Shown piece after piece: positions 1 to 33,574 of a DNA stretch of 33,574 nucleotides. A program made the translations under genes and the position numbers. A model generated the notes under the pieces. The model had not been told where the DNA came from and did not search any database. It saw nothing but the letters and a program-made list of their open reading frames with translations. The stretch's first letter is position 1. Each line of letters begins with the position of its first letter. Where the stretch lies: NCBI GenBank assembly GCA_902782535.1, contig CACZNM010000024.1:1-33574 (forward strand), in the 5' to 3' direction. The stretch comes from an uncultured Erysipelotrichaceae bacterium (lineage in GTDB: Bacteria > Bacillota_I > Bacilli_A > RF39 > UBA660).

Positions 1-5
1 AAAAT

Positions 6-1361
6 ATGAATGATACAATATGTGCGATAAGTACTTCTTTAAGTGTTGGTGCAATATCAATAGTAAGAGTAAGTGGAAATGATGCTATAAGTATAGTTAA
101 TAACATATTTAAAGGAAAAAATCTAGAAGAATGTCCATCACATACTATTCATTATGGTTTTATTGTTGATAATAACGATAAAATAGATGAAGTATTAGTA
201 AGTGTTATGAAAGCACCAAAAACATTTACTAAAGAAGATGTTGTTGAAATTAACTGTCATGGTGGTATTGCAACAACAAATAAAGTATTGGAATTACTAT
301 TACTTAATGGGGCAAGACTTGCCGAACCAGGAGAATTTACTAAAAGAGCTTTTTTAAATGGCCGAATTAATTTAATGGAAGCCGAAGCAGTCATGGACTT
401 AATTAATGGCAAAACAGAGGAAGCAAGACGTATTGCTATGAATAATTTACAAGGAATGGGAAGTAATCTTATTTCTAGATTAAGAGAAGACTTAATTAAT
501 ATTATCAGTAATATAGAGGTAAATATTGATTATCCAGAATATAATGATATCTATGAAGTAACGAAAAATGATATCAATAATAAATTATCCTTTTTTAAAA
601 AAAGTTTAGAAAAAATAATTAATGAATACGAGAATGGTAAAATATTAACTGATGGTATTAAAACAGTTATTGTAGGACGCCCTAATGTTGGTAAAAGTAG
701 TATATTAAATAAACTATTAAATGACGATAAAGCTATTGTAACCGATATTCCCGGAACAACAAGAGATATTGTTGAAGGAGAAATATCTTTTAATGGTATC
801 TTACTTAATATCATCGATACCGCAGGTATAAGAGAAACAAATGATACAGTGGAAAAAATAGGTGTAGAAAAAAGTCTTTCTAAAATGGATGAAGCAGATT
901 TAGTTCTAATTATTCTAAATAATAATGAAGAATTAAATGACATAGATTTAGAAATTTTAGATAAAACAAAAGATAAAACAAATATTGTTGTAATAAATAA
1001 AAATGATTTAGATAGTAAAATTGATATTAGTAAATTATCTAATCGAAATATTGTTTATACTAATACTAAAGATTTATTAGGTATTGAAACCCTTAAGGAT
1101 AAAATAGTAGAACTATTCAATCTAGAAGAAATTAAAAAAAGTGATTATAATTACATCACTAGTAGAAGAGGTATAGCCAAAGTTAAAGAATGTCTTATAA
1201 GATTAAAAGATATTGAGAAAGCTCTAAATAATGAAATACCTCTAGATATCATTGAAATAGATTTACGTGATATATGGAATATTTTAGGAGAAATTATTGG
1301 TGAAAGTTATACAGAAGAGCTTCTAGACGAATTATTTAGTAAATTTTGTATTGGAAAGTAA
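6..1361 (+). CDS. mnmE: tRNA modification GTPase MnmE (TrmE)
   Basis: 451-aa ORF with G1 GRPNVGKSS, G3 DTAGIRET, G4 NKND and the family-typical C-terminal CIGK. Confidence 0.95.
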   Translation: MNDTICAISTSLSVGAISIVRVSGNDAISIVNNIFKGKNLEECPSHTIHYGFIVDNNDKIDEVLVSVMKAPKTFTKEDVVEINCHGGIATTNKVLELLLLNGARLAEPGEFTKRAFLNGRINLMEAEAVMDLINGKTEEARRIAMNNLQGMGSNLISRLREDLINIISNIEVNIDYPEYNDIYEVTKNDINNKLSFFKKSLEKIINEYENGKILTDGIKTVIVGRPNVGKSSILNKLLNDDKAIVTDIPGTTRDIVEGEISFNGILLNIIDTAGIRETNDTVEKIGVEKSLSKMDEADLVLIILNNNEELNDIDLEILDKTKDKTNIVVINKNDLDSKIDISKLSNRNIVYTNTKDLLGIETLKDKIVELFNLEEIKKSDYNYITSRRGIAKVKECLIRLKDIEKALNNEIPLDIIEIDLRDIWNILGEIIGESYTEELLDELFSKFCIGK

Positions 1362-1375
1362 AAAAAAAGAATTTG

Positions 1376-1609
1376 TTATTCAAATCCTCCTTGACTAACA
1401 AATTTTTTTTCAAATAAAGGTAAAACTTTATCTAAGAAGAAATCATCATCAATTGTATATAATTTATTATCTTCTAACTCAACAAAGGTTACATCACTTT
1501 CATCAGCATCATTTACAAGATAAAGATATACACGATGATTATAAGTAACATCTTCGATTACTAGATATTTTTTATTATTTAAAACTAAAACCATTTCGTT
1601 TAAATCCAT
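1376..1609 (-). CDS. small acidic protein, possibly DUF1292-like
   Basis: 77-aa D/E-rich ORF. RBS AAGGAGGAAATAAC-ATG fills the 14-nt gap after the upstream 324-aa gene, suggesting translational coupling. The family resemblance is from memory only. Confidence 0.6.
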   Translation of the reverse strand: MDLNEMVLVLNNKKYLVIEDVTYNHRVYLYLVNDADESDVTFVELEDNKLYTIDDDFFLDKVLPLFEKKFVSQGGFE

Positions 1610-1623
1610 GTTATTTCCTCCTT

Positions 1624-2598
1624 TTACTTTCTCTTTGCAGCTTCCGTTGTAGCATAATCTTGAGCAACATTTACCAAATCAAGATTTCCAAGATATGTTT
1701 CATGCGCTAAAGAATGCGCTATATCTTTATCTGGTGACCAATTCTTGGAATCCCGTAATGCACGCTCCTCACTCTCTGTATGTGAATCATAAGCGGCTCT
1801 TAACACGTCATCGAACTCACCTTTATATTCTACATTCAGTCTTTCACGCATTTTTTTTATAAGTGAATATGCTTTAGAATGTTTCATAGCAGAAATGATA
1901 GTAGAAAGTAAAGCGGTTACTGCTGTAGAGGAAAACATTTGCATAAGAAACATCTTATTATTTCCATTGAGAGCAATTTCATGTCCAATAGCAACAACGA
2001 AACCAGCAAGTAAACCATATCCAACACCATGACCTAATGATTCAAAAAGTTTTGATCGAAAATTGCTTAATTCTTTTTTAATATAATCTCTTCTATTTTT
2101 TTGATCTAAACTCATAAACTCAACATATTTTATTTCACCAACTAATGTTCGTGTTTCTTTTTCATGAGCCCAATCTGAACTAAGCTCTGACGCTTTATGT
2201 TGTCTGTTTGTAGCAGTTTCTATTAATGATTTATTAAAATCTTCTCTACCTTCAGAAATAAATTCTTGTCTTATTTCTTCTTCTGTCATAGCTAGATATT
2301 TTTTTCTTTGTGCAAGAATGTCTTGATATTTTTTTGCATACCTTGCCTTTATACTATCAATCGCTTTTTGCTTTTCTTCTTCAGAAATATAAGATTTATC
2401 AGCGTCCTTTCTATATAACTCAATGCCTTTATTTATTTTATCTTGCCATATTTCTGCAAACTGTTCATCAGTAAGGCCTATACCATACGTTGTTTTAATA
2501 TCATCAACTATACCATCAATAATCTCTTGATTACTACGTCTTGCATCTTCAAGTCGACTTTTGATTTCTCCTAATTTTTCATTTTCACTATTTTTCAT
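1624..2598 (-). CDS. hypothetical membrane protein: helical N-terminal domain plus central glycine-zipper TM hairpin
   Basis: 324-aa ORF with RBS GAAGGGTGATGAA-ATG. Charged, helix-like N-terminal ~185 aa. Hydrophobic segments SLGHGVGYGLLAGFVVAIGHEIA (contains GxxxGxxxG) and MFLMQMFSSTAVTALLSTIISAM lie at nt 1888-2040. No family recognised. Confidence 0.75.
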   Translation of the reverse strand: MKNSENEKLGEIKSRLEDARRSNQEIIDGIVDDIKTTYGIGLTDEQFAEIWQDKINKGIELYRKDADKSYISEEEKQKAIDSIKARYAKKYQDILAQRKKYLAMTEEEIRQEFISEGREDFNKSLIETATNRQHKASELSSDWAHEKETRTLVGEIKYVEFMSLDQKNRRDYIKKELSNFRSKLFESLGHGVGYGLLAGFVVAIGHEIALNGNNKMFLMQMFSSTAVTALLSTIISAMKHSKAYSLIKKMRERLNVEYKGEFDDVLRAAYDSHTESEERALRDSKNWSPDKDIAHSLAHETYLGNLDLVNVAQDYATTEAAKRK

Positions 2599-2620
2599 TT
2601 CATCACCCTTCTACAATAGA

Positions 2621-2649
2621 AATATATCATTATTTATTTTTTTTGTCAA
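2621..2649 (-). promoter_or_regulatory. sigma-A-type promoter for the 324-aa/77-aa gene pair
   Basis: Minus strand reads TTGACA (2644-2649), a 17-nt spacer, then TGaTATATT with the -10 at 2621-2626, about 22 nt upstream of the ATG. Confidence 0.5.
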
Positions 2650-2666
2650 TTTAATTACAAAATAAA

Positions 2667-2807
2667 TTAAACTTTACTACTTTGATATTTTTGTGTTACA
2701 AAATACCCTATGATAGCAAAAAGCAAAAATAATATTACTAAAGCATAAACAAAGTAAGCAAATCCAGATATAGTATCACGAAAAAATCTTACAATGAATT
2801 CTATCAT
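2667..2807 (-). CDS. possible 46-aa single-TM micro-protein (not in the ORF track)
   Basis: Hand translation gives MIEFIVRFFRDTISGFAYFVYALVILFLLFAIIGYFVTQKYQSSKV. The ATG lies 7 nt after the gap stop and there is one hydrophobic helix. An open 47-codon frame in very AT-rich DNA is mildly supportive. The RBS (AGTAGGT) is weak. Confidence 0.3.
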   Translation of the reverse strand: MIEFIVRFFRDTISGFAYFVYALVILFLLFAIIGYFVTQKYQSSKV

Positions 2808-2814
2808 ATTATAC

Positions 2815-3828
2815 CTACTTACTCATTAAATATTTAGCTGTTCTAACCATTTGAGCACTATAACCCATCTCATTATCGTACCATGCAACAACTTTTAATA
2901 ACTGTTTACCATCAACATCTAAAACATTGGTTAATAGTCCATCTACAACTGCTCCATACATCGAACCAATTACATCACTTGATACAATCGGATCTTCCGT
3001 ATACATTATTGTTTCACTTTGATTCTTTTTAAATAATTCATTAACTTCTTCCTTAGTTGTATTACGTTTTAATTCAAGTACTAAATCTATTACTGAACCT
3101 GTTGGTACAGGAACACGCATAGCCGTTCCATCAAGTTTTCCTTTAAGTTCAGGAATAACGGCACCTATAGCAGAAGCTGCACCAGTTGAAGCTGGAACAA
3201 TATTAGCAGCACAAGCACGACCACGACGAGAATACATTCCTTTTTTATGCGCTACATCTAGTGTTGCCTGATCATTCGTATAAGCATGAACTGTTGTCAT
3301 AAAGCCTTTTTCAATACCAATATTCTTATGAATAATATTAAGTACTGGTGCTAAACAATTGGTTGTACAAGAAGCTGCAGATATTACATCCTCACTTCCG
3401 TCTAGAATGTCATGATTAACATTATAAACAATTGTTTTTAATTCTCCTTTAGCTGGTGCAGATATTATAACTTTTTTAGCACCTGCTTCAATATGGGCAT
3501 GGGCTTTATCATAATCAGTAAATAAGCCTGTACATTCCATAACAACATCAATTCCTAATTCTTTCCATGGTAAATCATGAGGATCTTTTTCACTATATAC
3601 CCTTATTTTTTTACCACGAACAATAATATTCTTATCATCATGTTTAATGCTATCTATTTCGTAATTACGATGATTTGTATCGTACTTTAATAAATAAGCA
3701 AGTTGCTCTGCATCGCACAAGTCATTAACTGCTACAACCTCCAATTTAGGATCTTCGTTCATTAAACGAAAAACTAACCTTCCTATTCTTCCAAAACCAT
3801 TAATCGCTACTTTCATATTATTATACAT
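2815..3828 (-). CDS. gap: glyceraldehyde-3-phosphate dehydrogenase (type I)
   Basis: NAD-binding INGFGRIGR and catalytic-Cys motif SCTTNCLAP. The true start may be the fifth codon (MKVAINGFG, nt 3816). Confidence 0.95.
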
Positions 3829-3861
3829 TCCTTTCTTTTTTTATCATATTTTTTCATTATT

Positions 3862-5520
3862 TTAAATATTATAGCATCCACCACCAATAAATTCACGTAA
3901 TATTGAATCAGCTGGAATCGCTTCACTAGGTATTGGTAGGAAAACATCCAATACTTTCATTAATCTAACTGCTTCCGAATAATTAGGGTCATCTGGTTTA
4001 ACTGAATACAACAGTGGCATTACATATGTCTTTAATATGCAATATTCATAAATTAATGCAGTATCAAAAACATAATCTGCTTCATCTTGGTATGGAAAAA
4101 TATACTTCTCTTCCCCCTCTCTTACATCCTTCCATATTTTTAATGTATCAGAAACTGTATAACCACGTGTTCTATTATCTCTAATCATTCTTCTTAATAA
4201 TCGATTATCTGTTAAATATATACGATTATCTCTATCAATATTAACCGCAGTTAATGGTGACAAATAAATCTTATATTTTAATTTTCTATCTACTTCCGCC
4301 AATAATTTTGGATTCAATGCATGTATACCTTCAATAAGTAAAATATCTGTCGGCGCTAGAGTCATTTCTGTTTTAAATTTTTTCTCACCACTATAGAAAT
4401 CAAATGTTGGCATTTTTACCGTTTTACCGTCTAATAAATCTTTAATTGTCTTATTAAATAATTTTAAATCAATAGCTTCTAAACATTCAAAATCATATTC
4501 ACCATTTGCTTTTCTTGGCGTATCAACTCTTTCTTTAAAGAAATTATCCATTGATATCATTTTAGGTGTTAAACCAAAACTATGTAAATATACCGCTAGT
4601 TTAGCACAAGACGTTGTTTTTCCACTACTTGAAGGTCCCGCAATTAAAACAACTCTTATTTTATTATTTGTTTTTCTTATCATTTTTACTTGATCAAGAA
4701 TTCGATTATTCATTAATGTTTCACTTATTCTTATTAAATGGTCCATATAACCCATAGATACTACTTTATTTAAATCACTTGAATTTTCTACATGAATCAA
4801 TTTACCCCATTCCTTGGCTTCTTTAAAGACTTCAAATAATTTTTCATGATGTACATAATCATCCATTTTTCCAGAATAAATAATTGGAAATTGCAAGATA
4901 AATTCTTTTTCATCTAAATATGTAAGTTTAAATTCTTCTAAGCATGACGTTTCACTTGGCATTTTACTAAATATATAGTCATACATATTGCCTATTTTAT
5001 ATAGATGAACATATGTACTTGTCATATATTCTAAAAGATGAACTTTTGACATATCATTATTTTTTCTAAAATACTCAACTGCTTCATTTTTTAATACCGT
5101 AATTTTTGTTATTGGTAAATTAGCTTCAATAACTGCTTCCATCTTCTTAGCAATTGTATTTAATTCTTCTTTAGTAATATTTTTTTCTGTTTCAATACAT
5201 ACTGATTTATCAACTGAATGTTTTACGGTTATCTTATTCTTATTACCATATACTTCATTAAAAGCATAATTTAAAAGCAAAATAAGGCCATTAACATATA
5301 TTCTATTAGCCATTGGACTAGTAACATCCAAAAACTCAATATTATCACCGTCATTTGGAACATGACTTAATTCACAAACTATATCATTTACTAAAGCAAC
5401 TACTGGCAACCTTCCTTTATTTTTTATCATTTTAGATATTTCTAAAAGAGGAGTTCCTTTACTTACTTCTCTTTTTACACCATCAATATTTAGAATTATA
5501 TTCTCTACTAACATACGCAT
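3862..5520 (-). CDS. udk: uridine/nucleoside kinase fused to an N-terminal ThrRS-like TGS region
   Basis: 552 aa. P-loop LIAGPSSSGKTT followed by a PRK/uridine-kinase-like C-terminal half. The N-terminus (ILNIDGVKREVSKGTPLLEIS...VALVNDIVCEL) looks TGS-like. Confidence 0.8.
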   Translation of the reverse strand: MRMLVENIILNIDGVKREVSKGTPLLEISKMIKNKGRLPVVALVNDIVCELSHVPNDGDNIEFLDVTSPMANRIYVNGLILLLNYAFNEVYGNKNKITVKHSVDKSVCIETEKNITKEELNTIAKKMEAVIEANLPITKITVLKNEAVEYFRKNNDMSKVHLLEYMTSTYVHLYKIGNMYDYIFSKMPSETSCLEEFKLTYLDEKEFILQFPIIYSGKMDDYVHHEKLFEVFKEAKEWGKLIHVENSSDLNKVVSMGYMDHLIRISETLMNNRILDQVKMIRKTNNKIRVVLIAGPSSSGKTTSCAKLAVYLHSFGLTPKMISMDNFFKERVDTPRKANGEYDFECLEAIDLKLFNKTIKDLLDGKTVKMPTFDFYSGEKKFKTEMTLAPTDILLIEGIHALNPKLLAEVDRKLKYKIYLSPLTAVNIDRDNRIYLTDNRLLRRMIRDNRTRGYTVSDTLKIWKDVREGEEKYIFPYQDEADYVFDTALIYEYCILKTYVMPLLYSVKPDDPNYSEAVRLMKVLDVFLPIPSEAIPADSILREFIGGGCYNI

Positions 5521-5622
5521 CTTCCTTTTCTATTCTTTATTTAAGTATATCATAGTTTTTTATATTTTAAAACAAATATACATAAAAAAATTCTATTTAC
5601 ATATTTTATTAAAGGTGATTAT

Positions 5623-6192
5623 ATGCATTTAATACCTATTATTATTGATAAAGAAAATAATGGTGAACGTAGTTATGATATTTATTCAAGACTCCTAAAG
5701 GATCGTATTATCTTTTTAACAGGTGAAATTGATGATAATAACGCCAATACTATTGTTAGTGAACTCTTATATTTAGATTCCATTAATCACGATGATATTT
5801 CTCTATATATTAATAGTCCTGGCGGAAGTATAACAAGTGGAATGGCCATTATGGATACCATGAATTATATTAAAAGCAATGTTTCAACAATATGTATTGG
5901 TATGGCTGCAAGTATGGGAGCTTTTCTTTTATCATGTGGACAAAAAGGTAAAAGATTTATCCTTCCAAATGCTGAAGTTATGATTCACCAACCACTAGGT
6001 GGTGCAACAGGACAAGCTACAGAAATTAAAATAGCAGCAGAAAGAATTTTAAAATTAAAAGATCAATTAAATAAAATATTATCCTTTAATACCAATCAAA
6101 ATATAGAAAAGATTAAAAATGATACAGAAAGAGACTATTATCTTAATGCTAAAGAAGCTCTAAATTATGGTATCGTTGATAAAATATTATAA
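5623..6192 (+). CDS. clpP: ATP-dependent Clp protease proteolytic subunit
   Basis: 189 aa with catalytic-Ser context [11 protein letters not shown] and His context [19 protein letters not shown]. Confidence 0.95.
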
Positions 6193-6198
6193 AAAAAA

Positions 6199-6215
6199 AG
6201 ATAAAATATTTATCT
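6199..6215. terminator. hairpin between convergent clpP and the 80-aa gene (bidirectional terminator candidate)
   Basis: AGATAAA-ata-TTTATCT. It is flanked by an A-run on the plus side (a T-run for the minus-strand transcript) and by TCTTCTTC downstream on plus. Confidence 0.45.
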
Positions 6216-6452
6216 TCTTCTATTTAGTGATTCATCATCTAATAAACCATCTAATTCTAAAACATTTCCCCTAAGAGTCTCTTTCTCTTTATTTTCATAA
6301 GCAGCTACATATTCCTTTGAAGTCTTAGAAACATAAATTGCAACCGCTTGTTCCATAGTACGAAGAACATTTGGATCAAAATTTCTACTTAAACTGGGGT
6401 TACCTAAAATTGTTAAATAATTATTCATTCTTACATCAAGATTCTCTTGCAT
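6210..6452 (-). CDS. hypothetical 80-aa protein
   Basis: The track ORF is trimmed to the ATG at 6452 (MQENLDV...), which has AAGGAGG 8 nt upstream. No family recognised. Confidence 0.6.
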   Translation of the reverse strand: MQENLDVRMNNYLTILGNPSLSRNFDPNVLRTMEQAVAIYVSKTSKEYVAAYENKEKETLRGNVLELDGLLDDESLNRRR

Positions 6453-6521
6453 AATTATATCCTCCTTCATTATAGCCAATATATCATATTTACCAAACAT
6501 TGTAAATATATTTACATCTAT

Positions 6522-7055
6522 CTATTTATTAATTATTTCCATATAAATTAAATCAATGTATTTCCCATCACAATATATAGATTCTTGGCGTCTTCCAAAT
6601 TCTCTAAATCCACATTTAGTGTAACAATTAATTGCACGTTGATTATCAGAAAGTACAGTTAACATAACACTATGCAATCTTAATTGATTAAAACCAAAAT
6701 CAAGCAATAGTTTAATCGCTTCACTACCATAACCTTTACTTAAATTATCCTCTTCACCAATAAAGATTCCTAATTCAGCACAACCATTTTTATAATCAAT
6801 TTTATCAAAAGCAATTGAACCTACTAACTCATCATTAGATAGATTTACTATTGCAAAATGTGCATCTTCTTTAGAAGCTTTTTCTAAATATTCTCTTTCT
6901 CCAAAAAGCGATACCATTTGATTATGAACGGATAAAAATCTTGTAATATTTGCATTATTTAACCATTTGGTATATTTTTCGCTATCATTGGGATTAATTG
7001 GTGATAAATATATTGATTCTCCTACTATTTTTTTAAAATATTTCTTTTTTTTCAC
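6522..7055 (-). CDS. GNAT family N-acetyltransferase (RimJ/RimL-like)
   Basis: 177 aa. Acetyl-CoA motif region LSKGYGSEAIKLLLDFGF and N-terminal GESIYLSPINPND typical of RimJ/L-type GNATs. Apparent GTG start overlaps the whiA 3' end by 23 nt. Confidence 0.8.
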   Translation of the reverse strand: MKKKKYFKKIVGESIYLSPINPNDSEKYTKWLNNANITRFLSVHNQMVSLFGEREYLEKASKEDAHFAIVNLSNDELVGSIAFDKIDYKNGCAELGIFIGEEDNLSKGYGSEAIKLLLDFGFNQLRLHSVMLTVLSDNQRAINCYTKCGFREFGRRQESIYCDGKYIDLIYMEIINK

Positions 7056-7980
7056 TCTCTTTTAATCTTTTAGCTATTTCTCTTATTTTTCGAAAACGAT
7101 GATTAAGACCTGATTTGGTAATTGATTTTCCAATTTCCATGGTCATTATTTCACTTAACTCTTGCAAAGAAGTTTCTGGATATCGAAGCCTGTATACACA
7201 AGCTTCTTTTGTTTTTTCATCTAGAAATTCTTCACCTAATTTGTCATAAATTAAATTTATTTCTTCAATTTGCTTATTACAAGTATTAATTGTTTTTTCA
7301 ATATTGGCTTGTTCCATGTTATTAAGCCGATTAGTCATATTTTTATGATCACGATATATTCTGATATCTTCAAAGTACATTACAGCACTAGAAGCTCCTA
7401 TTATTCTTAAAAAATCCCCTATTTTCTCGGCTTCTTTAATATATACCATATATTTCTTATCTTTTAAAATAACCTTACTATTTAAATAATATTCATTCAA
7501 TAAATCGTTAACAAAATTAGCTTCATTTTTTTTATCAATAAAGAATTCTAAATGATATCTACTTGTTTTAGGATCATTAACACTTCCACAAGAAAGAAAA
7601 ATCCCCTTTAAATACGCTCTTCTTTCTTCTTCTGAATCAATTAAATAATCTTCAACCTGTGATAGATAATTACCGTTATCATCAATGACTAATAAATCTT
7701 TTAAAATAAATTTAGTATCGCCTTCTGCTTTAATGACATATAATCGATTACGATTAAAAGTATTTTCTAAATCCCCTATTGTTACCATAATATTATAAAT
7801 ATCAGAAAGTAGAAGATAGACTCTTTTAGCAACTTTAGAATTTTCTGTTGTAACTGTTATTGTATACTCATCATATTTAGCATTATTACGAATTATAGCC
7901 GAAAGCATAGCGATATTTTCATTTCTTTCTCCATCATAGCTTGCTACTTCATTTTTTACATTACTTGTAAATGATATCAT
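7033..7980 (-). CDS. whiA: DNA-binding protein WhiA
   Basis: 315 aa. LAGLIDADG-like core (YLKGIFLSCGSVNDP) and C-terminal HTH (ITKSGLNHRFRKIREIA). Confidence 0.9.
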   Translation of the reverse strand: MISFTSNVKNEVASYDGERNENIAMLSAIIRNNAKYDEYTITVTTENSKVAKRVYLLLSDIYNIMVTIGDLENTFNRNRLYVIKAEGDTKFILKDLLVIDDNGNYLSQVEDYLIDSEEERRAYLKGIFLSCGSVNDPKTSRYHLEFFIDKKNEANFVNDLLNEYYLNSKVILKDKKYMVYIKEAEKIGDFLRIIGASSAVMYFEDIRIYRDHKNMTNRLNNMEQANIEKTINTCNKQIEEINLIYDKLGEEFLDEKTKEACVYRLRYPETSLQELSEIMTMEIGKSITKSGLNHRFRKIREIAKRLKESEKKEIF

Positions 7981-7982
7981 AA

Positions 7983-8762
7983 TTAAACCTCATTATACAT
8001 ATTTCTATTTCGACTTGTAATAATCAAAATAATACCTATAATAATCATTGGTATTCCTATTAATTGTGCCATTTTAATACTACCTACCATCAAACTATCT
8101 GTACGCAAACTTTCAATAAAGAATCTTACTATACCATACCAAATTAAATATATACCCGTAATAACACCAAATTTAATTTTCCTATTACGTCTTAAAATTA
8201 TTAAAGTAATAAAGCATATTAAATTTAACAATGATTCATAAAGAAAGGTTGGATGATAATATACACCACTAATATTCATACCCTCAATAATAAAGTTTGG
8301 TAAATGTAATTTTTCTAAAAAAGTTCTTGTAACTATTCCACCATGAGCCTCACTATTAAAGAAATTCCCCCATCTACCAATTATTTGACCAATTAATAAA
8401 GCTGGGGCACAAATATCTAATATTTCAATAAATTGCCATTTATTTTTTTTGCAATAAATTAGTATCGCTAATACCGCCCCAATAATTCCACCATGAATAG
8501 CAAGACCACCATTCCATACTTCAAGTATTTCAATAGGATCTTGTAAATAATAATCTAAATTAAATAAGACATAATAAATTCTTGCACCTAAGAAACCACA
8601 TAGTATTGCTAAAAAAGCCATATTTTCAAACTTTGTAGTATCCATTTTTTTACGTTTTATTTCAATATAGGCAACAATAATTCCTAATAAAACACCTAAA
8701 AACATTGTAATAGAATACCAATATATTTTAATAAATCCTAATTCAAATGCTACTCTATTCAT
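7983..8762 (-). CDS. lgt: prolipoprotein diacylglyceryl transferase
   Basis: 259-aa polytopic membrane protein with GGLAIHGGIIGAVL and GRWGNFFNSEAHG motifs. RBS AAGGAGG. Confidence 0.9.
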   Translation of the reverse strand: MNRVAFELGFIKIYWYSITMFLGVLLGIIVAYIEIKRKKMDTTKFENMAFLAILCGFLGARIYYVLFNLDYYLQDPIEILEVWNGGLAIHGGIIGAVLAILIYCKKNKWQFIEILDICAPALLIGQIIGRWGNFFNSEAHGGIVTRTFLEKLHLPNFIIEGMNISGVYYHPTFLYESLLNLICFITLIILRRNRKIKFGVITGIYLIWYGIVRFFIESLRTDSLMVGSIKMAQLIGIPMIIIGIILIITSRNRNMYNEV

Positions 8763-8794
8763 AGTTCCTCCTTGTCATTAGTATATATTTTTTA

Positions 8795-8838
8795 TTAAAA
8801 AAATACAATAAAAAAGTGTATTTTAATTATACACTTTT
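8795..8838 (-). terminator. rho-independent terminator after lysS
   Basis: On the minus strand, AAAAGTGTA-9 nt-TACACTTTT (8812-8838) is followed by TTATTGTATTTTTTT. Confidence 0.6.
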
Positions 8839-8877
8839 CTTATTATTATAATAATACATTACTAATTATATATAAAG

Positions 8878-10350
8878 TTATTTGCTATCATTTTGTCGCA
8901 TTAATGGGAATAAGACAACATCACGAATAGAAGGTACATCATAAATCAACATTAAAAGTCTATCTATGCCAAAACCAAGACCAGAAATTGGTGGCATACC
9001 TTGTTCCATCGCTCCCATAAAGCTTTCATCAATTTCCATTGTCTCATCGTCACCTTGTTCTTTTGCAATCAACTGATCTTCAAATGCACGCCTTTGAACA
9101 ATAGGATCAACAAGCTCAGAATAAGCCTTACATAATTCTGTACCTCCTGCTACTACTTGGAATACATCAATAATACGATTATCTTTATCATTACGACGAG
9201 CAAGAGGGATTAATAAAGCTGGATAATTATATATAACTGTTGGTTCAATAATACCGGCTCTAATAGTTTTCTTATATACAAAATCAATTATTTGACTTAA
9301 AGAATGATAGTCTTCTAAATCTTTCATTGTAAATAATCCTTTTGCAACTATTTTTTCCTTTAATTCATTAGGATTATCAATCGCAAGAAAATCAAAACCA
9401 AGAATCTTTCTTAATCTTTCTACATAATTAATTCTTGTAAAATCTTTACCAAAGTCAAGGGTATTACCTTGATAATTAATTGTCGTAGTACCAATAAGTT
9501 CCATCATTAAATTACGAATAAAATCTTGATAGAATTTTAAATTATCTTCAAAATTCCAATAGGCAGCATACCATTCTACTTGAGTAAATTCTTGTAAATG
9601 CTCTGTATCCATACCTTCATTTCTAAAACATTTAGCAAGTTCATATACACGATGAAATCCCGCTGATATACATTGTTTCAAGTATGTTTCTGGAGCAATA
9701 CGAAGATTAAGATCAATATCAAGGGCATTATGATGTGTATAAAATGGTCTGGCAGCCGCTCCACATACAGCACTTTGTAAAATAGGCGTTTCAACTTCTA
9801 AAAATTCATTTTCTCCTAAATATTTATGAATAAAGGAATATAATTTACTTCTTCCTAAAAAGACTTTTCGAGATTCTTCATTAGAGATTAAATCAACATA
9901 TCTTTCACGATATCTATCTTCTACATCTGTTAGACCATGAAACTTCTCTGGAAGAGGTCTTAAAGCTTTACCTAAAAAGACAAAATCATCAGCACGTAGT
10001 GTTTTCTCTCCCGTTTGAGTAGTAAACATTTCTCCTTCTACACCAATAAAATCACCTACATCAATCATTGATTTAAAGAAAGCATATTTCTCTTCCCCTA
10101 CCAAATCTATCTTAATAGATACCTGTAAACTTCCCTCTAAGTCACGTATTCTAAGAAATGATAATTTTCCCATTTTACGCATAAAGATAATTCTTCCTGC
10201 AACTCTAACATTTTTTTCTCCATCATTTAAATTACATGCATCATGTAAACGATGAGTAATTTCAAATCTTTCTGGATAAGGATTACATACTTTTCTTATT
10301 TCTTCAACCTTATTTCTTCTTACAATTTCTTGTTCTGATAATTCTCTCAT
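8878..10350 (-). CDS. lysS: lysine--tRNA ligase (class II)
   Basis: Motifs CFRNEG and GLGFGIDRLLM. Trimmed to MRELSEQEIV (ATG 10350), because the track extension runs through the upstream RDD gene. The RDD stop and lysS ATG are 1 nt apart. Confidence 0.95.
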   Translation of the reverse strand: MRELSEQEIVRRNKVEEIRKVCNPYPERFEITHRLHDACNLNDGEKNVRVAGRIIFMRKMGKLSFLRIRDLEGSLQVSIKIDLVGEEKYAFFKSMIDVGDFIGVEGEMFTTQTGEKTLRADDFVFLGKALRPLPEKFHGLTDVEDRYRERYVDLISNEESRKVFLGRSKLYSFIHKYLGENEFLEVETPILQSAVCGAAARPFYTHHNALDIDLNLRIAPETYLKQCISAGFHRVYELAKCFRNEGMDTEHLQEFTQVEWYAAYWNFEDNLKFYQDFIRNLMMELIGTTTINYQGNTLDFGKDFTRINYVERLRKILGFDFLAIDNPNELKEKIVAKGLFTMKDLEDYHSLSQIIDFVYKKTIRAGIIEPTVIYNYPALLIPLARRNDKDNRIIDVFQVVAGGTELCKAYSELVDPIVQRRAFEDQLIAKEQGDDETMEIDESFMGAMEQGMPPISGLGFGIDRLLMLIYDVPSIRDVVLFPLMRQNDSK

Positions 10351-10351
10351 T

Positions 10352-11053
10352 TTATTTACCTTCTTTCTTTTTTGTACCCTTTTTCTTTTCACCAACAATT
10401 TCTGCGTCTTTAATCTGTTCATTAGGATCATCTTTTTGATAATTAATATTAACAACTTTCGTATTTGCTATCAAATCATGTAAACCACGACCATCATTTC
10501 GATACATAACAAAGATTAATGAAACAATAAAAATTAACGATAAAACTCCACTAGCTTTCGGTTCAATATCAATATAATTAGTTTTTGATAGAGAATAAAA
10601 CAAAATTATTATTATAGCATTACTTAAAACACTATTAATTATCAAACTTCTTAAAAGATAATTAAAGATATTTAATTCTTTATCATTATTACTTATCATT
10701 CTTATTTTCATTAAATATTTACCAAGGGTTATTCCGTGACAAAAATATGGCATTATTACATAATAAACAATTATTACTATTAAGGTTACTATCGTAATGT
10801 AAATACTGCTTGCAACCAATTCATAATTTAGTTCGCGACTTTTCGCTTGATATTCTTCTAATTCAATTTCTTTTTGACTATATTTAGACATTGTTTCTAA
10901 CATCTCTTTTGATACTTCTTCATATTTTTTAGTATCAGTAAATGTTGAAGAAATTATCCCTGCTAGTAAAGATACAATCAATATATCAATAAAAAACGCT
11001 GCTACTCTTTTATATACTTTAGGTTTTTCAACAATTAATACTTCATTATTCAT
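10352..11053 (-). CDS. RDD family membrane protein with Lys-rich C-terminal tail
   Basis: N-terminal R..AAFFIDILIV and C-terminal GRGLHDLIANTKVV are the RDD signature residues, with 3-4 TM segments. Start set to MNNEVL (ATG 11053) with GAGGAGG 6 nt upstream. The tail is EKKKGTKKKEGK. Confidence 0.75.
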   Translation of the reverse strand: MNNEVLIVEKPKVYKRVAAFFIDILIVSLLAGIISSTFTDTKKYEEVSKEMLETMSKYSQKEIELEEYQAKSRELNYELVASSIYITIVTLIVIIVYYVIMPYFCHGITLGKYLMKIRMISNNDKELNIFNYLLRSLIINSVLSNAIIIILFYSLSKTNYIDIEPKASGVLSLIFIVSLIFVMYRNDGRGLHDLIANTKVVNINYQKDDPNEQIKDAEIVGEKKKGTKKKEGK

Positions 11054-12026
11054 GATATTCCTCCTCAAATTCCTTTAATATTTTTATTATATCACAGGAA
11101 TTAGTTGCTTTATACACTTTTTCTTTAATTATGTTACTATTTTTTAGTCCTTTAAGATACCATGCAACATGATTACGAATTTCTAGGCATACTAACTTCT
11201 CTGGTTTTATCTTTTTTAAATAATTAATATGTTTAATACACATATTAATCTTTTCATGATAATCTCTATTTTTAGGTTCTATTCCTTTATCTAGATAATC
11301 ATTGATATCAGAGATAAACCAGGGATTACCAAGTACACCCCTTCCTATCATAATCATATCACAGCCTGTTTCATCAAGCATTCTTTTAGCATCATAAACG
11401 GTCTTAATATCGCCATTACCAATAACAGGAATCGATACACTTTCTTTAACTTTCTTAATAATACTCCAATCAGCTTTGCCAGAATAACCTTGACAACGTG
11501 TTCTTGGATGTATACAAATAGCACTTGCTCCAGCTTCTTCACATATCTTAGCGATTAAAGGTGCATTAATACTATTCATATCCCATCCACTTCTTATTTT
11601 AACTGTTACAGGACATTTTACACTATTAACAACGGCTTTAACTATTTTCTTTATCTTTTCAGGATTTTTAAGTAATGCACTTCCTGCTTGTGATCTTAAA
11701 GCCACCTTGGGAACAGGACACCCCATATTGATATCAATAATATCGGGATGCATTTCTTTTTCTATATATTTTGCAGCTTCAACAAATGTTTCTTCATCAC
11801 TACCAAATATTTGTTGAGCAAGGGGTCTTTCATCATCTTCCATATATAACATTTCTTTAGTTTTATTGTTACGATAAAAAATAGCTTTATCACTGACCAT
11901 TTCAGCATATATTAAAGCTGCTCCTCGTTCTTTAGCAATTTTTCGAAAAGCACTATTACATATACCAGCCATAGGTGCAAGAGCAACTTTACCTTTAATC
12001 TCAACATTTCCAATTTTAAGCATCAT
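11046..12026 (-). CDS. dusB: tRNA dihydrouridine synthase B
   Basis: 326 aa with LAPMAGICNSAFR and INMGCP motifs, in the conserved position upstream of lysS. Confidence 0.9.
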   Translation of the reverse strand: MMLKIGNVEIKGKVALAPMAGICNSAFRKIAKERGAALIYAEMVSDKAIFYRNNKTKEMLYMEDDERPLAQQIFGSDEETFVEAAKYIEKEMHPDIIDINMGCPVPKVALRSQAGSALLKNPEKIKKIVKAVVNSVKCPVTVKIRSGWDMNSINAPLIAKICEEAGASAICIHPRTRCQGYSGKADWSIIKKVKESVSIPVIGNGDIKTVYDAKRMLDETGCDMIMIGRGVLGNPWFISDINDYLDKGIEPKNRDYHEKINMCIKHINYLKKIKPEKLVCLEIRNHVAWYLKGLKNSNIIKEKVYKATNSCDIIKILKEFEEEYHE

Positions 12027-12054
12027 AAAACCTCTTGGGAATATTATAGTCTAA

Positions 12055-12091
12055 AAAAAGATAAAAGAAAAGAGTTAAATTAATAACTCTT
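12055..12091 (-). terminator. rho-independent terminator after the LysM lipoprotein gene
   Basis: AAGAGTTA-6 nt-TAACTCTT (12070-12091, overlapping the stop) is followed on the minus strand by TTCTTTTATCTTTTTTT. Confidence 0.6.
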
Positions 12092-12542
12092 ATTTTGCCT
12101 TATAATTGTAAATTATTTGATCTACTTCAATTAAATCAATGTTTTTAATGCCATTGTATTTAGCTAACGTATAGCAATTAACATGCCATGTTCTAGCAAT
12201 TAAACTTAATGTGTCACCCCATACTACTTTGTAACTCTTTGCACCAACTTTGGAATTAATTCTAGTGTTTTCTTTCCATTCAACACCATTCCTCTTTAAA
12301 AGTTTAACTTTTTTTGTAGTACTTGAACCATTATTTTTGCTATCATTTTTCTTTGAATCATCCTTAGAATTTTCTTTACCGTTGTCATCCTTCTTATCAG
12401 TACCACCTTTATCATCCTTATCAATTACATCTGGTGTATTACCTTTATCTTCAGGATCATCTTTACCACATCCAGCGGCAACAAGTAAAGTAAAGACTAA
12501 GAGAAAACATAAGAAAAATGTGCTTAATTTGTTAGATTTCAT
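12090..12542 (-). CDS. LysM-domain lipoprotein
   Basis: Trimmed to MKSNKLSTFFLCFLLVFTLLVAAGC (lipobox LVAAGC), with RBS AGGGGGA. D/K/N-rich low-complexity linker, then C-terminal LysM (YKVVWGDTLSLIARTWHVNCYTLAKYNGI). Confidence 0.85.
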   Translation of the reverse strand: MKSNKLSTFFLCFLLVFTLLVAAGCGKDDPEDKGNTPDVIDKDDKGGTDKKDDNGKENSKDDSKKNDSKNNGSSTTKKVKLLKRNGVEWKENTRINSKVGAKSYKVVWGDTLSLIARTWHVNCYTLAKYNGIKNIDLIEVDQIIYNYKAK

Positions 12543-12627
12543 AATGTTCCCCCTACCTTTCCTATCTCTACAATGTAATTGTATCATAGCATCAAAAGTA
12601 AAAGAGAATATTTGACACATTATGACA

Positions 12628-14316
12628 TTATTTTTTCAATGTTTTATTATTCTCTTCATCATCATCAAAAGATTGTCTAATTTTTTCTGTTGCCTCTTCT
12701 TTATCTAACAGATTATTATAATAATCCCTTGTAATTTTATTACATTTTTTTAAATGGAAGTAAATTAAATCTTTTTCATCTTCACTACAGTCAGACATTT
12801 CATATATTTTAGATAAAAAGTATTCTATTTTCTCTTCATCATCTATAAAATATCTATTATTTTGATCAAAACAATATATTCCCCATGGTAATTCATTCTG
12901 ATTATCAAAGCTTCCATTTGTAACTAATCTCCATAAGATACCACTTTCTGTGAAAGAAAACTCACTATATTGATTACTATAAATACCACTTCTTATACAC
13001 ATCGGATAACTTATTAAATGATTATGACATATTTTATCATGATATTCTTTGGCAACATCCTCCAAATTATTCCACGTAATAATTTCTCGCCAATATGATG
13101 AAGATTTATCATTATATTCACTTTCAAAATCGTTTTTCCAATCAAAAAATTCAAACGCAGTATTATAAGAACCTACCCATCTTGAATGAACAAAAGAATT
13201 TCGTAACTTGTTTCTTGGATATTCCTTTTTTCCTATAGTAATTTTTTCATCATTTACAACTGTATCAAAAATATATCCACAATAAATAAAACAACTTATT
13301 TGTGAAAATAAATCCCAATCATATACTGCACAAAGTTTATTGGGAATTGTTCCAAATTCATTGGTCACATTTTCAAACAAAATATTTTTTTCATCAAATA
13401 ATAACATCATTTGGACTTCTTGTTCAAAATCGCTCATACTTTTATTCTTATTTAATATCAAATACTGTCCTACAAAATATAACATTGTTTCATAATTAAA
13501 TCTTTTTAATTCTGGTAAAGGCATAGCAGTCATTACTAAATATGGTAAAATAGCTCTTCCATTAGCCAGTAATTTTTCCCAACCTTTTAAATCCTGTTGA
13601 ATCTTTCTTTTTTGCGAATATGTTAGAGAAAAAGTTTTAATAACGTCAGGATCAGTAGGATTATCTTTTGGATAAACTTTTTTCATCTCAACATTATCCA
13701 ATAGTGCAAAGCAATTTTTACTATTTAAAGAAGATAAATCCTTTTTTATATCTAAAACATAATGATTTAAATCTTGAACCGTCAAAGCTTTAGACATTAA
13801 CTCATAAAAATCTGCACAAGATATTAAAACATGAAATGGTCTAGGATCTGTATATATTGCTTTTTCTTTTTTAGTTCTAGAATCCGCTATGTCAATTTCA
13901 ATATATATTTTATTATTAATTCTCTTTAATTGATATTGTTCTTTATTATCGCTATGGTTTATAACATTTCTTATATATCTTATAACCCACTTTTTATCAG
14001 GAAACATACTAGCATCATTAGGATTAACAAATATATTTTTATTAATATCAATATTCTCTGGTAAAACGCTTTTAAAATTGGCATCATATAAAATAGAGTT
14101 TATCGACTTCATTAAATAGAAACCAAATACTTCAATCATTTCCATATAATAATATTGTGAAGCATACATGTATCGATTAGTAGAACGCATGTATCCTACA
14201 AAATTAATCCAAAAAGAGACATCTTTATTAAGACATACTGTCGACATTAAATATGAAAAATCATATAAATAATTCGCAATATCCTCCTTGGTTAAAGTAT
14301 ACTCATTTTTATCCAT
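12628..14316 (-). CDS. hypothetical protein with two RNxxxH (HEPN-type) motifs; candidate tandem-HEPN RNase
   Basis: 562-aa uninterrupted ORF with a G-rich RBS. RNVINH is at aa 116-121 (nt 13954-13971) and RNSFVH at aa 372-377 (nt 13186-13203). The ORF itself is secure. The HEPN assignment rests on motifs only. Confidence 0.55.
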   Translation of the reverse strand: MDKNEYTLTKEDIANYLYDFSYLMSTVCLNKDVSFWINFVGYMRSTNRYMYASQYYYMEMIEVFGFYLMKSINSILYDANFKSVLPENIDINKNIFVNPNDASMFPDKKWVIRYIRNVINHSDNKEQYQLKRINNKIYIEIDIADSRTKKEKAIYTDPRPFHVLISCADFYELMSKALTVQDLNHYVLDIKKDLSSLNSKNCFALLDNVEMKKVYPKDNPTDPDVIKTFSLTYSQKRKIQQDLKGWEKLLANGRAILPYLVMTAMPLPELKRFNYETMLYFVGQYLILNKNKSMSDFEQEVQMMLLFDEKNILFENVTNEFGTIPNKLCAVYDWDLFSQISCFIYCGYIFDTVVNDEKITIGKKEYPRNKLRNSFVHSRWVGSYNTAFEFFDWKNDFESEYNDKSSSYWREIITWNNLEDVAKEYHDKICHNHLISYPMCIRSGIYSNQYSEFSFTESGILWRLVTNGSFDNQNELPWGIYCFDQNNRYFIDDEEKIEYFLSKIYEMSDCSEDEKDLIYFHLKKCNKITRDYYNNLLDKEEATEKIRQSFDDDEENNKTLKK

Positions 14317-14340
14317 AATCCCCCCAAATTAATGAAGTAT

Positions 14341-14369
14341 ATTATACCATAAAAATTAAAAAATTGCAA
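14341..14369 (-). promoter_or_regulatory. near-consensus sigma-A promoter of the 562-aa gene
   Basis: Minus strand reads TTGCAA (14364-14369), a 17-nt spacer, then TGgTATAAT (extended -10, with TATAAT at 14341-14346), about 25 nt upstream of the ATG. Confidence 0.6.
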
Positions 14370-14393
14370 AATAAAAGCCTACATTGTAGACTT
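14370..14393 (-). terminator. terminator after the 229-aa gene
   Basis: Imperfect hairpin AAGTCTAC-aat-GTAGGCTT on the minus strand, followed by TTATTTTG. It lies 13 nt after the stop at 14406. Confidence 0.45.
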
Positions 14394-14405
14394 CTTTTTA
14401 ATAAA

Positions 14406-15092
14406 CTATCGTATTTTTTTATTCGTATATCCTTCTAATTCTTGATAATCATTACTAAGTGATTCACGATATTTATCTCTTACAATTAATCCAATTGTTT
14501 TAAGCCAATTATAATATGTCTTATTATAAATAGAATTGGCTTTTATAAAATATTCATTATCATCAATAGCAAGCGTTACAATATCCTTTTTCTGATTTAA
14601 TATACTAACTCTTTCTGTATGATAATCTGGAATAAATTGAGACAAACTATATTTAATGTTGCCTTCTCCATCTACTATATCAGTATATATATCAACATTA
14701 TACGTACTATCCAAATAATTTCTATTACTTTGTCTTACTATAATATAATCTCTACCATTCTTATAACATACTGCATATTCATAACTATTATCCTCTTTAT
14801 TCTCTTTCCATTCTATATTAAATCCATTAAGACTGTTATTAAATATTTTTACCTGATTATCTGAAAGATTAATTTTAAAATACTCTTCTCTCATCGATTT
14901 TGCAAAGACACTATTATTTTCTATTCCTTTGCCATCATTAGGTATTATAATTTTTAATCCAGATAATTCCTCTACTCCACTATTAATAATATCAGAAAAT
15001 ACTCCTAAAACAATTGCTGATCTTGCTGAATCAAGCTTAATTTTTCCATCATGTACTAAATTTATAATTTGATTTACAATATCATATTTCAT
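14406..15092 (-). CDS. hypothetical cytoplasmic protein (229 aa)
   Basis: Start moved to MKYDIV (ATG 15092) because GGAGG sits 8 nt upstream. The track's first ATG overlaps that RBS. No TM segment, signal peptide or recognisable motif. Confidence 0.75.
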   Translation of the reverse strand: MKYDIVNQIINLVHDGKIKLDSARSAIVLGVFSDIINSGVEELSGLKIIIPNDGKGIENNSVFAKSMREEYFKINLSDNQVKIFNNSLNGFNIEWKENKEDNSYEYAVCYKNGRDYIIVRQSNRNYLDSTYNVDIYTDIVDGEGNIKYSLSQFIPDYHTERVSILNQKKDIVTLAIDDNEYFIKANSIYNKTYYNWLKTIGLIVRDKYRESLSNDYQELEGYTNKKIR

Positions 15093-15161
15093 ATACAAAA
15101 CCTCCATTTAATTAGATTATCTAAATATCCTTCGTTTTACAAGTATATTTTCATTATTTGA

Positions 15162-15191
15162 CAAAAAAAGAGCCTATTTATTAAGCTCTTT
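15162..15191 (-). terminator. terminator after ftsH
   Basis: AAAGAGC-11 nt-GCTCTTT spans the ftsH stop and is followed by TTTTGTC on the minus strand. Confidence 0.5.
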
Positions 15192-17132
15192 GATTAATTC
15201 TTCTTTGGTCATTTTAGTATAGCCTTTAATACCAGCTTCTTTGGCTTTTTCACGAAGTTCGTCTTCTGTTAAATCATTAAGTGTAGTATCTTCTGGTAAT
15301 TTACCATTTTCTTCTAGATATAATATTTCTTCATGAGTTAATGTTTCTTTCTCAAGTAGAGCATTTGCTATTAAATGAACTAAATCAATATTATCTTTCA
15401 ATATCTTGGTAGCTTTTTTATAACATTCGTCCATTATCTTGCGAATTTCAATATCAATCTCATGTGCAACCGTATCAGAGAAATTACGTGTTTTATTATA
15501 ATCACGGCCAATAAAGACGCTTTCACTTTGTTGTTCTAATTGAACTGGTCCTAAATCACTCATACCATATTCAGTTACCATAGCACGCGCTATTTTAGTA
15601 GCTTTTTCAAAATCATTATGTGCACCTGTTGTTATTTCACCAAAGTTAATTTCCTCTGATACACGACCACCTAATAATCCTGTTATTTGTTCCAATAATT
15701 CCGTTTTTGTTTCTGTATATTTTTCTTCCTTTGGAACCATCATAGCATATCCACCAGCATAACTACGTGGAATGATTGTTACTTTTTGGACATCATTAGC
15801 ACTAGAAAGTTTTAATCCTAATACAACATGTCCTGCTTCATGATGAGCGACCATATTACGTTCTTTTTCAGTATATTTTTTACTTATTTTAGCAGGTCCC
15901 ATTAAAACACGATCAGTTGCTTCATCTATCTCGCTCATAGTAATAAATTCTTTATTACGACGTACGGCAAGCAAAGCAGCTTCATTAAGTAAATTTTCTA
16001 AATCTGCACCACTAAATCCTGGTGTTCTCTTAGCAAGATTAGATAATGTAATATTTTTATCTAATATTTTATTTCTTGCATGAACTTCAAGTATTTCTTC
16101 ACGACCTTGTTTATCAGGTAAATTAACAGTTACTTGTCTATCAAATCTTCCTGGTCTTAAAAGGGCTGGGTCTAAAACATCGGCGCGGTTTGTTGCAGCG
16201 ATAATAATAATACCTTCGTTAGCACCAAAACCATCCATTTCGGTTAATAATTGATTAAGAGTTTGTTCTCTTTCATCATGTCCACCACCTAATCCTGTTC
16301 CACGTTGACGACCCACAGCATCAATTTCATCAATGAAAATTAAGCATGGAGCGTTATTCTTAGCTTGTTTAAACATATCACGTACACGTGAAGCTCCAAC
16401 ACCAACAAATAATTCAACGAAATCAGATCCACTAATATAATAGAATGGCACATTAGCTTCACCTGCAACAGCACGAGCAAGTAATGTTTTACCAGTTCCA
16501 GGAGGACCAACTAAAAGTACTCCTTTAGGAATTCTTGCCCCTAATTTCTGAAATTTCTTTGGACTTTTTAAGAAATCAATTAATTCTTTTACTTCTTCTT
16601 TTTCTTCTTTTAAACCTGCAACATCTTTGAATGTAACCTTATTACGACTATCAGATAATCTTGCACGACTTTTTCCAAAATCAAATGATTTATTCGCACC
16701 ACCGGCTTGTCTATTTAAGAAGTATAATCCTCCACCAACAATTAATACAAGTGGTAAGAAATTAACTAAAATAACTAATAATGTACTTGCACTTGGATCT
16801 TTATTTACTTTAATCTTATAGTCATACTTTTCATATCCATCTACAAGTTCCTTAATTACTTCATCTGAAAGAGGTGCAGTAACTTTAAAAGATTCATTTT
16901 CTTTATAATCTTTTAATTTACCCTCTATGTAATATACTCCACCATCATTACTTGGAGTAACTTCCATTTCTTTTACTTCGCCACTAGATACTTTTCCCAT
17001 AAATTCATTAAATGTTAAATCATTTACTTTAACACTCATTATTTTATACATATAGAATAGTACAAACATTAATCCTATTAATAAAATATAGGGAATTACA
17101 TTCTTTTTCATTTCTTTTTTATTCATATTCAT
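15174..17132 (-). CDS. ftsH: ATP-dependent zinc metalloprotease FtsH
   Basis: 652 aa with two N-terminal TM segments, Walker [12 protein letters not shown] and zinc site HEAGH. The start could be the third codon (ATG 17126), given where AAGGAGAG sits. Confidence 0.97.
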
Positions 17133-17139
17133 CTCTCCT

Positions 17140-18465
17140 TCATAAACATTTAAATATTATATCACATTTTTCGTCCTTTAGTCTATTATATTTAGATTTT
17201 TTTACTTTAGGAATCCAAATTATTTTATTTTCACTATCAACAACAATTGGCCAAGAATTGCGTTTATTAACTGGAATCTTTGAATTAATTAAAATATCAC
17301 TCACTTTTTTAGAACCTTTCATATTTTTGATAGTCATCTTATCACCATCACATCTTGTTCTAACATGTAATGGTAATGAAACATCACTACTATTAATTCT
17401 TAAAATATCATTACCATCTGTACTTGAAGAATCAATCATTTTTAAAATCATACCATTTGGTAGTACAACCTCATCAGTAAGAAGAATATCATATGATATA
17501 GTATCATCAATATTCTTTTTAAAATATGCATTATTATATTCTTTAATGAACAAATAATTATTTGGCAAAGATAATGATGCACTAGCTTTTTTAGAATTAA
17601 TTAGTTCAATTACTAACTCAACATGTTTATTATTAATATCTGTTAATTCATCTTGATAAATAAGACTAAAAATATATTCTATAATTCTTTTTCCAATTAA
17701 TAAATCCGTCTTTTTAAATTCCTCGATATCAATAATACCATCTTTATATATTCTTTCCATTTCTAATTTTGTTAATTTGGTTAATAACTTATCACAAGAT
17801 ATCAATTCTTCACTAAAATGAAGAAACTTTTCATGAACATTTGCATCTTCTTTCTTTAAGAACGGTAAAACATATTTACGATATCTATTTCTTGTATATT
17901 TATCTTTATAATTACTTTTATCAATACGATAAGGTATATTATTATCTTTATCAAATTGTTCTAAAGCTTCTTTTGTTACAAAGATTAAAGGTCGAACTAT
18001 CTTATAGCCATCCATATCAACTATTTTTTCAAAACCACTATATCCTTTTAGTGTTGATCCTCTAACAATTCGCATAAGAACGGTTTCCATTAAATCGTCA
18101 CCATGATGACCTGTCATTAAATAATTTGCTCGATATTTTTTAATCAATTCATGATAAAAATTATATCTGATATTACGTGCTTCATTATGAAAATTATCAT
18201 CACCATATGTTTTGATAGTCATACTTTCAAAAACAACGTTATTATCCAAGCAATAGTTTTTTAAAAAAACTTCTTCTTCCTTACTTTCTTCTCTTACATT
18301 ATGATTGACATGCGCAACAATTAATTGATAATTAATTTTATCTCTTAATTCAATCAAAATATGTAATAAAGCCATAGAATCGGGTCCTGCTGATACACCT
18401 GTAATAATTACATCATTTTCCTTAAGTTTTATTGTATTTGTTAAAAAATTATATACTTCTTTCAT
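17140..18465 (-). CDS. tilS: tRNA(Ile)-lysidine synthase
   Basis: PP-loop GVSAGPDSMALL. Trimmed to MKEVYNF (ATG 18465) with GGGAG 8 nt upstream. No hpt gene or fusion lies between tilS and ftsH. Confidence 0.9.
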   Translation of the reverse strand: MKEVYNFLTNTIKLKENDVIITGVSAGPDSMALLHILIELRDKINYQLIVAHVNHNVREESKEEEVFLKNYCLDNNVVFESMTIKTYGDDNFHNEARNIRYNFYHELIKKYRANYLMTGHHGDDLMETVLMRIVRGSTLKGYSGFEKIVDMDGYKIVRPLIFVTKEALEQFDKDNNIPYRIDKSNYKDKYTRNRYRKYVLPFLKKEDANVHEKFLHFSEELISCDKLLTKLTKLEMERIYKDGIIDIEEFKKTDLLIGKRIIEYIFSLIYQDELTDINNKHVELVIELINSKKASASLSLPNNYLFIKEYNNAYFKKNIDDTISYDILLTDEVVLPNGMILKMIDSSSTDGNDILRINSSDVSLPLHVRTRCDGDKMTIKNMKGSKKVSDILINSKIPVNKRNSWPIVVDSENKIIWIPKVKKSKYNRLKDEKCDIIFKCL

Positions 18466-18484
18466 AACAAACTCCCTGAAAAAT

Positions 18485-18513
18485 ATTGTATAAAAAAAAA
18501 AGAAATATATCAA
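18485..18513 (-). promoter_or_regulatory. sigma-A-type promoter for tilS-ftsH
   Basis: Minus strand reads TTGATA (18508-18513), a 17-nt spacer, then TACAAT (18485-18490). Confidence 0.45.
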
Positions 18514-18531
18514 GTTATTTTATAAAACTAC

Positions 18532-18562
18532 TAAAAGAAAAAGTTAGGTAATATTCCTAACT
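18532..18562 (-). terminator. terminator after divIC
   Basis: AGTTAGG-7 nt-CCTAACT (18542-18562) is followed on the minus strand by TTTTTCTTTT. Confidence 0.6.
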
Positions 18563-18570
18563 ATCTACCA

Positions 18571-18885
18571 CTATTCATTATTAGCGGGTAATCTTATTAT
18601 TAATTCACCATCTTTAGAGTAAAAATACTTCTCTCTAGCATATCTTGCTAAATAATCAGAATCTTGTAATTTCAATATTTCATTATTTAAATCTCTCTCA
18701 GTTTCTTCTAAAACCAACATCTTCGCTTCAAGTTCATGAGCTTCTTTATATTTATCAACTATCTGCCCAATAATATTCGATAAAGTTACTAAAACAAAGG
18801 AAATGATTGCAAACGAAAAAAGACCAAATACAAGCATGCGCTTAGCATTTTTTTTAACAGTAAATTTCTTTTTTTTCTTTTGCAT
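18571..18885 (-). CDS. divIC: septum formation initiator (DivIC/FtsB family)
   Basis: 104 aa with a basic N-terminus, one TM segment, a coiled coil and the C-terminal pattern DYLARYAREKYFYSKDGELIIRL. Sits after yabP-yabQ, as in Bacillus. Confidence 0.7.
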   Translation of the reverse strand: MQKKKKKFTVKKNAKRMLVFGLFSFAIISFVLVTLSNIIGQIVDKYKEAHELEAKMLVLEETERDLNNEILKLQDSDYLARYAREKYFYSKDGELIIRLPANNE

Positions 18886-18935
18886 ACACTCCTCCTATTT
18901 TTAGGATATCAAAAAAAGGAAGATAATTCAATTAT

Positions 18936-19229
18936 TTAAAGTCTTATTTTCTTCCACTTTACTCTTAATTTGACACATATTTTATTATACAGTAAAAAGC
19001 CTATAATCATGACTATAAGAAAATATATATTAATTATTCCATTATTAATAATATAAAGAAGATAAAAATATAAACAAAAGAAAAGCAGATTAAAAGTCAT
19101 ATTTGTGATAATATTGACACATTTATATCTAGTAAATAATGCATTATAAAAAAGATTAAAGAAAATGCAATATATAATACCAAATAAAAACGATATTGTT
19201 AAAGATTTAATTTGAATAGATAATGCCAT
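18936..19229 (-). CDS. yabQ: spore cortex biosynthesis protein YabQ-like membrane protein
   Basis: 97-aa polytopic hydrophobic protein. Its start overlaps the yabP stop by 1 nt. The call rests on size, hydrophobicity and the yabP-yabQ-divIC synteny. Confidence 0.6.
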   Translation of the reverse strand: MALSIQIKSLTISFLFGIIYCIFFNLFYNALFTRYKCVNIITNMTFNLLFFCLYFYLLYIINNGIINIYFLIVMIIGFLLYNKICVKLRVKWKKIRL

Positions 19230-19519
19230 TATTTAAATAACCTACTAATAATAGAAGATTCTTTTTCTTTTTTAGTATTATCATCAATATAGTCAAAGCT
19301 TTTAATAAAACCTTTAATAGTTACTGTTCCTTGTATAGTATCTAATTTAACTAATTCCAAATCTTCCCCTTTAAGTGCTAAATACCCCATAATTGTTTCT
19401 AATAAAAATTCTTCCTTATCAAAGCTTTCTACCTTTTTTACTCCAGTAATTATAATATTCTTTCTTTCTACGATACTAATACTATGATTAAATGAGTTAA
19501 TTTCTTTTTCTTTTTCCAT
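19229..19519 (-). CDS. yabP: sporulation protein YabP
   Basis: 96 aa. VERKNIIITGVKKVESFDKEEFLLETIMGYLALKGEDLELVKLDTIQGTVTIKG matches the YabP/YqfC pattern. Confidence 0.8.
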   Translation of the reverse strand: MEKEKEINSFNHSISIVERKNIIITGVKKVESFDKEEFLLETIMGYLALKGEDLELVKLDTIQGTVTIKGFIKSFDYIDDNTKKEKESSIISRLFK

Positions 19520-19575
19520 ATATCCTCCACTTAATTATATGTAAAAAAAAAGAAAAAAGAATAAAATCTTTCTTC

Positions 19576-19890
19576 TTATAATTCTTCTACAAATTCAGAT
19601 GTTTTAGCTCTTTCAAAAGCACCTAAAATAACTTCATTAAACATCTCACGTGTTTCTTTGTTAATAGGATGAGCTTGATCAACATGAACTTTTAATTCTG
19701 GATTAATAGTTCCATCTTCGTTACGTCCTGAAATAACTTTACTTGGCATAGCAACTACCATTTTTTCAGGTTTTTCAATGATTCTGATGTCTTTTACAAC
19801 AAAGCAATCATCTAAAGTAACTTCTACTACTCCTTTCACATTTGAAGTTGGTTTGTCGAATTTTCTTCCTTGCACTTTCGTAATTTTCAT
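19576..19890 (-). CDS. spoVG: septation/regulatory protein SpoVG
   Basis: 104 aa with a KGVVEVTLDDCFVVKDIRIIE...VAMPSK...HPIN core typical of SpoVG. RBS AAGGAGG. Confidence 0.93.
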   Translation of the reverse strand: MKITKVQGRKFDKPTSNVKGVVEVTLDDCFVVKDIRIIEKPEKMVVAMPSKVISGRNEDGTINPELKVHVDQAHPINKETREMFNEVILGAFERAKTSEFVEEL

Positions 19891-19981
19891 GCACTTACCT
19901 CCTTGGAAATTATTCTAAATAAATTATATAATAATTATTTTTAAAAATCAATTTATATTTGTCAAATTTTGAAAAATAATT

Positions 19982-20761
19982 TTATGCCTCATTAGCTTCA
20001 ATTCTTATCTTAATTGTATAATGTGCATTACTAAATTCTTTTGTTGTATAGATAATTTTCCCTGTTGAATCTGCATTTGCTGGATATAAAGTAACTGTAC
20101 TTGCTTCATCATCATTTTTCATATATCTTGTAGCAGTTGTTGTTCCAGAAGTAGCATCAGCAAGCGAAGGATTTCCTTCCGCATTATTTGCTCTTTTGGT
20201 TGTCGATGAAATAAAAGCAAGATTTTCATCAACCCACATATATAAAGAATAAGTCTTCGTAGTTAATGCTTGAGTATTTTTAATTAACCCCGTTGCAATT
20301 AAAGCTTTATCATTTGTAAACGTTGGAGAAGCTGCCGTAGCAAAATTATTTGTAGTAATACTAAAGCCATCACCATCAGTAGGAGCTTCAAACTTCATTT
20401 TGATAATATTATCTGTAAGCCATGTCTTACCAGTTACATCATCACCGCGAACAGCATACACATTAAATGTTACACCATCATCCAAATTGTTATGACCAGA
20501 AATACTAAAAGTAAGTTTATGATTATTTGTTAAATCAGATTCACTTATTGGAAATTGATTTGTTAACTGTAATGTTGTTCCTTCTTGATAATTAAATTGT
20601 ATTATACCTGTACTTAAAACATTTGGAGTACCTGTTCTTGTATAATTAAAAAAAGCATACGTAATACCAAAAGTTAAGCTAATTAATACTATAAAACCAA
20701 TTACTATTAAAACTATTCTTTTCCTATTTTGCTTCTCATCATTCATAATTTCTTTTTCCAT
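19982..20761 (-). CDS. secreted protein, TasA/camelysin-like N-terminal region with SipW-type signal (paralog 2)
   Basis: Trimmed to MEKEIMNDEKQ (ATG 20761, RBS AGGAGA), giving 259 aa. One N-terminal TM/signal segment, then YAFFNYTRTG..NVLSTGIIQF..LQLTNQFPI. The family call is tentative. Confidence 0.5.
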   Translation of the reverse strand: MEKEIMNDEKQNRKRIVLIVIGFIVLISLTFGITYAFFNYTRTGTPNVLSTGIIQFNYQEGTTLQLTNQFPISESDLTNNHKLTFSISGHNNLDDGVTFNVYAVRGDDVTGKTWLTDNIIKMKFEAPTDGDGFSITTNNFATAASPTFTNDKALIATGLIKNTQALTTKTYSLYMWVDENLAFISSTTKRANNAEGNPSLADATSGTTTATRYMKNDDEASTVTLYPANADSTGKIIYTTKEFSNAHYTIKIRIEANEA

Positions 20762-20812
20762 TTTATCTCCTATTATAAAGATATTATATAATAAAAAATA
20801 ATAATATGCAAC

Positions 20813-20837
20813 AAAAAAAGAGCATATAAATATGCTC
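20813..20837 (-). terminator. terminator between the two TasA-like paralogs
   Basis: GAGCATA-4 nt-TATGCTC (20820-20837) is followed on the minus strand by TTTTTTT. Confidence 0.6.
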
Positions 20838-20841
20838 AATT

Positions 20842-21621
20842 CTAACTACTTACGTATGTTCCACCAGTTTCTCTTGATTCAACACTTACTTTGAATGAAA
20901 GATTGTTTGCGGCACTACTAGATAATGCATTCCATTGATCTGTAGTAAGTACTGTTCTATCACCTACCCAGTTAGAATCAGATGTTCCATTATAGTCAGT
21001 AGCTGCATTTCCAGATCCTGCATAAGTATCAGTAATAGCGATCTTACTTCCATCCAAATAAGCATCAATTGTTACCGTAGCAGCAAATCTTGTTCCATCA
21101 GTATAAGTTGATGTTCCGCCGATATGACCATCAGCTAGAACATATCCTTCTGGAATAGCAACGCCATTTGTTCTTGAATATCCAGTGATTGAATCACCAC
21201 TTACTGGAGTACTTGTCTGAGTAGCAGTAACAACAACATTAACTGGTAAAGTTACTGCATTATTACCACCTGCATCAAAGTTTACATCTTTTGCAGTTAC
21301 TTTGAAATCAAGACCTTGAGCATAAGTAGTTTCACCATTAATTGTTACAACAATTCGAGCGAAATCCATAGTAGTTGAATCGTAAGTTCCACTACTTTGT
21401 GTAGAATAAGTTGCTGCCGTTATTGGAAACTTATTAGTTAATGACACACCATCACCACTTTGAGTAGATGTAAATTTAATCTTACCAGTTGATACTGTGT
21501 TTGCTGCTCCCGTTCTAGTATAGTTAAAGAACGCAAATGATACACCAACTACAGCTACTACTAAGATAGCAACTCCAATTACTGATAACAATATTTGCTT
21601 GCTCTGTTTTGAATTGTCCAT
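20842..21621 (-). CDS. secreted protein, TasA/camelysin-like N-terminal region with SipW-type signal (paralog 1)
   Basis: 259 aa with strong RBS AAAGGAGG. Signal/TM segment, then FAFFNYTRTG..NTVSTGKIKF..VSLTNKFPI. T/S/G/A-rich and beta-rich in appearance. Confidence 0.5.
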   Translation of the reverse strand: MDNSKQSKQILLSVIGVAILVVAVVGVSFAFFNYTRTGAANTVSTGKIKFTSTQSGDGVSLTNKFPITAATYSTQSSGTYDSTTMDFARIVVTINGETTYAQGLDFKVTAKDVNFDAGGNNAVTLPVNVVVTATQTSTPVSGDSITGYSRTNGVAIPEGYVLADGHIGGTSTYTDGTRFAATVTIDAYLDGSKIAITDTYAGSGNAATDYNGTSDSNWVGDRTVLTTDQWNALSSSAANNLSFKVSVESRETGGTYVSS

Positions 21622-21664
21622 TCTTATATCCTCCTTTACTCTATAAATATACCATGATAGAAAA

Positions 21665-21673
21665 ATTATATCA
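21665..21673 (-). promoter_or_regulatory. extended -10 element upstream of TasA-like paralog 1
   Basis: Minus strand reads TGaTATAAT about 40 nt upstream of the ATG. No good -35 is visible. Confidence 0.35.
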
Positions 21674-21708
21674 AGAGTTTTTTTATAAAAAATGTAAAAA
21701 TTTATGTC

Positions 21709-21737
21709 AAAAAAAGATGGTTACCATCCCCATCTTT
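21709..21737 (-). terminator. terminator after the 3D-domain gene
   Basis: AAAGATGG-9 nt-CCATCTTT spans the stop codon and is followed on the minus strand by TTTTGAC. Confidence 0.5.
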
Positions 21738-22317
21738 CTATCGTAAAATGAATATTCCTTTGTCTGCCAATAATTACAGTATCGGCTTCACTAGGATACA
21801 GTAAATCCATCGTTAACCCTACAATTGCACTACCACGATCTAAGACAATGCCTCTAAACTCATTCCCTTCTACAAAACTGAAATTTTTAATATAAATAAT
21901 ACTACCACATGGTATAGAATAATCTGCCGCTAATATACGAAGTTTACCATATTCTTTATCATTATAATAGATATTACCATTCAAGACATTTGGATTAGGA
22001 CTACAATAAACATATCCTATACAGCCTGGACAATCAGGACCATATCCTGTTAAGGTTCCTGTGAATTCTATTTTATAATCCTTACCATATTTTTTTATGT
22101 CATTAGTATTAGTAACTATTCTAGTATTATATGTTTTCATGATACCTTCTCCATATTCATGAACTATTCTTGACGATTGAATAGATTTAACATTATTAAC
22201 GTTGGATGTTACTATTTGACTACGTTCTTTTCCAGCAACTATGATTAGAGCAAGAAAACAACCATAGATTACGAAAGAAAAATAACGTATTACTGCACGT
22301 CTTCTTGCCTTTACCAT
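21721..22317 (-). CDS. 3D (MltA/RlpA-like double-psi beta-barrel) domain protein, YabE-like position
   Basis: 198 aa with an N-terminal TM anchor. C-terminal GTLTGYGPDCPGC...RILAADYSIPCGSIIYI...GIVLDRGSAI pattern. Follows tatD, as yabE does in Bacillus. Confidence 0.7.
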   Translation of the reverse strand: MVKARRRAVIRYFSFVIYGCFLALIIVAGKERSQIVTSNVNNVKSIQSSRIVHEYGEGIMKTYNTRIVTNTNDIKKYGKDYKIEFTGTLTGYGPDCPGCIGYVYCSPNPNVLNGNIYYNDKEYGKLRILAADYSIPCGSIIYIKNFSFVEGNEFRGIVLDRGSAIVGLTMDLLYPSEADTVIIGRQRNIHFTIERWGW

Positions 22318-22334
22318 ACTCCACCTCTATTATA

Positions 22335-22363
22335 ATGATATCATTTTTACATATATGTGTCAA
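22335..22363 (-). promoter_or_regulatory. sigma-A-type promoter for the 3D-domain gene
   Basis: Minus strand reads TTGACA (22358-22363), a 17-nt spacer, then TGaTATCAT (-10 at 22335-22340). Confidence 0.5.
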
Positions 22364-22367
22364 ATAA

Positions 22368-22394
22368 AGAAAAAAATAGAGATTTCTCTCTATT
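22368..22394 (-). terminator. terminator after tatD
   Basis: AATAGAGA-gaaa-TCTCTATT (22375-22394, overlapping the stop) is followed on the minus strand by a T-run. Confidence 0.6.
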
Positions 22395-23160
22395 TAAACA
22401 AATTATATATTTTATTTACATTTCCTGTTGTTTTCTCAGCTATCTCTTCCATCGAAACATTTTTAATCTTACGAAGTGCTTGAGCAACAATCTTAATATT
22501 TTGAGGATAATTAGTATGTCCTCGATATGGTTCTGGTGCAAGATATGGACTATCTGTTTCTAAAACTAAATGATCAAGAGATATTTCTTCAACTACTTCT
22601 TTTAATTTACTATTCTTAAAAGTTAAAACACCACCAATACCTAGATAAAAGCCTATTTTTATAAATTCATTAGCCATTTCAATACTACCACTAAAACAAT
22701 GAATTACACCACGATTATGATGTTCTTTTAAGATTTCTAAAACTTCTCCTATTGATTCTCTTGAATGAATTACTACTGGTAAATCATACTTTTCAGCAAG
22801 TTCTAGTTGTTTAATAAAATATTCTCTTTGTCTTTCTTTATTCATATCATTATGGTAATAATCAAGTCCAATTTCTCCAATACCCACAATTTTTTTATTT
22901 GTTTTAAGTAAAACCTCTAAATCCTTAATATCTTTATCAGTTATATTATCGACTTCATCAGGATGAAATCCTACTGTCATAAAAATTGAAGGATAACGAT
23001 ATATTATTTCTAAACCATCACGAATACTTTTAGCATCGCAACCTGACATAATAAATTTCAATACATTGTTCTTTTCAGCATCCATAACCATTGAATCTAT
23101 ATCATCGGTCAAACTAATATGACAATGCGTATCTATTAAATAATTATTATTCATATTCAT
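22390..23160 (-). CDS. tatD: TatD family metal-dependent DNase/hydrolase (YabD)
   Basis: 256 aa with N-terminal IDTHCHI and later EIGLDYY motifs, immediately downstream of metG. Confidence 0.9.
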   Translation of the reverse strand: MNMNNNYLIDTHCHISLTDDIDSMVMDAEKNNVLKFIMSGCDAKSIRDGLEIIYRYPSIFMTVGFHPDEVDNITDKDIKDLEVLLKTNKKIVGIGEIGLDYYHNDMNKERQREYFIKQLELAEKYDLPVVIHSRESIGEVLEILKEHHNRGVIHCFSGSIEMANEFIKIGFYLGIGGVLTFKNSKLKEVVEEISLDHLVLETDSPYLAPEPYRGHTNYPQNIKIVAQALRKIKNVSMEEIAEKTTGNVNKIYNLFK

Positions 23161-23171
23161 TTCCTCTCTAT

Positions 23172-24689
23172 TTAATTCTTTTTTTCAATTCTCATAAACA
23201 AAGGTACTGGACTATTTAAATTATATTCATTATCACTAATAAATTGTTCTTCTTTACGGAAATTATTTAATTGTTTTAAAATATTTTCACTAGTATCAGG
23301 CAAAAATGGTGATAATAAATTAGCCATAACTCTAATAGCTTCTAATAAATTATAAATTACCGTTTGAAGCCTTTCTAATTTAGACTCATCTTTAGCAAGA
23401 ATCCAAGGTGTCGTCTCATCAATATATTTATTACTACGTCTAGCAATATCAAATATATGATCCAAAGCATTAATTAAGTGAATTGTTTTAATATCATCTA
23501 CAAGTAAATCTTTAACGCTATTAACAATATTAATTAAATCACTATCAACATCTTCCAAAACCTTTGTATCAATAACATGACCATTAAAATATTTATTACC
23601 CATTGAAATTGTACGATTAACTAAATTACCTAAAACATTGGCTAAATCTGCATTAATTCTTTCTATTAGTAAATCCTCTGTATAATTACCATCTTGTGCA
23701 TAAGGTATTTCATGAAGACAATAATATCTAATAGCATCTGTTCCATATTCCTTACATAAATCATCAGCATAACTTATATTTCCTTTGGATTTACTCATCT
23801 TATCATTAGAGAACAATAACCATGGATGACCAAAAATTTGTTTTGGTAAAGGAAGATCAAGAGCCATTAAAATAATTGGCCAATAAATAGCATGAAATCT
23901 AAAAATATCTTTACCGATTAATTGTAAATCAGCAGGCCAAAATTTCTTAAACTGCTCACTTGAACCATCTACATCATATCCTAAAAAAGTAATATAATTT
24001 ATTAATGCATCTATCCATACATAAATAACATGTTTCCTATCAAAAGGAACTTGCACACCCCAAGTAAAAGTACTACGTGATACACATAAATCTTGTAAAC
24101 CAGGTTTAATAAAATTATTAATTATTTCATTTTTACGCGACTCCGGTAACAAAAAATCTGGATGACTATCAATATATTCAATTAATCTATCACTATAATT
24201 AGATAATTTTAAGAAATAAGCTTCTTCATGGGCTTTTTCGACATCCCTACCACAGTCAGGACATTTACCATCTACTAAATCTTTTTCTGTAAAAAAGGAT
24301 TCACATGGTGTACAATACCAACCTGAATACTCACCTTTATAGATATCACCTTGATCATATAACTTTTGAAATATCTTTTCAACTTTCTTACAATGACTTT
24401 CATCAGTTGTACGAATAAAACCATCATAACTAATATTTAAAATATCCAACATACTTTTAAATTCTTTAGCGATATTATCAACATGTTCTTGTGGTGAAAT
24501 ACCTTTTTCTTTAGCTTTATCTTCTATTTTTTGACCGTGTTCATCAAGTCCAACTTGAAAATAAACTTCATCTCCATTTTTACGATGATATCTTGCAATA
24601 GCATCTGCTAATACATCCTCATAAACATTACCAATATGACTTTTTCCACTAGCATATGGTATAGCAGTTGTAATATAAAATTTTCCCAT
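23172..24689 (-). CDS. metG: methionine--tRNA ligase (short form, no C-terminal tRNA-binding domain)
   Basis: HIGH-type SHIGNVY, KMSKS, and zinc knuckle CTPC...CPDC. Trimmed to MGKFYITTAIPY (ATG 24689, RBS GGGAGG). The track's GTG extension runs into the T-box terminator. Confidence 0.95.
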   Translation of the reverse strand: MGKFYITTAIPYASGKSHIGNVYEDVLADAIARYHRKNGDEVYFQVGLDEHGQKIEDKAKEKGISPQEHVDNIAKEFKSMLDILNISYDGFIRTTDESHCKKVEKIFQKLYDQGDIYKGEYSGWYCTPCESFFTEKDLVDGKCPDCGRDVEKAHEEAYFLKLSNYSDRLIEYIDSHPDFLLPESRKNEIINNFIKPGLQDLCVSRSTFTWGVQVPFDRKHVIYVWIDALINYITFLGYDVDGSSEQFKKFWPADLQLIGKDIFRFHAIYWPIILMALDLPLPKQIFGHPWLLFSNDKMSKSKGNISYADDLCKEYGTDAIRYYCLHEIPYAQDGNYTEDLLIERINADLANVLGNLVNRTISMGNKYFNGHVIDTKVLEDVDSDLINIVNSVKDLLVDDIKTIHLINALDHIFDIARRSNKYIDETTPWILAKDESKLERLQTVIYNLLEAIRVMANLLSPFLPDTSENILKQLNNFRKEEQFISDNEYNLNSPVPLFMRIEKKN

Positions 24690-24702
24690 AACTATTCCTC
24701 CC

Positions 24703-24903
24703 AAAATAAAAACACGACTACTTCTAAGGACGAAAAGCCGTGTTACCACCTTAATTCATAGATATACTATGCACTTATTCTTGTAACGCTCCTAGCGATT
24801 TATCTCCAGAACCATACTTCATTACTTTCCAATATCTTACTCTCACCAATATAAGACTCTCTACAATTTTCCCGTAACTACTCATTCCTTCGTTGATAAA
24901 TAT
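24703..24903 (-). promoter_or_regulatory. T-box leader (tRNA-sensing riboswitch) controlling metG
   Basis: Minus strand shows the Stem I elements AGAGAG and GGTGAGAG. A loop GAAAGTA-ATG-A contains an AUG candidate specifier (24820-24822). The T-box sequence AATTAAGGTGGTAACACGG (24738-24756) overlaps the 5' arm of the terminator ACACGGCT...AGTCGTGT (24712-24743), which is followed by TTTTTATTTT. Confidence 0.75.
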
Positions 24904-24909
24904 GACTAG

Positions 24910-24938
24910 ATTATATCATTAATTAACTACTTATTCAA
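24910..24938 (-). promoter_or_regulatory. promoter of the metG T-box leader
   Basis: Minus strand reads TTGAAT (24933-24938), a 17-nt spacer, then TGaTATAAT (TATAAT at 24910-24915). Confidence 0.5.
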
Positions 24939-25437
24939 GATAATTTTCTAAAAACATTTTACTAAATGCAAATAATTTATTATCTACATCACTTATTCTT
25001 TCTTTACTATACAAGATAATGCTTCCAAATAAATCCCCATTAATAACTAAAGGATGAATAATATAATAATATTCATCAGAATTAAATAATTTAAAATTAC
25101 TATCACTATCGATACTTTTGCGATTATTAATAATACTTTTAATCTCATCAGATAATTCTAGATTTTCTATTTTTTCTTTATTAACAATGCTATAACTAAT
25201 TATTTTCTCTTTAGAAGTAAATAATACATTCTTAGTTAAGAATTTACTAATAATATAAACAAATTTATTAACTACTTTATCATTCTCTATTTCATGTTTA
25301 TTTAAAACAATACTATTACCATCTAAAGATATATCCATCTCATCACTATCTTGAATCTTTAAATTTCTTCGTATTTCTTTTGGTATAACAATTCTTCCTA
25401 ATTCATCAATTCTTCTTGTAATACCACTTTTTACCAT
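24931..25437 (-). CDS. spoVT: stage V sporulation regulator SpoVT (AbrB-type swapped hairpin plus GAF-like C-terminal domain)
   Basis: N-terminal GITRRIDELGRIVIPKEIRRNLKI, and C-terminal HPLVINGDLFGSIILYSK resembling B. subtilis SpoVT GPIVANGDPIGAVVIFSK (from memory). 168 aa. Confidence 0.82.
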   Translation of the reverse strand: MVKSGITRRIDELGRIVIPKEIRRNLKIQDSDEMDISLDGNSIVLNKHEIENDKVVNKFVYIISKFLTKNVLFTSKEKIISYSIVNKEKIENLELSDEIKSIINNRKSIDSDSNFKLFNSDEYYYIIHPLVINGDLFGSIILYSKERISDVDNKLFAFSKMFLENYLE

Positions 25438-25479
25438 AATATCACCTATATTATTTTCTGGTAAAACAAAATATTTATA

Positions 25480-26064
25480 CTATCTATTTAAAGTTTTTGC
25501 ATTTAAATTTTGAAATTTATTATTACTTTCAATATAACTATTATACAAAATAACATTCATATTGTTTATTAATTCCTTCATTTTATTAACAAATTTATCA
25601 TAGTTTAATACTTGTAAATAGTTATTAATTCTATCATTAGATTTATTTAAACTTTTCTCTATTTCATCAATTAACTCTTTAACCAAATTATTATAGGCTT
25701 TTTTCGTTTCATCAATAAATATTTTTCTTTCATTATTAATACATTCCTGATAATCAACATCATCGATATTACTTATTTCTTTCTTTAGATTTTCATATCT
25801 TTTATTAAGAATACTGGTTATTTCTTGTTTTATATTTTTATAAAAATCATTAACATAACTCTTTATTATCTTTTCATTTTTCTTATTTACAGGATTAATT
25901 TCTAATAATTTATTTATTACTTCATCTTTAAATAGATTTATTACGTTATCAATAACAATATGTAATATTTCATTATTATTATCTAAATCAAGATATAATT
26001 TATTTAAATAAATCTCGCGATTTTTTTCTTCTAATTGTTTTAATACATCATTATCTCTATCCAT
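25480..26064 (-). CDS. hypothetical N/K/E-rich helical protein
   Basis: 194-aa ORF with RBS AAAGGAGGATT-ATG. No TM segment and no recognisable motif. Confidence 0.7.
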   Translation of the reverse strand: MDRDNDVLKQLEEKNREIYLNKLYLDLDNNNEILHIVIDNVINLFKDEVINKLLEINPVNKKNEKIIKSYVNDFYKNIKQEITSILNKRYENLKKEISNIDDVDYQECINNERKIFIDETKKAYNNLVKELIDEIEKSLNKSNDRINNYLQVLNYDKFVNKMKELINNMNVILYNSYIESNNKFQNLNAKTLNR

Positions 26065-26086
26065 AATCCTCCTTTATTATAGTTAA

Positions 26087-26115
26087 AGAATATCATTTTT
26101 TCTTTTTCTTGTCAA
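26087..26115 (-). promoter_or_regulatory. sigma-A-type promoter of the 194-aa gene
   Basis: Minus strand reads TTGACA (26110-26115), a 17-nt spacer, then TGaTATTCT (-10 at 26087-26092). Confidence 0.5.
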
Positions 26116-26185
26116 GAAAACGTAAATTTTATTAGATTTTATTCTTTTAAAAAAGAAAAATGTCGAATTAAGTCATTATTAAAAG

Positions 26186-26216
26186 TAAAAAAAGAAAATG
26201 TTATTATAACACTTTC
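26186..26216 (-). terminator. terminator after mfd
   Basis: GAAAGTGTTAT-a-ATAACATTTTC (one G:U pair) begins at the mfd stop and is followed on the minus strand by TTTTTTT. Confidence 0.6.
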
Positions 26217-29200
26217 TATACTAATAAGTTAACCAGTTTTATTAGATAATAAATATAATGTTTATCTAATTTAGGTAGTTCTAATACAATACCTAAGCAA
26301 CTATTATGATAATTAAACTTAAAATATGGAGAAATATTATATGATTCCATAAATAGTTTCTCTCCATCTATCTTACTACTCTTATCTTTACTCAAAATAA
26401 TTTCAACTCTTGTTTGATTTTCATTAATCTTAATAATTCCAACCCGTCTTGCAACTTTTTCAAACCATTCTTCATACATATAGATTTCCATTTCCTTATC
26501 TATTTTACCAAAACGATCTTCAAGTTCTTTTTTCACTTCAACAAGCTTTTCGTAACTATCAATACTATTAATCAATTTATGAATTTCTATCTTAAGTTCA
26601 TTTTCGAACACATAATTATCGCTAATATGGGTACCAATATTCATTAAAGTTGGCTCATTAGCTTTTTCTTCAATTACTTCCTCTCCTTTTAATTTCTTTA
26701 TTTCATCATTTAATATTTTTAAATATAAATCAATTCCTACAGAATCAATAAATCCTGCTTGTTCGTCTCCTAATATATCACCAGCACCTCTTATTGATAA
26801 ATCACGATTGGCTATTTTAAAACCACTTCCTAATTCCGTAAATTCTTCAATAGCCTTTAATCTCTTTATGGCTTCATCACCTAAGACTTTACCAGGATTA
26901 TACATCATATAAGCATAGGCAATCTTATCACTTCGTCCTACTCTTCCACGAATTTGATATAATTGTGATAGTCCAAAATGATCGGCTTCCAAAATTATTA
27001 AAGTATTTACATTAGGAATATCAATACCTGTTTCAATAATTGTTGTACATATCATAATATCAGCTTGATAATTAATAAAATCATACATCTTATTTTCAAT
27101 GTCATTACGATCCATCTTGCCATGGGCATAAATTATTCTTGCTTCTGGTACCAAAGATTGAATTTGATATACTTTATGTTCAATTAATTCAACGTGATTA
27201 TAAAGTATAAATACTTGTCCATGACGCGCTAATTCTTTATAAATTGCATCTTTAATTAAAGTATCATTTTCTTCTGTTACATATGTTTGAATAGGATACC
27301 TATTCACTGGTGGTGTCGTGATAAGGGAAAGACTTCTAATACCAATAAGTGACATTTGGAGTGTTCTTGGTATTGGGGTTGCAGTAAGCGTTAAGACATC
27401 AATATCACTTTTATATTTTTTTATTTTCTCTTTATGGATTACGCCAAAACGTTGTTCTTCATCAATTACTAATAATCCTAAGTCTTTAGGTTTTATCGCA
27501 TCGTTTAAAAGTCGATGGGTGCCAATTAAAAAATCTATTTTCCCGGAATTAAACTTTTCGATAATATCTTTTTGCTTACTGCTAGGCACAAATCTATTTA
27601 AAAGAGCAATTTCTACAGGATAATTTTGAAATCTTGCGATGGCATTATTATACTGTTGCATCGAAAGAATAGTGGTTGGACAAAGATACATTACTTGTTT
27701 ACTATTTTCAACAGCCTTAAATATAGCGCGAAAAGCTACTTCTGTTTTACCAAAGCCTACATCACCACAAAGAAGTCTATCCATCGGATGACTTGTCTCC
27801 ATTTCTTCTTTAATCTGCTTAGTAGCAAGAGCTTGATCTTCGGTTAATTCATATTCAAATTCTTTTTCAAACATTTCTTGAAGTTCATCATCTTCACTAT
27901 ACTTAATACCTTTTTTCATTTTTCTTTCAGCATAGATACGAATTAATTCTCCTGCAATATTCTTGACTTTATTTGCAACACGCATCTTAGTCTTTTGCCA
28001 TTCTTGACTATTTAAACTATTGATTTTGGGAACAACACCCTCTTTTCCTGAATATTTACTAATTAATTCAATTTTTTCAACAGGTATATATAATTTATCA
28101 TTTCCTTTATAAAGAACTTCAATATAATCTTTTTTTACATTATTAGTTGTTAGAGTCTTAATCCCATTATATACACCAATACCACTCACATTATGAACAA
28201 TATAATCCCCTATTTCTAATTTATTAATATCACGAATCTTAGTAGAATATTTAAATTTCGTTTTATATTTCTTTTTCTGCATCGTTATATTAAATAAATC
28301 TTTATCAGTAATTAAAATAATATCATTATATATAAATCCCGTTTCTAATTCATAAGGAACAATATTTACTTCATTTTTTATAATATTATTTACATCCGTA
28401 ATAAGATATTTAAAATTTACCCTTTTGGTAAACGATTTTATTTGATAATCTTTTAAAGTAAGAATAATTGTTTTTCCTTTATTGGCGTTAATAAAGTTTT
28501 CTATTCCATCTAAGTTCTCCTTAAATTTTGGGACTTCTTTCATCTTAAAATCTATTATCTCTATCTTTTTATCACTAATTAAATTATCATGGGTTAAATA
28601 GTGTGCAACTTTCTTATTATCCAAAATAGATAAATCATGCATATAATCTTCTTTATAATCAACATCCTTACTCTTTCGATATTCATCCATCTGCTCCTCT
28701 GTTTTTTTATAAAGACTCTTAATTTGTGAATAATCCTTAATAAAGATTAAAGGATTATCTAAATAATCAATAATACTTACTACATCTTTACTATATTTTT
28801 TGATATAACTTTGATTAATAGGTTCCTCTATACTTCCATCTATTAATAACTCTGTTACTGGATAAATTAATATTTCTTCGATATTCTCTATTGATTTTTG
28901 ACTATCACTATCAAAATAACGAATAGATTCTATTTCATCACCAAAATATTCAATACGAACAGGATTAATACTTGATACAGGGAAAATATCAATAACATAA
29001 CCTCGAACTGCAATATCGCCAGTTTTAGATACAATAGTATCACGAACATAACCATTTCCTATTAAATCATCAACTAATTTTTCTGGTGGATACTCATTAC
29101 CTTTAGCAAGTTTAATAATATGTTTTTGATATATTTTTTTTGTAGGTAAAAAACGCAATAATCCCATTAAATGCGTAACAACAATATGTCTATCATTATC

Positions 29201-29506
29201 TAAAAGATTATTAATAGTTTCTAATCTCGTAATCTTTAAATCCGGACTAGCTGAAATAGCGAGACTAGTTAAAAAGTCATCCATAGGAAAAAATAGTGTT
29301 TGATAATTTATATTAGCTAATTCATCTAATATTTTATTCGCTTCAAACAAAGTTGGAGTAACTATTAAAATATTTTGTTTTTTTAACTTAAAATATTCAT
29401 TTATATAAAGACAAAAAGAGGTATCGTTAATACCCTTTAAAGCTATATTATTTACTTCTTTTTCTATTTTAAATAAATCTTCATTTAATTTCATATGTTT
29501 CACCAT
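26216..29506 (-). CDS. mfd: transcription-repair coupling factor
   Basis: 1096 aa with helicase Walker A GDVGFGKTEVA and DEEQRFG, plus a UvrB-homology N-terminus. An alternative start at ATG 29494 has GGTGA 5 nt upstream. Confidence 0.97.
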   Translation of the reverse strand: MVKHMKLNEDLFKIEKEVNNIALKGINDTSFCLYINEYFKLKKQNILIVTPTLFEANKILDELANINYQTLFFPMDDFLTSLAISASPDLKITRLETINNLLDNDRHIVVTHLMGLLRFLPTKKIYQKHIIKLAKGNEYPPEKLVDDLIGNGYVRDTIVSKTGDIAVRGYVIDIFPVSSINPVRIEYFGDEIESIRYFDSDSQKSIENIEEILIYPVTELLIDGSIEEPINQSYIKKYSKDVVSIIDYLDNPLIFIKDYSQIKSLYKKTEEQMDEYRKSKDVDYKEDYMHDLSILDNKKVAHYLTHDNLISDKKIEIIDFKMKEVPKFKENLDGIENFINANKGKTIILTLKDYQIKSFTKRVNFKYLITDVNNIIKNEVNIVPYELETGFIYNDIILITDKDLFNITMQKKKYKTKFKYSTKIRDINKLEIGDYIVHNVSGIGVYNGIKTLTTNNVKKDYIEVLYKGNDKLYIPVEKIELISKYSGKEGVVPKINSLNSQEWQKTKMRVANKVKNIAGELIRIYAERKMKKGIKYSEDDELQEMFEKEFEYELTEDQALATKQIKEEMETSHPMDRLLCGDVGFGKTEVAFRAIFKAVENSKQVMYLCPTTILSMQQYNNAIARFQNYPVEIALLNRFVPSSKQKDIIEKFNSGKIDFLIGTHRLLNDAIKPKDLGLLVIDEEQRFGVIHKEKIKKYKSDIDVLTLTATPIPRTLQMSLIGIRSLSLITTPPVNRYPIQTYVTEENDTLIKDAIYKELARHGQVFILYNHVELIEHKVYQIQSLVPEARIIYAHGKMDRNDIENKMYDFINYQADIMICTTIIETGIDIPNVNTLIILEADHFGLSQLYQIRGRVGRSDKIAYAYMMYNPGKVLGDEAIKRLKAIEEFTELGSGFKIANRDLSIRGAGDILGDEQAGFIDSVGIDLYLKILNDEIKKLKGEEVIEEKANEPTLMNIGTHISDNYVFENELKIEIHKLINSIDSYEKLVEVKKELEDRFGKIDKEMEIYMYEEWFEKVARRVGIIKINENQTRVEIILSKDKSSKIDGEKLFMESYNISPYFKFNYHNSCLGIVLELPKLDKHYIYYLIKLVNLLV

Positions 29507-30047
29507 TATATTTACTCATTACTTTTTCAATATTAAAAGAAATAAAATCATTTATCACATCATTAGAGAAATTCATTATTTTATGTATTTTTTCTAAATC
29601 ATCTTTATTAAATTTTCCTAATACATAATCTTTAGTATCATATTTCAAGTTTTTTCCAATACCAACTTTAAATCTTGAAAAAAACTCAGTTCCTAAATTT
29701 TCAATAATGTTCTTTATTCCATTATGTCCACCACTTGAACCTTTGTATTTAATTCTTATTTTACCAACATTCATGTCTAAATCATCCTGTATTACTAATA
29801 TATCTTCTGTTTTAATTTTAAAATAATTAGCATATTTCTTGACAACTACTCCTGATAAATTCATATAAAGAAGAGGCTTCAATAAAATTACATATTCATT
29901 ATTTATATAAAATTTAGCATATAATCCATTATATTTTTTACTAAAAGAAAGGCTATTGTCTTTAGCATAGTTATCTAATATCATAAACCCAATATTATGC
30001 CTTGTATTTTCGTATTCATTTCCTGGATTACCAAGACCTACTATCAT
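29481..30047 (-). CDS. pth: peptidyl-tRNA hydrolase
   Basis: MIVGLGNPG and catalytic His context TRHNIGF. The track start is a GTG at 30062. ATG 30047 gives the canonical N-terminus, but either is possible. Confidence 0.93.
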   Translation of the reverse strand: MIVGLGNPGNEYENTRHNIGFMILDNYAKDNSLSFSKKYNGLYAKFYINNEYVILLKPLLYMNLSGVVVKKYANYFKIKTEDILVIQDDLDMNVGKIRIKYKGSSGGHNGIKNIIENLGTEFFSRFKVGIGKNLKYDTKDYVLGKFNKDDLEKIHKIMNFSNDVINDFISFNIEKVMSKYNGETYEIK

Positions 30048-30054
30048 TTTCACT

Positions 30055-30789
30055 TTAAACACCTTCTTTTATATTAAATATTCTTTTTATTTCATCTTTA
30101 TATGTTCCATCATTATTATGAATATATAAAGGTTTTTCAAATTCTACTTCACTTTTACCGTTTTTGATACATTCTACCATAAATAAATTAGATTTTTTAT
30201 CAATTTTTGGATAAATTAATTTGATTCTTTTAGGAGTCAAATTATGTTTTTTTAATAATTCAATTATTTCAAAAAATCGTTCTGTACGATGAACCATGGC
30301 AAAATGACCACCGTTTTTTAATAAATATACTGATATATTTATAATATCTTCTAATGACGTATTACCTTCGTGTCTTGCAATTACTTTATGAATATCATTA
30401 TTCATTATTTCTTTATTAGGATTTTTAAAATATGGTGGATTAACGGTTATCAAATCAAAACTATCTCCATCATAAATTCTTTTCAAATTTTTCAAATCTT
30501 CATTAAGAATTGTTATTTGTTCTTGTAGATTATTCATTTCTATAGTTTTTTTAGCAAGTTCAAAAATATCTTTTTGAATTTCAACACCCAATATTTTAGC
30601 TTTCGTTTTCAATGATAACAAAAGTGGTATAGGTGCATTACCTGTACATAAATCTAATATTTTTTTATAACGAGGATTTATTTTTACAAAATTAGGCAAA
30701 AGGACCGATTCAAGAGAAAATTTGAACCAGTCATCGTTTTGAACAATTTTTAAATTGTTATAGCCAACAAGTGTGTTAATTCTTTCCAT
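30055..30789 (-). CDS. SAM-dependent N6-adenine methyltransferase, YabB/TrmN6 (tRNA m6A37)-like
   Basis: SAM motif ILDLCTGNAPIP and catalytic VNPPYF. Sits next to ricT/holB, as yabB does in Bacillus. Confidence 0.8.
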   Translation of the reverse strand: MERINTLVGYNNLKIVQNDDWFKFSLESVLLPNFVKINPRYKKILDLCTGNAPIPLLLSLKTKAKILGVEIQKDIFELAKKTIEMNNLQEQITILNEDLKNLKRIYDGDSFDLITVNPPYFKNPNKEIMNNDIHKVIARHEGNTSLEDIINISVYLLKNGGHFAMVHRTERFFEIIELLKKHNLTPKRIKLIYPKIDKKSNLFMVECIKNGKSEVEFEKPLYIHNNDGTYKDEIKRIFNIKEGV

Positions 30790-31570
30790 TGCCTACTATT
30801 ACCTCATGAATATTACTTTGTTTATCTTCAACGTATATCTTTTGACTTAAAATATCAATATTAATTACTTTTCCTGCAACGTTTTTATCTTTATAGTCAT
30901 CACCAATATCAGGAAGATTTTCTCTTAATTTTGTATAAACAACATCTTCATAAGCAAGGCAACATAATAATCTACCACATGAACCATTTATTTTAGTAGG
31001 ATTAAGAGCTAACAACTGATTTTTAGCCATATTTATTGTTACACTATTTAAATCAGTTAAAAAAGTATTACAGCAAAGCATTCTTCCACAAGGACCTAAT
31101 CCACCTATTTCTTTAGCTTTATCACGAACACCTATTTGTCTTAACTCTATTCTTGTTCGATAAATAGCAGCAAGTCTTTTCGCTAGTTCACGAAAATCAA
31201 TTCTCTCATCAGCTAAAAAATTGAAAAGTAACTGTTTTCGATCAAAAGTATAACTTGCATCAATAATGTTCATATCAAGTTTTAATTCATCTACTATTTC
31301 TCGTGCTTTTATTAAAGCTTTACCTGCATCTTGATTATTTTTGGAATTGGCTTGCGTATCCTTTTTCGTTGCATATCTTACTACTTCCTTTAAAGGATAT
31401 GAAAAATCATTTTCATTGATTTCTTTAGCTTCAGTTACAACTGTTCCGTATTGCAAACCTTTTTCCGTCTCAACAATAACATTATCGCCAATGTTTAAAT
31501 CAAAATTACTTGAATCAAAATTATAAACTCTACTTTTCTTATTAAAAGTTATTCCTACTATCCTTGGCAT
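30776..31570 (-). CDS. ricT: PSP1-domain protein RicT (YaaT)
   Basis: 264 aa. Cys clusters GPCGRMLCC and GSCGRLLCC typical of the PSP1 C-terminal domain. Follows holB. Confidence 0.85.
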   Translation of the reverse strand: MPRIVGITFNKKSRVYNFDSSNFDLNIGDNVIVETEKGLQYGTVVTEAKEINENDFSYPLKEVVRYATKKDTQANSKNNQDAGKALIKAREIVDELKLDMNIIDASYTFDRKQLLFNFLADERIDFRELAKRLAAIYRTRIELRQIGVRDKAKEIGGLGPCGRMLCCNTFLTDLNSVTINMAKNQLLALNPTKINGSCGRLLCCLAYEDVVYTKLRENLPDIGDDYKDKNVAGKVINIDILSQKIYVEDKQSNIHEVIVGNGKN

Positions 31571-32411
31571 AATTCAACTCCTTGCTTATTTCTATTATAT
31601 ATCTATCTATCAATAAATTCAAATTAATATTTCTTTTAATTAACATCTTAAGTTTATTAGTAATATCCAGCATATTTATAATATTATCTACAGGTACATC
31701 ATCATATTCATTAATATCTAAAATGCTTTCATAATCTTTTTTATATCTCTTATCAATATGATTACTCAATATTTTCTCTAATATTTGAAATGCATCATAC
31801 ATTTTAATTCTATCACTATTTATATTTTCAAAAAAATCGTTTGTATATGCTATTGTTTTAGAACCAATTCTTTTTATTTTGATTAAGAAGGATAACATAT
31901 TATTAATCAATTCATTATCTATTTCATTTATATCAAAAGTAAAATTTAAAACCTGGCATCGCGAAACAATTGTGGATAAAACATAATCAATATTTTCTGT
32001 TAATAAAACACCATATAGATTGTCCACTGGTTCCTCTAAAAATTTCAATATTTTATTGCTTACTTCTTTTGATAGTCGTTCCATACCATAAATAACATAG
32101 ACACGTCTACCATTCGTTCTTAAAGATTTTGTTGTCATTATTTGAAAAAGTTTTTCAATTTCTTCCGTTTTAATACCAATCGTATCAGGATTTATGATAT
32201 ATAAATCATCATATTCATCGTTATCAATTTGATAAATTACATTTTCTTTAATATCTTCATCTATTTCTTCACATATAATTTTTTTAGCGAACTCTTTGGC
32301 ATAAAAAAGCATATGTTTTAGGGAATTAGTATTAAATAAATAGGCATGCGAAAAACTAGTTATATAACTAGTTATCTCATTAAAATCATCTACATTATTA
32401 ATTTTTGCCAT
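31542..32411 (-). CDS. holB: DNA polymerase III delta-prime subunit
   Basis: 289 aa with N-terminal SHAYLF and a clamp-loader-like SRCQ motif (IVSRCQVLNF). The Walker A is degenerate (no GxxGxGK), which is common for delta-prime. Confidence 0.8.
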   Translation of the reverse strand: MAKINNVDDFNEITSYITSFSHAYLFNTNSLKHMLFYAKEFAKKIICEEIDEDIKENVIYQIDNDEYDDLYIINPDTIGIKTEEIEKLFQIMTTKSLRTNGRRVYVIYGMERLSKEVSNKILKFLEEPVDNLYGVLLTENIDYVLSTIVSRCQVLNFTFDINEIDNELINNMLSFLIKIKRIGSKTIAYTNDFFENINSDRIKMYDAFQILEKILSNHIDKRYKKDYESILDINEYDDVPVDNIINMLDITNKLKMLIKRNINLNLLIDRYIIEISKELNYAKDSRNNF

Positions 32412-32412
32412 T

Positions 32413-32586
32413 TCATACTCCTACTGTCATTATTAATACAATCACAATAATTCCAACAAAATCAAATAACATCGTAAAACACATCGTCCATATATTTATT
32501 GGTATAACAATATTAAGATTAACTGCTATAACATTAAAAGCATATATTAAAAAAGTTCCCATAATAAACTTTTTTATATATTTCAT
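32413..32586 (-). CDS. bofA: BofA-like small membrane protein (pro-sigma-K processing inhibitor family), not in the ORF track
   Basis: Hand translation gives MKYIKKFIMGTFLIYAFNVIAVNLNIVIPINIWTMCFTMLFDFVGIIVIVLIMTVGV. KF..G..L...N.....L.I..PIN has the same spacing as the B. subtilis BofA segment KFVAGALLLVCVNMFGGSLGIHVPIN (from memory). Downstream of recR, as in Bacillus. The stop is 1 nt before the holB ATG. Confidence 0.55.
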   Translation of the reverse strand: MKYIKKFIMGTFLIYAFNVIAVNLNIVIPINIWTMCFTMLFDFVGIIVIVLIMTVGV

Positions 32587-32622
32587 AATATCACCAATAA
32601 AAATTATGTTAAAAGAATTATT

Positions 32623-33219
32623 TTATGTAATTATTTTTCGATTATCAAACGCTTTTTCTAGTGTTAAAGAATCGATATATTCCATATCAGCACCCATTGG
32701 TATACCAGATGCGATACGAGTAACTTTAATATCCATATCACCTAAAATATTTTTTATATAAAGTGCAGTCATTTCACCTTCAATACACTGCTTAACTGCA
32801 ATAATAATCTCTTTATACTTGTTTTTTGTAATCCGGTCAATTAACAAATCTAAACGCAATTCTTCAGGATTGATACCATTAAAAGAAGATATAAGACCAT
32901 TTAAGACATGATAATATCCTGTATAGACACCAAGTTTTTCAATAGAAAAAACTGTTTTGGGATCTTCTACAACGCATAAAATATCTTTATTTCTCGTTTT
33001 ATCTTTACATATATCACAAATATCATCTTCACACAAATTATTGCATATCTTACATCTTCGAATATTTTCTTTGATGCTTTTGATATTTATACTTAATTCC
33101 TCAACCTGCTCTTTTTCCATGGATAAAACGGCAAAAGCAAGTCTTTCAGCCGTCTTTTCACCAATACCCGGAAAATATTTAAATGATTCTATTAACAACT
33201 TAATACTTTTTGGATACAC
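32623..33219 (-). CDS. recR: recombination protein RecR
   Basis: 198 aa with an N-terminal HhH motif (GIGEKTAERLAF), a C4 zinc finger (CKICNNLCEDDICDIC) and a Toprim domain. Confidence 0.95.
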   Translation of the reverse strand: MYPKSIKLLIESFKYFPGIGEKTAERLAFAVLSMEKEQVEELSINIKSIKENIRRCKICNNLCEDDICDICKDKTRNKDILCVVEDPKTVFSIEKLGVYTGYYHVLNGLISSFNGINPEELRLDLLIDRITKNKYKEIIIAVKQCIEGEMTALYIKNILGDMDIKVTRIASGIPMGADMEYIDSLTLEKAFDNRKIIT

Positions 33220-33228
33220 TTTTTACTC

Positions 33229-33534
33229 CTAAAACAATCCTGGTAATCCTTTTGTATATTTTCCCATCTTTTCTTCAGTAACTTTATCAATTTGATTAAG
33301 AGCATCATTTACTGCGACTAAAACCATATCTTCTAACATTTCGATATCATCAGTTTCTAAAGGACTATCCTTAGAAATTTCTACTTTTTCTAACTTTTTA
33401 TTTCCTTTCATTGTTACTTTTACTAAACCATTTTCGGCATTAAAAGTCATGTTGGTAATAGCTTCTTGTGATTTCATCATTTCTTTTTGTAAATTTTGTG
33501 CTTGTTTAAGCATTGCTTGCATATTCATATTCAT
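33229..33534 (-). CDS. ybaB: nucleoid-associated protein YbaB/EbfC
   Basis: 101 aa. MLKQAQNLQKEM... N-terminus and C-terminal ...GLPGLF. Immediately upstream of recR. Confidence 0.9.
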   Translation of the reverse strand: MNMNMQAMLKQAQNLQKEMMKSQEAITNMTFNAENGLVKVTMKGNKKLEKVEISKDSPLETDDIEMLEDMVLVAVNDALNQIDKVTEEKMGKYTKGLPGLF

Positions 33535-33574
33535 CTCTCCTATTCTATTTCAACAAGATCAGACCCAAAAATAT

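Follow-up and report, generated by a model that had tools for sequence, protein, structure and literature searches.

Three genes of different ages in a permissive ftsH-dusB slot of uncultured Bacilli, one of them encoding a candidate stand-alone tandem HEPN-like RNase

The signature h-R-[ND]-x-x-x-H is reportedly the hallmark of HEPN enzymes. AbiD and AbiF (Pfam Abi_2) are stand-alone defence-type proteins with an RNxxxH motif; they have one HEPN domain, form homodimers, go with the RF03085 RNA, and often occur as single genes dispersed over Firmicutes genomes and mobile elements. Cas13an is a compact ancestral type VI effector of 429-577 aa (Science 2024; PMC12165695). HepS is a prophage-encoded stand-alone HEPN anticodon nuclease (Nature 2026; PMC13043305). 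It is made constitutively and has no antitoxin, and its sequestered catalytic residues are opened by a phage protein (PMC13043305). Here we describe a locus in which a 562-aa protein with two R[ND]xxxH motifs is encoded between ftsH and dusB, together with a 228-aa orphan and a LysM lipoprotein. The window is the whole 33,574-nt stretch that was analysed, not the feature under study. As in variable hotspots between core genes, the flanks (ftsH and dusB) are fixed, the cargo in relatives is alternative and unrelated, and some of it is of conflict type (Fic, Ltp, PDDEXK_2, XRE). Unlike such hotspots, the junction carries mostly cell-envelope or housekeeping cargo (mscL, Wzy_C, GT2, radical SAM), has no integrase, tRNA or att repeat, and turns over slowly, its layers co-diverging with the flanks. 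The genes and signals are as follows; signal coordinates were obtained by exact-string matching.

15174-17132, minus strand: ftsH, a 652-aa ORF; upstream backbone gene and left border of the slot
15157-15191, minus strand: ftsH intrinsic terminator (stem 15167-15191), overlapping the stop codon; AAAGAGCUUAAUAAAUAGGCUCUUU, then a U-run
14406-15092, minus strand: 228-aa orphan gene; ATG after GGAGG
14370-14393, minus strand: terminator hairpin of the 228-aa gene (hairpin 14375-14393); AAGUCUACAAUGUAGGCUU, then UUUAUUUU (U-run)
14341-14369, minus strand: promoter of the 562-aa gene; TTGCAA, 17 nt, TGgTATAAT (extended -10), then a GGGGGG RBS
12628-14316, minus strand: 562-aa gene; two R[ND]xxxH motifs, candidate stand-alone tandem HEPN-like RNase
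12090-12542, minus strand: LysM lipoprotein gene, 150 aa; PF01476 (E=1.8e-8), lipobox LVAAG before the Cys
12055-12091, minus strand: LysM gene terminator (stem 12070-12091); AAGAGUUA-UUAAUU-UAACUCUU, then a U-tract
11046-12026, minus strand: dusB, PF01207 (E=2.8e-89); backbone gene downstream of the slot, forming its right border

All genes and signals named in the original prediction were present where it had placed them. The terminator it gave for ftsH (15162-15191) is the sole site passing a strict terminator scan; it folds at -10.5 kcal/mol (z=-4.0) and its sequence is kept in loci L001, L003, L005 and L010. The terminator predicted after the orphan gene, a hairpin with a U-run, folds at -9.9 kcal/mol (z=-3.7) and is conserved in L005, and the terminator expected after the LysM gene, a stem with a U-tract, was likewise found (-7.7 kcal/mol, z=-2.8). 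The predicted TTGCAA-17 nt-TGgTATAAT promoter of the 562-aa gene has conserved equivalents: TGnTATAAT and GGGGG immediately precede the orthologue in L001, L003 and L010, as well as a pseudogene in L005, and every orthologue is served by an extended -10 promoter of its own that comes straight after the ftsH terminator. The AT-rich stretch shows no enrichment of promoter-like hexamer pairs (29 found versus 27.9 expected); it is conservation in orthologous loci, not agreement with the consensus, that makes the promoters credible.

Using dusB as the anchor, we collected 80 related loci. The order tilS-ftsH-[slot]-dusB-RDD-lysS is kept in about 65 loci from related uncultured gut and rumen Bacilli, and the slot in these measures 72 to 3659 bp. 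The FtsH of the window is 91-99% identical to that of L001-L009, in which Pfam finds FtsH_ext, AAA and Peptidase_M41. Twelve species have a gap between ftsH and dusB of only 72-190 bp (140 bp or less in 11 of the 12). A single mscL-like gene fills the slot in many other relatives, and other cargo includes unrelated Wzy_C, GT2-like, PDDEXK_2, Fic, GNAT, XRE, Ltp and radical-SAM-like genes. The three genes had been proposed to replace a conserved ftsH-to-dusB interval. The interval does vary among relatives, and the genes are indeed lineage-specific and accessory. The replacement itself does not hold: the slot runs from 72 bp to 3.7 kb with unrelated cargo, so no B. subtilis-like housekeeping block (coaX...folK) has been replaced. 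In this bacterial order, the ancestral arrangement is ftsH adjoining dusB, and since that ancestral junction was empty, nothing was displaced.

The predicted LysM protein has an N-terminus that reads MKSNKLSTFFLCFLLVFTLLVAAG followed by Cys (lipobox LVAAGC), and PF01476 covers residues 104-144. The signal peptide with its lipobox Cys and the LysM domain together assign it to the LysM-domain lipoproteins. Orthologues lie upstream of dusB in L001-L009, L011-L014, L016 and L018, and the gene evolves at a dN/dS of 0.15-0.17. Its control region occupies the spacer behind the 562-aa gene.

12543-12627, minus strand: 85-nt spacer, LysM control region, with promoter, direct repeat and GGGGG RBS
12610-12627, minus strand: TGTCAT-N4-TGTCAA direct repeat upstream of the LysM promoter
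12583-12591, minus strand: extended -10 TGCTATGAT in the LysM spacer
12569-12583, minus strand: palindrome TACAATGTAATTGTA, holding an ATTGTA element

The spacer carries the expected palindrome and, also as expected, no terminator; no significant fold was found in it (z=-1.5). What had been noted as a possible internal -10 belongs to a LysM promoter conserved across nine lineages. The pattern combines a TGT[CA]A direct repeat, lying upstream, with a TTGTA element and an extended -10 of the form TaTGnTAnnnT, and it has invariant columns throughout the nine lineages (alignment A4) behind five different upstream neighbours. It is kept even in L011 and L013, where LysM directly follows ftsH and nothing else lies before dusB. 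The LysM protein is probably cell-wall-associated and under its own regulator.

Co-transcription of the 562-aa gene with LysM had been considered probable. We rejected an operon of the two, given the conserved LysM promoter in the spacer and the lack of co-occurrence beyond one syntenic locus: none of 21 loci of the 562-aa family elsewhere has a LysM or 228-aa neighbour, and five lineages have LysM but not the 562-aa gene. As far as gene neighbourhoods tell, the pairing is positional, a matter of synteny only. With its own TGnTATAAT promoter the 562-aa gene would form a monocistronic unit; transcription could still run on into LysM, because no terminator stands between them.

The three genes differ in phyletic range, and a neighbor-joining tree (TilS+FtsH+DusB+LysS) ranks them by age. 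LysM is present in 13 of 13 close loci and is the oldest layer, a clade-wide resident adjoining dusB. The 562-aa gene is confined to the lineages of the window, L005, L001, L003 and L010; L012 and L013 lack it, and the closest relative has it as a pseudogene. Its absence in L012 and L013 may reflect a later gain elsewhere and not a loss, because the tree leaves that node unsettled. The 228-aa orphan, known in two species only (that of the window and that of L005-L009), is the youngest layer. Comparison of the loci presents the ftsH-dusB junction of this clade (uncultured gut and rumen Bacilli of about 27% GC) as a permissive intergenic slot. Unrelated genes have entered it singly, each with its own promoter and terminator, and have then been inherited vertically with occasional loss. 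LysM was gained before the split from L014, L011 and L018. The 562-aa gene followed, taking a place behind the ftsH terminator and ahead of the LysM promoter, and the orphan cassette came last, with the ftsH terminator on one side and the 562-aa gene's promoter on the other.

The original prediction took the three genes for a compact island. A reading of this kind, in which housekeeping genes gave way to a single defence island or operon gained by horizontal transfer and the candidate RNase acts together with a co-transcribed LysM protein, could point to three adjacent genes on the same strand, a terminator-free spacer between the 562-aa gene and LysM, the lack of homologues of all three outside a narrow lineage, and the conflict-type genes (Fic, Ltp, PDDEXK_2) that fill the same slot in relatives. 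It is improbable and already largely refuted by the three different phyletic ranges, by the empty ancestral junction, by a LysM gene that has its own conserved promoter and lives without the 562-aa gene in L011-L014 and L018, and by a 562-aa family that never adjoins LysM elsewhere. Synonymous divergence also speaks against it: dS is uniform over the locus (0.43-0.64 for the window versus L005, 0.8-1.15 versus L001), and that of the three genes equals that of the flanks. The stretch had been described as more AT-rich than its flanks. This is correct relative to ftsH and dusB (25.9% GC versus 31-32%) and not relative to the window, which has a mean GC of 27.2% and in which 28% of 3-kb windows are equally or more AT-rich. 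By GC the three genes rank 27th, 11th and 8th of the 35 window genes, their GC3 is ordinary, and windowed composition is indistinguishable from background, an outcome that the prediction itself had named as counting against an island. The prediction was right that no integrase, transposase or flanking direct repeat is visible: neither these nor a tRNA, att site or long flanking repeat was found at the locus borders, the sole repeat being a 6-nt TAGGCT plus T-run common to two terminators. Composition and dS match the flanks and mobility genes are absent, so inheritance looks vertical, and a horizontally acquired genomic island was rejected. On the evidence of sequence comparison, the three genes do not make up an imported island or operon; they are additions of different ages, inherited vertically, and each has its own promoter.

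The orphan had been predicted as a 229-aa gene. The gene is present, with a length of 228 aa from the ATG after GGAGG; a 233-aa reading was discarded, as its start falls inside the RBS. Among 5.8e9 proteins its sole homologue cluster is P0006 (77% identity), which holds the same position in L005-L009, and the protein matches nothing at E<0.05 in Pfam, NCBIfam, PADLOC or PHROGs. A dN/dS of 0.27 marks it as a real coding gene. It lies directly upstream of the 562-aa gene on the same strand, both genes are orphans, and it is under purifying selection, all of which would suit a two-gene system in which it partners the 562-aa protein as immunity factor, antitoxin or sensor. Such a partnership is very improbable: a terminator and a separate promoter stand between the genes, the orthologues in L001, L003 and L010 do without the 228-aa gene, the latter is intact in L005-L009 although the 562-aa gene there is destroyed, and no relative of it accompanies any other member of the 562-aa family. 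Across 18 family loci no neighbour recurs, and with the 228-aa gene absent from three orthologous loci a toxin-antitoxin module was rejected.

The 562-aa protein belongs to a family with 115 cluster representatives at 50% identity (E<=1e-3, among 1.84e9 representatives). Members are 430-590 aa long and only 18-30% identical to one another. Two R[ND]xxxH motifs, located in the window as below, are nearly invariant and the most conserved positions over 80 full-length members.

13954-13971, minus strand: motif 1, RNVINH (aa 116-121; R116-N-V-I-N-H121), C-terminal end of helix 108-120, then a beta-hairpin
13186-13203, minus strand: motif 2, RNSFVH (aa 372-377; R372-N-S-F-V-H377, then S-R-W), end of helix 368-376, then a beta-hairpin

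R116, H121, R372, H377, R379, D78, Q235, P266 and D392 are at least 90% conserved in these 80 sequences. The motif used to recognize HEPN RNases (R-x4-6-H with a polar N, D or H after the Arg) thus occurs twice per protein. Aligned with each other, the halves of the protein match in register at the motifs (P=0.005); the internal duplication signal is weak (hhalign probability 8-40%). Searches with the 562-aa protein gave no match in Pfam, NCBIfam, PADLOC, PHROGs or PDB sequences, and in a PDB profile search the best match had E=0.061, with no Cas13. An AF2 model is confident (pLDDT 89.2, pTM 0.89), yet every Foldseek match in PDB and BFVD had E>=0.6. Foldseek and HMMs also miss true HEPN relationships according to the Cas13an paper, so the negative fold search is weak (PMC12165695). 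No sequence or fold method ties the protein to any HEPN family. The family is an unannotated one with two conserved RNase-like (HEPN-type) motifs.

Like Cas13an, the 562-aa family consists of single polypeptides of one size class (430-590 aa versus 429-577 aa) with two R-N-x3-H type motifs, one per half, and HMM and Foldseek searches from known Cas13 detect neither of the two. What follows motif 2 is also similar, with H-G-x-W/F-hydrophobic and then a predicted hairpin; IRNSFVHGRWF in the family resembles IRNxIAHGGFFW in Cas13an HEPN2. Motif 1 differs (IRNAFNHND versus R[HN][FWY]LEH), the hosts of the family are low-GC uncultured Bacilli, and hhalign of the family alignment (A2) against that of Cas13an covered 14 columns around the HEPN2 motif at 19-28% probability. 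The likeness in size, layout and motif 2 could suggest an RNA-guided Cas13an-like effector or a pre-CRISPR relative with its guide RNA encoded elsewhere or in its own transcript, and 3 of 13 published Cas13an sequences also have no adjacent array (PMC12165695). We consider this scarcely credible in view of the short profile match and of the family loci: no CRISPR array or repeated DNA lies beside any of the roughly 25 examined (arrays were sought in the window and 16 loci; the others show only coding neighbours), there is no Rfam RNA, including RF03085, and the intergenic space of four orthologues is taken up by promoters and terminators, leaving no room for an adjacent ncRNA. Assignment to the type VI CRISPR effectors was rejected for want of an adjacent array and of Cas13 profile homology. 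AbiD/AbiF was rejected as well: the 562-aa protein has two motifs in one chain, shows no match to Abi_2 (PF07751) and is not accompanied by RF03085. HepS is a small protein with one HEPN domain (homologues restricted to at most 250 aa), tetrameric and carried on a prophage, unlike the 562-aa protein with its tandem layout and chromosomal position between core genes; by analogy it would offer a precedent for a constitutive, antitoxin-free HEPN effector with the same working logic.

Along these lines, the 562-aa protein may be a constitutively expressed, stand-alone RNase. The two copies of its internally duplicated helix-RNxxxH-hairpin module would come together in the same chain to make a HEPN-type composite active site like that of Cas13 and Cas13an, and the protein would stay latent until a trigger, e.g., a phage product, opens the site, as with HepS. 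We give even odds to the function of a stand-alone tandem HEPN-like RNase. The gene is dispensable and fast-evolving (dN/dS 0.27-0.47, above all neighbouring genes), which fits a role in conflict or abortive infection. In L005-L009, five independent assemblies share the same lesions: 960 nt are deleted in frame between two TGATAAAA 8-mers, with loss of aa 107-426 and both motifs, and there are a frameshift and a 30-nt deletion besides. The dN/dS of the L005 remnants is still low (0.08-0.15), which points either to a recent deletion or to a continued use of the C-terminal piece that is left.

Several family members sit among plain housekeeping genes (asnS, PP2C, SDR, NrtR/NUDIX, secA, hisS) and not in defence islands, so the proposed anti-phage role rests on dispensability, patchiness and analogy. 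These surroundings, the strong constitutive-looking promoter and RBS without antitoxin, the purifying selection and the lack of detectable similarity to HEPN or defence families would also suit a non-essential protein particular to this lineage, either a binding protein or an enzyme that processes RNA or nucleotides, with the Arg/His pairs serving other chemistry. We regard such a non-conflict role as unlikely, although it deserves some weight: the family is rare and patchy inside one genus-level clade, pseudogene included, the gene evolves faster than every neighbour, the HEPN-hallmark signature occurs twice in one protein, and some members adjoin MazEF, a HipA-like kinase, XRE/Bro-N or Mob remnants.

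The layered slot together with a stand-alone RNase function of the 562-aa protein is the best explanation of the whole, with a probability of roughly 0.65. More speculatively, and at rather long odds, the 562-aa protein would represent an undescribed family of compact one-chain proteins with two HEPN motifs and neither array nor antitoxin, being either a sister or precursor of the lineage leading from AbiD/F to Cas13an or a new RNase fold that converged on R-N-x3-H chemistry. As such a sister or precursor, the family would show in nature the kind of fused two-HEPN enzyme that has been proposed to precede RNA guidance in the evolution of Cas13.

The window has a GC content of about 27% and nearly all of its genes lie on the minus strand. 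The genes around the ftsH-to-dusB interval, here called the slot, are arranged as follows.

18465-17140, minus strand, tilS
17132-15174, minus strand, ftsH
15092-14406, minus strand, 228-aa orphan gene
14316-12628, minus strand, 562-aa ORF
12542-12090, minus strand, 150-aa LysM lipoprotein gene
12026-11046, minus strand, dusB
After dusB, reading along the minus strand, RDD-family protein gene, then lysS

All signals listed in the original prediction were found in place by an exact-string check. The ftsH terminator is the sole site that passes a strict scan (-10.5 kcal/mol, z=-4.0). The hairpins after the 228-aa orphan gene (-9.9 kcal/mol, z=-3.7) and after the LysM gene (-7.7 kcal/mol, z=-2.8) are each followed by a U-run. 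TTGCAA-17-TGgTATAAT is located at 14341-14369, and the 85-nt spacer before LysM contains no terminator and no significant structure (fold z=-1.5). Consensus promoter matches are not enriched in the stretch (29 observed vs 27.9 expected); it is their conservation among lineages that supports the promoters. The 3' arm of the ftsH and 228-aa-gene terminators is TAGGCT plus a T-run in both cases (15171-15176 and 14376-14381), and the two TAGGCT copies mark both ends of the 228-aa cassette. The shared element could be a trace of cassette insertion or could be due to chance.

Three other observations were made in the window. The GC skew changes sign at 1362-1623, where mnmE (plus strand, 6-1361) and a minus-strand 324-aa gene converge; a strand switch or a replication landmark may be located here. 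Between metS and mfd, a 194-aa ORF (25480-26064, 17% GC, no Pfam match) is found beside a SpoVT/AbrB-like regulator (24931-25437, PF15714 and PF04014), and it is a further lineage-specific gene within the conserved backbone. Mechanical ORF calls place lysS at 8878-10455 (TTG at 10455) and the RDD gene at 10352-11068, an overlap of approximately 100 nt. The true lysS start is probably an ATG near 10350, like that of the 490-aa orthologues.

Using DusB as the anchor, we fetched 80 related-species loci. All are from uncultured gut or rumen MAGs of Bacilli, "Tenericutes" or Erysipelotrichaceae, including Candidatus Faecimonas, Faecenecus, Scybalousia and Fimihabitans. The backbone tilS-ftsH-slot-dusB-RDD-lysS is conserved across the DusB-anchored loci, and the ftsH-to-dusB gap varies from 72 bp to 3659 bp. 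The gap is 190 bp or less in 12 species (140 bp or less in 11 of the 12). These short gaps do not agree with the proposal that the three genes replaced a conserved interval. The ancestral ftsH-dusB junction is best reconstructed from these gene orders as short or empty, with no B. subtilis-like housekeeping block. In many loci the slot consists of one ORF of 130-165 aa that reads by eye as MscL (FISRGNVVDMAVGVIIG...). This ORF is found about 400-500 bp upstream of dusB in many of the more distant relatives (L037-L090; L numbers are handles of related loci from other uncultured Bacilli genomes). The ~140-aa ORFs beside dusB in distant relatives were considered as divergent LysM genes and rejected as mscL-like. 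Slot cargo elsewhere includes Wzy_C O-antigen-ligase-like and GT2-like membrane proteins, radical-SAM-like enzymes, a PDDEXK_2 transposase-like gene, a Fic protein, GNAT, double-HTH XRE and Ltp lipoprotein genes. Examples are listed below.

L026 slot, 6386-9932, GNAT, double-HTH XRE and Ltp surface lipoprotein
L012 slot, 8429-9325, opposite strand, PDDEXK_2 transposase-like gene
L014 slot, 8043-9416, Wzy_C membrane protein
L001, insert between LysM and dusB, 11924-12771, 74-aa ORF and Fic/DOC-family gene (PF02661), one lineage

The Ltp family is known from prophage superinfection exclusion. The 74-aa ORF and Fic/DOC gene of L001 may be a Fic toxin with its small partner. From the range of gap lengths and the unrelated cargo, we conclude that this order has a permissive slot at the ftsH-dusB junction.

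The three genes in the slot of the window, originally read as one compact island, are distributed differently among relatives. Every close lineage (L001-L009, L011-L014, L016 and L018) has a LysM orthologue as the gene directly upstream of dusB; in L011 and L013 ftsH adjoins LysM with nothing in between. A word-indexed search among 5.8e9 proteins returned only three further homologues of the 562-aa gene, and a search with an 80-sequence profile returned the same 4 proteins only. These homologues are all right after ftsH (L001/L002, L003/L004 and L010), and L012 and L013 do not carry the gene. The 228-aa gene has one homologue cluster (77% identity), present only in the nearest relative (L005-L009). 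A 213-aa ORF in L003 was considered as a relative of the 228-aa gene and rejected, since it represents the N-terminal portion of the 562-aa homologue, interrupted by 10 Ns (scaffold gap). This distribution supports the view that the genes are accessory and lineage-specific.

In L005-L009 the 562-aa gene is a pseudogene (10719-11491 in L005, also in L006-L009) with identical lesions in five independent assemblies: a 1-nt frameshift, a 30-nt deletion and a 960-nt in-frame deletion. The last lies exactly between two TGATAAAA 8-mers (window 13992-13999 and 13032-13039) and takes out residues 107-426, including both RNxxxH motifs. The dN/dS of the remnants is still low (0.08-0.15), and an intact 179-aa ORF keeps the C-terminal extension. 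It is clear that the 562-aa gene is dispensable. L004 was considered as a second pseudogene and rejected. Its 562-aa homologue and dusB are each split into several ORFs (7330-8986 and 9912-10869), and dusB is intact in the sister assembly L003, so the splits probably reflect assembly frameshifts and not a biological feature.

A neighbor-joining tree of TilS, FtsH, DusB and LysS gave the layer order LysM (oldest), 562-aa gene, 228-aa gene. Comparison of the window with L005 gives dS values of 0.43-0.64 for all genes at the locus, the 228-aa gene and the 562-aa remnants among them. Comparison with L001 gives 0.8-1.15, alike for the 562-aa gene, LysM, dusB and tilS. The uniform dS and the layered tree fit vertical co-inheritance. 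The three-gene stretch has 25.9% GC vs the window mean of 27.2%, and 28% of all 3-kb windows are equally or more AT-rich. The three genes rank 27th, 11th and 8th of 35 in GC with ordinary GC3, and by these measures they are indistinguishable from background. No integrase, transposase, tRNA or flanking repeat was found in the window, in agreement with the original prediction as far as it went. Layers of different age, uniform dS and ordinary composition argue against a compact island.

The transcription signals were compared in an alignment of the 100 nt upstream of LysM from nine lineages with five different upstream neighbors. Two TGT[CA]A boxes 10-11 nt apart, an extended -10 (TaTGnTAnnnT), a TTGTA element and a GGGGG RBS are invariant. 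The TGcTATGAT first listed as a possible internal promoter is thus a conserved one. The spacer palindrome overlaps the conserved TTGTA element and is itself not conserved. Every 562-aa orthologue, and the L005 pseudogene, has its own TGnTATAAT and GGGGG right after the conserved ftsH terminator. This terminator and the 562-aa-gene promoter flank the 228-aa cassette, which carries its own terminator. Since their conserved promoters and terminators are separate, the genes form independent units, and transcription of the 562-aa gene may continue into LysM. At 21 family loci elsewhere, outside this synteny, neither a LysM nor a 228-aa neighbor was found. With its own LysM promoter and no such neighbor elsewhere, the suggested co-transcribed pairing did not hold up, and nothing points to a functional pairing of the two genes. 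Background-like composition and lack of co-occurrence had both been named in advance as findings against an island, and both were observed.

The LysM promoter is preceded by a direct repeat, TGTCAT-N4-TGTCAA (window 12610-12627, minus strand), whose T/G/T/A columns do not vary among nine lineages (the window, L001, L003, L005, L011-L014 and L018). The L018 version, TGTAAA-N5-TGTTAA, matches the WalR-type consensus TGTWAH-N5-TGTWAH. The repeat may be an operator for a cell-wall response regulator.

The additions to this locus are independently promoted and vertically inherited. The locus is ordinary, an accessory slot with slow turnover flanked by two core genes. This finding removes the "defence island/operon" reading, and the interest that remains is in the protein family.

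An exhaustive profile search with the 562-aa protein gave 115 cluster representatives at E<=1e-3 (72 of them <1e-10), typically 430-590 aa long. The sole name in any source is "hypothetical protein [Bacilli bacterium]". The contexts recovered all have 23-28% GC, and the family is so far confined to low-GC uncultured gut/rumen Bacilli. A 19-sequence alignment subset yielded 17 metagenome loci of the family and none in viral contigs. There is no recurring neighbor gene, and no CRISPR array, tandem repeat or Rfam RNA (including AbiF RNA, RF03085) beside any member examined. Some neighbors are MazEF, a HipA-like kinase, XRE/Bro-N and a Mob_Pre fragment; others are secA, hisS, an aminoacyl-tRNA synthetase (tRNA-synt_2 family), PP2C and NrtR.

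Conservation was scored over 80 full-length members with 18-30% identity to the query. The near-invariant residues are D78, R116, H121, Q235, P266, R372, H377, R379 and D392. R[ND]xxxH occurs twice in almost every member, near residues 115 and 380-420. About half of the full-length members, those of ~430-490 aa, lack an optional C-terminal extension. Some cluster representatives (P0019 and P0065, 163-167 aa) match this extension only (profile positions ~380-540) and may represent either C-domain proteins that stand alone or fragments from contig edges. The dN/dS of the 562-aa gene is 0.27-0.47 vs 0.03-0.25 for its neighbors, indicating constraint that is weaker than theirs.

Pfam gave no match for the query or any of the 80 members. 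NCBIfam, PADLOC and PHROGs gave none for the 562-aa protein, and a profile search of PDB sequences gave none for the family. AlphaFold2 with the 80-sequence alignment produced a model with pLDDT 89.2 and pTM 0.89. It replaced an earlier 4-sequence model (pLDDT 61.6) whose Foldseek matches were meaningless. Despite the confident model, Foldseek found no match at E<0.6 in PDB and BFVD. The model has two similar modules, each with a helix ending in RNxxxH (108-120 and 368-376) followed by a beta-hairpin, a strand and a helix. In hhalign of the N-terminal vs C-terminal half, the motif regions align in register (P=0.005).

Cas13an proteins are 429-577 aa with two HEPN domains and were undetected by Foldseek and HMM searches from known Cas13 (PMC12165695). 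The 562-aa family resembles them in chain size, and in a comparison with a Cas13an alignment it shares only a 14-column motif match (kIRNSFVHgRWf vs iRNxiAHnGfFW, hhalign probability 19-28%). It is absent from the 12 one-chain, two-HEPN-domain clusters of the same paper (PMC12165695). We consider the 562-aa protein a candidate stand-alone tandem HEPN-like RNase with one composite site, constitutive and latent until triggered, at a probability of about one half. The two modules would pair to form a single active site. The protein would be made constitutively and held latent until a trigger appears. HepS provides a precedent, as this HEPN anticodon nuclease is constitutive, needs no antitoxin and is opened by a phage tail protein (PMC13043305).

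The 562-aa family is a new, unannotated candidate for a variant of the two-HEPN theme. It combines a confident model that has no solved counterpart with two near-invariant RNxxxH motifs in a Cas13an-sized chain. The natural pseudogene and the short (~450 aa) vs long (~560 aa) forms provide ready comparisons. If it is a tandem-HEPN RNase, the family would be a CRISPR-independent, partner-free addition to the few one-chain two-HEPN enzymes, a set that bears on the origin of Cas13, and it would be a source of a compact RNase scaffold from a little-studied clade.

Follow-up and report, generated by a model that had tools for sequence, protein, structure and literature searches.

The window, that is the whole stretch of 33,574 nucleotides that was analysed, carries on its minus strand an ORF that is open over 562 codons (positions 12628-14316), the product of which is a polypeptide of 562 amino acids designated hereafter as P0001. 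The features assigned to the gene, its product and its upstream region were as follows:

12628..14316, minus strand: gene for the 562-aa P0001, a member of a twin R-[ND]-x3-H family, from the ORF, its translation and the family found by HMM search
14367..14400, minus strand: terminator-like hairpin and then a T-run, after the upstream ORF233 (fold z = -2.5)
14341..14369, minus strand: the gene's own predicted promoter, with -35 TTGCAA (14369-14364), a 17-nt spacer, TG at 14349-14348 and -10 TATAAT (14346-14341)
14320..14325, minus strand: Shine-Dalgarno-like GGGGGG, 3 nt upstream of the ATG (14316-14314)
13777..14316, minus strand: predicted N-terminal lobe, residues 1-180, from the AlphaFold2 (AF2) model and conservation
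14083..14085, minus strand: codon of D78, a near-invariant acidic residue on the long helix preceding motif 1
13954..13971, minus strand: motif 1, R116-N-V-I-N-H121, with family consensus I-R-N-A-F-N-H-N-D
13012..13620, minus strand: predicted C-terminal lobe, residues 233-435, from the AF2 model and conservation
13612..13614, minus strand: codon of Q235, near-invariant, at the start of the C-terminal lobe
13177..13203, minus strand: motif 2 with its extension, R372-N-S-F-V-H377-S-R379-W380, with family consensus [KRH]-[IL]-R-[ND]-[SA]-[FL]-V-H-G-R-W
13141..13143, minus strand: codon of D392, at the end of the beta-hairpin after motif 2
12631..13011, minus strand: variable C-terminal extension, residues 436-562, predicted by AF2 as five strands and then four helices

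The initial annotation had described a 562-aa ORF with two RNxxxH motifs, and both were confirmed by codon and position. Motif 1 is encoded by AGA AAT GTT ATA AAC CAT at 13971-13954 and motif 2, R372-N-S-F-V-H377, by CGA AAT TCT TTT GTT CAT at 13203-13186, both on the minus strand and 256 residues apart, and these are the two sole Rx4H matches in the protein. When the protein's own residues were shuffled 20,000 times, at least one RNxxxH arose by chance with a frequency of 0.025 and at least two with a frequency of 0.0005. No second double-RNxxxH stretch was found among stop-free stretches of at least 100 aa in the six frames of the whole window. Conservation across relatives was regarded as a stronger test than shuffling of whether the motifs are real.

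An exhaustive HMM search identified about 115 clusters of relatives (50% identity) with lengths of 430-600 aa. The clusters were tiny, and every traced member came from a metagenome assembly or from a metagenome-assembled genome of uncultured gut or rumen Bacilli. A word-index search with the 79-sequence alignment recovered no members beyond the four close relatives. P0001 founds a previously undescribed family, the members of which have so far all come from uncultured low-GC Bacilli of gut and rumen. P0001 had no significant match in Pfam, NCBIfam, PADLOC or PHROGs, in agreement with the earlier statement that no family could be recognised. Pfam and PADLOC also gave nothing consistent over 79 relatives, and no HEPN model of Pfam matched any member; at E <= 0.1 no Pfam model matched two or more of the 79, and HEPN was absent among the 25 families listed. 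A 'faint' precomputed match of member P0133 to PF18736 (pEK499_p136 HEPN) was not reproduced on repeat.

Conservation was analysed in 79 full-length members sharing about 20% identity, nearly every member of the family carrying both motifs. Just seven columns were at least 90% conserved (D78, R116, H121, Q235, R372, H377 and D392), and four of these seven are the R and the H of each motif. Invariance in homologues had been proposed as a check, and the R and H of both motifs were indeed among the best-conserved residues of the family. In motif 1, R116 was retained in 77/79 and H121 in 78/79 sequences, with N117 present as N in 68 and as D in 8 (N/D 76/79). Motif 2 had R372 and H377 in 78/79 each and N or D at position 373 in all 79 (N in 66, D in 13), and its conservation extended to R379 (R in 71, K in 5) and W380 (64/79). 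Outside the motifs, the D78 column contained D in 74 and E in 4 sequences, Q235 was found in 74/79 and D392 in 78/79, and acidic candidates in the C-terminal lobe were D356 (D in 49, E in 12) and D351 (33/79). In one degenerate member, P0034, residues R116, H121, R372, H377, D392 and Q235 were all lost together; this joint loss suggests that the two motifs share a single function.

An AF2 model of P0001 (m57be9cd3c30b) computed from the 79-sequence alignment had a pLDDT of 89 and a pTM of 0.91 and showed one compact body; an earlier AF2 model from four sequences had been poor (pLDDT 61.6). In the N-terminal lobe the model predicted helices at residues 10-29, 35-45 and 54-83, the last of which bears D78, and a helix at 108-120 ending in motif 1, followed by a beta-hairpin (128-143), a strand (161-166) and a helix (167-178). 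The C-terminal lobe was predicted to consist of helices spanning 233-353, a hairpin (358-367) and a helix (368-376) ending in motif 2, and then a beta-hairpin (380-392), a strand (409-414) and a helix (415-430); D351 and D356 lie at the terminus of the final helix of the series (334-353) or immediately beyond it. The order of elements after the motif was thus identical in both lobes, namely hairpin, a loop of about 16 residues, strand and helix. According to the AF2 secondary structure, H121 lies in the loop after helix 108-120 and H377 in the loop after helix 368-376. The C-terminal extension is missing from members of 430-490 aa and from P0003.

HEPN active sites have been described as an Rx4-6H motif at a helix end and loop start together with an acidic residue in helix-2, and in Csx1 there is a precedent for a beta-hairpin directly after the motif (PMC3710099). 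As to the place of the motif at a helix end and loop start, the predicted local anatomy in P0001 is supported as fitting this description for both motifs, Rx4-6H with a polar residue after the R occurring twice per chain, and in the model D78 is a candidate equivalent of the helix-2 acidic residue. The two HEPN-like domains postulated in the initial annotation are matched at the level of local motif anatomy in the model, but not at the level of fold or of Pfam profile. A Foldseek search with the pLDDT-89 model found no relative at E <= 0.001 in the PDB (best 1.1) or BFVD (best 0.26), and no HEPN protein was among the 50 listed top PDB matches. Neither a four-helix up-down bundle similar to solved HEPN domains nor profile similarity to an established HEPN family was found. 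Structures of Cas13, Csm6 and AbiF (8VZ6) are included in the PDB, yet none was matched by Foldseek at this E-value threshold. The annotation had also raised an internal duplication. Such a duplication is suggested by the similar predicted topology of the two lobes, whereas hhalign of the N-terminal against the C-terminal half aligned just the 8 motif columns.

Other folds were considered. A PD-(D/E)xK nuclease was rejected on the grounds that the conserved aspartates occur without a downstream (D/E)xK motif, and a barnase/RelE-like (BECR) RNase fold of helix plus sheet is a possible alternative assignment. PDB sequence searches with whole-family and C-lobe profiles returned non-significant matches only, to a GCN4 chimera, smu.1604c and the winged-helix region of Brr2. 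The last of these, which was the best C-lobe match (E = 0.087) and ran across motif and hairpin, would suit a protein that is not an enzyme, but a nucleic-acid binder made of two winged-helix-like units in which R, N and H contact RNA or DNA, acting as a regulator or sensor; the helix followed by a beta-hairpin at both motifs in the AF2 model and the failure of Foldseek to detect a nuclease fold in PDB and BFVD are in keeping with such a binder. However, the Brr2 match is not significant, and winged helices are abundant in the PDB, yet none was reported by Foldseek. Near-invariant R, N/D and H plus acidic residues at about 20% identity are moreover the pattern of a catalytic site, and the neighbours of family genes are unrelated, with no conserved target operon. 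We consider a role as a binder quite unlikely.

Among proteins with two HEPN motifs in one chain, a close parallel in layout is offered by the Cas13an proteins, ancestral compact type VI effectors of 429-577 aa (Yoon et al. 2024, PMC12165695). The earlier view that P0001 falls below the size of the smallest Cas13 has to be corrected in their light. Like the family (430-600 aa), Cas13an proteins are single chains in which R-[NH]-x3-H occurs twice, at places comparable to those in the family (about residue 115 and residues 375-420 or so), neither has a large REC lobe, and the context of motif 2, [IL]RNxxxHG[GR]W, is nearly the same as that of Cas13an HEPN2 (IRNxxAHGGW). Unlike Cas13an, the family lacks a CRISPR array in 26 loci, its hosts are uncultured Bacilli only, and in the family protein a beta-hairpin, strand and helix are predicted to follow each motif. 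The family HMM scored about 0 bits on nine Cas13an sequences. In hhalign, the match to Cas13an HEPN2 reached a probability of 75%, which fell to 0.1% once 13 motif columns were deleted (30 column-shuffled control profiles gave <=5%). The match was therefore rejected as evidence of homology to Cas13an, as this similarity resides in the motif itself. Neither an adjacent array nor homology to a Cas13 subtype was found, no PADLOC Cas model matched, and two bacterial proteins with double HEPN outside CRISPR, taken from the list of Yoon et al., were unrelated to the family.

Two HEPN-type motifs per polypeptide outside CRISPR are also known from Swt1-type proteins with a 'dyad of HEPN domains' and from DUF4209 (PMC3710099), but these occur in eukaryotes, are joined to PIN or further domains and are in part inactive, and no sequence relation was detected. 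Csx1/Csm6 share the hairpin after the motif (the Csx1 precedent), which the AF2 model places in both lobes of P0001; in contrast, they have one HEPN and a CARF sensor and are dimeric and CRISPR-linked, whereas P0001 has no CARF and no Pfam or fold match. HepT (DUF86) has Rx4HxY, an aromatic residue 2-3 positions after Rx4H that recalls the family motif Rx4HxR[WYF]. HepT proteins, however, are dimers of chains of about 130 aa and are invariably accompanied by an MNT antitoxin gene, and the family has neither a partner gene nor a DUF86 match. AbiD/AbiF (Pfam Abi_2) share the RNxxxH-type HEPN signature, and single-chain enzymes, Cas13 among them, are proposed to have arisen when two such domains fused (PMC12165695; PMC12737573). 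AbiF is, in contrast to the family, a single-HEPN homodimer with a cis-encoded ncRNA (RF03085) that neutralises the toxin (PMC12737573), and an Abi_2 match at E <= 0.1 was absent from all but at most one of the 79 members. Nor did the model of P0001 find a fold match in the PDB, 8VZ6 included.

A further possibility is an RNA partner, either a guide encoded elsewhere serving a Cas13/Cas13an-like effector or a small RNA restraining an AbiF-like type III toxin. Such a system could draw on the size, motif positions and motif 2 context shared with Cas13an and on the ncRNA-neutralised AbiF toxins, fused forms of which are proposed Cas13 ancestors (PMC12737573). Yet the loci showed no sign of one. 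As the initial annotation had noted, the window contains no CRISPR array or cas gene, and no CRISPR-like repeats were found in 25 loci of other lineages (26 loci in total). Rfam at the gathering score, including the AbiF-associated RF03085, gave no match in eight sources, and none was found near the gene even at E <= 5. Gaps around family genes are short, those upstream mostly measuring 44-170 nt and those downstream 7-130 nt, and no conserved flanking element was detected, non-syntenic flanks sharing only 14-26-nt matches that lie upstream mostly at the promoter. With the family HMM also silent on Cas13an, an RNA-partnered system is highly improbable. No MNT nucleotidyltransferase antitoxin gene recurred beside the family genes across lineages or appeared among the sampled neighbours, and neither AbiF-type nor HEPN-MNT loci were recognised.

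The near-consensus promoter reported for the gene was recovered as TTGCAA-17-TATAAT with an upstream TG. TGnTATAAT within 70 nt upstream was found for 13/25 family genes as compared with 54/314 other ORFs (Fisher p = 1.8e-4), and these elements predict that transcription of the gene starts at a sigma-A-type promoter of its own with an extended -10. The G-run in front of the start codon was present in L001 and L003 as well, and the hairpin after ORF233 is predicted to separate ORF233 and the gene as two transcription units. A constitutive RNase with no inhibitor gene would be awkward unless it is self-restrained.

Genes next to family members were mostly ordinary metabolic and housekeeping genes and not defence islands; no partner gene recurred across lineages, the sampled neighbours having unrelated Pfam domains, and from lineage to lineage the family genes occupied unrelated loci. 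In three other loci (L012, L013 and L014), the FtsH of which is 84-94% identical to that of the window, the gene is missing from the site between ftsH and the LysM gene, and a close homologue was not found in any GTDB representative genome. The gene is accessory, being present or absent at the same site among sister species and at other sites in other lineages. It is also among the two genes of the neighbourhood that have diverged most, with protein identities of 41-45% where FtsH has 91-93% and LysS 88-89% (79-93% for FtsH, LysS and DusB taken together), the RDD protein having 48-50%. Recent transfer was not supported by composition, as GC3 of the gene (0.17) was similar to that of its neighbours (0.13-0.21). 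No phage or plasmid copies were found by tblastn against INPHARED and PLSDB or in two IMG/VR scans.

Several of these observations would suit an RNase of the same chemistry with a housekeeping role in the processing or turnover of rRNA, tRNA or mRNA in reduced-genome Bacilli, comparable to the HEPN protein Las1 in eukaryotic rRNA maturation. The gene sits among translation and housekeeping genes transcribed in the same direction, has a constitutive-looking promoter, a GC3 like that of its surroundings and no inhibitor gene, and its family was not found on phages or plasmids. A housekeeping function is, however, hard to square with absence from the same site in the three loci, the want of a close homologue in GTDB representatives, the unrelated loci in different lineages, the strong divergence, the degenerate P0034 and the tiny clusters, and we judge it rather unlikely. 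An accessory, fast-evolving gene at variable sites instead favours an RNase triggered by conflict or stress. The defence and abortive-infection logic put forward in the initial annotation finds no support in the mostly housekeeping neighbourhood, but is compatible with the patchy presence and fast divergence of the gene.

P0001 is probably a single-chain stand-alone RNase. The explanation that we prefer, with confidence about evenly balanced, is a pseudo-dimeric, HEPN-like enzyme of this kind that is triggered by conflict or stress, for example as an abortive-infection-type effector. In the AF2 model two lobes of one chain each supply an R-[N/D]-x-x-x-H at the C-terminal end of a helix. To our knowledge, every HEPN RNase characterised so far depends on a pair of Rx4-6H motifs being brought together, whether through a homodimer or, as in Cas13, inside a single chain. 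The two lobes of P0001 would, by analogy, most likely pack as an intramolecular pseudo-dimer and may form one composite, metal-independent RNA-cleaving site, with R116/H121 and R372/H377 as putative catalytic pairs and N117/N373, D78, D392 and R379/W380 in supporting roles. Any toxicity would have to be restrained within the protein itself, for example by the beta inserts after the motifs or by the variable C-terminal extension, or else by a narrow choice of substrate. A more specific scenario, which we regard as rather doubtful, is that in this family two HEPN-like lobes were joined into one chain independently, with the architecture and size of Cas13an but with no CRISPR array, guide RNA or antitoxin gene. 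The product would be a self-restrained stand-alone RNase in which the beta-hairpins and the variable C-terminal domain respond to a trigger, for instance a component of a phage, and its fold would have diverged too far for structure searches.

Single-chain enzymes with twin HEPN motifs are rare outside CRISPR, and their origin is a current question. The family described here has the size and motif layout of the smallest Cas13, with no CRISPR array, partner gene or RNA, and although its model is confident, no fold relative could be detected. Should RNase activity not be borne out, the family would still serve as a warning that a strongly conserved twin motif can occur in a fold beyond the reach of present libraries. 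If an independent HEPN-HEPN fusion is true, the family would represent a second, CRISPR-independent outcome of the fusion thought to have yielded Cas13. If RNase activity is true, it would follow that a HEPN pseudo-dimer within one molecule can arise in evolution and be kept under control with neither guide nor antitoxin, a compact RNase scaffold of 430-600 aa would be added to those known, and a 'dark' family of uncultured gut and rumen Bacilli would gain a function.

The gene encoding P0001 was found to be intact on the minus strand, and the codons of both RNxxxH motifs were in place as quoted in the initial annotation. The features of the locus are the following:

12628-14316, minus strand: twin-motif ORF, intact, 562 residues
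13971-13954, minus strand: motif 1, R116-N-V-I-N-H121, codons AGA AAT GTT ATA AAC CAT
13203-13186, minus strand: motif 2, R372-N-S-F-V-H377, codons CGA AAT TCT TTT GTT CAT
14369-14341, minus strand: promoter-like site just upstream of the ORF, TTGCAA-17 nt-TATAAT with TG before TATAAT
14406-15107, minus strand: ORF233, a 233-aa orphan directly upstream

The two motifs are the sole Rx4H matches within P0001, and at least two RNxxxH matches occurred at a frequency of 0.0005 in 20,000 shuffles of the protein's own residues. Searches of Pfam, NCBIfam, PADLOC and PHROGs gave zero model matches to P0001, in agreement with the earlier statement that no family was recognised for it; the family as a whole is without an entry in these four collections, and literature searches on multi-HEPN proteins and on the HEPN toxin AbiF yielded no description of this family.

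A word-index search identified three relatives at 43–64% identity to P0001, all from rumen and gut metagenome contigs and all syntenic, located between ftsH and the LysM-protein gene, dusB, an RDD-protein gene and lysS. The close homologue P0004 appears as a C-terminal half because of a scaffold gap in contig L003 and a chimeric junction in contig L004; its N-terminal half is present at the locus and carries RNAINH. Since both independent assemblies break mid-gene (a run of N at L003 7847-7856; a higher-GC, foreign-looking segment giving a false stop at L004 ~7772-7880), the database holds only a 333-aa C-terminal 'half'. Among 1.84 billion cluster representatives, an exhaustive HMM search returned 115 proteins at E ≤ 0.001, including 72 at E ≤ 1e-10, most of them 430–600 aa long and spanning profile positions ~4–430. 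The family is real and not a singleton. Cluster look-ups showed its clusters to be tiny and derived from metagenome assemblies; where database names exist, as for MBR2678049.1 and MBQ4263075.1, they read only 'hypothetical protein [Bacilli bacterium]'. Among GTDB species representatives, a pattern scan located 18 family loci. All of them lie in MAGs of uncultured gut or rumen bacteria, whose titles are almost all Bacilli or Erysipelotrichaceae, with one 'Candidatus Scatovivens'; the FtsH of the window falls in the same organism group as the family hosts. Peptide patterns invariant in four close homologues were absent from all GTDB representative genomes, and searches of phage genomes, plasmids and IMG/VR contigs gave no family member.

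Both motifs were present in almost every family member, motif 1 as R[ND]A[FLIV][NCSA]H near position 115 and motif 2 as [KRH][IL]R[ND][SA][FL][VAT]HxRW near positions 375–420. In an alignment of 79 full-length members (mean column identity 18%, ~20% identity to the query), conservation reached 90% or more in seven columns only, namely D78, R116, H121, Q235, R372, H377 and D392. The conservation in homologues that the initial annotation had proposed to check was borne out, with the arginine and histidine of both motifs retained in 77–78 of 79 sequences, and the family is most conserved at the twin motifs.

Residue conservation among 79 full-length family members
R116: 77/79
N117: N in 68, D in 8
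H121: 78/79
R372: 78/79
N373: N in 66, D in 13
H377: 78/79
D78: D in 74, E in 4
D392: 78/79
R379: R in 71, K in 5
W380: 64/79

One clear exception from the HMM search, P0034 (535 aa), retains the overall alignment despite the joint replacement or loss of R116, H121, R372, H377, D392 and Q235. In this one case, joint loss is as expected of residues that share a single function, and P0034 is possibly an inactivated paralogue or pseudo-enzyme.

An AlphaFold2 model from the 79-sequence alignment (pLDDT 89.0, pTM 0.91) placed motif 1 in the last turn of helix 108–120 and motif 2 at the end of helix 368–376, with H121 and H377 each opening a loop. Each motif is followed in the model by a beta-hairpin (128–143; 380–392), a loop of ~16 residues, a strand (161–166; 409–414) and a helix (167–178; 415–430), in the same order in both lobes, and is preceded by a long helix that bears a conserved acidic residue towards its end (D78 in helix 54–83 of the N lobe; in the C lobe D351/D356, where helix 334–353 ends or just beyond). 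In the HEPN superfamily the Rx4-6H motif closes a helix and opens a loop, the conserved acidic residue, when present, sits in helix-2, and Csx1 offers a precedent for a beta-hairpin straight after the motif (PMC3710099). Because the predicted surroundings of the motifs agree with that description, the local anatomy appears to fit a HEPN active-site element twice. The HEPN reading of the initial annotation holds locally in the predicted model and found no counterpart at fold level, where Foldseek with this confident model gave no match at E ≤ 0.001 in the PDB or BFVD (best 1.1 and 0.26) and PDB sequence searches gave no significant match; on these tests, membership of the HEPN fold is best called unproven. 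The helix-plus-hairpin geometry and a non-significant match to the Brr2 winged helix point to another reading, a non-catalytic nucleic-acid binder with twin winged-helix-like elements, which we regard as improbable. The N and C halves aligned with each other at the motif only; the repeated topology by itself suggests that an ancient internal duplication may have occurred.

The size argument against Cas13 in the initial annotation is outdated, as Cas13an effectors, compact type VI CRISPR effectors, measure 429–577 aa and have their two HEPN motifs similarly placed (PMC12165695). Using a profile of nine Cas13an sequences (Table S3 of PMC12165695), hhalign against the whole family aligned 23 columns only, around motif 2 (probability 34%). 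The C lobe alone gave 75% against the second Cas13an motif region, HEPN2, falling to 0.1% after deletion of 13 motif columns, with column-shuffled controls at most 5%; the family HMM scored ~0 bits on Cas13an, and likewise on two further double-HEPN proteins from bacteria. The resemblance is therefore one of architecture and of the motif [IL]RNxxxHG[GR]W, and homology to Cas13an is not demonstrable. The repeat search confirmed that the window holds no CRISPR-like repeats, no CRISPR-like arrays occurred at the surveyed loci, and Rfam gave no family at gathering score in eight sources and nothing around the gene at relaxed thresholds. An RNA-partnered system resembling Cas13 or AbiF is, in our view, highly improbable.

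The context survey covered 26 loci drawn from many lineages; clustering of the neighbours revealed no recurrent partner gene, and synteny was common to close relatives only. Most neighbours were ordinary (tilS/ftsH/dusB/lysS, uvrA/uvrB, thyX, asnS, PP2C, SDR, GNAT, NUDIX/NrtR, a response regulator and others), mostly separated from the family gene by short gaps. Unrelated flanks had only 14–26-nt matches in common, the upstream ones mostly at the promoter. The gene is an independent transcription unit, preceded in order by a terminator-like hairpin, the promoter-like site and a GGGGGG ribosome-binding site, as the claim of its own promoter had implied. TGnTATAAT occurred within 70 nt upstream of 13/25 family genes and 54/314 other ORFs (p = 1.8e-4), the 25 loci being not fully independent because some are related. 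Conflict genes lie near two distant family members, with nothing similar at most other loci: mazE and pemK/mazF immediately upstream of a distant family member (L005 602-1176), and a type III restriction-modification pair (ResIII helicase, N6_N4 methylase) with an rve transposase within 7 kb (L007 2953-8189). Two WXG100 (ESX/type VII secretion substrate) genes ~7 kb upstream in one lineage (L009 and L010, 394-1042) are probably a coincidence. Within the window, the LysM ORF listed at 12090-12620 (minus strand) probably starts at MKSNKLSTFF (~12545), matching 142–146-aa homologues, and a plus-strand ORF inside it (12250-12615) looks spurious; the LysS ORF listed at 8878-10455 (minus strand) most likely starts at MRELSEQEIV (~10350) and not at the TTG at 10455, which would overlap the RDD gene.

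The distribution of the gene is patchy. It is present at the ftsH–LysM site of contigs L001 and L003 (FtsH 93% and 91% identical to that of the window), whereas in the equally related sister genomes L012, L013 and L014 (94%, 92% and 84%) the LysM gene directly follows ftsH; 80 GTDB relatives fetched via FtsH had no family member near ftsH. The close homologues are 41–45% identical, compared with 91–93% for FtsH, 88–89% for LysS, 79–81% for DusB, 65–68% for TilS and 48–50% for the RDD protein at the same loci, and the base composition of the gene matches its neighbours. At this site some relatives have genes resembling those of a membrane glycosyltransferase or O-antigen ligase; the site is variable, though not specifically a defence island. 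The interval (window 12546-15173; L012-L035, L072) is empty in L012-L014, at ~100 nt; labelled by eye, it holds a 460-aa multi-pass membrane protein in L029, a ~500-aa membrane glycosyltransferase-like protein in L016, L022, L028 and L035, three cell-envelope genes in L024 and two paralogous 345-aa orphans in L072. ORF233, with its own terminator-like hairpin and no Pfam, NCBIfam, PADLOC or significant PHROG match, is missing from the otherwise syntenic L001, L003 and L012-L014 and is therefore a second accessory insertion at the site. In L001, a Fic-domain gene separates the LysM gene from dusB. Loci L103 and L066 are on one goat-colon MAG contig (JAFQSD010000002.1, 752 kb), where the family gene lies ~330 kb from ftsH; the chromosomal site of the family thus differs between lineages.

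The best-supported reading, in which we have about even confidence, is that P0001 acts alone as a single chain whose two catalytic elements are HEPN-like and most likely form one composite metal-independent RNase site, to which both motifs would contribute in a pseudo-dimer. With expression driven by the gene's own promoter, such a protein must be restrained internally or by its choice of substrate. Within this RNase reading, presence/absence variation and divergence favour a role in conflict or stress, as the defence and abortive-infection logic of the initial annotation had it, although gene neighbourhoods unlike defence islands count against it; a lineage-specific housekeeping RNase seems rather unlikely. 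The family is best filed, its fold unproven, among RNases of HEPN type that have two motifs in a single chain, an architecture otherwise known from Cas13, and it bears on the origin and control of HEPN–HEPN fusions without guide RNA.
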